DNA from: Candidatus Poribacteria bacterium | GTDB lineage: Bacteria; Poribacteria; WGA-4E; PCPOR2b | Assembly: GCA_965218095.1 (NCBI GenBank) | Contig: OZ244587.1 | Coordinates: forward strand, 2,569,694-2,633,693 | Direction: 5' to 3' | DNA length: 64,000 bases | Shown: in pieces, positions 1 through 64,000 of the stretch | Numbering within the stretch: position 1 is the stretch's first letter | How the letters are laid out: each line of letters starts with the position of its first letter | Notes under the pieces: model-generated | Told to the model about the DNA's origin: nothing | Seen by the model: the letters and a program-made list of their open reading frames with translations, nothing else | The model's database searches: none | Program-made: the position numbers and the translations under genes

Positions 1-387
1 CGCTTGGAAATAGGTCATCAACATCTCTCCGAAGCAGCCGGTGGCAAGATCGCCCCTGCCATCAACCACGATCACATCGCCAGCCTGCACTTCAAACATC
101 ACTTCCCACAAAGCAGAGGTTTTCTCCCCGGCTTCCTCGCCTTCAGGTTCCGATTCTTCGGCGGACGCCCCCGGTATCTGGTAGCCTCTCATCTGGTCTT
201 CACGCTGTGGTGTGAAGCGGAGCGTCAGGGCGGGACCGACAATTTTACTCCCGGGCACACGAGCGATGGGACCCTCCATAAAGGTTCGGCGCACACCCAA
301 CGCTTCCATGGTGGAGGTTACGGCATCGGTTCCCAATTCATACAACGCCTCAATGATTTCAGGTGCGGGTCGTTTGATAGTGGACAT
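1..387 (-). CDS. RraA-family protein (4-hydroxy-4-methyl-2-oxoglutarate aldolase / RNase E regulator-like), C-terminally truncated by the window edge
   Basis: The minus-strand translation starts at ATG 385-387 with an AGGAG RBS 7 nt upstream and reads MSTIKRPAPEIIEALYELGTDAVTSTMEALGVRRTFMEGPIARVPGSKIVGPALTLRF..., which is typical of RraA/MenG-like proteins. The listed plus-strand ORF 4..423 is its antisense. Confidence 0.6.
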   Translation of the reverse strand, partial: MSTIKRPAPEIIEALYELGTDAVTSTMEALGVRRTFMEGPIARVPGSKIVGPALTLRFTPQREDQMRGYQIPGASAEESEPEGEEAGEKTSALWEVMFEVQAGDVIVVDGRGDLATGCFGEMLMTYFQA

Positions 388-717
388 ATTTGCACTCCTA
401 TAAATCTGGATTTACGGGATTGATTTTAGGAATTTTCTTGAGTCTTTATCCTGATAACCCTTGAATCCTAATTGGATTTTCCCCGCGTACTTTGGAAATA
501 TGCAACAGCTATTTTACCCCTTTGTTATGCTTGGGTCAACAGCAAAAATCGTTGCGGAGCGAACGATCGTTTTTGGACGAATGGTGACAGTAGTTCTTCT
601 TTTTGATCTCTTTTTTGATTCATTCCTGTTACAATGTCCGCTGGGCCAACGGCACATCGGGGCATCAACCGAATGGCTTACGGAATCATCGAAAATCAGT
701 AAGGAGGGTATTTGCCA

Positions 718-2184
718 ATGATATGTGTTGCTTCTGCAATGCTTACGCTATCAAGAGATGCAATTACACAAGCGGTTTCACCCATTGACATCGGCAATCG
801 GCTGGAACTGTTCGTTGACGATTATCTGATTGATGAAATAGCCGGTTCAACGCGAAGGCTACACCATCCCCAACCGCAAGAGGTCGCCTGTGTTCATGAT
901 AACCCGTGGGAGGGGAGCACCTGTGGCTATAAAACTGTGTTTCAAGATGGCGATCTTTACCGGATGTATTACCGGGGGAGTCACGTCATTTATACAACTG
1001 AGGGCTTTGACGATCCCCACCCGCAGGTGGTCTGCTACGCTGAAAGCCGCGATGGGATACGCTGGACCAAACCGGAACTTGGCTTGATTGCGTTCGATAG
1101 TGGGAGGCAGAACAACATCATTTGGGAAGGGGTTGGATCACACAACTTCACACCTTTTAAGGACGAGAATCCCGATTGCAAACCGGACGAAAAGTACAAG
1201 GCACTTGGTTCAGGCGAGGGTGGCCTGTATGCGTTCAAGTCCGCCGATGGCATCCACTGGGCACTCATGAAGGATGAACCTGTAATTATCAAAGGTGCGT
1301 TTGACTCACAGAACCTCGCCTTTTGGGATACGATACGCGGCGAATACCGTGAATACCATCGCGATTTTCGTGAGGGACGCGACATCCGCACAGGGACATC
1401 GAAAGATTTCCTCAATTGGTCTGAGCCTGACTGGCTGGAATACTCGCCCGGCCGGGTCAGCGAACTGTACACGAATCAGATTATCCCATACTACCGCGCC
1501 CCGCATATCTTCCTCGGCTTTCCAACCCGATATACCGATCGGGGGTGGGCAGAATCGACGAAAGCCTTGCCGCAGCTTGAGTATCGCCGCCTCCGAGGTA
1601 GTAAATCTCAGCGCGAGGGGACAGCCGTGACGGATGGAATGTTCATGAGCAGTCGTGATGGGCACCATTTCAACATCTGGCCAGAGTCGTTTATCCGTCC
1701 CGGCTTGCAGTTGAGAGATAACTGGTTCTACGGCGACAATTATCAGAATTGGGGATTGGTCGAGACAAAATCGCACATTGATGGCGCGCCCGATGAGATT
1801 TCCGTCTATGTCGGCGAAGCCTCGCATCAGGGGGATGATTGTCGCTGGCGGCGTTTCACGCTGCGAATTGATGGATTTGTCTCAATGCAGGCGCCGTTGA
1901 GCGGTGGGGAATTTGTAACGAAGCCTCTGGTCTTCAAAGGAGACCATCTCGTCATTAACTTCTCAACCTCTGGGGTGGGCAGTATTCAAATCGAAGTTCA
2001 GGATGCATCCGGCGACGCCATCCCCGGCTTTAGACTGGGCGATTGTCCAGAGGTCTTCGGCGATGACCTCGAACGGATAGTAACGTGGAAGAATGGTGCA
2101 GATGTGGGGCGACTTTCAGGGCAACCCGTCCGTTTGCGATTTCTGTTAAAGGATGCAGACCTTTATTCAATTCGATTCAGTTAA
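718..2184 (+). CDS. Putative glycoside-hydrolase-like beta-propeller protein with a C-terminal beta-sandwich
   Basis: This is a long ORF with an AAGGAGGG RBS 9 nt before ATG 718. It contains NRLELFVDDYLID and WEG..CGYKTVFQDGDLYRMYYRG motifs seen in GH43/GH32/sialidase-like 5-bladed propeller proteins. The family assignment is tentative. Confidence 0.45.
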   Translation: MICVASAMLTLSRDAITQAVSPIDIGNRLELFVDDYLIDEIAGSTRRLHHPQPQEVACVHDNPWEGSTCGYKTVFQDGDLYRMYYRGSHVIYTTEGFDDPHPQVVCYAESRDGIRWTKPELGLIAFDSGRQNNIIWEGVGSHNFTPFKDENPDCKPDEKYKALGSGEGGLYAFKSADGIHWALMKDEPVIIKGAFDSQNLAFWDTIRGEYREYHRDFREGRDIRTGTSKDFLNWSEPDWLEYSPGRVSELYTNQIIPYYRAPHIFLGFPTRYTDRGWAESTKALPQLEYRRLRGSKSQREGTAVTDGMFMSSRDGHHFNIWPESFIRPGLQLRDNWFYGDNYQNWGLVETKSHIDGAPDEISVYVGEASHQGDDCRWRRFTLRIDGFVSMQAPLSGGEFVTKPLVFKGDHLVINFSTSGVGSIQIEVQDASGDAIPGFRLGDCPEVFGDDLERIVTWKNGADVGRLSGQPVRLRFLLKDADLYSIRFS

Positions 2185-2216
2185 TATATCGAATTTCACA
2201 GTAGATATAAAATAGA

Positions 2217-2248
2217 GAAACCGAGTTTTTGACAAAAACTCGGTTTCT
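2217..2248. terminator. Bidirectional rho-independent terminator between convergent genes
   Basis: The sequence GAAACCGAGTTTTTGACAAAAACTCGGTTTC forms a perfect hairpin with an A-run and a T-run on either side. Confidence 0.55.
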
Positions 2249-2294
2249 GCGCCTGTGCTTATCGAAGTAGCAACTCGAATTAATTTACATTGGA

Positions 2295-3317
2295 TTAAGG
2301 GGTGGGTGCGTCTTCACGCAGCAGTCCTTCTGCCTTTAGATCGCTCCAAAGATCCGCAGGGATAGGGTGTTCGAATATTTCGACATTCGATTGAATGTGC
2401 TCTGGCGTGAGGGCACCCGGAATGGCTGCGGCGACGATAGGATGCGCCAGCGGGAACTGTAATGCGGCTGCCCGTAGCGGCACACCATGTCGATCGCAGA
2501 TGGCTTCAATGCGCCGCGTTTTTTCCAATACCTCGGCAGGTGCCGGGGCATAGGCGTAAAACGCATTCTCCGTTGGGCCTGTCGCCAGAATGCCGGAGGC
2601 AAATACCGCGCCAATCACCACACCGATGCCTCGCTCAACGCATTGTGGAAATTCAGCGTCCAAGACATCCTGATCTAACAGCGTATACGGCATCGCAACG
2701 ATAAAGAAATCAAGGTCCACCATCTCCAAAAAGCGCGGGATGGTGCCCAATTGGTTCACGCCAGCCCCTACTCCTTTTATTTGCCCGCTGGAACGAAGCT
2801 CGTCAAGCGCGCGCCAACCACTGGTGCAGAGTTGCGTCATGTGAGCGGTGATCCGCGCATCGTTCACGTGAAATAAGTGGTCGAGATCGTGGATGAGAAG
2901 GAGATCGACAGAATTCAAACCGAGCCGCTGAAGGCTGTCTTCATAGGAGCGCATGATTCCGTCGTAACTATAGTCAAACACAACATCGAAAGGCAGCCCC
3001 CCTGCCCACATCCCTTTGTCGAAATTATCAAGGTCGCGCGTCGCCCGCAGCACACGCCCGACTTTGGTAGAAAGCACAAATTCCTGGCGTGGCTGTTCGC
3101 GGAAAAACTGTCCGAAACGATGTTCACTTTTCCCATACCCGTAGAACGGTGCCGTATCGAAGTAGCGCACGCCGGCATCCCATGCCGCTTGAAGTGTCAT
3201 CTGCGCTTGCGTTTCGCTAATGATTTCGAAGAGATCTCCTAGCGGCGCCCCGCCGAAACTCAATTTGGTTAAGGCAACCTCCGTACGCCCTAAGTTGCTT
3301 GTCGCTATGTTACCCAT
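2295..3317 (-). CDS. Aldo/keto reductase family oxidoreductase
   Basis: The 340-aa ORF has a GGAGGG RBS. Its N-terminus, LGRTEVALTKLSFGGAPLG...AWDAGVRYFDTAPFYGYGKSE, is a canonical AKR start. Confidence 0.85.
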   Translation of the reverse strand: MGNIATSNLGRTEVALTKLSFGGAPLGDLFEIISETQAQMTLQAAWDAGVRYFDTAPFYGYGKSEHRFGQFFREQPRQEFVLSTKVGRVLRATRDLDNFDKGMWAGGLPFDVVFDYSYDGIMRSYEDSLQRLGLNSVDLLLIHDLDHLFHVNDARITAHMTQLCTSGWRALDELRSSGQIKGVGAGVNQLGTIPRFLEMVDLDFFIVAMPYTLLDQDVLDAEFPQCVERGIGVVIGAVFASGILATGPTENAFYAYAPAPAEVLEKTRRIEAICDRHGVPLRAAALQFPLAHPIVAAAIPGALTPEHIQSNVEIFEHPIPADLWSDLKAEGLLREDAPTP

Positions 3318-3676
3318 TGATTCCCTCCAAGCTAAACTATTATCCGTTATTGGTGAAAAACTCGTCTTAGTGCGATAATCCGCTCGGCGATGAAATCACC
3401 GAGCTATAGGGCAACGTCCAATCAATTGGACTTTTGGTCTGGCCTATCAGTCCGATTCATCATTAAGAATAACACCTGACTTTAACGTTGTCAAGCGTTA
3501 CGTGTTCGCTGGCGAGCCTGGCTTCTCCTTTGAGTGAACTTGTGATTAGACGGAATCTGATCCAAATCAATTGTCTATGAAACAAAACAGAATATAGATT
3601 GCTATCCTGTTCCGTTTTTTCTCTCTTTGTTCTCTTTGATTCAAAATGAATTCTCGGATCAACGATAACCAATAGG

Positions 3677-4203
3677 GTAACCGTTCAGGTGGTGGAGCGG
3701 GGAAAATTTATCTTGACAGCAGATTCATTTTGGTGTATCAATAAGACGACGATAAAGGAGGTAATTTCCGCTGATGTCCCTACCGGATTCGATGCCAATT
3801 ACTCAAGAAGATTTGAAGCGCAACAGGTGTTCCATTTGTGGCGCCGGGTGCGAGATGGCACATTGGACCGGACATCTTTTTCCGCTGTCATTCGACCGAT
3901 AAAGCAGCGAGTTGGAGAGCTGCTGCACAAGGGGAGGATCAGTGATCACCCCAAAACGGCGAAGACGTGTGCTAATCTCTTGAAGATCGAGTTGTCGCTA
4001 TGGACGTTTGTTTCTGTTGAGGGTGTCGAATGGATAATGATAGTAGTTGCTACCCTCAAGCAGCAGAAGCGGAATGTGCTAGAATATCTTCAATCGGTCT
4101 GCTTGGCTCAGATTCGTGGCGAAAAAGCGCCTTCCTTACTTCCCAATCCAACACCCGAAAGCCAACCCACGGTGTAGTCCCATAGACCACCTGAACGGGT
4201 TAC
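3677..4203. mobile_element. IS66-family remnant (internally deleted) bounded by 17-18 bp GTAA-type inverted repeats
   Basis: GTAACCGTTCAGGTGGT at 3677-3693 is the inverse of ACCACCTGAACGGGTTAC at 4186-4203, and the outer ends are GTAAC as in IS66 IRs. The repeats enclose an ORF with IS66-transposase C-terminal resemblance. A third copy lies at 24097-24113. Confidence 0.4.
3689..4177 (+). pseudogene. IS66-family transposase C-terminal fragment
   Basis: The translation ...KTCANLLKIELSLWTFVSVEGVEW... resembles the conserved LWTF..EGVEPTNN region of IS66 TnpC. It is truncated and diverged and is flanked by the inverted repeats above. Confidence 0.3.
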
Positions 4204-4340
4204 GTCTAGGAATTCTCTAAAGAGGCAGCAACAACAGATGCCCAGACAGCTTTGCAAGAACTCTGCACAGGCATATTTGAAAGCGAAGAAAATTTAGCCA
4301 AGAATCACGATTTCTTTTTGTATGAAACAGGATAATACCA

Positions 4341-6266
4341 ATGCGACACGTCATTATCGGCACCGCCGGACACGTTGACCACGGAAAATCTGCACTGATA
4401 CACGCCCTCACCGGAATCGAAACCGATCGGCTCAAGGAGGAGAAAGAGCGTGGGTTGTCGATCGAGTTGGGGTTTGCCTACTTCGATCTGCCCGACGGTT
4501 CACGCGCTGGAATCGTTGATGTCCCCGGACATGAAAGGTTTATCCGAAACATGCTCTCCGGGGCGTACGGGATGGACATTGTGCTGCTTGTCGTAGATGC
4601 GAAGGAGGGCGTGCAGGAGCAGACGCTGGAACACTTGGAGATTCTTGATCTGCTCGGTATCTCGACAGGCATCCTCGTGATGACGAAGGTGGATCTGGTG
4701 ACGCCGGATCAATTGGCAGAATCGGCGGAGATGTCGCAGGAAATGTTGATGGGGACAACCCTCGACGGTTCACCCACGGTCCATGTCTCAGCAGTGACGG
4801 GCGAAGGTTTGGATGAACTCAAGCGGCTGATCGTGGCTTGCGTGGACACCGCCGCGAAAACAGAAAGGCGCGATGACATCCCACGTATATATGTGGATCG
4901 GGTTTTCACGATGACGGGGTTTGGCGCAGTGGCGACTGGGACGCTGATAGGCGGCTCAATCCACCGCGAACAACGGTTAATCAGCCTGCCGCAGGGCCGC
5001 GAAGTACGTGTTCGCGGCGTACAAGTTCATAACGAAACTGCGGAACAAGCCCAGCCAGGGCAGCGAACAGCCTTGAACCTGTCGGGCATCACCAAAGATG
5101 AGATCGAGCGTGGAAACGTTCTCTGTCCGAGCGGGTTTTCCAAGGTCACAGACAATATCGACGTGTCTATCAATCTTCTGTCGTCTTTCCCAAGAATGCT
5201 CGAACATTGGTCACGACTACGATTTTATCTGGGTACGAGCGAGACGTTTTGCCGGGCAATCCCGCTTGTGGACGAAGCGATCCTGCCGGGGGATTCAGCA
5301 CAAATACAACTACGCCTTGAAAGACCGATTTTGACCTTCAAGGGAGATCGATTCATTGTGCGTGATTTCTCAGCGCAATTCACCGTTGGGGGCGGACAAG
5401 TAATCAATCCATTTGCACCTCGCCACGAGCGCTTCACGGAAGAGACTCTTGAGGTGCTGGATCAATGGGAAAATGCTGACGATGCAGAAGTTGTGAGGCT
5501 TGTATTGGCACAAAGCCGTGAGCTCTGTGTCCCGGAAGACTTACTCCGCTACTACCTGCCCTACTCTGATGCAGACTTTCGAGCATTCCTAAAAGACCTC
5601 GAAGGTCGTCAAGAAATTGTACGCTGGCAGGGGGGAACGCCGCTCATTTCTGCGGTGGACCGGACGAAACGAGCGCAAGCAGATCTGATTGACGCTTTAG
5701 GGCGTTTCCATGAACAGCAGCCACTCACGTCCGGTCAAAATGCCTCTCAACTCCGTATCCAACTCCGTTTGGATGAAATCGGCTTTGATAAGATCGTTGA
5801 TTTGCTGAGTCGGCAGGAGCAGGTTGTCAAAGACGGGAATCTTCTGCGGTTGTCATCGCATCAAATCCAATTTTCCGGGGCAGAGGAAGAAATCAAGGAG
5901 AAGGTTGAGGAGCTCTTCTTGAATGCCGAAATCAATACCCTGAACCTAGGTGGATTGACCGCGCAGTTGTCAGAATATCCGTCACAGTCGGTTCAGCAGA
6001 CGTTTTACGCGCTGATGAATCTTGGGCGATTCATCAAGATTGCAGACGACTTTTTTGTTCATGTCCAGACGTTTGAGAAAATCGTCAATTCCCTTACCGA
6101 TTACCTTCAGAAACATGGTATAATAACCGTTGCGGAATTCCGCGAACTTGCACAAACCAGCAGGAAATACGCCGTGCCTTTCCTTGAATATTGCGATGGT
6201 CAGGGAATCACGATTCGTGAGGGGAATCACCGCCGTCTACGAAAATCCACGAAGCGTGAAACGTGA
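4341..6266 (+). CDS. selB: Selenocysteine-specific translation elongation factor SelB
   Basis: The 641-aa ORF starts [45 protein letters not shown], the SelB GTPase N-terminus. The long C-terminal winged-helix region has SelB length, and selC follows directly downstream. Confidence 0.9.
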
Positions 6267-6335
6267 TGACCAAATGATCTCCTGGATCAATCGCTTGACT
6301 TTAGGCACTTTAGCTCACTCCACGCACTTTCTTCC

Positions 6336-6429
6336 GGGAGGGGATAGGGTCCGGTGGCTCTACTGGTCTTCAAAACCAGCTTGCCCATGCAAGTGGGTAG
6401 GTGGGTTCGACTCCCACCCTCTCCCGCCA
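6336..6429 (+). tRNA. selC: tRNA-Sec (selC), anticodon UCA
   Basis: The 8-bp acceptor stem is GGGAGGGG/CCTCTCCC with one G-U pair. The anticodon stem CTGGT/ACCAG carries the loop CTTCAAA, which gives anticodon UCA. There is a long variable arm, a T-arm GTGGG-TTCGACT-CCCAC, discriminator G and an encoded CCA. Total length is about 94 nt, typical of bacterial tRNA-Sec. Confidence 0.85.
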
Positions 6430-6449
6430 CTTAGAGCCCACAAACAAAA

Positions 6450-6491
6450 AAAGAGGAGATGAAATTCTCACGAATCTATCTCCTCTTTTTC
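6450..6491. terminator. Rho-independent terminator after selC
   Basis: The hairpin AGAGGAGAT...ATCTCCTCT is followed by TTTTT. An A-run precedes it, so it could also serve the convergent htrA gene. Confidence 0.5.
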
Positions 6492-6518
6492 CGCTTCGCT
6501 TTACACTCCAGATTTCCT

Positions 6519-8084
6519 TTACTTACCCCTCGGCTTGTTTCTCAGCGGAACGAATTGAGGTGTGCCAGTTTCACGCCGCCTGACGACTAACAGAATCAGA
6601 GATTCATCTTTAACCTCTTTGATTCGTTTTTGATATTCACGCACGTTCGCAATCTCCATATCCTCAATTTCTTGAATGAGATCGCCCTTTCTGATACCGG
6701 CTTCGGCGGCAGAGCTTCTTCGCTCAACGCTGACGACAAGCACGCCTGTTTCGCCCTCAAATCCATAACGTGCCGCCCACTCGCTGGTCAGATCCCGCAC
6801 ATGGAGTCCCGCAAACGCTTGTCCATTTTCTTCATTAGAGACAAAGCGGGGCGGTCTCTCTGTTAAAGCATCAACGACCGCTTGAGTCCGCTTTTCAAGC
6901 TCGATCTTTAACACTTTCTCTTTGCCCCTGCGGATGACCTTGACCTCGACTGTTCTTCCGACATCCGTGGCAGCGACAACGTCACGAAGATGCTTCACAT
7001 TACGGATACGCACGTTATCAAATTCGACAATCACATCACCATGGCGGACGCCACCTTTGGCTGCTGGCATGCCTTTACCAACCATTCTAACCAGGGCGCC
7101 TTGGGGCTCCCCAAGTTTTAATTTTTCTGCCAAGTCGTAGTTGATCGGCTGGAGTGAAACCCCCAACCATCCGCGTTCAACTTCCCCTTTCTCAATCAAC
7201 TGGGTCATGATCCGTTTTGCGAGATTAATCGGGATGGCGAATCCAACCCCGGCATTGCCTTGTGAGAATCCGCCGGTGGCAATTGCCGTATTAATGCCGA
7301 TTAACTCACCACGGATGTTAATGAGTGCGCCGCCGCTGTTACCGCGATTGATTGCGGCGTCGATCTGGATGAAGTCCGCATACTCGACAATGCCAATATC
7401 TGAGCGTCCTTTCGCACTGACCATCCCGCGTGTCACCGTTTGGGCGAATCCGAATGGGCTCCCGATGGCAATCACCCACTCTCCAACCTGAAGCGCTTCC
7501 GAGTCTCCAACAGGCAAGACGGGTAGATTTTCTCCATCAATCTTCAGGATAGCGAGATCTGTTCCTTGATCACCCGCGTCTCTTCCAATGACTTTCGCAT
7601 GATATTCTCCCCCATCCGGCAAGATAACCTGAATGTCTTCCGCGCCTTCAATGACATGGTTGTTCGTTAAGATGTAACCGTCTTCGCTGACAATGACACC
7701 GGATCCGAGCCCCCCCACCTCTCGCTTGTCTTCTTCACGTTCATCTGAATCACGCCGTTCACGACGATCCCGGGGACCGAACCAAAAATCGAACAAATCA
7801 TCATCACCGAAAAAATCGAAAGGACGCTGTGAACGGCGCGTTGAGACCAACCGCGTTGTCGTAATTTGCACAACGGCGGGTTTTGCACGATTTACCACTT
7901 CAATGAATGCACGGTTTGCCCGTTCCAAATATTCAAAATCCTGACTAAAGTTTTCACTGGTTTGACCAATTGCGGTCTGAGAGGTAAAAGTGTGATTATC
8001 TATGCGCACCGTCACACCGACAACGATTATTAACGCCACAACAACGAGTGAAACTATCCATTTGGTTGAATTTGACTTAAGCAT
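6519..8084 (-). CDS. htrA: HtrA/DegP-family periplasmic serine protease with PDZ domains
   Basis: The ORF has the trypsin-like motifs ILTNNHVI and GNSGGALIN, two PDZ-like regions and an N-terminal TM segment. The likely start is ATG 8082-8084, which has an AAGGAGGG RBS. The listed ORF extends to 8117. Confidence 0.9.
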   Translation of the reverse strand: MLKSNSTKWIVSLVVVALIIVVGVTVRIDNHTFTSQTAIGQTSENFSQDFEYLERANRAFIEVVNRAKPAVVQITTTRLVSTRRSQRPFDFFGDDDLFDFWFGPRDRRERRDSDEREEDKREVGGLGSGVIVSEDGYILTNNHVIEGAEDIQVILPDGGEYHAKVIGRDAGDQGTDLAILKIDGENLPVLPVGDSEALQVGEWVIAIGSPFGFAQTVTRGMVSAKGRSDIGIVEYADFIQIDAAINRGNSGGALINIRGELIGINTAIATGGFSQGNAGVGFAIPINLAKRIMTQLIEKGEVERGWLGVSLQPINYDLAEKLKLGEPQGALVRMVGKGMPAAKGGVRHGDVIVEFDNVRIRNVKHLRDVVAATDVGRTVEVKVIRRGKEKVLKIELEKRTQAVVDALTERPPRFVSNEENGQAFAGLHVRDLTSEWAARYGFEGETGVLVVSVERRSSAAEAGIRKGDLIQEIEDMEIANVREYQKRIKEVKDESLILLVVRRRETGTPQFVPLRNKPRGK

Positions 8085-8166
8085 TTGTAGACCCTCCTTT
8101 TCTAGTTCGGAACACACCGCTATCTAAGTGAAAGTTTCAAAAAAAACATGGCACTTTTGACATAAA

Positions 8167-8200
8167 AAAAGCGTCCTGCGTTTGCATGCAGGACGCTTTT
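8167..8200. terminator. Bidirectional terminator downstream of hsp20
   Basis: The sequence is AAAAAAGCGTCCTGCGTTTGCATGCAGGACGCTTTTT. Confidence 0.6.
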
Positions 8201-8214
8201 TGCAAATCAAGTGG

Positions 8215-8652
8215 CTATTCAACGCGGACTTGAATCTCTTTGGGTTTGACTTTTTCTACTTTTGGAATGGATACGGTCAACACGCCATTCGTGAATTTTG
8301 CTTTGATGTCTTCAGGATTCAAGTTCGACGGCAATGTGAAAGATCGTTGGAAGCGACCGTAACTCCGTTCAACACGATGATACTTTGGGGCTTTCTCCTC
8401 GCTTTCATGCTTTTTTTCACCTTTGAGCGTGAGGACATCATCTGTCACGGAAACATGGACATCCGTCTCGGAAAGTCCCGGAATTTCGGCACGGATTTCA
8501 ACGTGATCATCCGCTTCTAAAATGTCAACTGCTGGCAGCCAATCCAAACTACCATGCTCAGCACGATAGCGTGCTGGCCTGTGCCAATCGTCAAAAAATC
8601 GATCCATCTCATTGAGATCCTGTATCGGTCTCCATGTAGCTAGGCTTGTCAT
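8215..8652 (-). CDS. Hsp20/alpha-crystallin family small heat shock protein
   Basis: The 145-aa ORF has an AGGAGG RBS and an alpha-crystallin domain (VDILEADDHVEIRAEIPGLSETDVHVSV...GVLTVSIPK). It ends with a TAG stop directly before the terminator. Confidence 0.9.
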   Translation of the reverse strand: MTSLATWRPIQDLNEMDRFFDDWHRPARYRAEHGSLDWLPAVDILEADDHVEIRAEIPGLSETDVHVSVTDDVLTLKGEKKHESEEKAPKYHRVERSYGRFQRSFTLPSNLNPEDIKAKFTNGVLTVSIPKVEKVKPKEIQVRVE

Positions 8653-8933
8653 TTTTTGTTCCTCCTATTTCGCAATTTTTTGCTTTGGTTATTGAATGCT
8701 TTTACATCATTTAGACGATCCAATGTAGAGCAAGTCGCGTGCCAAATCTTGTTCCTGATAAAAACCGGAAAGGAGAAAAAAGGCCAAATACTCTGGTTCA
8801 ACGGGGATTTCACAGCATATGTTGTGTGATTTGGCTTGCCATAAATTCGGAGAAATTACTGCCAGTTTTGCCACTTGACAGCGTCTGAGAGCGGTTCATT
8901 GGGTGCCAAGATGACAATCTACGATTGGTGCGT

Positions 8934-9002
8934 AACAACCGTATGTCATTATGGCATATTTTGCCATCAGGCTATCACGCAACAACGGTATGTCATTTTG
9001 AC
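8934..9002. promoter_or_regulatory. Candidate operator upstream of hsp20: two direct repeats AACAAC(C/G)GTATGTCATT(A/T)TG flanking the palindrome ATGGCATATTTTGCCAT
   Basis: The repeats and palindrome are read directly from 8934-9002. They lie in the 5' region of the minus-strand hsp20 gene. They match neither CIRCE nor HAIR consensus. Confidence 0.25.
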
Positions 9003-9018
9003 CTATTTCCCTTCACTG

Positions 9019-9870
9019 CTATGAACCTTGTCCCTCGGTCAATAACCGATGGAGGCTGCTGCCAAGGATCTGCGCTTTGTCGGCGTCTGGGATGAACGCG
9101 CAGTGTGTGCGGAATGCTTCGAGGGCATGTTGGTAGGTCATGTAGGAACGAACCACGGGGTAGTCCGAACCCCAACAGAGGCGACCGGGACCGAAATGCT
9201 CGTAGATTGCGCGGACGATCCAGCTAGTATCGGAGTAAGGATAGTCCCATGAAAGCTGGGAGGCATAGGCAAATCCAGACATCTTGATGTAGATATTCGG
9301 CGCCTTTGCGGATGCAAGAATTTCCTTCAACCTCGGATATGGCGGTTCTTCGCTAGCTCTTGCGCCGCCCATGTGATGGCACAGAAAGGGAACCGAGGGG
9401 AACTGTGCGGCGAGTTTTCGCAAAGGTGCCTGTTGGTGTGGCCCCATTGCGATGCTGGCAATCAACCCACGGTCTGTGGTTGTCTGAAAGAACCGCTGTC
9501 CCTCGTCTGAAAAGAACCAGTTTCCGTCGTCATCTCCCGTCAGATAGTGCGTGTAGCCCTTCAACGCATATTTATCCGCAGCCTCCGCGAGACGGTCTGC
9601 GGCACCAGGGGTATGGTAGGTCTCCGTCCATGAGCAATCAACGTCCGCAAACTGGATGATGCGATCCGGATAACGTTTGGCGCACTCAAAGATATAGTCG
9701 TTGTTGTCAGGGTTATGATCGATTCGCGCACAAACCAGAACAGCTTGATCGACACCGTGTTGATCCATTTCGTGAAGAAGTTGCTCAATTCTTCCACGGC
9801 TTTCATCATCAGGAACAGGGGGCTGATAGGGCCAGCGTGGCCATGCGTGGGTGTGTGAATCGATGATCAT
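9019..9870 (-). CDS. Amidohydrolase-2 family (TIM-barrel metal-dependent hydrolase)
   Basis: The N-terminus MIIDSHTHAWPRWPY is the amidohydrolase metal-binding HxH motif. An AAGGAGA RBS lies 7 nt before ATG 9868-9870. The longer listed start at 9957 lacks an RBS. Confidence 0.7.
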   Translation of the reverse strand: MIIDSHTHAWPRWPYQPPVPDDESRGRIEQLLHEMDQHGVDQAVLVCARIDHNPDNNDYIFECAKRYPDRIIQFADVDCSWTETYHTPGAADRLAEAADKYALKGYTHYLTGDDDGNWFFSDEGQRFFQTTTDRGLIASIAMGPHQQAPLRKLAAQFPSVPFLCHHMGGARASEEPPYPRLKEILASAKAPNIYIKMSGFAYASQLSWDYPYSDTSWIVRAIYEHFGPGRLCWGSDYPVVRSYMTYQHALEAFRTHCAFIPDADKAQILGSSLHRLLTEGQGS

Positions 9871-10094
9871 AGAATTCTCCTTATATTTGTATTTATTGAC
9901 GCAACGTGATGGGTGTGAAATACCCTGATTTCCGGTTTTAATCAATCTGCTTTTCACATACCATGAAAACGAAATCTAAAATACCAAAGACTTTGTTCAG
10001 ATCGCTAATTGAATACGAAATTGGATGCTTCTGCGGTATCACAAAATTCGTGAGAATCTATTCCTGAAACGTGAACCATCTCACGCATCACATT

Positions 10095-11156
10095 TCACGC
10101 CTTACCTCCAAACCGAACTCCCGTTGGAATCACACCCGTATCCTCGCCGCGCCCCATTGCCTCTGCGGTATCGAGGATACTTTGGAGGTCGTGTTTTGGC
10201 TGATACCCCAGCAGGTTTTTGATTTTACTGAGATCAAACTCAAAATAGTTCGACGCTGGCAATCTCGCTTCAATGTAATCCAGATTATATCGATTGGAGA
10301 GATAGGGAACAACCTCGTCCCAGGCGAACAATGCCGCGCCGCCAAGCGTAAATTCCTCGCCGATAGCCGCATCCTTTTCGAGCCCCAAAACCAACCCTTG
10401 AACGATGTCGCGGACATCGGTAAACTCTTATTTGTATGGACACCCGTTGGGATTTCGACTAAGCAGAAATTTCTCCTCGCCTGTCCAAAGCAATTTAATG
10501 GTTTGGATCATCTCCTGTTCCGCCGGATCCTCGCCTGTTTGATCCTTATAGCACTCATACACTGGACTAAAGAGAAAGAGTTTCGGCAATCCATCTTCAT
10601 TGAGAAATTCGCCGGGTTCGATTACTGTTGCAAAACGAAAGACCGTCGTGGGGACGCCATACTGATAGTGATAGGTCATGCACAGTTCTTCGCCAATCCA
10701 CTTCGTCAGGAAGTACGGCATTTGATGATAACGGCTCACCATCTCCTCGGTGATTGATTCCTCGAAGAAGCATCCTTTCTCCGTCAAACGCTAATAGATC
10801 GCCTCTGTGCAGGCATAAACCAGACGATGGAGATTCGGGAGGTCGGTGCGGATGCACTCCAGAATATTGAGCGTTCCCATCCCATTGATATTCAGGTATT
10901 GCAGGTTATCGAACGGTACGCTAAACGCGGCGGCGAGGTGATAGATCGCGTCCATGCCTTCGACTGCCCGCTTCACATCGGCGAAGTTCCGCAGATCTCC
11001 GACAACGGTTTCGACCCGATCGTAACCATTAAGCTTGTTCGCACGACTCGCGTCACCGGGGTAAACGAAACTGCGGATGTCGTGGCCCCTAGCAAGCAGG
11101 ACTTTCACAAGATTTGCCCCGATTCTGCCTGTTCCGCCTGTGACTAAAATCCTCAT
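10095..11156 (-). pseudogene. NAD-dependent epimerase/dehydratase (SDR) with two in-frame stop codons
   Basis: Three consecutive ORFs share one frame. The N-terminal part has the Rossmann motif MRILVTGGTGRIG with an AAGGAGG RBS. The middle part has the YxxxK active site PYFLTKWIGEEL. The C-terminal part ends LGYQPKHDL. They are interrupted only by TAG (10791-10793) and TAA (10428-10430). No frameshifts are present. Confidence 0.7.
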
Positions 11157-11213
11157 CCATCGCCTCCTTAATTTTATATCCACCCATATCTTCGTTGCGG
11201 AAACATGATGCAT

Positions 11214-11720
11214 TCAGATTTCTTCCTCGTCATACGAATCTCCGCTTGCCGTATCAGATTCGAGCGGCGGAGGTGAAGGGCCTTCTGCTTCCCGCTTGAC
11301 AAGAACTGCCCGACCGGCGACAACCAGTGAAGTCCAGCCGAGCAGTCCAACGATTGCGCCGGCGGCAGCGGCAATTCCTGCGGCTTTTCCTGTCGAGATT
11401 TTCTCCAGCGTTTTCTCATCAAACTCACAGGAGATATTTTTCGGATTTCGCAATGCAAAACCGCGTTTGTTGCCCTGATGCCAATACTCAATCGTTGGTG
11501 CGGTGTCACCTTCCGTTTTTATGTTTCCCTTCAAGGATGGCGCGTCTACTTCTAAGGTGCTTTCGCCGCGTTCACCAACCCATACCGCTTTGGCGCCCGT
11601 AACCCCTTCCTCACCTTCAATGGATTCAAAATTGACACGCGCAAGCAGCGTATCTGTAATTTTGAGAACGATCTTTTTGAATTTCGATGCAGATAAGACC
11701 CAGTTTTCTAAACTCATCAT
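11214..11720 (-). CDS. Hypothetical protein with a C-terminal TM helix and an acidic tail
   Basis: The 168-aa ORF has a GAGGAG RBS. The hydrophobic stretch IAAAAGAIVGLLGWTSLVVAG is followed by an ...DSYDEEEI tail. No family is recognised. Confidence 0.4.
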   Translation of the reverse strand: MMSLENWVLSASKFKKIVLKITDTLLARVNFESIEGEEGVTGAKAVWVGERGESTLEVDAPSLKGNIKTEGDTAPTIEYWHQGNKRGFALRNPKNISCEFDEKTLEKISTGKAAGIAAAAGAIVGLLGWTSLVVAGRAVLVKREAEGPSPPPLESDTASGDSYDEEEI

Positions 11721-12167
11721 ACATTCTCCTCATTTGAAAGGTTTCTGATCCTCGGAAATTGTGTCCATTATCCCACATTTTCCGACAAAACGCAAGGACA
11801 GAAAATTGTTGAAAACAGAATCAACGTTTTTTGACACAGTGATTGAAACTATACTTCCGCATTTTTCAGGGCGACATTTTAACACCTGTGAAGTGCATTA
11901 AGTGAGCTAAAGTTGAGGGTTCGGCGCATCAAATGACAACATGACTTTCTTCAATCCCGCATGACAAGCGGACTTTCAGAAAGGGGCTGCCCCAAAAGTT
12001 GCCGCCAGACCCATTCCCAGAACTGGTGTGGATTCTAACGGTTGTTAAGAAACTAGACCAAATTCTGCGGAAGTATAGATTGAAATCTGTTCCCTACAAT
12101 GCTACAATACTACCATACACATATGCTTCTATCCTTGTTCCTTAACCAAAAAAGTGGAGGAATGATT

Positions 12168-12728
12168 ATGAATCGAGACGACGCTTTAAAACTACTCTGT
12201 GAATATACGCAAAAAGACGGGTTACGCAAACACGCCTTCGCCGTCGAAGTTGCAATGCGTACCTACGCCAAGAAGTTCGGCGAAGATGAGGATAAGTGGG
12301 GAATCGTGGGGCTCCTGCACGATTTCGACTACGAAAAATATCCGACTCCAGATCAACACCCTGAAGTAGGGGCGAAAATCCTCAAGGAGAAAGGCTATTC
12401 CAACGACGTGATCTACGCGATCCGGTCGCATGCGGATTACTTGGAGCTTGAGCGCAAGAGCTTGATGGACAAAACGCTCTACGCTGTCGATGAATTGGTT
12501 GGCTTTATCACGGCCGTCGCGCTTGTTCGACCGAACAAAAATATCGCCGAAGTCAAGGTTTCTTCTGTGAAGAAAAAGCTCAAAGACAAAGCCTTCGCCC
12601 GTTCTGTCAATCGTGAAGGCATTCGAGAAGGGGCGGAAGGTCTCAGCGTCCCCCTTGATGAGCACATCGCGTTCGTGATCGACGCCATGAAAGGCATCGC
12701 CAATCAGCTTGGCTTGGCGGGTTCTTAA
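12168..12728 (+). CDS. HD-domain phosphohydrolase
   Basis: A GGAGG RBS lies 7 nt before ATG 12168. The H..HD motif is HAFAVEVAM...LLHDFDYEKY. Confidence 0.7.
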   Translation: MNRDDALKLLCEYTQKDGLRKHAFAVEVAMRTYAKKFGEDEDKWGIVGLLHDFDYEKYPTPDQHPEVGAKILKEKGYSNDVIYAIRSHADYLELERKSLMDKTLYAVDELVGFITAVALVRPNKNIAEVKVSSVKKKLKDKAFARSVNREGIREGAEGLSVPLDEHIAFVIDAMKGIANQLGLAGS

Positions 12729-12957
12729 CTACCTTCGCTATTTAATCATGTCAGTCGGGTGGAATGATGTGCGACGGATTCACGGTTGTCTGATTCATAT
12801 TGACATCATTAACGGGAAAGTATGGATGCAGCACGACAGAACAGAGGCTGACATTGCCCTTGAATTGGAACGGGCTGGCATCCCGGCGGAGATTCATGTA
12901 ATAATCTGTTGCCGCGCCTTTCCAACGAAAAAAGATGACAGGTTTGGCAGTTCTTAG
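12691..12957 (+). pseudogene. XisI-like protein, C-terminal fragment only (N-terminal ~45 aa missing)
   Basis: The translation RYLIMSVGWNDVRRIHGCLIHIDIINGKVWMQHDRTEADIALELERAGIPAEIHVI matches the conserved core of XisI (fdxN excision factor) proteins. An in-frame stop at 12688 and the overlapping HD gene leave no room for the N-terminal half. Confidence 0.35.
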
Positions 12958-13039
12958 CTTGTGAGATTATTGACAATCGTGATATAATAACCCGAGTCGA
13001 TTAGCAACCACGAACGAACTCGTCAGATCCAAACAATCA

Positions 13040-13618
13040 GTGCAAAACATGTCTAACCACCAATCCAGTCCTATTTACACTATCGGTTACGGCAGCCGTT
13101 CCATCGAACGGTTTGTCGAGGTTCTGCGACAATATGAGGTCGCCTACCTGATCGACGTGCGTTCCGCGCCCTATTCGCGCTACAAGCCGGAATTTTCCCA
13201 AGCGGAGCTGGCTGACGAACTGCAACACCATGGGTTTCGCTATGTATTCATGGGCGACACACTAGGCGGCCGGCCCGACGACGAGAATTGTTACGTGAAC
13301 GGGGTGGTGGACTACGAAAAGGTGAAGGCCACTGCGCTCTACGAGAACGGGATTAAACGTCTCCAAACCGCTTTCTCTCAAGGACAATGCGTCGTCCTCA
13401 TGTGCAGCGAGGGAAAACCGGAGAACTGTCACCGGAGCAAGCTCATCGGAACCACACTGGTGGGTCTGGACATACCGGTGATTCACATCGATGAAAATGA
13501 CGAACTGCGGATGCAGGATGAAGTCATCGATCGGCTAACCAGCGGTCAACTTTCTCTGTTTGGTGAACACACATTCCACTCGTGCAAAAAGTACGAGCGA
13601 AAAGAAGATGAAACTTAA
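13040..13618 (+). CDS. DUF488 family protein
   Basis: The N-terminus PIYTIGYGSRSIERFVEVLRQYEVAYLIDVRSAPYSRYKPEF and the region C..C.CHR are typical of DUF488. Confidence 0.7.
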   Translation: MQNMSNHQSSPIYTIGYGSRSIERFVEVLRQYEVAYLIDVRSAPYSRYKPEFSQAELADELQHHGFRYVFMGDTLGGRPDDENCYVNGVVDYEKVKATALYENGIKRLQTAFSQGQCVVLMCSEGKPENCHRSKLIGTTLVGLDIPVIHIDENDELRMQDEVIDRLTSGQLSLFGEHTFHSCKKYERKEDET

Positions 13619-14102
13619 AATTGTCACCATTGGTGTGTACGGATTTGATGAAGCCGGTTTCTTCCGGGCGCTGCAGGATGCAAAGGTGGACACCTTCTGT
13701 GACATCCGGCAGCGACGCGGCGTGCGCGGGGCGGCATACGCCTTCGTCAATAGCCAGCGTTTACAGGGACGATTGGCTGAATTGGGCATCCATTACCTGC
13801 ATCGCAAGGACCTGGCGCCAACGAAATCGGTACGTGAGGTGCAAGCCGAGGCGGATAAGGTTAAGAAAACTGCTAAACGCCAGCGCACGAAGTTGGGTGA
13901 GGCGTTCATTGAGGCGTACCAAACCGAGTGCCTGACGCACTTCAAGCCACAAAGCCTGCTGGACGACCTGGAGCCGGACGCACGGGTCGTGGCACTCTTT
14001 TGTGTTGAACGGGAACCGGGGGCTTGCCACCGGTCGCTGGTGGCGGAGGTGATAGAGAAAAAACTGAATCTGGACGTGGAGCATATCGTGCCAGCGTCAT
14101 GA
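13608..14102 (+). CDS. DUF488 family protein (paralog)
   Basis: It starts MKLKIVTIGVYGFDEAGFFRALQDAKVDTFCDIRQRRG and contains CVEREPGACHRSLVAE. Its ATG overlaps the upstream stop by 11 nt, indicating translational coupling. Confidence 0.7.
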   Translation: MKLKIVTIGVYGFDEAGFFRALQDAKVDTFCDIRQRRGVRGAAYAFVNSQRLQGRLAELGIHYLHRKDLAPTKSVREVQAEADKVKKTAKRQRTKLGEAFIEAYQTECLTHFKPQSLLDDLEPDARVVALFCVEREPGACHRSLVAEVIEKKLNLDVEHIVPAS

Positions 14103-14195
14103 GTTGCTGTATTTTACTCGATTCTGTTTTGTGTCAAAGGCAAAAACGGCAAGAATGCCGTATTTTTCAGTTATTACGGGAATCCACCTTAAAGC

Positions 14196-14717
14196 ATGGT
14201 CATTGTCGAAACGGAGCGACTGGTCCTCAGGCAGTTTCGCCTCTCCGAATACGCGATAAATTGCGTATTCGGAGATCCGGAAGTGATGCGTTTTGGAGAC
14301 GGTGTCCAGACTCCCGAATGGGTTCACGACTAGCTCTGCCGTTATCTTGAGAACTATCGGCAGAAGTCGGGAATCGGGCCGTGGGCAGTAGTCGAGAAGA
14401 TCAATACGGAAGCGATTGGCTATTGTGGCCTGTTTTATTTTCCTGACGTGTGCGGCCAACCGGAAACGGAGATCGGCTACCGGTTGGCGCGGCCCTATTG
14501 GGGGCGTGGTTACGCGACAGAATCGGCACGGGCTGTCCGCGACTATGCACTTAACACCCTGCGTTTGCCGCGATTGATTGCGATGATTGATCCATAGAAT
14601 GCCGCCTCGATTCACGTAGCGGAGAAACTTGGCATGCATTACGAAAAGGACGTGATGTTTGAAGGCTATACCCATCCAGACCGCGTGTACGTGATTGAGC
14701 GCGCAGAAAGTGGATAA
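14196..14717 (+). pseudogene. GNAT N-acetyltransferase (RimJ/RimL-like) with two in-frame TAG codons
   Basis: The plus-strand translation MVIVETERLVLRQF...GPWAVVEKINTEAIGYCGLFY...RPYWGRGYATESARAVRDYALNTLRLPRLIAMIDP*NAASIHVAEKLGM... is a conserved GNAT. TAG sits at 14331-14333 and at 14595-14597, the second at the usual Glu of PENxaSirV. The listed minus-strand ORF 14097..14720 is antisense. Confidence 0.65.
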
Positions 14718-15142
14718 CAAAGCGGTACATAAGGAGTAATCATGTTACTACAAGAGCTCCATATGTTGGAACCACCTTGTCAGCTCTTGCTGCTGCCGCA
14801 GCATTTGTAGTTTCAGTAATTCTGCGCAGACGAGACGAGCGACGATAGGAGATCCGCGATTGGCAACGGTAGAATGTTCTGTCATTGTCCGCCGTTTGGG
14901 ACGCATTGGGCCGCAGCTATAAGCAGAGGTCGATCGGCTTCTTCGGGTGGTTTTGGCATTGTAGCAAAGAGGAAATCGGCGTGTCACGACAAAAACTTGC
15001 CTATAACCAGGCGTTGCAGTTGACGGTCCGATTCTCGGGCGAGCGCGGCAGTTTGTTGGTTTTTCGTTCGTTAGTACACGGGGTATGCGGTCGCGTGAAA
15101 CGTTCACACGAGACAAGCGAAATTTTCACCATGAGGTCCGCT

Positions 15143-18022
15143 ATGAGGGTCCTGATTGTCGCCAAGACGCGCATGAGCAAGGGGGCGTGTATCGGCGGAA
15201 TCACGCAGGATGGTCAAAGTGTTCGGCTGATTTCGGCGGATACTGACGCTCACGACAGCGCGGGCCGGGAGTATGAAGTCGGCGAGGTCTGGGAAGTTGA
15301 AGCTAAACTGGCGGCTGATGTGATTCCACCGCACATAGAAAATATCGTCGTTTACAAAAAGCACAAGCTTCACACCCTCGAAGGCCCAGTCGCCATCATC
15401 GAACGATTCATGTCCTCCAAAGTAGGCGGACCCGAGGTGCTCTACGAAGGTCTGACCCAATTCACGCCTACCGGTGCACTATACACCGCCGAAAGGACTG
15501 GCATCCCGCCTTACAGTACCATGTTCTGGCGACCCGATAAATCGCTAACACTCGACACGGCTGGCAAGCGCATCCGCTATCGCTATCCGACTGAAGATGG
15601 GGGCCGCACCCTCACTTTCGTTGGCTTCCAGGAGCCGCTCAAGACGCTACCGGCAGGGACGTTGCTGCGCGTTTCGCTGGCTCACTGGTGGCGACCCGAC
15701 GAAGGTACTGACAGTGAGTATCGCTGCTTTGTACAGCTTTCGGGCTGGTTTCTGGAGGAAATCGGCAATCAAGTTGAGCAAAGCAAAATCCCGCCAAGCG
15801 GGGCAATTAAGCAAATCCCCAATCCGCAATCAGTTGAACTGCCCACCACAGATTCCACGTCACCCCAACACCTGCTCAAAACCGTCTTCGGCTACGACGA
15901 ATTTCGGCCGTTGCAGAAAGAGATCATTGACAACATCCTGGGTCAACGCGACACCTTGATTATCATGCCCACCGGCGGCGGCAAGTCATTGTGCTACCAA
16001 CTGCCCGCACTACGCTTCGACGGTCTGACCGTCGTCGTGTCACCGCTCATTTCACTCATGCAGGACCAGGTGACGCAGTTGCAACAGTTGGGCACCCCTG
16101 CCGTTTACCTCAACAGCACGCTCAATCACCGCGAATACCTTGCAACTGCCAACCGGATCAGAGGCGGCGCGGTGAAACTGCTCTACATCGCGCCGGAAAC
16201 GCTCCTGCGCCCCGAAACATTGCTCATGCTCGACCGGTGTCGGCTGGACTGCTTGGCAATTGACGAAGCCCACTGTATTTCTCAGTGGGGGCACGATTTT
16301 CGCCCGGAATATCGCCAACTCGTGTCTGTGCGCGAGCGATTCCCTCACGCTGTGTGTGTTGCCCTCACTGCTACGGCAACGCCCCGCGTTCAAGCTGACA
16401 TCAACGATACGTTAGGTTTCCGCGACGAGAACAAGTTCATCGCCAGCTTTGATCGGGGAAACCTCTTTATCGCTGTTGAGCCGAAGACAGATTTACTCCG
16501 GCAGACCTTCGATTTCCTCGCCGCCCATCCCGACCAGTCGGGCATCATCTACTGTGCGACGCAACGGCAAGTAGATTCGCTGCACGCAGCACTGGTGGAG
16601 CATGGTATCTCCGCGGCGCCCTACCATGCCGGACTGGAGGGCGAAACCCGCGAGCGCAACCAGACCGCTTTTATCCGCGACGACGTGCGGGTCATGGTTG
16701 CGACGATTGCCTTTGGTATGGGCATCGACAAGCCGGATGTGCGCTTCGTGCTGCATGTGGATTTGCCCAAGGATATTGAATGCTACTACCAGGAAATCGG
16801 TCGCGCCGGGCGGGACGGTCTTCGGGCTGATTGTCTCCTGCTGTTCAGTTTTGGCGACGCAGGCACAATTCAACACTTCATCCAACAGGGTGCGGCGTCT
16901 GAGCGTAAGGGACGGGATGCACGTTTGCAGGCTCTGGTGGACTGGGCGACGTCGGGGGACTGCCGTCGCAGCGGACTGCTGACCTATTTCGGGGAGGTGT
17001 ATGAAGCTGAAAACTGCCAGATGTGCGACAACTGTCTCAAGGGAGAAGGTGAACGGGTTGACCTCACCATTCCAGCTCAGAAATTTCTCTCATGCGTCGC
17101 GCGGACAGGCCAGATTTTCGGCATAAATCATATTATCAAGGTGCTGCGTGGTTCGCAGGCCAAAGAGGTGTTGGCGCATGAGCATAACAAGCTCTCAACT
17201 TATGGTATCGGCAAAGCGTATTCCGCCGAACAGTGGAAACTCTTGGCGCAGCAGTTCATCCAGCAGAAACTCCTTGCGTGGGATATGAACTATGGGAGCG
17301 TTAAATTGATGAAGAAAGGGCGGGCTGTCCTCAAGGGAGAGACGGTGTGGGGTGAGCCGATAGAAACGTCAACGTATACCACATCCGGCGAGACCGCCGG
17401 ATACAACCTGGGACTCTTCGAGCAACTGCGCGCCAAGCGTAAAAAACTTGCCGACGCTGAAGGTGTCCCGCCGTACATGATTTTCTCCGACCGCGCCTTG
17501 CAGGAGATGGCGACCTATTGCCCCCACTCGGTTGGGGCGTTTGAAAGGATGCACGGCGTTGGTGGTGTAAAAATTGAAAAATACGCTGAGGTCTTCTTAC
17601 CAATCATCCGTACCTACTGCCAGGAACATAGGCTGACGGAAAAAGCGAAATCAGCGCCTCGTTCAGTGAGTCCCTCAATACCCTCCAAATCTCGCAGCCG
17701 GGAAGTCGGAGAACGGTTTCAGGCCGGAGAATCGATTGCCGAACTGATGCAAGTCTATAGGGTGAAGCGTCAGAGGATTATATCGCACCTGAGCACGTAT
17801 GCGCAGGGGGAAAATCCGTTACCGGTGGCGCGCCTACGTGCCGAGTCTCAATTGTCAGCGGAGATACAAAATCGCGTGCTGGCGACTTTTGACGAACTGA
17901 ATACGCCCTTCCTACGTCCAGTTTTCGATGCTTTTGGCGAAACTGTCAGTTATGAAGAGTTGCACCTGATGCGGGTGATTTATTGGTCGCAAACTCTCGC
18001 TAGTTCTACTGCGACATCTTAG
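15143..18022 (+). CDS. recQ: RecQ-family ATP-dependent DNA helicase with an unrecognised ~240-aa N-terminal domain, an HRDC domain and a C-terminal HTH-like extension
   Basis: The helicase motifs are [30 protein letters not shown], the DEAH box [18 protein letters not shown] and the RecQ-Ct zinc cysteines [13 protein letters not shown]...CQMCDNC. The HRDC region is [33 protein letters not shown]. The likely start is ATG 15143 with a GAGG SD. The upstream in-frame segment 14885-15142 looks non-coding. Confidence 0.8.
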
Positions 18023-18185
18023 CTTCGGAAGTCCGATTCAATGAGATTCGGGCATCGCCGACCAGTTTGGGTTGGCAGGGGCTTAACTGAGGGCTGGTCA
18101 TAATTCGATCCGAATTCTACCGGAGCGAGGAATGACGGTACTGTAGCCGAATTCGTGAGAATTCGGACCTGCTGCAACAGAACAC

Positions 18186-18369
18186 CCCGATGACATCACC
18201 ATTGCCGCCGCCATTATCGCCTTGGCGCATAGCCTGCGACCAAGGTCATCGCCGAGGGCGTTGAGACGGAACATCAACTGGCTTTCCTGCGCGGCAAGGG
18301 CTGCCATGAGATTCAGGGCTATCTCTTCGGTTCGCCCATGTCTGCTGGTTTTTCGTCGGGTTCGCGATG
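18186..18369 (+). pseudogene. EAL-domain (c-di-GMP phosphodiesterase) C-terminal remnant, frameshifted
   Basis: One frame reads ..[14 protein letters not shown] and the next reads [33 protein letters not shown]. Only the last ~50 aa of an EAL domain are present. Confidence 0.4.
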
Positions 18370-18460
18370 AGATTCAGCAAAAGATTCAAACAGGGTTAGA
18401 GACGCTTGACCTGCCTGTGGATTCCCACTGTGAAACGCATCCAGAATAATAGAGGAAACA

Positions 18461-19294
18461 ATGCAACCTACCTTTTTAGCTATCGGTCATTTCTGCTACG
18501 ATGTCGCTCCCAATGGATACGTCCTTGGTGGGGCTGCGGCTTATTCAACAATTACAGCTCGAAATCTCGGTTGCCGCGCTTGCGCAGTGACAGCCGTTGG
18601 CGCAGATTTTGACAGACAAAATCCGATCTTAGATGGGATCGATGTCGCATACCATGATTCACCTGAAACCACTATCTTTGATAATCGGTATGACGTAGAT
18701 GGTCGGCGTCAACAACTGATCTTAGGGGTTGGCGGTAAATTGCAATCGCATCACGTTCTAAGCCAGTGGAGAAATGCAGATATTGCCTACCTTTGCCCGC
18801 TTGTAGATGAGGTGGATGCACTGATTGCCCAATGCTTCGATCATGCGTTGATTGGCGTCTCGCCACAAGGCTGGATGCGCCGATGGGATGAGAGCCATCA
18901 AGTGTTTCCCAAACGTTGGCATACTGCCGAAGCAATTCTACCGCATGCAGATGTTTTGGTCTTGAGTGAGGAGGACATCGCTGCATACCCTGAAGCGCTC
19001 GAAAAGTATATTCAATGGACGCGAATTGTGGTGCTGACAAAAGGTAAGCATGGCGCGACGCTGTACGAAAGTGGTCAGAACTTGGAATCCAATGCCTACC
19101 CCGCAAATGAAGTGGATGCGACGGGTGCCGGTGATGTATTTGCTGCCGCGTTCTTAATCAAATACCACGAAACGCAGTCATCACAAGCGGCGCTAAACTT
19201 TGCACACTGTGTTGCGTCGTTTGCCGTCGAAGGGAAAGGCACAACGCGCATTCCGACCTTGGATCAGATAAATGTGCGGCTGAGAAAACTTTAG
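18461..19294 (+). CDS. PfkB-family carbohydrate kinase (ribokinase-like)
   Basis: The 277-aa ORF has the C-terminal DATGAGDVFAAAFL motif and GG dipeptide regions. Confidence 0.8.
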   Translation: MQPTFLAIGHFCYDVAPNGYVLGGAAAYSTITARNLGCRACAVTAVGADFDRQNPILDGIDVAYHDSPETTIFDNRYDVDGRRQQLILGVGGKLQSHHVLSQWRNADIAYLCPLVDEVDALIAQCFDHALIGVSPQGWMRRWDESHQVFPKRWHTAEAILPHADVLVLSEEDIAAYPEALEKYIQWTRIVVLTKGKHGATLYESGQNLESNAYPANEVDATGAGDVFAAAFLIKYHETQSSQAALNFAHCVASFAVEGKGTTRIPTLDQINVRLRKL

Positions 19295-19296
19295 TG

Positions 19297-20187
19297 TTAG
19301 CGACTTAGAGCATACGCCACGACGTTCATCCCCTGCTCAAACGCCCACCAACGCTGTTCTTCTCCTCCCGGTGTACACACTCTGCCTTCCCACGCGCAGT
19401 TGAGATCACTTGGACAGAAGTAGACGACAATGCGATCATCGACCATAATTGCTTCGTCAAAATCACACACAGATGGAATTAACTTATCGCCACCGAGATA
19501 TTCATTGTGGTCATAGAGTGTGTGATAAATTGGATGACTCAAATCAAGTCGCTCAAGCTTTTTGTCCGGGAAAATGCGCTTCATCAGCCGACTTATCGCA
19601 GGACGCATCCGTCCCCAACGTCGAACATCACAATCTTCAACGTGGAGAAAGCCGCCGCGCTCCAGATACTCTCGCAGTTTTCGCGCTTCAGCATCCGAAA
19701 ACCGGACGCCCATGTGTCCCGTCATAAAGATGAAAGGATAAGCGCAAAGGCGATCAATGTCGTCCTTGAGGATCGAAATGTATTGTGGATTATCATGCAG
19801 TTCAACATCAATCGATGTATGTTCTGCTAATACCTCTGTAAATTTGCGATCTGAGGGCCAACGTTCGTAATTCACCACATTTGTGAACCAATCGCCTCCT
19901 GGATATTTGAGTCGGACAAAGACAAATTCTTCGCCCGTCGAATCCGGCGATGGGTGGTGGTGCTCAATCCACCCATACTGGTGACCCCTGTGTGCGTCTC
20001 GTGGGGCATCATAGGGGATGTATTCTATCAAAGGGGTAGCGTTACTTGAAGAGGCAAAGCGATCGGCGATGAGAGCCGATGCAGCGAGCCCCGCGGACCC
20101 TTTGAAAAACGATCTGCGCGACAAGCGACGAGTCGTCACATCTGACGCAGTTTTTTTTGAAGTGCTAGATAGTTTTCCGTCGAACAT
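19297..20187 (-). CDS. Tat-secreted DUF4159-domain protein
   Basis: The twin-arginine signal is RRLSRRSFFKGSAGLAASALIA. The DUF4159-like core is IFMTGH...LREYLERGGFLHVEDCD. Confidence 0.55.
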   Translation of the reverse strand: MFDGKLSSTSKKTASDVTTRRLSRRSFFKGSAGLAASALIADRFASSSNATPLIEYIPYDAPRDAHRGHQYGWIEHHHPSPDSTGEEFVFVRLKYPGGDWFTNVVNYERWPSDRKFTEVLAEHTSIDVELHDNPQYISILKDDIDRLCAYPFIFMTGHMGVRFSDAEARKLREYLERGGFLHVEDCDVRRWGRMRPAISRLMKRIFPDKKLERLDLSHPIYHTLYDHNEYLGGDKLIPSVCDFDEAIMVDDRIVVYFCPSDLNCAWEGRVCTPGGEEQRWWAFEQGMNVVAYALSR

Positions 20188-20444
20188 AGCTGCATTCTCC
20201 TTTCAAGATGAAAGGACAGTATACGATCAGGGGTTGAAACCTCTTATACTACGCTGAAAATACTCTTGGATCGATTTGAAGCCGTTCAAGGGGAACGCCT
20301 TGAGAAAAAGGATGAAACCTCAGATCGCCAAGATCTCCTGGCTGTGCAGGAATTTTATCCGCAGCAGTGAAGACACATCAACCAACGCCAGCCGAAATTT
20401 CAGAATCGGCGGATGACTGAACATAACGCATTACGCTTCACGTT

Positions 20445-21386
20445 TCAGCACCACCGATTCTTCTCCACGACACTCCGCAACGGTTTACCCGCAACAAATC
20501 GGCGAAGGTTTTCCTTGACGACCTCGATACGACGGTTTGCCGCATACGGACCGTCCCCTGCTGTATGTGGGGTGATGATGACATTCTCCATGCCCCAGAG
20601 CGGGTGATCGGCAGGGAGAGGTTCTGTTTCAAACACATCAAGCCCAGCCCCGGCGATTTCGCCCTCCTGCAAGGCGGTTGTCAAAGCCGCAAGGTCCACG
20701 ACAACACCCCGTGATATATTGATGAGGTATGCTGTTTTTTTCATCTGTTTGAGCTGATCTGTGCGAATCAGTTTGACCGTCTCAGGGGTGTGCGGCACGC
20801 AACTGACAACAAAATCAGATTCCGCCAGGAGATCACCCAATCGATCTGCGCCCCATAACGCATCAACGAAATCAGGCTTCTCTACCTCGGCCACATTCGT
20901 TGCGATGACGCGCATCTCCGCTGCTGCGCCACGTTTTGCCACCGCCGTCCCAATCCCACCAAGCCCGATGACCCCAAGCGTCTGATCCGCGAGATGGATG
21001 ATGGGGACACTCTTTGCCCATTTTCGCTCAAGTTGCCGACGCAGGTAGATATGAAATCCACGGGCAAACATCAAAATATACCCCATTACATGGTCTGCAA
21101 TATTATCGCTGTAGATGCCTTGCATGTTGGACAGGGTCACATTGCTTTGTGCCAACGCAGGGAACATGTAGTGTTCGAGTCCCGCCATCGGCGTTTGAAT
21201 CCAACGCAGCTTCTGCGCCTGCGCTAACATCGCCGGGGTGATCCGACCGTATATGGCATCGACCTCGCCAACGACTTCAAGCGCCCGATCTTCTTCTTTG
21301 AGGTTCAGTACTTCGACTTCGCTTGAAACGGACTGGATTTCCTGTAATTCATTTTCATCGACTGCTGGATATATGAGAAATTTCAT
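20445..21386 (-). CDS. D-isomer-specific 2-hydroxyacid dehydrogenase (glyoxylate/hydroxypyruvate reductase-like)
   Basis: The NAD-binding motif is GVIGLGGIGTAVAKR and the catalytic region is RGVVVD...EPL. The probable start is MKFLIYPAV. The listed ORF extends to 21425. Confidence 0.8.
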   Translation of the reverse strand: MKFLIYPAVDENELQEIQSVSSEVEVLNLKEEDRALEVVGEVDAIYGRITPAMLAQAQKLRWIQTPMAGLEHYMFPALAQSNVTLSNMQGIYSDNIADHVMGYILMFARGFHIYLRRQLERKWAKSVPIIHLADQTLGVIGLGGIGTAVAKRGAAAEMRVIATNVAEVEKPDFVDALWGADRLGDLLAESDFVVSCVPHTPETVKLIRTDQLKQMKKTAYLINISRGVVVDLAALTTALQEGEIAGAGLDVFETEPLPADHPLWGMENVIITPHTAGDGPYAANRRIEVVKENLRRFVAGKPLRSVVEKNRWC

Positions 21387-21751
21387 TGAATGCGCTTCAC
21401 TTTGTTCAAGTTTTTTATACTGCAAATTTGTGGTAGTATAGCATCTAACTGCTGTGCTGTAAAGGGAAAGAAGAAAAATTCTTCATCACTCACAGTTGCA
21501 ACCCATGCCAACCAGTTTTTACACATCCTGGTGATTGTGTTCCCCTTTGGATTTTTTTTGCTTGATCTTCGCTTTTTCATCGCTTATAATCTTTCTGAAT
21601 GTGGGACAGTGCGCTTTCAGACAGAATTTTTCGAGGGACGACTAAATTGATTACGAAAGGGGCTGTGTTCTATCACTAAACCTTTGAGAACCCACATCGG
21701 AACTGGAAAATTCACGTCGCAAAAGTGCAGATCCTGCCCCGATTTATCAGG

Positions 21752-21782
21752 GAGTTCATGAGTTGATGAGTTCATTGAACTC
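21752..21782. promoter_or_regulatory. Perfect palindrome GAGTTCATTGAACTC preceded by a GAGTTCATGAGTTGAT repeat in a divergent promoter region
   Basis: Read directly from 21752-21782. A related tandem AGTTCAAGAGTTCAAGAGTTCATGG occurs at 25386-25409. Confidence 0.3.
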
Positions 21783-21998
21783 TTGAATCAAATCCCTGGT
21801 CATCTTCTCAATACGCCAACCAGAGCAGATTTTTCACGGATTTAGTGATAGCACACCATGCCAATTCTGACTCTGAATTTTGGGCGTGATACGAACTATA
21901 CTAGACGCCTTTTAAAACAACAAGGGATGTCGTCCTCGTTGATTGCAAACTGCAATTTCAAACTGCAAAAAATCTGAATCCTCCAACAGGTAACGCCT

Positions 21999-23234
21999 AT
22001 GGATTATCCGAAACTCCGTCCTCTTGAGATTTTCCCCGTCACAGCCGACGAGCGTCAACTTCTGTGTCTTCGGGACCCCCTTCAGTATGTCACGGAGCCT
22101 GTTCTCGTTCCGCGTGAAATTCTGCCGATTTTGCAATATTTCGACGGGCGGCACACGATCCTCGATATACAGACAGAATATGCTCGCAAGACCGGCGAAA
22201 TTTTATTCAGCGATGTTATCAAACAGATTATTGAGGAGTTGGATGCTCGCCTGATGATAGACAGTGAGAAATTCCAGGAGTACCAACGAGGATTGGAAAA
22301 GGCGTTCCGTGAACAGACGACTCGCTCCGCCGCCCATGTTGGTAGTGCTTATCCAAACAACTCTGAAGAACTCAAAGAAAAGTTGATGGGTTTCTTCCAA
22401 CCGCCAGATGGGCCCGGATCGCCTGATCCATCGGTGGAATCCGATTCGTCACTAGTAGGCGCTATTGTCCCGCATATCGATCTTCGACAGGGCGGACCGT
22501 GCTTCGCTCATGCCTACAAGGAGATTGTCGAAAAATCTAATGCGGATCTCTTTATCATTCTCGGTGTCAAACACACGGGGTATCGCGGGATGTACACAGC
22601 GACCTATAAAGATTTTGAGACACCGTTAGGGACGGTAAAGACCGATGCTGACTTTATCGATCGCCTTCAACAAAATTACGATGGCGATTTGCTCGAAGAT
22701 GAATTCTTCCATAAAAGTGAACATTCGGTCGAGTTTCAGGTTGTGTTCCTGCAAGCTCTGTTGGGAGAGGTGAAGCCGTTCCGAATCGTCCCGATTATCT
22801 GTAGTTCCTTTGATCAGCTCGTGATTGTCGGTGGCGACCCCCACGAGAAACCTTCAGTGGGTGGATTTATCAATAGCTTACAACAAGCGATTGAGGCGAG
22901 TGATTCTTCTGTTTGCATCCTCGCAAGCGTTGACCTGAGCCACGTTGGTGGGCGTTTCGGGGACCGCTTTCCACTGAACACAATCGTGCGAGATCGTATC
23001 CGCGATGAAGATCTGGAGATGCTGCGCGCGGCAGAAAATGTCAATACTCAGGCTTTTCTGGAGACGATCTGTCGCACGAAAAACCAGCGTCGTGTTGATG
23101 GCGTTTGTCCAATCTACACCCTGCTCGAAACCGTGCAGCCCACTTCAGGGCAGTTGCTGCAATATGATCAGGGTTTAGAGCCCGAAACAAATTCAGTCGT
23201 CACATTTGCAAGCATGGGGTTTTATCGGAATTAA
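21999..23234 (+). CDS. MEMO1-family protein (AmmeMemoRadiSam system protein B-like) with an N-terminal extension
   Basis: The core GAIVPHIDLRQGGPCFAHAYKEI...FIILGVKH...DLSHVG matches the Memo/UPF0103 dioxygenase-like fold. Confidence 0.6.
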   Translation: MDYPKLRPLEIFPVTADERQLLCLRDPLQYVTEPVLVPREILPILQYFDGRHTILDIQTEYARKTGEILFSDVIKQIIEELDARLMIDSEKFQEYQRGLEKAFREQTTRSAAHVGSAYPNNSEELKEKLMGFFQPPDGPGSPDPSVESDSSLVGAIVPHIDLRQGGPCFAHAYKEIVEKSNADLFIILGVKHTGYRGMYTATYKDFETPLGTVKTDADFIDRLQQNYDGDLLEDEFFHKSEHSVEFQVVFLQALLGEVKPFRIVPIICSSFDQLVIVGGDPHEKPSVGGFINSLQQAIEASDSSVCILASVDLSHVGGRFGDRFPLNTIVRDRIRDEDLEMLRAAENVNTQAFLETICRTKNQRRVDGVCPIYTLLETVQPTSGQLLQYDQGLEPETNSVVTFASMGFYRN

Positions 23235-23294
23235 GATCAGAACCTCTCGTTACTCATTACGTTTTACGCATACAATACAATTGGAGGGTTTAAC

Positions 23295-24089
23295 ATGCAT
23301 ATACTCGTAGATCTCAACGTACTAGAAAGCAAGGTTGCGGTTCATTGGTTTGAACAGAGCACCTTCGCGCTGAGAGATTCACACGGAACAATCGTGCAGA
23401 TTGATCCATACTTTCCGCATGATCGACCGGCGGAAAGGTATATCCACCCTGAACCGCCGCTGGATGAATCTCAACTCCCGACGGACTATGTGCTGTTGAC
23501 GCACAACCACGGTGATCACACCTGTCCCGAATCGATCGAACGCATCCTGAAGATTTCACCGAAGGCGAGGTTCGTTGGACCTGAAGAGAGTATCACGCAG
23601 ATCTTGGCGGACACAGACGTTGACGCAGATCATGTGACGACCATCCGTGCTGGCGAATCAGCGGAACTTGGGACGCTTACCGCGCACGCAGTCTATGCGA
23701 AGCCCCCAAACGGCGATCCCGCCGCAAGTATCGCCCCACCCGATGTGACCCACCTCGGCTATGTGGTCAAAGCGGATGGCGTGACACTCTATTTCTCTGG
23801 CGATCTCATCAACACCTTTGCCGACCACGATGAGTTGGTGAGCGCTGTTGCCGCACACAACCCAGACATTGGGTTCCTGACCAATCACCCAAGAGAGGGG
23901 GAATTCCCGTTCTTTGACGGTTGTGTAAAGACAGCGCAAGGAATTGGTCTCAAGCACGCCGTACCTTCGCACTACGCCTGCTTTGTCAAGAGGGATTATG
24001 ACCCGCATGAATGGGCGGCGCAATTCCCGGACGATGGTCCTGAACCGCTGATCATCCCCCGGAATTCACACATTATTTATCCAGGTTAG
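23295..24089 (+). CDS. MBL-fold metallo-hydrolase
   Basis: The HxHxDH motif is LLTHNHGDHTCPESI, and the ORF is 264 aa. Confidence 0.75.
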   Translation: MHILVDLNVLESKVAVHWFEQSTFALRDSHGTIVQIDPYFPHDRPAERYIHPEPPLDESQLPTDYVLLTHNHGDHTCPESIERILKISPKARFVGPEESITQILADTDVDADHVTTIRAGESAELGTLTAHAVYAKPPNGDPAASIAPPDVTHLGYVVKADGVTLYFSGDLINTFADHDELVSAVAAHNPDIGFLTNHPREGEFPFFDGCVKTAQGIGLKHAVPSHYACFVKRDYDPHEWAAQFPDDGPEPLIIPRNSHIIYPG

Positions 24090-24093
24090 AAGA

Positions 24094-24113
24094 TAGACCA
24101 CCTGAACGGTTAC
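24094..24113. repeat. Orphan copy of the IS66-type terminal repeat ATAGACCACCTGAACGGTTAC
   Basis: It is identical over 19 of 20 nt to 4182-4203 and lies immediately after the MBL stop codon. It borders a stretch of gene remnants. Confidence 0.4.
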
Positions 24114-24192
24114 ACTGTTAGTTCCTCGTTGCGATGGTCTGAATTTGGAAAATCGCAATTTATGATCTGCGTGAATATGGATTTGGTACCAC

Positions 24193-24711
24193 CTATTGAG
24201 ACAGTCTCTCTTGCGGCACAGGAATACAGAAACTTACAATCGTCTTTCCGCTAATGTGTTCCTCATCCTCCCGTGCTTGGGGTTTGCTACGGTGGTCAAA
24301 GACGACATAGTATCCTTCCTCAACCTGTTCCAAATCCAGATACCGTGCCAGTTGATGCTTCCCTGCTTGATACCGTTTTTGACTGCCCCAAATTTTAATC
24401 TTGAGGATTCGGCATCCCATACGCGCAATAAAATCACCGAAGTTAGCAAGCACGGCACGGAGATTGATTTTGTTCGCGGCCGTCACATAATCCGAAAAGT
24501 CCAAATCGCTGTCTTCAGGAAGGCACTTATCTTCCAAACCGTTCACAAGTGGCGTAAACGTTTGCACGATGACGTACTGATAGATTGGATTGGTCACCTC
24601 GCAAAACCCATCATTACCTTTTTTTAATACCCCATACGTTGCCAATTCACGGATTAGCTCATTCCGAATATTAAATCGGATGCCACTTTCTTTTAGACAG
24701 ATTCTCATCAA
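24193..24711 (-). pseudogene. C-terminal fragment of an AAA-ATPase-associated / PD-(D/E)XK-like protein
   Basis: The 172-aa ORF ends ...GKHQLARYLDLEQVEEGYYVVFDHRSKP.... It lacks any N-terminal ATPase region and is bounded by a repeat copy and another remnant. The assignment is weak. Confidence 0.3.
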
Positions 24712-24802
24712 AAGTGATTCAAATCGCGAATCTCTACGAATATTGGTCGTCAGGTGAGCCAGATGGGCGCTATCGTCATCAAGAATGTGTTAATGTACCA
24801 TT

Positions 24803-25346
24803 TCAAAATGCGCAACCGTGGCAGGCGTCGATAATCCGCATCACCCGATAGGCGCCGTGGATGCTGACCGGTGTCTGGTTACCCTCACGAATCGCGCGGA
24901 TAAATGCGGCGACGAAATCGTAGCCCCACTGGCTCGCATAGAACGGACGCTCTACGAGTTTCATGCTGATCTGCCGCATCGGCGCGGTTTGCCAGCCCGG
25001 TGCGGTGCTGGTAACGGTGAACTCGCCCTCGCTGGTCGGCTGCCATGTGGCTGCGCCAAGCGTTCCCCGGAGTCCAAAATAGGTATCATTCCTTGGACCC
25101 ACGCCGGGCAGAAGATAGCCCATGTGCAGACAGGCGTGTACGCCGCTGCTGAACTCAAGGGCAACCGTCGCTACATCCTCCAACTGATGTGTATCCCATT
25201 CACAGTACACCACAACCTCGACATCTTCCTGCGCCTTGAGAACGGTTTGAGTAAGCCGTGGTTCTTATCGGGGTACAGGCTGCCCGCGTAGATGCGTAGA
25301 CCAACCATGGCGGCTTTGAGGGGCGGTTCTTGTGTGGTCATTTGTT
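24803..25346 (-). pseudogene. Gfo/Idh/MocA-family oxidoreductase remnant (C-terminal domain only, in-frame TAA plus frameshift)
   Basis: The C-terminal-domain sequence ...VVVYCEWDTHQLEDVATVALEFSSGVHACLHMGY... is intact. Upstream it reads ..GQPVPR*EPRLTQTVLKAQED with TAA at 25265-25267. A different frame carries MTTQEPPLKAAMVGLRI. No room remains for a Rossmann domain. Confidence 0.45.
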
Positions 25347-25496
25347 GTCGTTCCTTTCAGCGGATTAGGTTGGTTAAGTGCATAAGTTCAAGAGTTCAAG
25401 AGTTCATGGGCTCATTGAATTCTCGCACTTTTGCCCGTTAATTTTCAAGATCGATGTGGGGCGCCAGTGGTTTTGGCGGTAACATAAGAATTCTCT

Positions 25497-26966
25497 TTAT
25501 CCCTGTTTTGCCAGTGTCTTTTTCGCCTCCTTATAAATCTGCGCGTAAATCTTATCACGGGGGACACAACCAGCGGCGAATTGACCGAGCGGATTCGCCT
25601 TCGCACGCATCAACGCTGTGCAGCAGCTCACGGCGACACAGACTTTTTTCTTGACCATTTGCCCTTGTTCTATCGTGTCCTGCGCATAGTTGGGATACGC
25701 CAATGCCCCGCGTCCGACGGCGACAATGCTCACACGCCCATCTCGGATATTCGCTTCGCCGGCGTTGACCAAGTATCGCTGCAACCAGCTATAGCCGGTA
25801 CCGACAATCGGCAGGTCTGGATAGGCGCGCTGGATTTCCTCTGCCAGCCGAATGTGCCGGTCAACGCCGACCAACGGGTGTTCCGGCGTCTCGTAGCCAT
25901 CAATCGGTGGGCGTTCAAACGGACGACCGATGTGTGGGTTGAAATATGGACTTCCCGTGGTGACGTTAACCAGTTTGACGCCAAGTTCTTTGAGCATGCC
26001 GACCAGCTTGATTGGTTCGGTCATGTCCGGTTGCGGCGGATTGGTTTCATCAACGCCAAAGCCGTAAGGGTAAGGCGTTGGGATGTCCCGTGGGACGCCG
26101 ACCGTTGTTTTCGGGTCTTCCATGTAAGCCACGCCGTCGTAAACGTTCAGTCGCGTGGCAAGGATTAGCTCATCCCCAATCTCCGCCCGGATCTTGCCGA
26201 TGATGTTTTGGATAAACCGGATTCGGTTTTCAAAACTGCCGCCGTACTTCCCTTCCCGTGTCTTTGCGGCTAAAAGTTCGGAAAGCAGGTAGGTATGACA
26301 TTGCTTGAGGTCAACAAAGTCAAATCCGATTTTCCACGCCAACTTTGCGGCTTCGACATAAGTATCCTCCAGACGCTCCAGATAGTCATCGCTCAAGACG
26401 GGATAATCGTCGGGAATGGGGATTTTGTTTTTCTTATCGATCAGCGTCACTTTGTCAACGATCGGGTGGCGAAACGCGATTAACGGCTTCTTGTAGCTAT
26501 ATCGCCCTGAGTGGGTCAACTGCATTCCAACGATGACCTCTTCATTTGCGCCGAATTCCTCTCGGTGAACATCCCGCGTCAAATTGAGGGTCGACTCGAT
26601 CGAGGTCGCCGTTTCATCGTTGATTATGAGTTGACGGCTGTTTGCCTTCGCCTCATCAAAGAGCGCCGTTGCCTCACCCCAGATCAACTTCGCACCGCCA
26701 CGCCCGAAGCGCTCCCAACGGCGGATGGTAAGTTCGCCCGGTTTGCCGTTGAGCGTGCCGTCACACCCCTCCATCGGGTGGATACCGAATGCGTTGCCTG
26801 CGACTTTGTGTCCAATCTGCACCGGCTCCAAGAGTTTCTCGATTTTTTCTTCGAGCCGGATGCTTAAGCCGAGTTCAGCAATCTCAGCCCGGAGCGCATT
26901 GATGTCTCGATAACGGAAATGTTTCTTTTTTAGCATCAGTCTGATTTCCTTTTTGACATTCGTCAC
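25497..26966 (-). CDS. Old Yellow Enzyme-family NADH:flavin oxidoreductase
   Basis: The 489-aa ORF has an OYE TIM-barrel signature (LKQCHTYLLSELL...TRLNVYDGV...GTGYSWLQRY) and a long N-terminal helical extension. Confidence 0.8.
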   Translation of the reverse strand: MTNVKKEIRLMLKKKHFRYRDINALRAEIAELGLSIRLEEKIEKLLEPVQIGHKVAGNAFGIHPMEGCDGTLNGKPGELTIRRWERFGRGGAKLIWGEATALFDEAKANSRQLIINDETATSIESTLNLTRDVHREEFGANEEVIVGMQLTHSGRYSYKKPLIAFRHPIVDKVTLIDKKNKIPIPDDYPVLSDDYLERLEDTYVEAAKLAWKIGFDFVDLKQCHTYLLSELLAAKTREGKYGGSFENRIRFIQNIIGKIRAEIGDELILATRLNVYDGVAYMEDPKTTVGVPRDIPTPYPYGFGVDETNPPQPDMTEPIKLVGMLKELGVKLVNVTTGSPYFNPHIGRPFERPPIDGYETPEHPLVGVDRHIRLAEEIQRAYPDLPIVGTGYSWLQRYLVNAGEANIRDGRVSIVAVGRGALAYPNYAQDTIEQGQMVKKKVCVAVSCCTALMRAKANPLGQFAAGCVPRDKIYAQIYKEAKKTLAKQG

Positions 26967-28179
26967 ATCTTCTCAAATTGTTTCACGGCCTTCATCGCTT
27001 TCAGCGTGCCAATCTGTCTCAACGCCTGAACAGCCACACGAATTTCAATATCCTCTGTCTGTTGTACTCCTGACGCGATACTGCCGGCTCCGAAGGCCAT
27101 TGTTGCGTTGGCATATCGGATTGCCATGGCATGATAGACTATTCTGTCAGCGTTTGCATTTGATTGAAATTTGGGCTTTGGGTGAGAGGCTGAGATTAGC
27201 AAGAGTTAATTTAGGTCCTCCTCCTCTTCAGCGGATTACGGAAGTCCGTCAGACTCCGCTATCGCTCAGTTTGAATAATTCGGATAACGTAACTGCCTTT
27301 CGGAAATTCCTTCGTGTAGGCAAACTCCCCATCGTAGTTGCGAACGTCCATCGCTGTGAAATCTTCGTCCGCAACTTGCACTTCCATCCCCTGCGGCATG
27401 AGATTACCAATCAGCCGCTTCACATTTGGCCCGCGCTCTCCGGGCGGAATGATGAATTCTTTGATTTCCCCTGAACGCCCTTCCTCAATCGCCGTTTGGT
27501 GGTAAAGATAGAAATCCCTGAGCAATTCCGCTCGATGCACCGCGGTTGTCATGCCTGTCACCATGGCGGCGTGAAGTGGTGACGGATACCCTCTTGGATA
27601 TGGAGTGTTGTTTCGTCACCTCGTTTAATCTGGATGCCTCTCGCCGATGCCTGCTCGAAGGTCATCCCGATTGCGCCTTGAAACGTGGGCCAGCTCTCGC
27701 CGTAACCAGGATAAAAGGAATCAAAAATCTCTGCCGTGAAGTAATCGAACCCGAGCTTGTCAAACGCTTCACCGATGGCTTTGCCGTAAATCTCCCACCA
27801 CCTGATCGTCTGCTCTGGAAGGTTCTTATTGATTGGCTTTGCGAGCGGCGCGAAAAAGTATGTGCTGTCCGGTCCCATCTCGTAGTCGATCCCCAGGAAC
27901 ATAGCCTAACACGGATTCAATGGTTGGAACGCCTTCGCGATAAACCCCGCCCGGATAAAATTCAAATCCCAAGGTCACTCTCCTCATTTTAGGGTACGGA
28001 AATATCTGATGCCTGATATAAAATCTAGGTTCTGTTGACATTTGACGGATTGAACCAATCTCCGTTCCGAGAGTCTTCGACCTGATGCACCTTGAGGCGA
28101 TTTCGGACAACTGTCTTGGTTTTTGGCGGGTTGCATGATGATTACAGCGTTTGCCGAATTCGCGACAGCGAAATGTCAA
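26963..28179 (-). pseudogene. M14 carboxypeptidase-like gene broken into four frames
   Basis: The ORFs 27826..28179, 27558..27902, 27259..27564 and 26963..27202 sit in different frames. The pieces contain SFYPGYGESWPTFQGAIGMTFEQASARG and FPKGSYVIRIIQ motifs reminiscent of M14 peptidases. Confidence 0.35.
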
Positions 28180-28186
28180 CAGAACC
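28028..28186. mobile_element. MITE (159 bp) carrying the terminal inverted repeats of the IS5/IS427-group element at 41410-42224
   Basis: GGTTCTGTTGACATTT at 28028-28043 and its reverse complement at 28171-28186 are each flanked by TA (28026-27 and 28187-88). The internal sequence is unrelated to the full IS. Confidence 0.55.
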
Positions 28187-28199
28187 TAATATCTAATTA

Positions 28200-29940
28200 T
28201 TAGGACTTACGCAAAATAAATAGACACAAGCGGTGAAAAGCAGTAGAATGAGCAGCATGGAGGTGAATATGGCCAAACCCACTCGACTCGACTACTGTCA
28301 GTATTTGCTCAGCAGCCCAATCAACTATACCTTAACCCATTTCGCTGACCATAGCAGAAGTTTCAGTCATGATATGATAAACCGTTATCTCGCCGGTGAG
28401 CGTATCCCGCCTCGCTTGGTATGGGAAAACGTCAAACCGCACATTGTGCAAACCCAACAGGGAAATGTCATCTTTGATGACACCATTTTGGACAAGCGCT
28501 ACGCCCGGAACATCGCGTTGGTGCGTCGTCAGTATAGTGGAAACGCGAAAGCAACGGTATCGGTGTGGTGACTTGTGTCTATGTCAATCCCGCCTTAGAC
28601 CGTTTCTGTACGACCCACAGGGGGATGGCAAGAGCAAATTAGATTACGTTAAGGAGATGTTAGTGCGCTTTTAAGTAACTAAATGCAATGGTGGTGCGAT
28701 TCCATCTATGATAGCTTACAATCATAAGCCTCACCTTAACTGCGTTGCCAGAAATGGCAGGGTGGGAAGCAAAGGGACATGGCGAATTCCTGAGAGGGAA
28801 AGTAGACCCTTGAGACTGGAACGTCAGGCTGAGGATGATAAGGTTAAAATGAAAATTGAACTGATGTTTGAAGCCTCGTAACCTTAGAGCAGGTTAATCT
28901 ACAAGCTAAAGCCTGTAACTAATAAAGTACAAGCATAGGGTTATGCGCTTAACATTCGCATAACCAAAGGTGATATGCTTGAAATTCATATCACTGGTAA
29001 GCCATTGCTTCGGGGCAAAGTCAGAACCTAAGTCATCTATAAATTACATTTAGTGAGATTAAAAGAGTCCCTAAGTCATCTTAAAGATGATATGGGAGAG
29101 GAAGGCAGAAAAAGCATTTTATGCAAAGCCTGCCTAGTGTCAACGTACTGAAATGTATCATAAACAGATTAAGGGAAAATGAGAGCAAATCAAGTCCCTG
29201 CTACATACTTGGCAACTCGTCCCCATGTTCTGAACGATACAAAGTAAGTATGGCTGAGATTATCTTTTAAGTGATGCAGTAAGTTAGACAGCCTAAGACT
29301 TCAAAGCATTATTAAGCATTACCAGTATAAGATAATCGGTAATTGGCAGGGCGAGCCGTGTGCGGTGAAAGTCGCACGCACGGTTTTGATGGGGGGAAAA
29401 TTCCGTAAGGAATCTACCTATCCATACTCCCTACTAGTCTATCACAAGCAACTCTCCTTATGGATTGCTGGTATGCCACCAAAGATTTGATGATACACAT
29501 TGAGCGGCTCCGAAAACATTACTATTGCCCGCTGAAATCCAATCGTCAGGTTGCTTCGAATCCCGATAAGATCGGGGGTGAAACTTTTCTGGGTCGCGTC
29601 TTCTAACAGACGCACGGATTATGTTGTGACCAACGACTTGGCTCAAAACGACACTTCGGTTGCACAACAGGCGTGTAATTAGCGCTGGAAGATTGAGCAA
29701 TTTCACCGGCAAGCCAAACAGTTGACAGGAGTTGAAGGTTGTCAATGCCGAGTGGCACGGCTTGTTCGCAACCATATTGGTTGTGCATTATTCGTTTGGA
29801 TTCGGCTCGAGCACGTGGCGTATCAGACCCAGCAAACCATTTATCAGGTCAAACACGGAGTGTTGGAGGAGTATTTACGACAACAACTCAAATCTCCTGC
29901 GATTCGCATGGAGCTTGCGTAAGTCCTAATTATATCAGAT
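28200..29940 (+). mobile_element. Degenerate IS701/IS4-like insertion sequence whose transposase gene is frameshifted and interrupted by a group II intron
   Basis: The transposase pieces are ...DDTILDKRYARNIALVRRQYSGNAKATV, GIGVVTCVYVNPALDRF and LYDPQGDGKSKLDYVKEML in three frames. After the intron come DCWYATKDLMIHIERL and RWKIEQFHRQAKQLTGVEGCQCRVARLVRNHIGCALFVW. The ends share an imperfect IR ATTAGGACTTACGC at 28205-28218 and at 29921-29937 (reverse complement). Confidence 0.5.
28663..29427 (+). ncRNA. ORF-less group II intron (~765 nt) within the IS701-like transposase gene
   Basis: The 5' GTGCG lies at 28663-28667. Domain V at 29353-29386 is GAGCCGTGTGCGGTGAAAGTCGCACGCACGGTTT, which matches the group II consensus (AGC triad, GAAA tetraloop) apart from compensatory changes. 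A domain VI-like helix follows, ending ...CCATAC. No RT ORF is present inside. Confidence 0.6.
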
Positions 29941-30287
29941 TTAACCAATCTTGTCATCAGAAAGTCAGAAATTTGCAAATGAACAAATGGACTTTAGACA
30001 CTTGACAGTGGATTTCAAACTTCTTTGAATCTCCTCAATGGATACAAATAAGGTATTCATCGTGGTGGCATCTGCTGCCGATTCTCTACCCTCATTGAAA
30101 ATTTCTGTCAGAAAGTATTCTATTGACAAATGGACAAATTTCTGCGAAACTATAGAGTAGAAATTGGGATTGAAGCCTGCATACTCAGTAATTTTCAAAA
30201 AGAAAGTAATGGTTTGTAGTCAGGTGCGCTACTACGAACAGAATGTAACAAAGTCAAGTTACTTAGATACGGAAAAGGAGAATTTCT

Positions 30288-31139
30288 ATGACATCTGACA
30301 AACTTGTATACCAAGTCGTAGAGGGCTGGGGGCACCTGCCCGAAGGATGGGAATTCAAACAGGTGGCGGGGGTTGCTGTTGATTCCCAAGATAGAATTTA
30401 CGTCTACAACCGTGGGGAACACCCCATGATCGTCTTTGACAGTGACGGCAATCTGTTGAAGACCTGGGGAGAGGGATTTTTAAAGCATGCGCACGGCATT
30501 TTCATTGACGCAGCAGATATGATCTACCTCGTTGACCGGTTTTTGCATGTGGTATTGAAGTATTCCCCAGAGGGCGAGATCCTGATGACGATAGGAACTT
30601 TAGATCAACCTTCAACGAACGGCGAGCCGTTTAATCACCCCACGGATGTTGCGCTGTCGTCATCAGACGAAATTTATGTTTCCGATGGCTACGGTAATAC
30701 ACGGGTGCACAAATTCTCCGCTCAGGGGGAACATCTCCTCTCCTGGGGCATGCCCGGCGACGGCATCGGTGAGTTTAACCTGCCTCACAGCGTCTGGGTG
30801 GATGACGACGATCGGGTTTATGTTGCCGATCGGGAAAACCATCGCATACAGATCTTCGACCCCGAAGGGACGTTTATCGATCAGTGGACGGGGTTCCGCC
30901 AACCAACTGATTTCTTCCTTGACGCAGCGGAGCATTTTTATGTTTCCGAGTTGCAGCACCGGGTCAGCATCCTGAACCTCGACGGAGAAGTTCTGACCCG
31001 TATGGGAGGCGAATCAAGTCACGCCCCCGGACAGTTTGTCGCTCCCCACGCTGTCTGGACCGATTCTAAAGATGCCCTTTACGTCGGTGAAGTGCTAGAA
31101 GGACAGCGGATACAGAAGTTCGTATTGCGTGATGCATAG
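30288..31139 (+). CDS. NHL-repeat beta-propeller protein
   Basis: An AAAAGGAGA RBS precedes the ORF. Six NHL-like blades carry repeated ...IYV.D..NHRI..F motifs. The protein is 283 aa. Confidence 0.75.
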   Translation: MTSDKLVYQVVEGWGHLPEGWEFKQVAGVAVDSQDRIYVYNRGEHPMIVFDSDGNLLKTWGEGFLKHAHGIFIDAADMIYLVDRFLHVVLKYSPEGEILMTIGTLDQPSTNGEPFNHPTDVALSSSDEIYVSDGYGNTRVHKFSAQGEHLLSWGMPGDGIGEFNLPHSVWVDDDDRVYVADRENHRIQIFDPEGTFIDQWTGFRQPTDFFLDAAEHFYVSELQHRVSILNLDGEVLTRMGGESSHAPGQFVAPHAVWTDSKDALYVGEVLEGQRIQKFVLRDA

Positions 31140-31194
31140 TACGTTTCACGTTTTAGGATTTTCCAATTTTTGAATCATCCCAAATCTCATATTA

Positions 31195-31335
31195 TTGGGT
31201 ATGACGTATTGCGTATTGATTCCCTACGCAATACGCAATACAACAACCTATCGACCTTATTATTTTCGAAATGCTATTGTTGTTGGGATGGTTTAAATTC
31301 TGGAAACACCTTACGCATTACGCATTGATGTGTTT
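31195..31335. repeat. Short tandem and inverted heptamer repeats (ACGCAAT/TACGCAT) in an intergenic region
   Basis: The region contains GACGTATTGCGTATTG...CTACGCAATACGCAATAC and CTTACGCATTACGCATTG. Related motifs recur at 47771-47786, 50154-50183 and 61148-61212. Confidence 0.4.
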
Positions 31336-31408
31336 CATGACGATATGATAAAATTTATAAGTCAGCATCAGATGGTGAGTCGTCAGATTTTACGGTTCAG
31401 GGGGAAAT

Positions 31409-32470
31409 GTGAACCTAACAACCGTTTTAGACCAGCTCGAAGGAAAACACATCATCATCGTCGGCGATGCGATTTTGGATGAATACGTTTGGGGAGATGT
31501 CAAGCGCATTTCCCCGGAAGCACCGGTGCCCGTACTCGAAGTGACTGCTGAAACAATCCGTTTCGGGGGTGCGGCGAATGTTGCTCATAACGTCACGAGC
31601 CTGGGGGGACGGGTAGATCTCATTGGTGTGATTGGTGATGATAACAAGAGTGCAACCCTGATTCGCCTGCTTCGAGAGGCAGGGATTAATACGGAAGGCA
31701 TCTGTATCGATCCGAGCCGCCCCACGAGCACTAAAACTCGTGTGATTGCCCGAACTTCGTACACAAGTTTGTCAACTCACCAGCAGCTTGTACGAATCGA
31801 TCGAGAATCGAAGAGCTCCATCAATGCTTCCTTGCAGGAGCAGTTATCGACAGCCGCTATCGATCGTATTCCACAGGCAGATGCAGTGATTTTTGCGGAC
31901 TACGATAAAGGCACCGTGAGTGATGACCTCATCCAGGTTGTCCTCCGCCAGGCACGCCAATATTACAAACCCGTAGTTGTCGATCCGAAAGTTGAGAATT
32001 TTTGGAACTACAAAGGAGTGACATCGATTACGCCGAACCACAAAGAGGCGGGGGCAGTGCTGAACCGGGAAATCACTGACGAAGCCAGCTTAATTAAGGT
32101 CGGCGAAGAGATCTTGGACCGGCTAGGACTCGACAGCTTATTGATAACCCGTGGCGAACAAGGTATGTCTTTATTTCGCAGAGCCGGAGAACAAGGCCGG
32201 TTGCATGTTGACCACATCCCTACGCAGTCCCGCGAGGTTTTTGACGTGACCGGTGCTGGAGATACCGTCGTCGCTGTATTTACGCTTGCTCTTGCTGCAC
32301 ATGCAGATATGCTTGATGCAGCGCGGCTTTCCAATTTAGCGGGAGGCATTGTTGTCGGAGAGGTCGGTTGCGTCGCTGTCACACGGGAGAAACTCTCTCA
32401 AGCCATCCGGCAAGTGGCTTTGAATCCCGATTCCATCGAAGAGATCCGTGATGACGACCGTCTTCCTTGA
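31409..32470 (+). CDS. hldA: D-glycero-beta-D-manno-heptose-7-phosphate kinase (RfaE domain I / HldA-like)
   Basis: It starts HIIIVGDAILDEYVWGDVKRISPEAPVPVL and contains the DVTGAGDTVVA motif of ribokinase-like sugar kinases of the RfaE-I type. Confidence 0.75.
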   Translation: MNLTTVLDQLEGKHIIIVGDAILDEYVWGDVKRISPEAPVPVLEVTAETIRFGGAANVAHNVTSLGGRVDLIGVIGDDNKSATLIRLLREAGINTEGICIDPSRPTSTKTRVIARTSYTSLSTHQQLVRIDRESKSSINASLQEQLSTAAIDRIPQADAVIFADYDKGTVSDDLIQVVLRQARQYYKPVVVDPKVENFWNYKGVTSITPNHKEAGAVLNREITDEASLIKVGEEILDRLGLDSLLITRGEQGMSLFRRAGEQGRLHVDHIPTQSREVFDVTGAGDTVVAVFTLALAAHADMLDAARLSNLAGGIVVGEVGCVAVTREKLSQAIRQVALNPDSIEEIRDDDRLP

Positions 32471-33029
32471 CCGCGATGGGGTGATCAATCGCAATCTCAA
32501 GAATGACTACGTCAAGAGTTGGGAGGAGTTTGAATTTCTTCCCAATGCTCTGGAGGCAATCCAACACCTCACGGAGGCTGGCTATCAACTGATTGTCGTC
32601 ACCAATCAAGCCTCTATCAATAAAGGCATCATTTCTTCAAAAACTCTTGAAGAGATTCACCAACGGATGGTCACGGAAATTGAGGCTGTCGGTGGGCGGA
32701 TTCACGCCATTTACCACTGCCCCCATCGTGACGACGAAAGGTGTGACTGCCGTAAACCCAAGCCGGGCATGCTCATTCAGGCGGCTTATGAACACGGAAT
32801 TGATTTATCATGGGCTTACCTAATCGGAGATTCCATGAGGGACATTGCGGCGGGACAACAAGTAGGATGTCGGACACTCCTCGTGCTGACGGGGCCCGCT
32901 CCGCGAGGATTCCGCAAGGTAGAACATACATCCCAACAGATTAAAAATTCCACGCTTTGTGGCAGTGTCCAGCCAGACGAGGTGTTCGCTGATTTGTATA
33001 CCGCTAGCTTATGGATTGAAAAGAATTGA
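32448..33029 (+). CDS. gmhB: D-glycero-D-manno-heptose-1,7-bisphosphate phosphatase GmhB (HAD family)
   Basis: The HAD motif I is VFLDRDGVIN. CPHRDDERCDCRKPKPGM is the GmhB zinc site. It overlaps the hldA stop. Confidence 0.8.
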   Translation: MMTTVFLDRDGVINRNLKNDYVKSWEEFEFLPNALEAIQHLTEAGYQLIVVTNQASINKGIISSKTLEEIHQRMVTEIEAVGGRIHAIYHCPHRDDERCDCRKPKPGMLIQAAYEHGIDLSWAYLIGDSMRDIAAGQQVGCRTLLVLTGPAPRGFRKVEHTSQQIKNSTLCGSVQPDEVFADLYTASLWIEKN

Positions 33030-33188
33030 CCAATGCTTGAACCTTTCGAGGGTTTTGAACCTTTGAAAGGTTGGTGTTCTAAATTATCAATAACCCCAAA
33101 ATGTGTATTGGTCAACGGCATAATATACACCGTTGCTCGGTTAATTGTATTATCTTCCTGACCAATCAAATAAACCCAAAATCGTAAA

Positions 33189-34511
33189 ATGATCAGAAAA
33201 AAGATCACAAACCAAACTGCGCATGCAGGTGTTATTGGACTCGGCTATGTTGGGCTTCCACTCGCGGCAACTATTGCGAAAGCCGGTTTTTCTGTTACCG
33301 GCATTGATATTAATTCCCGAAAAGTTGAACAGATTCAACAGGGGATTTCTGATGTCCCCGATGTGCCTTCAGAAGATCTCGGGACTTTCGTCCAGAAGGG
33401 GCAAATTCAAGCCACAACGGACTATCGAATCCTGAGTGAATTGGATACGGTCAATATTTGCGTCCCCACGCCACTGCGCAAGAGCAAAGATCCGGATATG
33501 AGTTTTATCATCTCCGCAGTTGACGAAATTGCGCAATATTTACGCAAAGACCAGTTGATTATCCTGGAAAGTACAACCTACCCCGGTACAACAGAAGAGA
33601 TCGTACTGCCAAAACTTGAAGGAAGTGGTTTAGGGGTCGGTAAAGATTTTTTCCTTGCTTTTTCCCCGGAACGGATTGACCCGGGGAATAAGACCTACTC
33701 GACCGTCAATACACCGAAAATTGTTGGAGGCATAACCCCAGCATGCACGGAGGTCGCTCAATGCTTTTATGAGCAGTTCATTCACGAAGTTCATACGGTC
33801 TCATCAACAAGAGCAGCAGAAATGGTCAAACTGCTGGAGAACACCTTTCGGAGTGTCAATATCGGTCTCGTAAATGAAATGACACTGATGTGTGATCGGA
33901 TGGGACTGGATGTGTGGGAAATTGTCGATGCAGCAGCCACGAAGCCGTTTGGATTCATGCCATTCTATCCTGGCCCAGGGCTAGGTGGACACTGCATCCC
34001 CGTAGATCCACATTACCTGTCATGGAAGGCAAAGACCTATGAGTTCTATGCACGATTCATTGAGCTCGCAAGTGAGATCAATGGATCAATGCCAGAGTAT
34101 GTATTAGGCAAGATTACCAATGCACTCAACCATCACCGCAAAGCTATCAACGGATCAAAGATCTTGATCATGGGAGTTGCCTATAAGAAAAATGTGGGCG
34201 ATGTTCGTGAATCGGCGGCTATTGATGTCATCCGCATGATTGCCCAACGTGGTGGCGAGATCTTATACCACGACCCCTACGTGCCAGAATTGGAGGTTGA
34301 AGAGCTCGGTTTGATGAATCGAAATCCCGTACACTATATGCGCCAAGAATTGACAGCGGATCTGGTCCAAAACGTTGATTGCGTGGTGATTATGACAGAT
34401 CATACCAATATCGATTACAGTTGGCTTGTTAACCATGCGGTCGTGGTTGTGGACACACGAAACGCGACAAAATCTATCACGACAAACCGGAGCAAAATCA
34501 TTAAAATTTAA
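33189..34511 (+). CDS. Nucleotide-sugar dehydrogenase (UDP-N-acetyl-D-hexosamine dehydrogenase, WbpA/TviB-like)
   Basis: The NAD-binding motif is GVIGLGYVGLPLA, the catalytic motif is GGHCIPVDP, and the ORF is 440 aa. Confidence 0.85.
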   Translation: MIRKKITNQTAHAGVIGLGYVGLPLAATIAKAGFSVTGIDINSRKVEQIQQGISDVPDVPSEDLGTFVQKGQIQATTDYRILSELDTVNICVPTPLRKSKDPDMSFIISAVDEIAQYLRKDQLIILESTTYPGTTEEIVLPKLEGSGLGVGKDFFLAFSPERIDPGNKTYSTVNTPKIVGGITPACTEVAQCFYEQFIHEVHTVSSTRAAEMVKLLENTFRSVNIGLVNEMTLMCDRMGLDVWEIVDAAATKPFGFMPFYPGPGLGGHCIPVDPHYLSWKAKTYEFYARFIELASEINGSMPEYVLGKITNALNHHRKAINGSKILIMGVAYKKNVGDVRESAAIDVIRMIAQRGGEILYHDPYVPELEVEELGLMNRNPVHYMRQELTADLVQNVDCVVIMTDHTNIDYSWLVNHAVVVVDTRNATKSITTNRSKIIKI

Positions 34512-34557
34512 CAGAAAACCCCCCATTTTTTGGGGCTGAAAGCTGGGGAGATTTGCA

Positions 34558-36171
34558 ATGCTTCAGATAAAAACACACATTGCTACACATCAGCTAGCTT
34601 GGATCATCACCGAATGCGTCGGTGAAAAAGAAATCATCACATTAGCGAATCAGTGCGGTATCCTTCATGAGGGCCAACAGAGGTCAACTCTCTCAAAGGA
34701 TTGGCTTGCCAATGATTTGGCGACATGTTTTTTTTATGGCGCTTTGACTGAGAAAACTGTAAGTCAGTGCCTGGGAAAAAAGGCGGAACAAGTCACTCGT
34801 CGAGTTCAGTATATGAGTGTAGAAGAAATCCGGGGCTTCTTGAGAAGCGTTGAGCAACTTCGAGAAGACGGGGAGTTTGGCGAGATCCTATGGGCGCTTT
34901 TGGCGGATTCACGTGAGGAGGTACAACAGCACGGTTACAAATTGCTCGCCGACCATGAGCAATATCTTCCACCCCCGGTCCTGCTTCCTGATTCCAGGGA
35001 CGACACTTCATCATTAGATGATGTTCAAGGGGCAGAACCGTTGGAAGTTGACACGGCAACCTCAACCGCCTCGCTACATCACGCCAGCGATCAAGAACCG
35101 CTGCCTGAATCTATGGCTCCACTTACCCGCGAACATGCGCTGATTCAGGTAACGCTCAACCCTGCAACTAGTTCAGATCCGGATCGCGAACCCCACTTGC
35201 GCGACGAATTAAATCAACGCAAACAGGAGATCGATGAACTTCAGGCAACAATTTCGGCGTTTAGAAGTGAACATACCATTCTGCAAAACGAAAATGAGAA
35301 ACTCAAACAAAAAATAGAGGCGTTAACCGAAGAAAATCGGATTCTAAAAGGTACAGAGGTTTTAGATAAGGAAAGCGAGTTACATATCGATCAACTCAAA
35401 AGTGAGAATAAAAACCTCAAACAGGATCTTGAAAAGTTTTCAGATCAACTCTGTAAATTTCATGAACTTCAACTACAAAAAGAAAAGATCTCGGCGGAGT
35501 TAAAATCCGTTGAGGAGGTTGCCTATCATTCACAGCAAGTGCTTGAGCGGATGAAATCAGATTTCCATTCTCAATTCTCCTATTTACAAGAGGTCAATGA
35601 GGAGTACAAAACTGTACTAACACGGGCGCGTCAGAGAGTTACAAACCTCATTGGACAGCGAAATACTGGGAGTGGCGGTAAAAATCGCATCCTGTCAGGA
35701 CAGGCACGCGTTGGCGTCTTCGTTGATGTACAGAATATGTTCTATGCTGCAAAAGATCGCTACGCGAGACGTTTGGATTACATCAAACTGCTAGATCTCA
35801 TTGTTGGCCCCAGGAACCTTGTCATCGCATACGCTTATGTCGTCCAAATCCCCGAAATTAACCAGGCTGGATTTTTGTCCCTCCTCGAACATAATGGATA
35901 TACTATCAAAAGCAAGGACCTGCGGATGCGTGGCGATGGATCGGCGAAAGGAGATTGGGATGTGGGAATTGCAATCGATATCGTGTCGATGCTTGAGGCA
36001 CTCGATGTCGTGATTCTGGCAAGTGGGGACGGAGACTTCTGTGCGCTTGCTGAGATGATTAAACAACACGGCAGGCGCATTGAGGTAGTTGCCTTTGAAC
36101 ATAATACGTCAATGGATCTTCAGCGCGTCGCCGATCAGTTCTTTCCGATCGGGGATGAGATGTTGATCTAG
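34558..36171 (+). CDS. Multidomain protein: unknown N-terminal helical domain, a ~120-aa coiled coil and a C-terminal NYN/LabA-like ribonuclease domain
   Basis: The C-terminal VGVFVDVQNMFYAA...VVILASGDGDFCALAEMIKQHGRRIEVVAF is NYN (PIN-like). The central heptad-repeat region is ELQATISAFRSEHTILQNENEKLKQKIEALTEENRILK.... Confidence 0.6.
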   Translation: MLQIKTHIATHQLAWIITECVGEKEIITLANQCGILHEGQQRSTLSKDWLANDLATCFFYGALTEKTVSQCLGKKAEQVTRRVQYMSVEEIRGFLRSVEQLREDGEFGEILWALLADSREEVQQHGYKLLADHEQYLPPPVLLPDSRDDTSSLDDVQGAEPLEVDTATSTASLHHASDQEPLPESMAPLTREHALIQVTLNPATSSDPDREPHLRDELNQRKQEIDELQATISAFRSEHTILQNENEKLKQKIEALTEENRILKGTEVLDKESELHIDQLKSENKNLKQDLEKFSDQLCKFHELQLQKEKISAELKSVEEVAYHSQQVLERMKSDFHSQFSYLQEVNEEYKTVLTRARQRVTNLIGQRNTGSGGKNRILSGQARVGVFVDVQNMFYAAKDRYARRLDYIKLLDLIVGPRNLVIAYAYVVQIPEINQAGFLSLLEHNGYTIKSKDLRMRGDGSAKGDWDVGIAIDIVSMLEALDVVILASGDGDFCALAEMIKQHGRRIEVVAFEHNTSMDLQRVADQFFPIGDEMLI

Positions 36172-36542
36172 GAGTTGGAGGCGAGGATCCAGGAGCTAGG
36201 GCGTGTTGATAAATTATTGATGCTCTCGTTGAATTGCCAAATCTAACGGCGATCGGGATTTGGCAATTGCTCGCATCCCAATCCATCGGGACCCGATCGA
36301 GCAGAGTGAGACAATAAGCGAATTCCTTCGAATATGTCAACCTTGGTACACATCGGCAAATATGCGGTCAGTTTCAGTAGAGCGTGCCATGCTCCTCCGA
36401 GAATAGGACCCGCTCTACGGGGAATCGTTACCTGGCTACAAACTTCTGCCGCTATGTACTAATGGGATACGGTCTCCGCAAAGTCAAATTTTCTTGAACA
36501 CGAACTTCGCGCACTTCACCCCACTCCGGTGGAGAGATGAGG

Positions 36543-37040
36543 TCACGCCTCTCTACTCCTGAGTCCAATCTGCCAAAATCCAAAGAAGCAAGAGATCGGT
36601 ATGCGCTCGGCAAGTTGTAACAGGATGCAGCAAGTCCCGCTCAAGGAAGTGGTCGAAAAACTGCCACCATCCAGCCAATTCTCCGACCAGCTTTGCCCGC
36701 CATCTGTAGAGGCCAATAGGACGCTTTCGAGCCCGGGTCCTGCGGTAGCGAATCCGGTGTAAAAGGCACCGTCATCTGCCATGCCAATGGGGGCGCTCCT
36801 GCCAAACGGCACTGAAATGAACTCGGCCGGAACCGTGCGGACGGATTTTCCGTCCACGGTCACTTTTATCTGTCCTGTTTCCGGATTCACTTCTCTACTC
36901 CACTGCTCCACCACAGAGCAGCCGGTGTGCCCGCGTAAGCTCCAACCACCTTCTCCTTTCAGCAGGAACGGCTGGGGCGCGCTTAAGATCCACCCATCAT
37001 CGGTGCAGATCACCGGAGAATTTTCGATTCTTGCTTTCAT
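36543..37040 (-). CDS. Small BNR/Asp-box-containing protein or fragment
   Basis: It contains a single STDGGQSW Asp-box. The C-terminal tail looks like read-through, and it is possibly a remnant. Confidence 0.3.
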   Translation of the reverse strand: MKARIENSPVICTDDGWILSAPQPFLLKGEGGWSLRGHTGCSVVEQWSREVNPETGQIKVTVDGKSVRTVPAEFISVPFGRSAPIGMADDGAFYTGFATAGPGLESVLLASTDGGQSWSENWLDGGSFSTTSLSGTCCILLQLAERIPISCFFGFWQIGLRSREA

Positions 37041-37083
37041 GTTTTATTCCCACGAAAACATAATCTGTTTTGGCGGTTTGCAA

Positions 37084-37488
37084 CTACGTCCGATTCCTGC
37101 TGCCGATTTCTGCCACCGCCTCGACTTCGACGAGCAGGTCAGGGTTGACCAGTGATGGCGTCGCAACCGTAGCACTGGCCGGGATATTGTTCGGGAACAC
37201 TTCAGCACGCGCCGCTGCATAGTCCGCGTACCGGCTCATGTCGGTGATGAACGCCGTAATCTTTACTACGTCGTCGAGGCTCGCGCCGGCCTCGCCGAGG
37301 ACCGCTCGAACATTCTCGAACACCTAGCGCGTCTGCGCAGCCATGTCGTCCTGGCCGACTACGTTGTCTTGTGGGTCGAAAGCAACCTGTCCTGAGACAT
37401 ACACTGTGTTTCCCATCTGCACACCCTGGGCAATCCGGAATTTGCTCGCCCACGGCCATTGCGGGTTCAATTCGATTCGTTCTGGCAT
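37084..37488 (-). pseudogene. RidA/YjgF-family protein with an in-frame TAG
   Basis: The N-half MPERIELNPQWPWASKFRIAQGVQMGNTVYVSGQVAFDP...DMAAQTR and the C-half FENVRAVLGEAGASLDDVVKITAFITDM...LVEVEAVA are in one frame. They are joined by TAG at 37324-37326, where the family has Gln. Confidence 0.65.
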
Positions 37489-37857
37489 CTTGCACCCCCT
37501 GGTGTCAATTAATTTCGTCAAGTTCATTTCATCTGTCTCTTGGGATGTTATCACAAATTCCAGTGGGAAGCTATGAAAAACTTCAGGAGGTAGAAATTTT
37601 GCAATCGATCCTGCTGGTTGAGTTTTGAGCAGTACAACCGCTTACTTCATCGTACCATGATTCCTATAATCCTCAACCGAAACGATTTATTGATTAAGCT
37701 GCTCCGAAATGGTATACTGGTAGATGAATTAAACACAATCGCAAAGGTTTGCAAACAAAACCGTGAATACCGTTGGTATGGCGGAGCTGGAACTTGCGCT
37801 AGATGATACGAAAAACGCCACATGGATTGAGATGTATCATTACTGGCTGGAGGCGTA

Positions 37858-38490
37858 TTGAAAGTAGGATTGCAACAATTTGGTTGGAATGGGGTGACCA
37901 TTGGCTCAGGCGGCATTATCTTCTTCACGTTCTTCGGCGCATGGGCGCTGTGGCGGCAAAATCAGAAGATATGGGCGACTGCGTCCGGAGAATCGGTATC
38001 CATCCCTTGGATCATGTACACCACCGGTCTCTATCTCGCCATTGTCATCTATGGATTATCGATAAAGAGCATTGCGCTCATGATTAACGGCAGCCTCCGA
38101 ATCCCATTGTGCGTTATGATTCTGATAGGCTTATGGAAGTTTAAAGGTTTCAACAAAAAGGAATGCTCACTGTTAGCGGGCCTGTCGGTTGCGCTGGTCG
38201 GCATGAGTATGACTCCGATTAAGGATGTATTCTTCTTCGGTTTCACCCTTGGCAGTTTTGTTTTTATAGCCATGCAACCACTAGAGATGTGGCGCAACAA
38301 AAGCAATGGGGTGTTTGAGATTCGCGTGCCTCTGGTCATGATTAGCTCGAACCTGTTCTGGATGACGTACGGTTTTGCCATACATAACTGGGTGATAAAG
38401 AGTACCACCTTTATCTATTTCGGGATTCTTGGCACGACGATTGTGCTGTGGTATAAGTATAGGATGGGCAACAACATACACGCGAAATAA
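37858..38490 (+). CDS. Integral membrane protein (about 7 TM, possibly PQ-loop/SWEET-like)
   Basis: The 210-aa ORF has a TTG start, multiple hydrophobic helices and no recognisable catalytic motif. Confidence 0.45.
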   Translation: MKVGLQQFGWNGVTIGSGGIIFFTFFGAWALWRQNQKIWATASGESVSIPWIMYTTGLYLAIVIYGLSIKSIALMINGSLRIPLCVMILIGLWKFKGFNKKECSLLAGLSVALVGMSMTPIKDVFFFGFTLGSFVFIAMQPLEMWRNKSNGVFEIRVPLVMISSNLFWMTYGFAIHNWVIKSTTFIYFGILGTTIVLWYKYRMGNNIHAK

Positions 38491-38724
38491 TGTTTCATAG
38501 TGTATCCATGAAACCAGAGATGGGTTCTCTTAATTCGCCAAGATGTATGTCGACATAAGCTTACATCAGCACCTTCGCTGAACGCAGGTCAGGCAGATGT
38601 CCAGCGTGCTCCACATTCCGATGAGATTTGACCGGTGATGGAACCTTTTTACTGTTGAGGTAATTTGACTTTGTCAGATTAGAATTGAGATGCAAGTAGA
38701 GCGTATAAATGTGACATAGTCAAA

Positions 38725-39423
38725 CTAATCGCGGGATAAGAAGAGACGCAAAACGTACCAGAGCATCAGGGCGACCAAAGCGAAAAGCTCAAGGGCCGCA
38801 CCAACATGACGGTCTGCTGGATAGTGGTGCAGGACATTAGAGGTATCGTAAAGGATTGCGCCGCCGGCGAGGGCAATCATCGCCACCGAAAAGAAGGTCC
38901 CAAGTCGAAAGCCGAAGACCACACCTGCAACAATCAAGATTAACGCAACGACGAATCCCCACTTCAACAGACCACCAAGGAAGGAGAAATCCTTGCGGGT
39001 GATTAGGACAATGGCGGTGAGCCCCCCAAAACCGAGAAGCGTCACGAGCGCCGCGCTTTCGATGACACCATCGGCATAGGATTGAGCGACGAATAGCAGC
39101 GGCACAAAGATGATGGCTTCGGCAGCGACGAAGGCAGTTAATGCTGTGTATTGCGCCGCCAAGGACCTGGTGCTGCGGGCAACTCGGCTGGCGAACCAAC
39201 TCACAATGATAAACCCGCCCAATACTAGAAGCCAGGAGGTCCCCAACATTGTCTGTGCAATAGGCCGCGCAAGACCACTGCCGAAAAGGAGCATCTCAAT
39301 GCAGGCGAAACCAACGAGCGCTCCCAAAAGGTGCAGGTAGGTTCGGGTGACAAAAGCAATCCGGACATCGTCACCGAGACTCGCCACGGGCATGTCCCGA
39401 TGCGTACCGTAGGTCGTATCCAT
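38725..39423 (-). CDS. Bax inhibitor-1/YccA-family membrane protein
   Basis: It has a 7-TM profile with LGTSWLLVLGGFIIVSWF...ILYDTSNVLH, typical of the BI-1/TMBIM family. Confidence 0.8.
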   Translation of the reverse strand: MDTTYGTHRDMPVASLGDDVRIAFVTRTYLHLLGALVGFACIEMLLFGSGLARPIAQTMLGTSWLLVLGGFIIVSWFASRVARSTRSLAAQYTALTAFVAAEAIIFVPLLFVAQSYADGVIESAALVTLLGFGGLTAIVLITRKDFSFLGGLLKWGFVVALILIVAGVVFGFRLGTFFSVAMIALAGGAILYDTSNVLHHYPADRHVGAALELFALVALMLWYVLRLFLSRD

Positions 39424-39604
39424 GGTGAAATCCCCCTATTACAAGTTTTAGAAAGTCGATTTCGGACATCGGTCGGTTGCATTGAAAGCACAACCGTATC
39501 GAATTACGATGGTTCCGACTTTTTAGATAGGCTCTTAATACAATCGGAAGGGTAAGGCGAATTTGCACTCATTCTTAACATGAGCCCGGTGGCTTTTATC
39601 GGCA

Positions 39605-41149
39605 TTATCTCCACTCATCAATACAGACGCTATTTTGATAATCGCATCCCATCATCCGCCAATACCCATTTGTCTCCCCGCCAACGACGACCACATGAAT
39701 ATCACCCACGCGAAATATAGGTATCAACTCATCTTCCGCGGCTTTAAGCCGGGTGGCATAGGGTTCCTCCCCGTTTAACGCTCGTGGGAAGACGTAGTTC
39801 TCTATCAGTTGATAATCCCAATAAACGCCAGCAGACATTGTTGCGTTATCGTGCAGCCATCGGATCAGTTTTTCCTTGGTATCGAATCCGCCCCGATTAA
39901 CAAATTGTCTCGCTGTGATTGGGTCCAATACGAGCGTGGGTGGATTGTGAGGATTCATCCCCCGCAGCATGTTGGTCACATGCTCGCGCCAGTGCTTCTC
40001 TCGCAGCCCCAGATTGAATGTGGTGGATCGACACCCCGTAAAGACACTTACCACGCTGTCTTCCGGTTTAAAGCCATGCTGCACATGAAATGGCTCCCAC
40101 GGACTCCGTTCCTCATTCTCGGCAAAGGTGATGCTGTTATAAGCATAGCTGTTTCCCTGCGACCCCATATACGTCCGTCCCGGATCAGATCCGCCCTGCA
40201 GATTCTGAGACAGCAAACCGTATGCTCTCCCAATGGCAGCGTTGGCGTGATTGTACGGTCCCATCGCCCCGATTTCCCAGTTCATCCTAATTTCATGGCG
40301 AACCGGCCCATTCACCACCACCATGGCGGCCATTGAACTGGTCGTACTGCCTCGTGCGGTGACTCTAGTCGATGCCAGGGCGAGGATTACCGGAAAATAC
40401 GCCGGGCTTGCGCCTGCCATCACCGCATTGATGGCAACCTTCTCCACCGTGTATTCCCAGGCTTCCCATGTCGACGTGGGCCGCATCTGGCCGACCACCT
40501 CATCCGGGCGATGACTCGTCCCCGCCAGCATCTGAGCCACCCGTTCTTCGGTTGGGAGGACAATTGGCAGCGTATCCGTCCACTGATTCTCCAAAAAGAG
40601 ACGATGCAAGTTCTCCACCGTATCCGGTTTAACGAAGCGTGGCGTCGATCGATCAAAACTGACTTTTTGCGTGTCCGCTTCGTTCAGCGGCTGGGTCAGC
40701 GCGTCGATCACCTCCGTCATAACCGGGCGACCGGTGACAGAGTCGTTTCCGTCTATGTACGCCCGTAGCTCGGCCGGGGACTTGCCCATGACCGGCTGGG
40801 GGACGAAGACGAACCGCTGGTGCGGCATACCTTTCGCGTATGCAACCTGCTGAACCACGTCCTTGAAGGATTCCGTCTGGATGGAGGCTGTGGGAACACT
40901 GTACTCACTTTCCAGCGTGATGCAGTGCTCGGCGACCGCCGGCGCACACGTGCTTCAGTGGCCTACGGCGATGACCGCCGCATCTCCCTGCTGCTTGATT
41001 TCCTCGAACAACGCTGCATCTCGTTCCGTATACACGCCAGACTTTCGCCGGAATTCTGCCCTCACGTGCGGCATGTGCTCGGTGAACCAGGCCTGCATCT
41101 GCTGCATCAGAATGTCGCCATCGTCAAATCGGCAGTCGACTAGATACAC
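39605..41149 (-). CDS. Candidate selenoprotein: conserved ~515-aa ORF with a single in-frame TGA (40955-40957) forming a GH-U-STC (UxxC) motif
   Basis: ORFs 40955..41149 and 39605..40858 are in the same frame and separated only by TGA. The translation reads ...QQGDAAVIAVGH[TGA]STCAPAVAEHCITLESEYSVPTASIQTESFKDVVQQVAY.... Downstream of the UGA lies a hairpin GUGC-G-C-C-GGC[GGUC]GCC-G-A-GCAC. Its apical GGUC falls 18-21 nt after the UGA, much like the E. coli fdhF SECIS loop position. It has a GTG start. Confidence 0.5.
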
Positions 41150-41409
41150 CGTTTTGCCATCTAAGCGATTCAGCCGTGGTGTATCGTGGGCGGATAACCC
41201 ATGGGGTTAAGGACCACGATTTTCTCGCTCCCGCTTGCAGTTAATCCAGCACTCCCTTGTTCCTGAATCTCTCCCGAAACCCGTCAATGTTCCCTGTCGC
41301 GTCAAAGTATAAAGGGGGAAGAAAGTATAATAACCTTTCTTCCTTGCCTTCCCTCTTTCTAAGTCTCGAAAGCATCTATAAGAAAGTGACATTTTCTTTT
41401 TTGGTTTTA

Positions 41410-42224
41410 GGTTCTGTTGACATTTCAAGGGAGCCATATAAGAGTGGAGACAAAGCTGAGAAATCCAAAATAACGGATAGCTAACTTCTCGAACCGAGAG
41501 AAGATGCGGCGATACCATTTTATCTTGTTAATGAAACATTCAACCCGATGTCCCTCTTTGTACAGATGTTTGTCGTAATCTCTTTGATCCACACGATGAC
41601 TTTTGGGCGGTATCACCGCAATCGCTCCATTCGCCTCAATAACCGCGATAAAATTGTCGGAGTCATATCCCTTGTCTCCAATCACATACTCGCTTTTATA
41701 TCCAAGTATCAACCCTTCTGCTTCCGCTATGTCGTTTCTTTGACCGGGCGTCAGATGTATTCTTAGGGGATTACCCAGGCCGTCAACGGTGATGTGATTT
41801 TTTGTACTGAATCCCCCGCGAGAGCAGCCTAACGCTTGGTTTTCAGTGCCACCCTTTTTTTTTCGGCACCTGCCGCACACGGGTGCGCTCGAATGATTGT
41901 ACTGTCCACAATAAGCGACTCGATATCGGGGTCAGAGGCGAAGTGGTGGTGCATCTGTGTGAAGCCCCCTTTGTCGCACCACCGAGCAAACCGCTTATAG
42001 AGGGTGTTTACCATAGGTGTCTGGCAGAAGTCTCCATTGAGCACCGCTACGGGTCGCCCAGAGAACAGCTTCGATAAAGCGGCGTGTTGTCGCTTCGTTG
42101 CCAACATAGATGGTGGGACAAGTTAGAAGAAACGAGTATATCTTTTTCCATTGGTCATCGGGTAAGGTTATTGGCATCATTCTTCTATTATGCCACAACC
42201 TTATACTCAAATGTCAACAGAACC
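41410..42224 (-). mobile_element. IS5-family (IS427/IS1031 group) insertion sequence, 815 bp, with TA target duplication
   Basis: The IRs GGTTCTGTTGACATTT at 41410 and its reverse complement at 42209-42224 are flanked by TA at 41408-09 and 42225-26. OrfA reads MPITLPDDQWKKI...LWATRSGAQWRLLPDTYGK and NTLYKRFARWCDKGG in two frames, so it carries an extra ~5-nt deletion. The slippery A9G run lies at 41856-41866. OrfB reads ...GGFSTKNHITVDGLGNPLRIHLTPGQRND...DKGYDSDNF...YKEGHRVECFINKIKWYRRIFSRFEKL. Confidence 0.8.
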
Positions 42225-43189
42225 TAGTACCAGGCTGCCTTGTCCACTACGTTGCGCAGCGGCTCACCGGCGGCAAACCGACGCGCATTTTCGAGGATGA
42301 CCTGAAATCGGCGCTCCGGGATGTTCTCTGCGTCCCTCAGTGCAACGTGAGGCGTCAGCAGGACGTTTGGCAGCAGCCACAGCCGGTGATCCGCGGGCAG
42401 GGGCTCCACCTCGAACACATCCAGCCCGCACCCGGCGATCTCACCGCGCTCGATCGCGTCCGCAAGATCATCGATTTTCATCGTCTTACCGCGACCGATG
42501 TTGATGAGGTAGGCCGTGTTCTTCATCAACCGAAAACGTTGAGCGTTCCACATCCCCTCGGTTTCCGGCGTGTGCGGCGTTGTCGCTATGACGAAGTCCG
42601 CGCTTGGGAGAAGGGCGTCCAGGTCTTCTGGCGTGTGCATCTCAACAAATGGGAGGCCATATTCCGGCCTTGGATCCACGCCGATCGCCGTCATGCCAAA
42701 TTCTGTACATAGCCGGGCGGTCTCATGGCCGATGCCGCCAACGCCAACGATCAATGCTGTCGCTTCAGCAAGGTTGATGTACGGGATTTTGGGAGCATGG
42801 GCATCCCATCGCCGTTGTCGCTGCGCCTCGACGTAATAGGGCAGACCACGTGAGAGCGCCAGCAGAAACATCATGATATGGTGACTGATGTGGTCGGAGT
42901 AGATACCGCGCGGGTTGCAGACCACCACGGGGTGCTCGATCAGTTCCTTGTAGTAGTAGCCCGGAAAAGGGCCCGCATCCGGATTCTGAAGCCATCGCAG
43001 CTTTTTAGTGACCCGGAGCCCCTCGGGGGGCGCCCAGCCGTATGCCGCGTCGGCGTCGACGATCTCACGGCGTGCATCTTTGTCCGTCTCTGGCACGGCG
43101 ACCCGATACTGGGAAAGGGTTTGCTGCAGGCGTGCGGCCCACTGCCGCTTGTAATCGTCCTGCGGCGGCATCATCACAAACTTGAGCAT
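42224..43189 (-). CDS. D-isomer-specific 2-hydroxyacid dehydrogenase (paralog)
   Basis: The NAD motif is ALIVGVGGIGHETARL, with GRG and HTP catalytic regions. The stop TAG (42224-42226) is made of the last IS base plus the TA duplication. Confidence 0.75.
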   Translation of the reverse strand: MLKFVMMPPQDDYKRQWAARLQQTLSQYRVAVPETDKDARREIVDADAAYGWAPPEGLRVTKKLRWLQNPDAGPFPGYYYKELIEHPVVVCNPRGIYSDHISHHIMMFLLALSRGLPYYVEAQRQRRWDAHAPKIPYINLAEATALIVGVGGIGHETARLCTEFGMTAIGVDPRPEYGLPFVEMHTPEDLDALLPSADFVIATTPHTPETEGMWNAQRFRLMKNTAYLINIGRGKTMKIDDLADAIERGEIAGCGLDVFEVEPLPADHRLWLLPNVLLTPHVALRDAENIPERRFQVILENARRFAAGEPLRNVVDKAAWY

Positions 43190-43467
43190 GGTACACGTTC
43201 CTCCGCAATCGTAAAGTTTTCGTACAAAACGTCTCATTTTCGGTAAAACACAATTTTTTTATTATACCACAATCTGTATCAGTCAGAACGATAGTATACA
43301 AATCGTCGAGGCGAACCCTTCGATTGGTGGGTGGTAGAGTAGTGAGTCGTAGCGGCGAAAAATCACCACTCACCTGCGTACCAATGTAAACCACCACCTT
43401 GACCAATCATGAAAAAATGATTGAATGCCCCATCCTAGGTCTGGGACATCTTATCGAAGATAAACCG

Positions 43468-44340
43468 TTACCCTTTCAAAGTTTCTTTCAACGCCAAGAA
43501 GTGCACCACTCCAAGCAACTTCTTTACCTCGTCAAAGCTCATCGCTTCTGTTGCCAGCCCATCCACACGTCCTGTCTGCTTCATCGTTTCACACAACTCC
43601 CGCATGGCGCGGGCGCAGACCATCAGTGACTCAATGGGACAAACGACAATCTTGTATCCAAGCTGCTCCAGTTCCTGCACGGACAGAATCGGTGTCGTGC
43701 CCCCGGTCAGCATATTGGCAAATAGCGGATAATGAACACGTTTTGGAATCTCTTCCAGTTCAGCGACGGACTGCGGGGCTTCGATAAATGCAATGTCAGC
43801 CCCGGCGTCGCAATAGCGGTTCACCCGTTCGATGGCGTCATTGAGTCCATTCATTTGGCGGGCGTCAGTACGAGCAAAGATGACAAAGTCCTTTTCCCGC
43901 TTTGCACGAACGGCAGCTTTAATTTTGAGCGCCATTTCCTCGGTTGGAATCACCTGCTTGTCCTCGAAGTGACCGCACCGCTTGGGCATCACCTGGTCTT
44001 CAATAATAATCCCAGCCGCGCCGGCATCCTTGAACGCCTCAATAGTGCGTTGGACATTGTGCAAGTCGCCGTGTCCCGTGTCACCATCGGCAATCACAGG
44101 GATGCCAACACGCCTTGCCATCCGCCGGACCGCATCCGCCATCTCGGTCATGGTCAGAAAATTCAAGTCCGGCAGTCCGAGCAACGACGCACTCGTGCCA
44201 AAACCGCCGATAAAAACCGTTTCAAAACCCATCTGCTCAACAACGAGCGCACTCAACACGTCATGCGCCCCGAGGCTGCGAATGATTCCCGTCCGGGAGA
44301 GCAACTCGCGCAAGTGTTTGGCTCCATTTGTATGGGTCAT
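43468..44340 (-). CDS. PEP mutase/isocitrate lyase-family enzyme (2-methylisocitrate lyase / carboxyvinyl-carboxyphosphonate phosphorylmutase-like)
   Basis: It has the KRCGH motif, GAHD and EDQ regions, and an AAGGAGG RBS before ATG 44338-44340. The listed start at 44487 adds unlikely residues. Confidence 0.75.
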   Translation of the reverse strand: MTHTNGAKHLRELLSRTGIIRSLGAHDVLSALVVEQMGFETVFIGGFGTSASLLGLPDLNFLTMTEMADAVRRMARRVGIPVIADGDTGHGDLHNVQRTIEAFKDAGAAGIIIEDQVMPKRCGHFEDKQVIPTEEMALKIKAAVRAKREKDFVIFARTDARQMNGLNDAIERVNRYCDAGADIAFIEAPQSVAELEEIPKRVHYPLFANMLTGGTTPILSVQELEQLGYKIVVCPIESLMVCARAMRELCETMKQTGRVDGLATEAMSFDEVKKLLGVVHFLALKETLKG

Positions 44341-44600
44341 GGTTCCTCCTTGCCAAAATAGAGATGAGAAGAACAAGGGCAGATCTCTCCAGAGACGCCC
44401 GACCAGATTGATTCGCTTCTCCACAAAGGATAACCGAACTGCCAATATTTTAGCATATTTCCATGGTTTACTCAATATCAGTTTCAAATAGTAAGGCTTG
44501 AATTTTTAGCCGATTCGTGCTATACTGAGCGTAACGAATCGACGCCGATGAATCACGTTATCATGATGTACAACTAAATCATTTGAGGAGACCTGAATCA

Positions 44601-46628
44601 ATGAAAAAATTGATTGCTCTTCTGTTTATTGCCTTTGCTCTCTTTGTATGGAGAGCGAGCGAAACATTCGCCGTGGATTTTTTGAAGCTTGAGCAGGAAT
44701 TCAGTGGAAAAGGCTCGACGGGTGGATTTTTTAGCACAAACATTCATGTCGGATTTGACGCCGAAGGAAACATCTACGTCAGCGATGCAGATAGCCGGCT
44801 GATACAAAAGCTATCATCGACCGGCGAGTTCATCATGCAGATCCCCAAAGAGAAGACCGTGGACAACATACTCAGGAAACCGGGTGACATTACCGCCGAC
44901 GGGGATGGAAACATCTATGTCGCTGATATAACAGCACACCACATCGAGGAAACTGCGGAACCCAAGATTTATCTGTTTGCCCCGTGTGTTTACAAGTTCA
45001 GCCCGAGCGGGGAATTGATCCACACCTATTTTGTGGATGCGGTCAATGTACGTCCAAAGTACGTTTTACCCGCACGCCTGATTATCGACGAGGAAGGGAA
45101 GACAGCATTTGGGATTCAGCCGAAAGGGCACGATCGAGAACTTCTCGTTGATGTCAATAGCCAAAACCAACTCTACGTGCTTGATCGGAAAAACGCAACG
45201 GTTCACAAGTTTGACGCAAACGGAGAGACATTGATAGAGTTTGGACGATACGGCGCCGGCAACGGCGAATTTGACAGCGATGCTTCGGACATTGAGATTG
45301 ATATCGAAGGAAATGTGCTAATTGCAGATACAGGCAACCACCGTGTAGTCAAGTTTGACGCAGAAGGGCAGTTTATGTTGAGCTTTGGCGAGAAGGGGCG
45401 CGGTGATGGGGAATTCATTAAACCCATTGTGATCTCTGCTTTAGGGACAGGCGAAATTCTGGTTAAAGATGCCAGCCAGTTCAAACGGTTTTTGGGAAGC
45501 CCACTGGCAAATTTCCTGGAGGTTATTTCTCCATCGGGACAAGGACTTGCCGATGTGTATCCAACGGGCACAGGACTCATCGATTCGGTCATTGATACCG
45601 TTCGCTCGCGGTCTCCCTTACTCAATCAAGATTCGCAACGGTCTGATCTGGACTACCTACATCGGCGCATTCGTTTGCTTGAGGAAGCAGAATATCGCCG
45701 CTACCTCAATGAATTTGCTGATGAAGAAGACGATGAAGATGAGAACAAAAAAGAGGAGGATGAAGATCTCAAAGCAAAGACGATTCGTGAGACAATCTAT
45801 CACAACGTCATTGCGCGAGTCCAGCGATTTGATAGTGCGGGCAGGTACAGAGGCCATGTAATCTATGAAATAGACAGGCAGAGCGCAGAAGATCACGATC
45901 TCGTTTTCCTCGCCCTGGATGTATTAGGTCACATCTACCTTCGCGATGAAAGTGATTTGACCATTCGCCAATATTCCATCGAAGGGTTTACGATCAAGCC
46001 GTCACACATGAATGCGATTTATAACACCAGGGCAATCAACGTTGACAATGATTTCACGGAAGATTATGAAGATATCGATGCCGAAGCTGACGTTGATGAT
46101 AAATTGAATCAGTTGCGGTTGAGCAACTCCTTCCTCTGGACGTATAACCTTTCGGAACGCTGGAACTTGACGTTTGTTGATGTTTTCATCTATGGAGAGC
46201 AGGATGAACGCTATATCACGCCACCGAAGCAAGAAGATAGCTACAAGTTCGATACAGAAACGCTGACGAATACCTTCGCAGCGAATCTGAAATTTATTAC
46301 AAACCCCAATCCCTACCGCTACAAGGAGCTTAATCTGTACGCTGAACGGATTGACGGCACAACAGAGCTCCATCAAAACGCTATCTTTCAAGATCTGAAC
46401 AGACAAGGTCAGGAGGGTGAGGGTGATGCAAGTTCCCTGGCTGTGGGACTAAATTGGGATGTACTTACGAACGTCAATCTATGGCTGGAATACTCAGATC
46501 TCAATCCAGCGCAAACCAGCCGTAACTTTGTTCGCCGTTTCTTCGATGTTTCAGGCAATCTCTACGAAGTCTTTAGCAGCCGCAATCAGGCAAAACAGTA
46601 TTTAGGTGAATTGACGATTAAGTTTTGA
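44601..46628 (+). CDS. Secreted NHL-repeat protein with an acidic linker and a C-terminal domain ending in Phe (possible beta-barrel)
   Basis: The signal peptide is MKKLIALLFIAFALFVW. The NHL blades show NIYV.D...H.V.KFD. The acidic run is FADEEDDEDENKKEEDEDLK. The C-terminus is ...YLGELTIKF. Confidence 0.6.
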   Translation: MKKLIALLFIAFALFVWRASETFAVDFLKLEQEFSGKGSTGGFFSTNIHVGFDAEGNIYVSDADSRLIQKLSSTGEFIMQIPKEKTVDNILRKPGDITADGDGNIYVADITAHHIEETAEPKIYLFAPCVYKFSPSGELIHTYFVDAVNVRPKYVLPARLIIDEEGKTAFGIQPKGHDRELLVDVNSQNQLYVLDRKNATVHKFDANGETLIEFGRYGAGNGEFDSDASDIEIDIEGNVLIADTGNHRVVKFDAEGQFMLSFGEKGRGDGEFIKPIVISALGTGEILVKDASQFKRFLGSPLANFLEVISPSGQGLADVYPTGTGLIDSVIDTVRSRSPLLNQDSQRSDLDYLHRRIRLLEEAEYRRYLNEFADEEDDEDENKKEEDEDLKAKTIRETIYHNVIARVQRFDSAGRYRGHVIYEIDRQSAEDHDLVFLALDVLGHIYLRDESDLTIRQYSIEGFTIKPSHMNAIYNTRAINVDNDFTEDYEDIDAEADVDDKLNQLRLSNSFLWTYNLSERWNLTFVDVFIYGEQDERYITPPKQEDSYKFDTETLTNTFAANLKFITNPNPYRYKELNLYAERIDGTTELHQNAIFQDLNRQGQEGEGDASSLAVGLNWDVLTNVNLWLEYSDLNPAQTSRNFVRRFFDVSGNLYEVFSSRNQAKQYLGELTIKF

Positions 46629-46661
46629 AGCCTTCATCAGCCAGATTCAGAGGAGAAAATC

Positions 46662-47441
46662 ATGGATACCGTAAACGACTTTGACTTCAAACGAAGAAAG
46701 TACATGCCAATTTTTCCAAGAGCAAGCGGAAAGCCCACCATTTACATCGAAGGCTATCCTTCGGAGGACAATGAACCCATGTCCGCAACAGGATTTCATG
46801 ACGAGCAGATTACCACGCTCAGCGACCAACTCAAGCGGTACTTTGGGGAGGCGAACTTCGTTTATGTTGGCGTTGATAATTTTGTCTACTATCGGGAGGG
46901 AGCCCTTAGAAAATTCGTGGCGCCCGATATTTACGTCGTCTTTGGTGTCGAGAAGTTTCCCCGACAGCGAAGTTTTTACACCTGGGCGGAAGGGATTGCC
47001 CCTGCGGTTGTGTTTGAGTTTCTTTCCGACTCAACAGCGGCTCACAATCGCGGCGACAAGATGAGACAATACCTAGTTGACATCGGGGTTGGTGAGTATT
47101 TTATCCATCAACCGGAAGGCGACAAGCACCCAGAGTTTCGCGGCTGGCGTCGAAGTCCGTCCGGTGAAATTGAGGAAATTGCCCCCGATGCCCAAGGCGG
47201 ATTGTTTAGCCGTGTCCTGAATCTCTGGCTCCGCTGGGAAGATTAACCGGACGGACTTCGGCTGCTACGCCCGTATTTGCCCGATGGAACGCCAATCACA
47301 ACCTCCCACGAAGAAGCCCAACGCCGACAACAGGCGGAAGCGATTGCCGAAGAAGAAGCCCAACACCGACGACAGCTTGAATCCGAATTAGAACAACTCC
47401 GTGCCGAACTCGCTGTCCTACAGGGCGAAGAATCCCAATAA
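46662..47441 (+). pseudogene. Uma2-family (DUF820) endonuclease-fold protein with an in-frame TAA
   Basis: The core PEFVFEFLSDSTAAHNRGDKMRQYLVDIGVGEYFI is Uma2. TAA at 47244-47246 is followed in-frame by ..DGLRLLRPYLPDGTPITTSHEEAQRRQQAEA...LRAELAVLQGEE, the usual Uma2 C-terminal tail. Confidence 0.55.
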
Positions 47442-47469
47442 GATCCAAACAAAGACGCAGATGCAAACG

Positions 47470-47760
47470 ACACAATTTCCATTCATACGGGTTTCAGGTA
47501 CACCCTACGAGATGGGCACCCAACATGGCGAACAGGCAAAGCCTTAAATCGATTGTTTCCTCGATCTGCCCATCGGTAATCGAGATCGGGAGGACATTCT
47601 GAGTCGCACAGATGCTTTTGCCCCGCTCTTTGAAAAATATGTCCCCGATCTTGTTGAGGAAATACGCGGGCTCGCTGAAGGGGCACAGATCTCGTTTAAG
47701 GAAGCCCTACTCCTTTGGAAAATTCTATGTCGGCTGCGGTAATCCGTGCCAGAGACAATT
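47470..47760 (+). pseudogene. Peptidase C45 (acyl-CoA:6-APA acyltransferase-like) N-terminal fragment, frameshifted
   Basis: One frame reads QFPFIRVSGTPYEMGTQHGEQAKP*. The next frame reads ...FAPLFEKYVPDLVEEIRGLAEGAQISFKEALLL. The remainder of the gene is absent. Confidence 0.35.
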
Positions 47761-47830
47761 TCATACTTACGGCATCAATGATGCGTGATGCGTAGAACCT
47801 AAACAATTTTTCAAATGAAAGGAAAAAACA

Positions 47831-48796
47831 ATGTCCAAAAAACAGAAACGATTCATCAAACTTTTCGTCCTCACCTGTTCGGCAATGGTGCTGATCACGC
47901 TGACGGCAACGTGGACGATCACGCAAGAATCCGACTGGTATCCCTCCAAATGGGGGAAAGACGATCAACGCGGCGCGGCAAACCTCTTGACACCTGTGAA
48001 GGTCTTAGAGGCTGCCAGCCTGATTAAGGAAGGAAAGGTTTACCAGTTAGGTCGAGTCTACGAAGCTGGCATACCGTTGTTCGGTACACGCCACTTCAGT
48101 TTGCAGATTCCCCAAACTTCGGGCCCGCTCGGTGAGAATAAAATCACATGGCACGAGGAAATTGTCAGTGGTGAAATAGGCCAGGTTGGGACCCAATTTG
48201 ATGGATTAGGTCACGTCGGCATCGGCGATCTCTACTACAACGGGTTTAATCGACACGAGTTTGCCAAAGCTGGGGGGCTGACGAAACTCGGTGTAGAGCA
48301 TGCCGGCGTCTTCGTCACCCGTGGGGTGTTAATTGACGTTGCCGGCTACAAAGGCGTCGAGTACCTGGAGGGTCGCTACGAAATCACCGCCGCCGATCTG
48401 AAGGGTGCACTCAAAAATCAAGGCGTTGAGATTACGCCAGGCGATGTTGTCGTGATTCATACCGGATGGGGAAAGAAATTTTGGATGACGGATAACGATC
48501 GATACAACGGGTCGGAGCCCGGCATCGGTCTGGAAGCCGGTCAGTATTTAGTTGACCAACAGGTTGTGATGACCTGCGCGGATACATGGGGAATCGAAGT
48601 GGTCCCGAATCCCGATAAATCGCTGGCGTTTCCTGTTCATCAACTGCTTTTGGTGGAAAATGGTATGTACAACCTTGAGAACATCATCACCGAGCAGCTC
48701 GCCACGGATAAGGTCTACGAATTCGCCTTTATCTATGCGCCACTGAGACTCAAAGGTGCAACCGGCTCGCCGGGCAATCCAATTGCCATTCGGTAG
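47831..48796 (+). CDS. Cyclase-family protein (kynurenine formamidase-like)
   Basis: It has an N-terminal signal/TM segment and the motifs GTQFDGLGHVG and DTW characteristic of the putative-cyclase fold. Confidence 0.75.
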   Translation: MSKKQKRFIKLFVLTCSAMVLITLTATWTITQESDWYPSKWGKDDQRGAANLLTPVKVLEAASLIKEGKVYQLGRVYEAGIPLFGTRHFSLQIPQTSGPLGENKITWHEEIVSGEIGQVGTQFDGLGHVGIGDLYYNGFNRHEFAKAGGLTKLGVEHAGVFVTRGVLIDVAGYKGVEYLEGRYEITAADLKGALKNQGVEITPGDVVVIHTGWGKKFWMTDNDRYNGSEPGIGLEAGQYLVDQQVVMTCADTWGIEVVPNPDKSLAFPVHQLLLVENGMYNLENIITEQLATDKVYEFAFIYAPLRLKGATGSPGNPIAIR

Positions 48797-49004
48797 AATG
48801 AGGAAAGGAAGAATTGGAAGGAGGGACGGCAATCCTTCCATCCTTCCAATCACTTCACGTTTTGCGGGTTGCGGTGAATGTATAATACTCATACAACAAT
48901 TTTACAGGTTGACAGGTGGGTAGTATAGGATAATAATTCGGCATGTTGGGTAGTATTTGTGCATGTAGCGACCAGGTGCAGCTTAACACCTGTCCCAACT
49001 TCTG

Positions 49005-50147
49005 TCAAGTCACAAGTTCGTAAACCATGATATTCTCCCACTTGTTCTTCGATCGGTGGGTGCCAACACGCTCCTTGAAGCGATTCACAACGGCCAATCC
49101 CGCATCTCCGATCATCGCTTCCAGATTGGAGATTGCTTTTGTGCCGGAGGCATCCGCGTATCCGATTAGAAGATGCCCCCCTGCTTTGAGATAGCCAGGA
49201 ACCTCGCGGAAGAACGTCCGGAGTGTGCGCTGTTTCTCATCGTGGATGGCGATTTCCGCCCGACTCCGTACTCGTGAGACCACCCACGGGGCGTTGAAAA
49301 TGATGAGGTCAAAACAGAGTCCGGATACCGGCTGGAAGAGATCCCCCGCTGGCATGACATTGATTTGTGAAGGAAAACTGTGAATATCGCTGAAACGCTG
49401 GACGTTCAACCGACTTGTTGCAACCGCCTCGGGCAGCAGATCTGAGGCGTAGATTCTCGCAGCTTGATTGCCCAATTCCTGCGCGGCGAGTAGGGTGAGA
49501 GACCCGCAGCCACAGCCCATATCGAGCACTGTCGCTTTGGGCGGCAGGTACACGTTGACGCTTCGCAGCCCATGCTGAAAGAGTCCGATCGTTTCTTGAG
49601 AATGGGGTGGAAGTACATTTTCTGACGCAAGCAGTGACATACCGAGGGCGTGAACCGGATAGGTTTCTGCGAGGGCGTTTTGGATTTTCTGGAGCGTGAC
49701 AATGGGGATTAAGAATGGACACGCCTCGTTTGCCCTCGGATTTTCCCCGACCAACTCCAAGAGATATGGCAGGTCTGGTGGCGGGTCTACCTGCAAGATG
49801 CCGGTTTCATCTGCCCAGCACATCAAGCGTGACGTTGGGTCTGCCTGTTCTTGCACCGATGTGCGTCTGGAATTCGATTTGGTGTTCCGTTTCCCTTTTG
49901 ATCGCTGCGATGGACGAGTCAACTCTTTCTGTTTCCGCTCGATATATGTCATCACTGCTGTCACTTGTTCCCATTCACCCGACAGAATCGGCACACCACC
50001 ACGCCGAAGGTGGGTGAAGATCCGATTCAGGCGCCCGAGCTCGTGGCTTGTGAATAGCTTCAGCGGGGCGTCGTCGGGGGCAATCTCTCGAAATTGCGTC
50101 GGTACGTAAATATCACCGATGCCGTTGACTCGGTAGAATGGCGACAT
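49005..50147 (-). CDS. Class I SAM-dependent N-methyltransferase with an NAPW (NPPY-like) motif and an unknown N-terminal domain
   Basis: Motif I is VLDMGCGCGSLTLLAA. DLIIFNAPWV resembles the (D/N)PP(Y/W) amino-methyltransferase motif. The first ~190 aa, including a basic low-complexity stretch, are unassigned. Confidence 0.6.
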   Translation of the reverse strand: MSPFYRVNGIGDIYVPTQFREIAPDDAPLKLFTSHELGRLNRIFTHLRRGGVPILSGEWEQVTAVMTYIERKQKELTRPSQRSKGKRNTKSNSRRTSVQEQADPTSRLMCWADETGILQVDPPPDLPYLLELVGENPRANEACPFLIPIVTLQKIQNALAETYPVHALGMSLLASENVLPPHSQETIGLFQHGLRSVNVYLPPKATVLDMGCGCGSLTLLAAQELGNQAARIYASDLLPEAVATSRLNVQRFSDIHSFPSQINVMPAGDLFQPVSGLCFDLIIFNAPWVVSRVRSRAEIAIHDEKQRTLRTFFREVPGYLKAGGHLLIGYADASGTKAISNLEAMIGDAGLAVVNRFKERVGTHRSKNKWENIMVYELVT

Positions 50148-50153
50148 AGTATT

Positions 50154-50183
50154 TCGTAAAACGTGATGCGTAAAACGTAAAGA
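50154..50183. repeat. Tandem CGTAAAACG-containing repeats (TCGTAAAACGTGATGCGTAAAACGTAAAG)
   Basis: They share ACGTAAAACGTGA with 61162-61174, and GTGATGCGTA recurs at 47777-47786. Confidence 0.4.
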
Positions 50184-50196
50184 CCCTGCGCACTAA

Positions 50197-51522
50197 CTAA
50201 CCAGCCAGAATATACCGAACTACAAAAAGCAGGGCGAAGAGATAGATCAGCCAATGCACCTGTTTTCCTTGACCGCTTACCAGTTTCAGAAGCGTGTAGG
50301 AGATAAACCCAAACGCGATTCCCTCTGTGATGCTGAAGGTGAGGGGCATCATCAAGAGCGTCAAGAATGCAGGGATGGCCTCTGTCACGTTGTCCCAATC
50401 GATGTGGACAACGTTTTTGAGCATCAGGCTCCCAACGATAATCAGCGCGGGAGCGATGATAGGATAGAGGAACGCATTTTCGCCAATTTGGCACCCCGCC
50501 CCGACCATCTTGATGAGTGGGTTGAAGAACAACGCGAGCAGCATCAGTGCCGCCGTCACCATGTTGGTTAAGCCGGTGCGACCGCCCACAGAAATCCCCG
50601 ACGCACTTTCGATGTAACTAGTGACGGTTGATGTGCCGAGCAGCGCACCGGCGCTTGTGGCAACCGCATCGGACAGCAGCGCCTGTCGCGCTTTCGGTAA
50701 TTTGCCATTGACCATCAAGCCCGCTTATTGACTGACACCGACTAGTGTTCCGACAGTATCGAACAGATCCAGGAAGATGAAGATAAAAATTACCGAATTC
50801 ATTTTCTGGTCTACGAGAATGTTCGGGATTTGGAGTTTAAGGAAGGTGGGACCGATGGACGGCGGAGTGTCAACAAAGCCTTGAAATTTAACCATGCCGG
50901 TGATGAGCCCAACAACCGTTGAAGCGAGGATGCCGATCAGGATTGCACCGCGCACTTTTAGGGCGAACAGGATAGCGATCACGACTACTCCGAATAACGA
51001 GAGCAATGCCGGAGGCGATTTCAGATCGCCGAGGGTGACATAGGTCGCCGGATGGCCAACGATAAGCCCTGCCCATTCTAAGCCCACAAGTGCGATGAGC
51101 AACCCAATTCCAGCAGGGATAGCGTTCCTCAACGAAACAGGCAGAATAGTCATCACCTTTTCACGCAGACCGACAAAGAAGAGCAGAATAAACAGCACAC
51201 CTGCAATAAAAACGGCACCGAGCGCGTTTTGCCACGATACACCGAGGGTGAGACAGACCGTGAAGGTGAAGTAGAAGTTATGTCCCATCCCCGGTGCAAG
51301 GGCAATGGGATAGTCGGCGAGGAGTGCCATCAGCACCATTGCCAATGCACTTGTGATGCAGGTTGCCGCCATTACTGCACCCGGATCCATCCCCGCTGCT
51401 GACAGCACCGCCGGCTGGACGAAGATGATATACGAAAGTGTCATGAACGTTGTGCAGCCTGCAACGATTTCACGTTTGACAGTTGTTCCTGACTCTTGTA
51501 AGTGGAACAATTTTTCGAGCAT
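50197..51522 (-). pseudogene. AzgA-like NCS2 purine permease with an in-frame TAA
   Basis: The N-part ...LVGVSQ and the C-part (L)MVNGKLPKARQ...GRTGLT... are in the same frame. They are separated only by TAA at 50725-50727, where homologs have Lys/Gln. The combined length of 441 codons fits AzgA. Confidence 0.65.
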
Positions 51523-51540
51523 CAGTTACTTCCTTGATGA

Positions 51541-52182
51541 TTATTCAAGAATCACTTTTCTAAATGTTAGCGATACCCTACGCTGCCTCTCATACGTTTG
51601 ACCAGTCCATGTATCGGATTTTCTGGGGGCGATACCGTGCAACCATCCATACCTAGCTTCATCTTTCAACACAATAATACTTCTTGGTGCAAGCCAGACA
51701 GGAATCTTTTTTGCCTTGTCCCGTTTGTTTGTAAAATCCATAATACAACCTGAACCCAAACTCAAAGAGACAATCATATTCGCAAAACAAGGTTCGCAAT
51801 CAATGTGACTGGAAATCCCTTGCCCTGGCTCGTACTCATTGACAATAACCTGATCTGGTTCTGCTGCCATGTAATCATCTTCGTACAGTTTTCGACCAAG
51901 TTTTTGCAGCCACTCTGGTAACTGACCAATACGCATATCATGATTGACCTTCCGCGCTTTATAGTCGTACTTGAAACCATAATGCTGAACACGCCGCTTT
52001 AGATCTTCGAGCCATTGGTGTTTGTCAATCTGATCTAACAACCAATTATGCTCGCTTTTATCAATGTAGTCTTCTATGTATTTGAATCCTCTGATTGCAT
52101 CAATAACTTCCTTATTGTTTGGAGAAGGTTGTGGCAGAGGAGATTGTTGGTCAGTAAGGGTAAAGAGGTCTAGTTGTGCCAT
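51541..52182 (-). CDS. AlkB-like 2OG-Fe(II) dioxygenase
   Basis: The facial triad is HxD...H, read as NEYEPGQGISSHIDCE...WLHGI with RVSLTFR. The gene is AT-rich (~41% GC) relative to its surroundings. Confidence 0.6.
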   Translation of the reverse strand: MAQLDLFTLTDQQSPLPQPSPNNKEVIDAIRGFKYIEDYIDKSEHNWLLDQIDKHQWLEDLKRRVQHYGFKYDYKARKVNHDMRIGQLPEWLQKLGRKLYEDDYMAAEPDQVIVNEYEPGQGISSHIDCEPCFANMIVSLSLGSGCIMDFTNKRDKAKKIPVWLAPRSIIVLKDEARYGWLHGIAPRKSDTWTGQTYERQRRVSLTFRKVILE

Positions 52183-52206
52183 TGGTCTGCCCTCCTTAAG
52201 TCGATT

Positions 52207-53085
52207 TTATCCGTTGAAAAGTATATCATAGTAAACATTGGCATTTCGAGGTAAACTAGTTGTTAGACTATCATAACGAAACCGCTGGATATTTGATTGG
52301 GTTACTACACTTCTGAATCCCGAAAGGTTAGCTTTGAGGGTTTCCCAATTTGCGCGCAGTGATGAGGAATTGGGATTCTGATACACTATGCACATATTAT
52401 GTTTACTATATTTTTCCATAACCTGAACTATTACATCAGATAAGTCATTGATGTTTAACGTCCGGCTTGCAAGGAAGTAGCAGAAGTTAAAGATAATCGG
52501 TATCTTATCATCCCATGTTAGAGAAGTATCCAATAGCTCAGTCAATTGGCTGTAGTCGCTAATTGTTTCAAATCTGCTAAAGAAGGAACTTCCATATTGA
52601 TTAGGACCATATTGGTCGATTTCCTGTGCCTTATTACGCATTGCTCGTGAATACTCAACTCCTAAATAAATGCTGTTGAGCATCCTTGCAAAAGTCCAAA
52701 ACGCAATACCTGAAGTTAATGGCCCACACCCAAAGTCAATAAAAACAATTTTATTGATTACCGATATGAAGTGAGTTCTAAAGAACCATGCATGAAGACG
52801 AAATATATGATAAGAGCTGACAAGGTGCATAGGCATATAATGAGCGCAATAAATTAACACCTTATCTTCTGGAGTAAGTCCATTAAAGGGCTCATCAATA
52901 TTGGTTCTCCCTCGGTCCAGGATGATTTCTCTATGGTAGGTTTCACTTCTATTTTTCACCTCGTTTTGCCATGCTTGCGTCGGCGGATGATTGTTAATTG
53001 GCTGTTTGACCAGATTTTCAAACAATCCGCTTAGACTTCCACTGAACGCATATCTATTGCCTGAATAGTTTTGTATGTAGCGCAT
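52207..53085 (-). CDS. Hypothetical Rossmann/methyltransferase-like protein encoded in an AT-rich island
   Basis: IVFIDFGCGPLTSGIAFW resembles SAM-binding motif I. It is ~38% GC against ~52% for the window, and lies 24 nt from the alkB-like gene. Confidence 0.4.
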   Translation of the reverse strand: MRYIQNYSGNRYAFSGSLSGLFENLVKQPINNHPPTQAWQNEVKNRSETYHREIILDRGRTNIDEPFNGLTPEDKVLIYCAHYMPMHLVSSYHIFRLHAWFFRTHFISVINKIVFIDFGCGPLTSGIAFWTFARMLNSIYLGVEYSRAMRNKAQEIDQYGPNQYGSSFFSRFETISDYSQLTELLDTSLTWDDKIPIIFNFCYFLASRTLNINDLSDVIVQVMEKYSKHNMCIVYQNPNSSSLRANWETLKANLSGFRSVVTQSNIQRFRYDSLTTSLPRNANVYYDILFNG

Positions 53086-53110
53086 GTTTTGGACTTATCC
53101 TCTACCTTAC

Positions 53111-54538
53111 TTAAGGTTGCCTGTTTTGCGTCAACTGCTCCAATAAATTCTCCAATCCCGGACTCAAAACAACAGGATATTTTTCCGCTTCTGTCAACCT
53201 TTTATAGGGTTCAGGCAATTTCGCTAGCTCAGCCTTCGCTTTTACCTGCATTTCCGCTGAGTCAGGGAATGAATAGACTAACTCTCCCTTACGAACCACC
53301 GGCACTAGCAGCGGCTCGCTTCCCTGCAAATCTTCATCCCAGAGGCTGATCACATCTTTAATGTAGTTTCCGTCAGCATCGCATAAGCGATGGAGCTGCT
53401 TCCTACCCGGAAGGGTTGATTTGCTTGTGTCTTCGCTTAATTTCATCGTGCTGGTCGCTTCCTTGCCCTCGATCCGCTCGACATGCTTGTAGACGCCAGG
53501 CAGCGCAGATGGACCGCCTTCACCCGTCAGCGAATTAAAATTCGCCCCCGTCGCCAAACGGGTACCGACGCCAAAGCCGTCAATCGGGGCGCCTGCTTGT
53601 AGTAATCGATCAATCTGAAATTCGTCGAGATCGTTGCTGGCAAAAATTTCGACGTCGTTGAATCCCGCCTCATCAAAGATCTCTCTCGCTGCCTTGCTGA
53701 GTGTGAGCAGATCGCCGCTGTCAAGCCGAACCCCTCTCAGCTGTTCGCCCCTTGCCTGCATCTCTACCCCAACGATGCAGGCGTTTTTTGCTCCCTGAAT
53801 CGTGTCATAGGTGTCAATTAGCAAGAGGGTGTTATAGGGAAAAGATTGGGCATAATCGCGAAACGCCTCTAACTCGGACGGGCGGTCCAGAATGAATTTG
53901 TGCGCGATTGTCCCGACGTAAGGGATATTGAAGTATTGCCCGGCGATCACCAGGGACGTCCCAGCGGCGCCACCGACGAATGACGCCCGTGCTGCCAAGA
54001 TGCCGGCATCTCGCCCATGCGCCCTTCGCGCCCCGAAATCGAAGCAGGTTCGTCCGCGCGCCGCATGAACGATTCGCGCCATCTTCGTGGCAATCAATGT
54101 CTGGAAATTCATCACACTAAGAAGATAGGTCTCGAAGAACTGCACGTCGATCGATCGACCCTTAACGTTGATCAGCGGCTCGTTGGCGAATACGGGTGTC
54201 CCTTCAGGTACTGCGGAGACATCACCATCAAATTTGAACTCGCTCAGGTAATCGAGGAAATCATCGCTCATATCCGGCGTTGCCTTGCTTTCCTTCAACC
54301 ACCTCAAATCTGCATCCGTAAAGCGCAGGTTCAAGATGTAGTGGATAACCTGCTCTAATCCTGCCACTATCAGATACTCCCCCTGCGGGATGGAGCGGAC
54401 AAAGTAGTTCTCAGTGCAGATTGCGTTGTTCCCACTGTCAAAATCCGCCTTGCCCATCGTGAACTCGTAATAGTCCGTGAACAACGCCATATTCGATTCG
54501 GTGAGGAGTCCGGATTGGGGTGCTTTCGCCATAGTCAT
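53111..54538 (-). CDS. pncB: Nicotinate phosphoribosyltransferase
   Basis: The N-terminus is LFTDYYEFTMGKADF. The core contains FGARRAHG and GTRLATG. The likely start is MTMAKAP at 54538. The listed ORF extends to 54682. Confidence 0.8.
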   Translation of the reverse strand: MTMAKAPQSGLLTESNMALFTDYYEFTMGKADFDSGNNAICTENYFVRSIPQGEYLIVAGLEQVIHYILNLRFTDADLRWLKESKATPDMSDDFLDYLSEFKFDGDVSAVPEGTPVFANEPLINVKGRSIDVQFFETYLLSVMNFQTLIATKMARIVHAARGRTCFDFGARRAHGRDAGILAARASFVGGAAGTSLVIAGQYFNIPYVGTIAHKFILDRPSELEAFRDYAQSFPYNTLLLIDTYDTIQGAKNACIVGVEMQARGEQLRGVRLDSGDLLTLSKAAREIFDEAGFNDVEIFASNDLDEFQIDRLLQAGAPIDGFGVGTRLATGANFNSLTGEGGPSALPGVYKHVERIEGKEATSTMKLSEDTSKSTLPGRKQLHRLCDADGNYIKDVISLWDEDLQGSEPLLVPVVRKGELVYSFPDSAEMQVKAKAELAKLPEPYKRLTEAEKYPVVLSPGLENLLEQLTQNRQP

Positions 54539-54694
54539 TGTGCCTTTTTTGCAAAAAATACGAGTTTTTTCACTTGTGGGTGAAGTAAAATATGTCCGAT
54601 TTTCGGACGAGCACTGCCAGTTGAGATGAGCGAAATCCCGCGTAGCGGGGCTTGTTTTTAAGGACATGCACCCCCTGAACAAGTAAGTCCGTCC

Positions 54695-54940
54695 TCAAAT
54701 CATCTCATAACGAATATCAATGCTCATTCTACCCTCCAAGGCTTCGGTGAGTATTGTAAGCAATTCCTCATCACAACCGTTCTCTGCGAGGAAACCCAGG
54801 GTCTCTGCGTCAATATAATAATCCTGATCCTCGACGCCTTCCTCCTCAAGGTTATCAATGAGAAGCTGCACTTGATCTTCGGTAATCATCCCGAGTCTCT
54901 GGTCATTTTCGAGGTCTATTAGTCTATACATTTGGTTCAT
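54695..54940 (-). CDS. Small acidic helical protein of unknown function, directly upstream of pncB
   Basis: The 81-aa ORF reads LIDLENDQRLGMITEDQVQLLIDNLEEEGVEDQDYYIDAE. No family is recognised. Confidence 0.35.
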   Translation of the reverse strand: MNQMYRLIDLENDQRLGMITEDQVQLLIDNLEEEGVEDQDYYIDAETLGFLAENGCDEELLTILTEALEGRMSIDIRYEMI

Positions 54941-55297
54941 ATGAACTCATTGCGGGTAGTTTCTTGGAAGTCTAATAGAGCGAAGGGAAGCATCTCTTCT
55001 TAAGGTGCAAGAGATGCTTCCCTTCGTTGAGGCTGACGGGAGAAGCGCGCGTTTTACTCGCTATAAGTTCTATTATCTCCAAAAGTTTACATTTCGCCCA
55101 AAAAATGCGGCATAAATCTGTGCGCCTCAAATGCTTTATTATTATGGAAAGCTGACATTACTTACCTCAAGTTGATTGTCACGTTAATAATGTACCTCGA
55201 TTTGGTCAGACTTGCAACCCTATTTTTTACTTGACACGATCGCAGATTTCAGTCAAAATAGAATTCCGTTATCTTACCAGAAAGGCGGTCTATAACA

Positions 55298-56143
55298 ATG
55301 AGTGAGCAACTCTTTATCAGTCACACCTTTACGGAACCCGGTGGTTTCACGTCCGGTATTGAAGGACCTGCTTGCGATGCTGAGGGCAATCTCTATGCCG
55401 TCAACTACGCACGTCAGCACACAATTGGGAAGGTCACCCCGGAAGGGCAATGCAGTGTATTCGTCGAACTCCCTAACGGCAGCATCGGGAACGGTATTCG
55501 TTTCAACAGTGCAGGTTTCATGCTCATCGCCAACTACACGAACCACAATATCCTCAAGGTCGATATGAATACGCGAGAAATCCGCGTTTATGCGCACGAG
55601 TCAACCATGAACCAGCCGAACGATATTGCCATCGGCGCCAACGATATCGTCTACGCCAGCGATCCGGATTGGGCTGAGTCCACGGGGCAGATTTGGCGTA
55701 TCGACACCGATGGGAAAGTCACTCGCCTCGAAGCGGATATGGGAACGACTAACGGCATCGAAGTTAGCCCCGATGAGCGCACCCTCTACGTCAATGAGAC
55801 CATGCAGCGCAACATCTGGGCTTATGATCTGTCTGCTACAGGAGAAGTCAGCAATAAGCGTTTGCTGATTCAGTTCCCCGATTTTAGTATGGACGGTATG
55901 CGCTGCGATATTCAAGGCAATCTCTATGTGACGCGCCACGAGAAAGGCACCGTGGCCAAGGTTTCCCCGCAGGGTGAGGTGATTCTGGAAGTTGAACTTG
56001 GCGGAAAGCGTTGTACCAACCTTGCTTTCGGTGGACCCGATGGTCGCACCTGCTATGTGACCATCGCAGATCGGGGGAATGTCGAATATTTCCGCACAGA
56101 TCTACCAGGTCGAAGTTGGCAGCTTTTCAAGGAGGTTAAATGA
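55298..56143 (+). CDS. SMP-30/gluconolactonase/LRE-family beta-propeller hydrolase
   Basis: The motifs EGPACDAEGNLY, NGIRF and TNGIEVSPDERTLYV are SGL-domain. Confidence 0.8.
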   Translation: MSEQLFISHTFTEPGGFTSGIEGPACDAEGNLYAVNYARQHTIGKVTPEGQCSVFVELPNGSIGNGIRFNSAGFMLIANYTNHNILKVDMNTREIRVYAHESTMNQPNDIAIGANDIVYASDPDWAESTGQIWRIDTDGKVTRLEADMGTTNGIEVSPDERTLYVNETMQRNIWAYDLSATGEVSNKRLLIQFPDFSMDGMRCDIQGNLYVTRHEKGTVAKVSPQGEVILEVELGGKRCTNLAFGGPDGRTCYVTIADRGNVEYFRTDLPGRSWQLFKEVK

Positions 56144-56751
56144 TAGGTTATTCAAGGATATCCGGTATCGTCCTGTTGATGCTGCTGAGTATCAACCCAG
56201 GGCTTATCGCGAAGGAAGGCGACGAGTTAATTGGGAAACCTGCTCCGGAATGGGGGGTGCTGGAGTGGATGAATTCACAGCCGCTCAAGCTGAAAGAGTT
56301 AGAGGACAAAGTGGTTCTCATTCGTTGGTGGACGGAGACATGCCCATTTTGTACCCGTAGCGCACCCGCGCTGAACGAATTTCACGACACCTTCGAGGAC
56401 AAGGGTTTGGTCGTGATTGGGATGTACCATCCGAAACCGCCCGGTCCGCGTCGTCAAAAAGTGCGCGAGCAGGCGGTGAAGCGACTCGGCTTTGAATTCC
56501 CGATTGCGCTGGATATGGGTTGGAAAACGTTGATACGTTATTGGCTGGCTGATTACAGACACCGATGGACCTCAGTCAGCTTTCTCGTCGATAAGCGGGG
56601 AAAGATTCGCTATATCCATCCGGGCGGTGAGTATTACAAAGGAGAGGGCGAAACACGGACGGAAGCCCAACGGGATTATCACGAGTTGAAAGCGATGATT
56701 GAAAAACTCATCGCGGAACCTTCTCAGTCCAAAGCTGAATCGTCGGATTAG
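56140..56751 (+). CDS. TlpA/redoxin-like thiol-disulfide oxidoreductase (secreted)
   Basis: It has a signal peptide and the active site WWTETCPFCTRS (CxxC). It overlaps the upstream stop (ATGA). Confidence 0.75.
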   Translation: MIGYSRISGIVLLMLLSINPGLIAKEGDELIGKPAPEWGVLEWMNSQPLKLKELEDKVVLIRWWTETCPFCTRSAPALNEFHDTFEDKGLVVIGMYHPKPPGPRRQKVREQAVKRLGFEFPIALDMGWKTLIRYWLADYRHRWTSVSFLVDKRGKIRYIHPGGEYYKGEGETRTEAQRDYHELKAMIEKLIAEPSQSKAESSD

Positions 56752-56895
56752 TGGATTGAACCTTGGTCAGCGGAAAGCGTGCACCATCGGACGGAGGCTG
56801 ACCTTCCGCCGACGGTTCATCATCTATGTCGTAACAATGGACGGCAAAACGATGGAGATTGTCAACTTTGAACAGGTAGGGATGCAGTGCACAGT

Positions 56896-58959
56896 TTACT
56901 TATCCAGCGAAAGCCGGAATACCCCCTCTGCCGCTGTGCCGATGTAGAGTGTTGTCCCATCAAGTGCAAGTAACCTGACAATGCGTTGCATCGGAGCAAC
57001 CCGCTCCCACGAATCCGATTCCTGCGCCAAGCGGAAGATCCCACGAGAGCTGGTCCCATAGAGCGTTGTGCCATCGACAAGCTGCATCTCAATGTCGCCA
57101 TCGGATAATCCGGCGACGATTGACGTCCATGTTTCGCCGCCATCTGTCGAGCGAAAAACCCCATCTCGCGGCCCGGCGACATAAATCGTCCTGCCGACGA
57201 AGGCCAAATCATGAGTACCGGTTTGCTGCTCCCAATTTCGCATGTTTTTTCTCACATCCGTCCACGAATCGCCTTCGTCAAACGAGCGGAACAGTTTCCC
57301 ATTATTTGCGCTAACGTAGACGGTTTTACCTGACACAGCCAACGTTCCCCATTGCAAATCCTTCAGTCCGAGGTCTGTCCACAGGTCCTCCCCGACTTTC
57401 CACCGATAGAGCCATTGTCCCTGCCCCATTTGCGCGATGACGTAGAAGGTCTCTCCGGCGTCCACCAATTGATCAACGGTATACATCCTGTTCTTAGCTG
57501 ATTGCATTTTCGTCTGAATTGGCATCCATGAGTTTCCGTCGTCTGCCAAGCAATAAATTCCAGAAGTTGATGGGTTCCACCTGTAGTTGGTTTCGTTCGT
57601 CCCTGCATAGAGTTTTCCTCCCGAAACTGTCAGCGTCGCCCCATTACTGGCAACCAATCCATCATTCACCGCCACCCACGAATTCCCACCATCCGCTGAT
57701 TTGACGATACCATCGCCTGTTATAGTATAGAGTGCGTTTCTGAAAAATACCAAGCTATCAATCCAAGTATTGATGATGCCGGTGTTGATTTTCGTCCACG
57801 ATTCTCCACCATCCATCGAGCGGAAAACTCCATCGTCGGTGGCGACGTAAAGCGTCTTCTCAGATAAGGTCGCTATGGAGAGGGGGGTTTGATTGGTCAA
57901 ACCGGTGTTAAACATCGTCCATGAGTTACCGGCATCAGTTGAGCGAAACACCCGACCATCGGGCGAACCTGAGCCGATGTAGAAGACCGTGTTTCCCACC
58001 GCCGCCAATTCGCCGCTGAAATGCTGCATCAATTCGGACTTAATTGACCTCCAGAAATTGCCTGTATCCGTTGAGCGGAAAAGTCCACCGTCCGCCGTGG
58101 CTGCATAGAGGCTGTTTTCAGAGATAGCGAATGAGACGATTTTTTTAGATACGGCGGTGAGTTTTGTCCATGCAGATACAACGGTAAGTTTTGTCCATGA
58201 ATTCTCGCCGGCTTTGAGGCGGAACATGCTGTGGGGAGTTTTTGCGAAAAGCGTCCTTCCACTCACCATCAAGCGTCGAATATCTCGGTAGATTAATCCG
58301 TCGTTGATTGGCGTCCACGATTCGCCGTCATCATCCGAGCGAAAGACACCCTTTTCAGGTCTTCCAATGTAAAGCGTATCGCCGATGAACGCCACTGCAT
58401 CAATCCCTCGATCCTTCCTGATCCACGTCAACTGCTGCCACGAGTCGCCGCCGTTGGTCAAGTAGAAAAGGTCGCCGCCTGTGCCGGCATAGAGGGTGTT
58501 TCCCTTTTGCGCCAACGCGAAGACGGTGGGAAGCATGTTGTTCTCATAGACCCGCAAACCGTTGTTGGCGTGCACCCACGTTTCACCGCCATCCGTTGAG
58601 CGGAAGATACCACCTTCTACTGCTCCGGCAAAGAGTATTCCTTCCGGCGTCGCGTGCAGGGCCATAATTGCTCCACCGTAAGGTCCGTTGGTCTGCGTCC
58701 AGCCAATTTTATCCGATTCTATATCGTTCTGTGAATCCGACGTAGCCTCCCAAACCGAACCATCTTCCCGATTTCCATTTCCCGCCGCTCCTGCATTCGA
58801 CGCCCCTGCCCGATTGACCTTCGAGAACTTCGCTACCGGCATTTCAATTATCGGTGCATCAACGATTTCAACCATCGTCGCCGATTCGGGCGCATCAAGG
58901 CTGTAAGGCAACTGAAATCTTGCAGTCTTAACCCCCAAGCCGACAAGCAACGTGACCAC
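56896..58959 (-). CDS. BNR/Asp-box repeat beta-propeller protein (Ycf48/VPS10-like), signal-anchored
   Basis: It has many DGG.SW and DGG.TW repeats, an N-terminal hydrophobic anchor after a GTG start, and it overlaps the 3' end of the ECF sigma ORF. Confidence 0.7.
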   Translation of the reverse strand: MVTLLVGLGVKTARFQLPYSLDAPESATMVEIVDAPIIEMPVAKFSKVNRAGASNAGAAGNGNREDGSVWEATSDSQNDIESDKIGWTQTNGPYGGAIMALHATPEGILFAGAVEGGIFRSTDGGETWVHANNGLRVYENNMLPTVFALAQKGNTLYAGTGGDLFYLTNGGDSWQQLTWIRKDRGIDAVAFIGDTLYIGRPEKGVFRSDDDGESWTPINDGLIYRDIRRLMVSGRTLFAKTPHSMFRLKAGENSWTKLTVVSAWTKLTAVSKKIVSFAISENSLYAATADGGLFRSTDTGNFWRSIKSELMQHFSGELAAVGNTVFYIGSGSPDGRVFRSTDAGNSWTMFNTGLTNQTPLSIATLSEKTLYVATDDGVFRSMDGGESWTKINTGIINTWIDSLVFFRNALYTITGDGIVKSADGGNSWVAVNDGLVASNGATLTVSGGKLYAGTNETNYRWNPSTSGIYCLADDGNSWMPIQTKMQSAKNRMYTVDQLVDAGETFYVIAQMGQGQWLYRWKVGEDLWTDLGLKDLQWGTLAVSGKTVYVSANNGKLFRSFDEGDSWTDVRKNMRNWEQQTGTHDLAFVGRTIYVAGPRDGVFRSTDGGETWTSIVAGLSDGDIEMQLVDGTTLYGTSSRGIFRLAQESDSWERVAPMQRIVRLLALDGTTLYIGTAAEGVFRLSLDK

Positions 58960-59598
58960 GGCACAAGTGGTTTGCTCGTTGGCCCAGAAGTCAACGGGAC
59001 GTTGAGGATTCGGCGCATAATCTCTTGCGTCAAAGCCGGTGGAAGTTGGAAGCCTCCCAAGGTTTCTTCAATCATCGTCAATTCCTCCTTCAAGCGAATT
59101 CGGGCGCGATAGAGTCGATCTCTGATGGCGCCACATGACGTACCGATGAACCGTCCAATCTCGTCGCAGGTCATCCCCGCCATGTAGTAAAGTGTCAAGA
59201 CGGTTCGTTCACTTTCGGGGAGACTTTCGAGCGCATTGTGAATCTCCTCACGCACACGCGCATCAGCATACTTCGCCCATGACTGCGCGTTCATCTCCCC
59301 CTTGACCCTATCGAATGATTCAGTTCGTAGGCGATTTTGCCGAAGCCAAGAGATACAGCACCGTGCGGCAATCACGTAGAGCCAGCCGGGGAAGTGTACC
59401 GGATCTTTGAGCGTCGATAATTTCTGGTATGCCTTGAGATAAGGTGTCCTGCGTGATTTCTTCGGCGGTGTGGAAATCGCCGAGTTTGCGGCAAGCCAGG
59501 GCGTGGACAGATCCTTTGTACTTATCCACCAGAAAACCGAAAGCGGATTCGTCGCCCGCCAATGTGCGTTGAATCAATCCAGCGTCATGAAGTGCCAT
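58848..59598 (-). pseudogene. ECF-type sigma-70 factor with a single frameshift between regions 2 and 4
   Basis: Region 2, ...FGFLVDKYKGSVHALACRKLGDFHTAEEITQDTL, is in one frame. ...YLKAYQKLSTLKDPVHFPGWLYVIAARCCISWLRQ and region 4, LPESERTVLTLYYMAGMTCDEIGRFIGTSCGAIRDRLYRAR, are in another. The shift is near 59436-59446. Confidence 0.6.
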
Positions 59599-59890
59599 TT
59601 TCTATCTCCCGGTGTCATCATCAAGATTCAGGATACATTTGCATCCCCGCGTATCAAGACCTCGCTACGATAGAGCAAGTACGGAACACAGATCTGCGTT
59701 CCCTAATCATGTCTTTCTGTTTATAATGACGCACATTTGCAACAGATCATCAGATGGCCGATCCGTTTTTTGATCTTGATTTCCATTTGACTTGATGCTA
59801 AACTGAGAACCAAAAATTTCACATAAATATTTCCATCGGAGTAAATTTTCGGCTCTCGTGACGAAAAGACTCAGCGAGGAGGAGGAGCCC

Positions 59891-61135
59891 ATGAGCAAAT
59901 TAGCGATTCAGGGCGGCGACAAAGCCATCACTTTAGACCAAAGTGAGGCTTCGCAGTGGCCCATTATTGATGACGAGGTCACCGCAGCCGTCGTCAACCA
60001 ATTGCAAAGTGGGGAGATCTCGTTTTCAGATACCATCTACAAATTCGAGGAGGAGTTTGCCGCTTATCACGGCGTCAAGTATGCCCTGGCGCACAACAAC
60101 GGGACCGCTTCGATTCATGGGGCACTGTTCGGGATTGGGGTTGGGCCGGGTGATGAAGTCATCACCCCTGCTGCAACGTTTTGGGGGACGTATATGCCCA
60201 TCCTCTCCTGTCAGGCGATTCCGGTTTTCTGCGATATTGACCCGTTCACCGGCTGCGCTGACCCAGAAGATATCAAGCGACGAATCTCTCCCTACACGAA
60301 AGCAATCATTGTCGTCCATCTCGGCGGGATGCCAGCGGAGATGGACGACATTATGGAAATCGCAAAGTGTCACAATATCTTCGTGCTTGAAGACTGTTCG
60401 CACGCTCACGGCGCGACCTACAAAGGCAAAAAGGTTGGGACAATCGGAGATGTAGGATGTTTCAGCATGCAAGCGGGAAAACTCTTGCCGAGCGGCGAAG
60501 GTGGGGTGATGATTACGGATAATCTGGAGTATTCCGAGCGGGCAATCTGCCTCGGACACTACGAACGCATTCGCGATCTTCCCGACGAGAAATATCGCAA
60601 GTATGCCAAGACCTGCTTTGGATACAAATACCGCATCGCCCCAATTTCCGCCGCCATTGCTCGTGTCCAACTACGGCATCTTGATGAGCGTAACAAATGC
60701 CGGGACGACAGCGTGATGTACCTGATGGACGGCATTGCAGAGTGTCCGGGAATCTATCCGATCAAGCCTTCGGCCGATAGCTTCCGCGGGTATTACAGTC
60801 GCCCCTACGTCCGCTATGTCCCTGAAGAACTCGGCGGATTGCCGAAAGAGAAATTCATCGAAGCGTTGCAGGCAGAAGGCGCAAACGTGAATAGCGGTGC
60901 ACCGGGAGGCAGCGACCACCTGTCAGCGGTGTTCCAGGAACGGAATCACCCAGCTTTCACTCGCCCTGAAAATAAACGGGAAGTGAAATATCAGAAAGGA
61001 GACCTGCCCGTTTCTGAGAACCCACGTGAAGATCTGTTCACCATTCCGGTCTTCCCCAGAACCGGCAAGGCGCTGTTAGACCAGTACATCGAAGCCTTTG
61101 GGAAGGTTGCGACCCATGTTGCGGAACTCGTTTGA
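59891..61135 (+). CDS. DegT/DnrJ/EryC1/StrS-family PLP-dependent aminotransferase
   Basis: It has a GAGGAGGAGG RBS and the PLP-lysine region FSMQAGKLLPSGEGGVMIT. The ORF is 415 aa from ATG 59891. Confidence 0.8.
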   Translation: MSKLAIQGGDKAITLDQSEASQWPIIDDEVTAAVVNQLQSGEISFSDTIYKFEEEFAAYHGVKYALAHNNGTASIHGALFGIGVGPGDEVITPAATFWGTYMPILSCQAIPVFCDIDPFTGCADPEDIKRRISPYTKAIIVVHLGGMPAEMDDIMEIAKCHNIFVLEDCSHAHGATYKGKKVGTIGDVGCFSMQAGKLLPSGEGGVMITDNLEYSERAICLGHYERIRDLPDEKYRKYAKTCFGYKYRIAPISAAIARVQLRHLDERNKCRDDSVMYLMDGIAECPGIYPIKPSADSFRGYYSRPYVRYVPEELGGLPKEKFIEALQAEGANVNSGAPGGSDHLSAVFQERNHPAFTRPENKREVKYQKGDLPVSENPREDLFTIPVFPRTGKALLDQYIEAFGKVATHVAELV

Positions 61136-61147
61136 AAATGAGAAAGA

Positions 61148-61212
61148 GCGTAAAACCTGAAACGTAAAACGTGAATTTCTTACGTTTTACGCATTACGTT
61201 TTACGTTTCGTG
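61148..61212. repeat. Cluster of direct and inverted ACGTAAAACG repeats forming a hairpin between convergent genes
   Basis: The sequence is GCGTAAAACCTGAAACGTAAAACGTGAATTTCTTACGTTTTACGCATTACGTTTTACGTTTCG. It probably acts as a bidirectional terminator. Confidence 0.45.
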
Positions 61213-61250
61213 ATTTCTCGATTGCCTGCAATTAGCAGTACATCAGTCCA

Positions 61251-62237
61251 TCAGCCGTAAAGCTGCGCAACATATTCGGCGTAACCGTTGTAGAGCAGCG
61301 TCGGGCGTCTTTTCCATGTGAAGGCTGGGCCTCGACCAATCATCCGTTCCGAGGCTTGTGACCACCGTGGGTGAGGCACGTCGGGCTCAACATTCGCCTC
61401 AAAACCGTATTCGTTCGGTTGAAGGCTGTTCCAGAACGTCTTCGACTGATAGTTGAGAAACTCAATTTTTACGATGGATTTGGCACCCTTGAAGCCGTAC
61501 TTCCACGGCACCACTTCGCGGATGGGGGCACCATGCTGTTTTGGAAGTTCGTGACCATAGATACCGATGGCAAAAAATGCCAGTTCGTTTGCCATTTCGT
61601 CAGTGCGGAGACCTTCTGTATACGGCCACGGAAGCCGAGACAAGCTAAGCCCCGGGCCTTTGGTAATCTTTGGGTTGTAAAACGAGATGAAGCGAACGAA
61701 TCTCGCCTCTGACATCGGTTCGACATCATCAATGATCCGCTTCATCGGGAAGCCGAGCCATGGAACAACCATTGCCCACGCCTCAACACAACGGAAGCGA
61801 TAGACCCGCTCCTCAAGGGGAAATTTCTTCTTGATGTCGTCCATGTCATAGGTGCGAGGATTCCGGACTAAGCCGGTGACCTCTACTTTCCAATTTTCGG
61901 TCGGCAACGCCTGCGCTGCTTTCCAGATGGATTTTGAACCACCGAATTCATAGAAATTGTTATACTTGGCAGCAAGAGCTTCGTCAGTGATGGGGCGGTC
62001 AACCTTTGCAAAGGCTAGATTTCGTTTGACCGATCCGAATTTCATCAGGTTCGGGTCTATTTGGGGAGGCGTTTTTGACTCCGATTCGCTCGCGCAACCG
62101 AGAATAGGACTGCCGGCGATGCTCAAACCGGCACCAGCAAGCGTCGTCAAGAACCGCCGCCGATTCATAAAAGCTGTTTCCGGCGTGGCCTCCCGCTCTG
62201 GAATCTCCCAAGCTTTTGGAATATGGATGTTTGCCAT
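61251..62237 (-). CDS. msrP: Protein-methionine-sulfoxide reductase catalytic subunit MsrP (YedY, molybdopterin oxidoreductase)
   Basis: The Tat signal is RRRFLTTLAGAGLSIAGS, and the sulfite-oxidase-family molybdopterin-binding core is ...FRCVEAWAMVVPW.... The ORF is 328 aa. Confidence 0.8.
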   Translation of the reverse strand: MANIHIPKAWEIPEREATPETAFMNRRRFLTTLAGAGLSIAGSPILGCASESESKTPPQIDPNLMKFGSVKRNLAFAKVDRPITDEALAAKYNNFYEFGGSKSIWKAAQALPTENWKVEVTGLVRNPRTYDMDDIKKKFPLEERVYRFRCVEAWAMVVPWLGFPMKRIIDDVEPMSEARFVRFISFYNPKITKGPGLSLSRLPWPYTEGLRTDEMANELAFFAIGIYGHELPKQHGAPIREVVPWKYGFKGAKSIVKIEFLNYQSKTFWNSLQPNEYGFEANVEPDVPHPRWSQASERMIGRGPAFTWKRRPTLLYNGYAEYVAQLYG

Positions 62238-62440
62238 GGATTTACCCTCTCTTTCTGCGTACTACCACGATATTCGTAGCGCGTGGACTGCATCGAACGG
62301 AAATGTAAAGCGCGAAACGTGACGAGTGAGAAGTGACGCGCTCGTTTTTCATGTCTCACTCATCATGTAATAGATGGTACACCTTATTCCGTCAATCGAA
62401 TCGGTCGTGATAGTACAGTTTTAATCCTTCCAATACTTCC

Positions 62441-63280
62441 TTACACACGCTTCCACCGACTTGGGTTCATTCCCGGTGCTCCTTTTTTCATGTTCGGTGG
62501 TTTGTTGCCACCGTGATAATCCCAGTGGCGGGTGTTGCGGTCGCTGAATAATGGTCTAACGGAATCCGGCAGTTTCGCTAGGTCTGCATCATCCCAGGTT
62601 GACACTTTGTCTTGGGGGCCCGCCCATGCCGGACGATAAGCGATAGCGAGCATTGCACGGGGATAGTCGCCAACATTAGGGAAGTTGCCGTGAAAGACTT
62701 TGTGGTTGATCAGTACCGCTGAACCCGCTTTCGCAGGGACCATCACCTCTTCGGGGTGCGATTCAAAACGTTTGTAGGGATTCGCATCGGCGTGCATCGA
62801 GAGGTGGGATCGGGGGATGACGCGGAACGGAGAAACCTCCGGGGTGAGATTATCAAGGTAGTACAGCACCCGGACCATAAAGGGAACGCTGCCATCGTAA
62901 CCGAAGATTTGAGAGCCGTAGGGTTGCCCGTCCGTGTGCAGGCTGATGCCCGGATGCCCCGGTTCGGAACGGGCGTAGCCGTAGCTCATCATAATAATCT
63001 CGTCGCCAAAAAGTTCCCGCAAGAAGGACAGGGTTGGGGGATGGGCAAGCAGTTCCGTGAGTGCCCCCCCTCTAAATTGGATGTTCGGACATCCCCGCTG
63101 ATATACACTGTAATCGACTGCGCGGGTTTCCAACTTCGCGGTTTCCGACTTAAGTCGAGCGACGTGGTCAGGAGACAGCAGGTCTGGCAGCAAGAGATAG
63201 CCTTCAACTTCGATCTGGCGAATTCGCTCGCCGAGCGTCAAAGCTGACCAGTCACGGTCATCAATGCGTGGTGTGTTCAT
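62441..63280 (-). CDS. Phytanoyl-CoA dioxygenase (PhyH)-family Fe(II)/2OG oxygenase
   Basis: It has a GGAGG RBS, the HxD motif ISLHTDG, and a distal His in KVFHGNFPN. Confidence 0.7.
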   Translation of the reverse strand: MNTPRIDDRDWSALTLGERIRQIEVEGYLLLPDLLSPDHVARLKSETAKLETRAVDYSVYQRGCPNIQFRGGALTELLAHPPTLSFLRELFGDEIIMMSYGYARSEPGHPGISLHTDGQPYGSQIFGYDGSVPFMVRVLYYLDNLTPEVSPFRVIPRSHLSMHADANPYKRFESHPEEVMVPAKAGSAVLINHKVFHGNFPNVGDYPRAMLAIAYRPAWAGPQDKVSTWDDADLAKLPDSVRPLFSDRNTRHWDYHGGNKPPNMKKGAPGMNPSRWKRV

Positions 63281-63539
63281 TGCGATTCCTCCAAATGTCG
63301 TCGAAATCTGAGATGAAAGATGGTGAGCCTAATTTTTATTCCGATTAAGAACTTCCATGTGAAAAAATTTGGTTCACAGTATTTAGGTTATCCTATTTGG
63401 CGGATGATGTCAATAAGGAAATATCGAATTTTTTGTTGCAGAGTGCCCGTTTGTCTGCTAATATGGTAGGTCAAACGCACTCTTCAAAATCAGAGTTCAC
63501 AGACATCTCTAAATATGGCTTTTCTGAGGAGAAAACTCA

Positions 63540-64000
63540 TGCCCGAATCATATCAAGGTTCACATCAGCAGTACGACGCGATTTGCCAATCCAACGTGAT
63601 GATTCCGATGCGCGATGGCGTATGCCTAGCGACCGACATCTACTTTCCTGCGCTGGGCGGTCAGCCGACGTCGGGAAAATTTCCGGTAATCCTAGAACGT
63701 ACCCCCTACGATAAGGCGGCAGCGGGAAATGTGACAAACGGTGCCTACTACACCCGGCGAGGCTACGTCTGCGCGATTCAGGATGTGCGAGGCAGATTCG
63801 CCAGCGACGGTGAGTGGTATCCCTTCGCCAAAGAAGCCCCCGATGGCTACGACACGGTGGAATGGCTCGCCGCCCAAGAGTGGAGTGATGGACAGGTCGG
63901 CACGATGGGCGGGTCGTATTGCGGCAGCGACCAATCCGCGCTGGCAACCCTCAACCCGCCGCATCTTTCGACGATGATTGTCGCTGTTGGCGCGTCGAAT
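63540..64000 (+). CDS. CocE/NonD-family (S15) alpha/beta hydrolase, N-terminal part (runs off the window)
   Basis: A GGAGAAAA RBS precedes ATG 63540. The motifs are PMRDGVCLATDIYFP, ERTPY and GGSYCG (GxSYxG nucleophile elbow). Confidence 0.7.

Follow-up and report, generated by a model that had tools for sequence, protein, structure and literature searches.

This locus raises the question whether a TGA codon that separates two collinear open reading frames is a nonsense mutation or a selenocysteine (Sec) codon, and whether the gene that contains it can still produce a protein. The frames lie on the minus strand of the window, by which we mean the whole 64,000-nt stretch of Candidatus Poribacteria DNA that was analyzed. 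We consider it probable that this is a long-form UGSC gene with an ancestral Sec codon and a SECIS hairpin, encoding a thiol/selenol oxidoreductase, and that the copy in the window is most likely a recently inactivated pseudogene.

The UGA codon and the hairpin downstream

The minus-strand frame running from position 41206 to the TAA stop codon at 39607-39605 has a single interruption, the TGA at 40957-40955. The first-pass annotation had described the ORFs 41149..40955 and 40858..39605 as parts of one frame split by this codon and had placed the TGA three residues ahead of a cysteine, as in UxxC motifs. Translation bore out both statements. Reading through gave ...GDAAVIAVGH-U-STCAPAVAEHCITLE... 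(AVGH-U-STCAPAVAEHC around the codon), in which the TGA (40955..40957, minus strand) supplies the first residue of a U-S-T-C redox motif. The minus-strand segment 5' of the TGA (40958..41149) encodes ..TPRLNRLDGKTVYLVDCRFDD..AVGH and belongs to the UGSC domain (Pfam PF24696, NCBIfam NF041046), and the remaining coding region (39605..40954, minus strand) encodes the end of this domain, a linker and a C-terminal domain of ca. 400 amino acids before the TAA.

At the aligned codon, 60 of 80 orthologous genome loci had TGA and the other 20 had TGC or TGT. No other codon was found in the 80 loci, which means that homologues carry either a Sec-type TGA or a cysteine at this position and never another residue. 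The TGA-bearing loci were spread over many phyla, and the motif variants among the 80 orthologues were U/C-S-T-C, U-S-S-C, U-S-M-C, U-P-G-C and C-S-N-C. Homologues with 64-67% identity are proteins of 546-558 amino acids that read GVGH-C-STCAP, and the segment N-terminal of the motif is present in the full-length homologues. For the protein homologues nearest to it (73-85% identity), the gene calls comprise 430-441 amino acids and begin just 3' of the TGA, and a separate UGSC ORF of 103-112 amino acids adjoins these fragments. This is a typical miscall of a selenoprotein gene, which is split at the UGA both here and in most of the closest relatives. Because gene callers split at the UGA, fragments make up most of what is stored for this large, widespread protein family. 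Judged by the codons of the orthologues and by the Cys homologues, the UGA at 40957-40955 is a genuine, ancestral Sec codon, and in the orthologues Sec is presumably inserted at this position.

A bulged hairpin with a GGUC loop 18-21 nt past the UGA had been proposed as a SECIS element, and folding with RNAfold reproduced it. The hairpin (40925..40947, minus strand) extends from +11 to +33, counting the U of the UGA as 1, with a minimum free energy of −14.9 kcal/mol. It consists of a 4-bp apical stem (40941-40938 paired with 40933-40930), an internal loop (G15,C16/A29) and a 4-bp lower stem, and the apical GGUC loop occupies +21 to +24 (40937-40934). The fold energy was no better than that of shuffled sequence in this GC-rich region (z = −0.5 for a 38-mer and +0.47 for a 76-mer). 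Since the thermodynamic test was uninformative, covariation among orthologues was used instead. An Rfam scan of the region gave no match to a bacterial SECIS family, whether with the gathering score as threshold or with E values up to 10.

The Sec forms could be aligned without gaps over 45 nt (60 distinct sequences) and were compared with a set of 20 Cys forms. In the Sec forms the apical pairs 17-28 and 20-25 were formed in all 60 sequences, pair 18-27 in 59 and pair 19-26 in 54, and loop positions G21 and C24 were invariant. Three of the four apical pairs showed compensatory changes (double changes GC/CG/AU, GC/AU and CG/AU), and none of 500 shuffles reached the observed covariation. In the Cys forms, in contrast, the 8-pair stem (columns 13-20 with 25-32) was only 33% paired, pair 17-28 was formed in a single sequence out of 20, and the loop positions were variable. 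The hairpin and its GGUC loop are thus conserved in orthologues, with compensatory changes, and are limited to those that carry the TGA; it is from this ortholog comparison only that the hairpin derives its significance as a predicted SECIS element. The lower stem varies between clades of the long-form UGSC family.

The SECIS of E. coli fdhF is similar in being located directly 3' of the UGA within the coding region, in its GGUC apical loop and in the unpaired base or internal loop beneath a short apical stem. In E. coli fdhF the GGUC loop lies at +22 to +25 (G23/U24 numbering), so the loop found here would be one nucleotide closer to the UGA. As in the E. coli fdhF/SelB system, the genome encodes a SelB with winged-helix domains as well as tRNA-Sec. 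The earlier statement that both occur in the same window as the UGSC gene was confirmed by Pfam domains, ARAGORN and Rfam. The selB gene (4341..6266, plus strand) encodes an apparently intact protein of 641 amino acids with GTP_EFTU, Beta-barrel_SelB, SelB-wing_2 and SelB-wing_3 domains, the homologues of which are named selenocysteine-specific elongation factor. It is followed by selC (6336..6429, plus strand), a tRNA-Sec with anticodon TCA that scored 76.6 bits with Rfam RF01852 (gathering score 47). Neither selA nor selD was found among the ca. 27 ORFs of the window scanned with Pfam. In other genomes a SelD-like gene adjoins the UGSC orthologue at five loci.

Relation to the UGSC family and domain architecture

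The first-pass annotation had suggested a loose resemblance to UGSC-type selenoproteins, and this proved correct. Residues 10-130 of the fused protein, covering its N-terminal part of ca. 130 amino acids, matched Pfam PF24696 (UGSC; gathering score 25) with 66.5 bits, and the U-S-T-C motif provides the Sec/Cys-x-x-Cys pair at the position conserved in the family. The match spans profile positions 38-157 of 172, so the domain is incomplete and lacks the first ca. 37 positions, because the corresponding VLNPMGYPP...APRL segment is out of frame as a result of a 16-nt deletion. The NCBIfam equivalog model NF041046 matched within the same residues with 62.1 bits, which is below its curated cut-off of 125. 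Full-length Cys-containing or intact long-form orthologues also scored only ca. 57 bits with this model, which places the long form in a related subfamily outside the equivalog. Two homologues (P0043 and P0068) bear the NCBI name 'UGSC family (seleno)protein'.

UGSC was described as a selenoprotein family in 2005-2008; it is treated by Zhang and Gladyshev (2008; PMC2398784) and listed in a review (PMC13188914). The claim that the gene is an unannotated selenoprotein gene consequently holds for the locus, where public gene calls are shortened to 394-446 amino acids, and fails for the family: as judged by its sequence, the gene is a long-form member of a selenoprotein family of a known kind that was merely not called as such at this locus. 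The long form and the family as a whole share the position of the Sec-x-x-Cys motif, the alternation of Sec and Cys and the SECIS directly downstream, and the function of both is uncharacterized. They differ in the motif, which is U-S-T-C here and U-G-S-C in the family, and in size, since the long form comprises ca. 550 amino acids including an extra C-terminal domain of ca. 400 residues, whereas the NF041046 profile has 147 positions. The copy in the window further differs by the loss of ca. 35 N-terminal residues.

A 'UGSC/Unknown_1 fusion' appears in Fig. S1A of the Global Ocean Sampling selenoproteome (PMC2398784). As far as the description in that figure goes, its architecture is alike, with a UGSC domain joined to a conserved domain without assigned function, which may be the C-terminal domain found here; no GH-U-STC sequence turned up in the portion of that study's sequence dataset that was searched. 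The C-terminal domain of the long form was found in 4172 clusters at 50% identity from more than 10 phyla. It contains a conserved GCR motif; Pfam has no model for it, and neither sequence nor fold comparison revealed a solved relative. For the UGSC domain a thioredoxin fold, i.e. a mixed β-sheet in the order β-α-β-α-β-β-α, has been suggested (PMC2398784). In the structure model the UxxC center is predicted to lie at the N-terminus of a helix that follows a β-strand, which would resemble the placement of the CxxC center in thioredoxin. A UxxC motif also occurs in PrdB/GrdB (PF07355), reductase selenoproteins of bacteria (PMC2398784, Table 2). The resemblance to these is at the motif level only, as a Pfam scan at E values up to 1 gave UGSC and no sequence similarity to PF07355.

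The 16-nt deletion and the state of the gene

The ORF start at 41149 is not ancestral. It is an artefact of the 16-nt lesion, which has left the conserved N-terminus in a different frame farther upstream. A Shine-Dalgarno-like GGGAG (41228..41232, minus strand) that probably served translation is located 10 nt ahead of an ancestral-type start and matches the start region of orthologues. Three-frame translation showed that the GTG at 41217 opens what is left of the original 5' coding sequence (41170..41217, minus strand), which reads VVLNPMGYPPTIHHG and ends at a TGA stop at 41172-41170. Its VLNPMGYPP sequence agrees with the N-terminal sequence conserved among 76 orthologues. In a MAFFT DNA alignment with seven orthologues, the deletion junction mapped to 41182..41183 (minus strand), between two conserved motifs, NPMGYPP and APRL. 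When compared directly, the closest orthologue (L085) had CACCCAGTTGGGCATG at this point. About five codons (codons ca. 12-17) were lost and the frame shifts after codon 15, so that translation from the original start ends after 15 codons because of the missing 16 nt. Programmed frameshifting was rejected as a means of bridging the two frames, since the 8 nt between the motifs hold no slippery heptamer and the orthologues are 16 nt longer at this point.

The window and three related assemblies (L001, L002 and L090), derived from two conspecific genomes, carry the deletion with the same junction. L090 is a 6.27 Mb contig at 43x coverage; the other two assemblies are a contig of 5.30 Mb and a Logan assembly of run ERR13605531 made up of short contigs. 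All three differ from the window at 0.2-1% of positions. The deletion has become fixed in three or more conspecific genomes, and by its effect on the reading frame it probably silenced the gene. The GTG at 41149 is the sole in-frame start left; no ATG, GTG or TTG occurs in frame between the TAA at 41209-41207 and 41149, and no Shine-Dalgarno motif precedes this GTG. A protein could be made from this codon only, and it would lack the conserved first ca. 35 residues. Apart from the deletion, none of the four sequences shows damage to the 514-codon frame, and all of them keep the SECIS and every residue that is invariant in the alignment. The changes between strains were four non-synonymous and one synonymous, two of the non-synonymous ones being located in the STCAPAV motif; with only five sites behind it, the 4:1 ratio lacks significance, and the neighboring genes gave 0:2 and 2:0.

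An IS5-like insertion sequence of 831 bp with 24-nt terminal inverted repeats (41402..42232, minus strand), encoding a DDE_Tnp_1 transposase in broken frames, lies between a 2-hydroxyacid dehydrogenase gene and the UGSC gene, 185 nt ahead of the ancestral start of the latter. In view of the deletion, the GTG start without Shine-Dalgarno motif and the insertion sequence upstream, the copy is most likely a recently inactivated pseudogene in which the Sec codon and SECIS are still intact. The first-pass caveat that the gene might be a pseudogene thus probably applies to this copy, with the 16-nt deletion near the 5' end and not the TGA as the lesion. A conserved Sec codon and SECIS are no guarantee of a working gene.

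If the TGA were an ordinary nonsense mutation, the hairpin would be a chance structure in GC-rich coding sequence. The unremarkable fold energy of the region fits this view, as does the presence of other disrupted genes in the genome, such as a RidA-like gene with a TAG codon at 37326-37324. The recurrence of the TGA in 60 of 80 orthologues over many phyla, with Cys in the rest, and the covariation of the stem in TGA forms, in contrast to its loss in Cys forms, make a nonsense mutation extremely improbable. Errors of assembly or sequencing, which might have produced the TGA, the deletion or both, were also considered, as the related contigs were assembled from metagenomes, one of them at a coverage of only 13x. 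Yet the three related assemblies agree with the window in both features while differing from it elsewhere, and the loss of 16 nt is atypical of homopolymer error, so that this explanation is highly improbable; the TGA itself occurs in all four sequences, including the one at 43x.

A weightier alternative is that the gene still functions by re-initiation at GTG 41149 after translation of the 15-codon leader, which would yield a selenoprotein of ca. 514 amino acids with the U-S-T-C motif and the whole C-terminal domain. The stop codon of the short ORF is just 21 nt from this GTG, in the window and the three related assemblies nothing but the Sec codon interrupts the frame between 41149 and 39605, the SECIS and all invariant residues are kept, and the first β-strand of the domain (YLVDC) is still encoded. 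Against this stand the missing Shine-Dalgarno motif and the nature of the lost segment. The ca. 35 missing residues hold six positions (P4, G6, P9, A17, L23 and G25) with a conservation of 95% or more among 76 orthologues, they include a segment predicted with a pLDDT of ca. 90 in the structure model, and the Pfam UGSC profile starts ca. 37 positions ahead of the surviving start. The strain differences, mostly non-synonymous and extending to the active-site motif, point the same way, with the reservation that five sites are not significant. We regard a functional gene as unlikely and a young pseudogene, giving at best an N-terminally truncated product, as the most likely state of the copy in the window, with loss of function deduced from its sequence.

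Gene neighborhood and possible role of the long form

The only neighbor that recurs family-wide is a thioredoxin reductase (TrxR)-like gene encoding a Pyr_redox_2 flavoprotein of ca. 310 amino acids with its own CxxC motif. It was present at 27 of 78 orthologous loci, co-directional in 26 of the 27 and less than 400 nt away in 22, and it accompanied Sec and Cys forms alike. The arrangement resembles that of thioredoxin/TrxB couples. In the window no TrxR-like reductase gene was found beside the UGSC gene. Conserved operon context in the window's own clade was rejected, as the neighbors vary (GFO/IDH/MocA oxidoreductase, FGGY kinase, 2-hydroxyacid dehydrogenase).

These neighborhoods make a thiol/selenol oxidoreductase role the most likely one. 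The protein would consist of an N-terminal α/β domain with a Sec-x-x-Cys (U-S-T-C) redox center fused to the C-terminal domain of ca. 400 residues. In orthologues the UGA would be decoded by SelB and tRNA-Sec recruited via the hairpin 11-33 nt downstream, the loop of which is predicted to present the G/U recognized by SelB. Adjacency, found at about a third of the orthologous loci, suggests that electrons might flow from NAD(P)H via FAD and CxxC of a dedicated TrxR-like flavoprotein to the UxxC center, after which the reduced Sec/Cys pair may work on the C-terminal domain or jointly with it. More tentatively, the long-form 'USTC' proteins could be the catalytic selenoenzymes of an uncharacterized redox pathway leading from NAD(P)H through the TrxR-like flavoprotein and the Sec/Cys pair to a substrate on the C-terminal domain, in which case the Poribacteria copy would be a natural knock-out soon after inactivation.

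What is new here is the shared 16-nt deletion, the C-terminal domain without Pfam model or solved relative, and the frequent TrxR-like neighbor of the orthologues. The latter two offer a testable entry to the function of long-form UGSC proteins, which concerns the whole family and not this window specifically. The TAG nonsense codon of the RidA-like gene neighboring the UGSC gene was present in all strains.

The in-frame TGA and the UGSC family

The long UGSC-type gene lies on the minus strand. Its frame extends from 41206 to a TAA at 39607-39605, with the TGA at 40957-40955 as the sole internal stop. Translation through this codon yields ...QQGDAAVIAVGH-U-STCAPAVAEHCITLE..., and the U-x-x-C arrangement across a single in-frame TGA described in the first-pass annotation was thus correct. 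Homologues in the thousands were retrieved when the fused sequence was searched against 5.8 billion proteins. The nearest of these (73-85% identity) are almost all 430-441 aa long and start immediately past the TGA position. Homologues at 64-67% identity are 546-558 aa long, span the full query and carry the motif GVGH-C-STCAP, whose first Cys aligns exactly with the TGA. On the contigs of two close relatives a called UGSC ORF of 103-112 aa is directly followed by an ORF of 436-441 aa; such a side-by-side pair is what gene callers typically produce when they break a gene at its Sec codon.

The codon aligned with the TGA was compared in 80 loci drawn from species-representative genomes. Sixty loci have TGA there and the remaining 20 have TGC or TGT; no other codon occurred, which supports the proposed Sec codon. 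TGA forms occur in Latescibacterota, Chloroflexota, Rokubacteria, Binatia, Acidobacteriota, Actinomycetes and several proteobacterial and Desulfobacterota lineages; the hosts of Cys forms are mostly Alphaproteobacteria. The TGA at 40957-40955 is thus predicted to be an ancestral selenocysteine codon. The decoding machinery expected in the window was confirmed as a tRNA-Sec at 6336-6429 (ARAGORN; Rfam RF01852 at 76.6 bits) and a 641-aa selB ORF at 4341-6266 with the GTPase, beta-barrel and winged-helix domains of SelB. An exact copy of this SelB sequence is present on a 6.35 Mb contig, and its nearest named relatives (66-84% identity) are all annotated as Candidatus Poribacteria. ARAGORN also reported a tRNA-Thr (GGT) at 16683-16759, inside a 1045-aa RecQ-like helicase ORF (14885-18022), which is probably a false positive because Rfam at the gathering score reports no tRNA there.

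The suspected relation to UGSC-type selenoproteins was borne out by Pfam PF24696 (UGSC; gathering score 25), which matched the first ~130 residues at 66.5 bits. Two of the returned homologues carry the NCBI name 'UGSC family (seleno)protein'. The NCBIfam model of that name, NF041046, matched at 62 bits, under its equivalog cut-off of 125, and intact long orthologues likewise scored only ~57 bits; the long proteins are therefore a related subfamily and not the 147-position short form. Proteins containing UGSC make up an established family of prokaryotic selenoproteins that is functionally uncharacterised. The Global Ocean Sampling data included 255 of its Sec sequences, the family was commoner in non-marine samples, and a 'UGSC/Unknown_1 fusion' was noted earlier (PMC2398784). 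The family is also listed in a 2026 review (PMC13188914). Since the kind is already known, the window gene is a new, unannotated member of a known family. With the hairpin described below, the sequence-based interpretation was supported on each point that could be tested, namely Sec codon, UxxC motif, SECIS, UGSC type and machinery.

Several loci showed further peculiarities. Some genomes seem to have the long gene twice in tandem, with a separate TGA in either copy. Locus L078 has two motifs, at 3222 and 5115, and L050 has an upstream in-frame ORF of 557 codons beginning PGCAPEVSG. Five Cys-form loci (L032, L044, L059, L064, L067) have frame breaks in the linker ~92-104 codons past the CxxC, which could be frameshifts, assembly errors or further pseudogenes of the family. 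Contig DASRWT010000085.1 (L017), binned as Candidatus Nitrosocosmicus, contains a bacterial-type Sec form with a bacterial-type SECIS within the coding region; its presence in this archaeal MAG is probably a binning error.

The hairpin downstream of the UGA

RNAfold predicted a minus-strand hairpin at 40947-40925 (nt +11 to +33 from the U of the UGA), composed of a 4-bp apical stem, an internal loop and a 4-bp lower stem. The GGUC apical loop at +21 to +24 reproduces the earlier placement 18-21 nt past the UGA. In the E. coli fdhF element G23/U24 lie within the GGUC loop, and we take the UGA-to-loop spacing in the window gene to be one nucleotide shorter. Fold energy did not set the region apart from shuffled sequence (z = -0.5 for a 38-mer, +0.47 for a 76-mer) and an Rfam search of the hairpin gave no family match, so the hairpin by itself proves nothing.

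The 45 nt beginning at the UGA were aligned without gaps. Apical pairs 17-28, 18-27, 19-26 and 20-25 are formed in 60, 59, 54 and 60 of the 60 distinct Sec-form sequences, with two-sided changes at three of the four (GC/CG/AU, GC/AU and CG/AU). None of 500 column shuffles matched the observed pairing or covariation, and shifting the 3' partner by 1-3 columns brought the covariation score down from 0.279 to at most 0.135. In the Sec-form loop G21 and C24 never vary, while G22 and U23 reach at least 90% conservation; two of these four are third-codon positions. In the 20 Cys forms, pairing across the 8-pair stem (columns 13-20 with 25-32) amounts to 33% of cells, no more than in shuffles; pair 17-28 is present once, and the loop positions vary. 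The lower stem depends on the clade: it is contiguous in the 'GL-U-STC' clade and interrupted by a bulge or internal loop in the window sequence's own clade, 'GH-U-STC'. Coupled residue changes at codons 7 and 9 (Ala...Ala, Thr...Val, Glu...Ser) preserve the RNA pairs, as would be expected where RNA structure constrains a coding sequence. The comparison identifies the hairpin at 40947-40925 as a probable SECIS.

State of the window copy

All orthologues share the N-terminus M..(K)ITVLNPMGYPPKVxxKxxAPRLxxLDGKTVYLVDCRFDD, and six positions of this segment are at least 95% conserved among 76 orthologues. The window splits this segment between two frames, with VVLNPMGYPPTIHHG* at 41217-41170 in the first and TPRLNRLDGKTVYLVDC in the second. 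When its DNA was aligned with that of seven orthologues, and with that of the closest one, L085, 16 nt proved to be missing between 41183 and 41182; L085 (85% protein identity) reads ...PPTITQLGMAPRL... at this site. Because of the deletion, translation from the ancestral-type start, GTG 41217 on the minus strand, which is preceded by GGGAG, stops after 15 codons. Three other assemblies share the identical deletion: a 5.30 Mb contig, the short Logan assembly of run ERR13605531, and a contig of 6.27 Mb at 43x. Elsewhere 0.2-1% of their positions depart from the window, which rules out assembly error as the source of the deletion.

Full-length selenoprotein is probably no longer made from the window copy owing to this 5' frameshift deletion, and we favor the reading that the copy is a young pseudogene. 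The main rival, a truncated yet expressed protein made by re-initiation at GTG 41149, appears rather unlikely. The main frame has no ATG, GTG or TTG upstream of that codon, the codon itself has no Shine-Dalgarno motif, and the product would miss ~35 residues. When a Cys orthologue was modelled with AlphaFold2 (mean pLDDT 84.8, pTM 0.83), this stretch included a short strand and a well-ordered segment. A simple promoter scan of the 185 nt that separate the gene from the IS5-like element upstream of it (described below), in itself weak evidence, found nothing. Of the gene's five sites that vary across the window and the three assemblies, four are non-synonymous; among them are Ala-to-Val substitutions in STC[A]P and AP[A]V. 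This suggests relaxed selection, in numbers too small for a test. The earlier caveat that the gene might be a pseudogene thus holds insofar as it is likely inactive, through the 16-nt deletion; the TGA is not the lesion, being a conserved Sec codon and not a nonsense codon.

Gene decay does occur in the lineage, since a RidA/YjgF-like (Ribonuc_L-PSP) gene at 37084-37527 (minus strand), 3.5 kb downstream of the UGSC gene's stop codon, has a TAG nonsense codon at 37326-37324 (...AAQTR*VFENV...) in all strains. The TAG appears to be a true nonsense mutation and not a Sec codon, because the same split, called as 67 + 79 aa, is found in related assemblies L001 and L090. E. coli RidA presumably has a sense codon, probably Gln, near this position. 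Between the UGSC gene and the 2-hydroxyacid dehydrogenase gene upstream of it sits an IS5-like element of 831 bp (41402-42232) that has 24-nt inverted repeats. Its right inverted repeat overlaps the final codons of the dehydrogenase ORF (42224-43237) and its transposase frame is split among several ORFs. Copies in related strains differ through a tandem duplication of 19 nt in L001, an insertion of 5 nt in L090 and numerous substitutions. Group II intron pieces were found by Rfam at 28707-28797 and 29351-29427 (D1-D4-7, 35.6 bits; domain V/VI RF00029, 67 bits); ~550 nt apart, they are too close for an intron-encoded protein and may therefore be ORF-less or degraded.

Architecture and neighbors of the long form

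Residues 35-151 of the Cys-orthologue model form five beta-alpha units, with the Sec/Cys in the loop past the third strand, at a helix N-terminus, where a redox-active CxxC is usually found. The ~400-aa C-terminal domain, for which we found no solved relative and no Pfam model, occurs in 4172 clusters at 50% identity. Near-complete proteins carrying it are nearly all ~530-570 aa, or ~420-450 aa for split Sec-form calls, lengths which suggest that the domain is mostly fused to a UGSC domain.

The reductase neighbor and the C-terminal domain offer leads on the function of the long-form family. When ORFs flanking 78 orthologous loci were clustered, a ~312-aa pyridine-nucleotide-disulphide oxidoreductase (Pfam Pyr_redox_2, thioredoxin-reductase-like, with CxxC) adjoined 27 of them (L008, L010, L014, L015, L020, L022-L024, L028, L029, L034, L036, L040, L045, L046, L048, L053, L054, L056, L057, L059, L063, L066, L067, L072, L075, L081). 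The two genes run in the same direction at 26 of these loci and are no more than 400 nt apart at 22, and the reductase gene stands beside Sec and Cys forms in both clades. The window itself has no such reductase gene adjacent to the UGSC gene. From gene adjacency only, we infer a dedicated electron route in intact relatives: electrons would pass from NAD(P)H via FAD to the CxxC of the reductase and on to the UxxC of the UGSC domain, which would then serve the C-terminal domain. In five loci (L057, L058, L064, L066, L068) a SelD-like gene (AIRS/AIRS_C) lies directly downstream.
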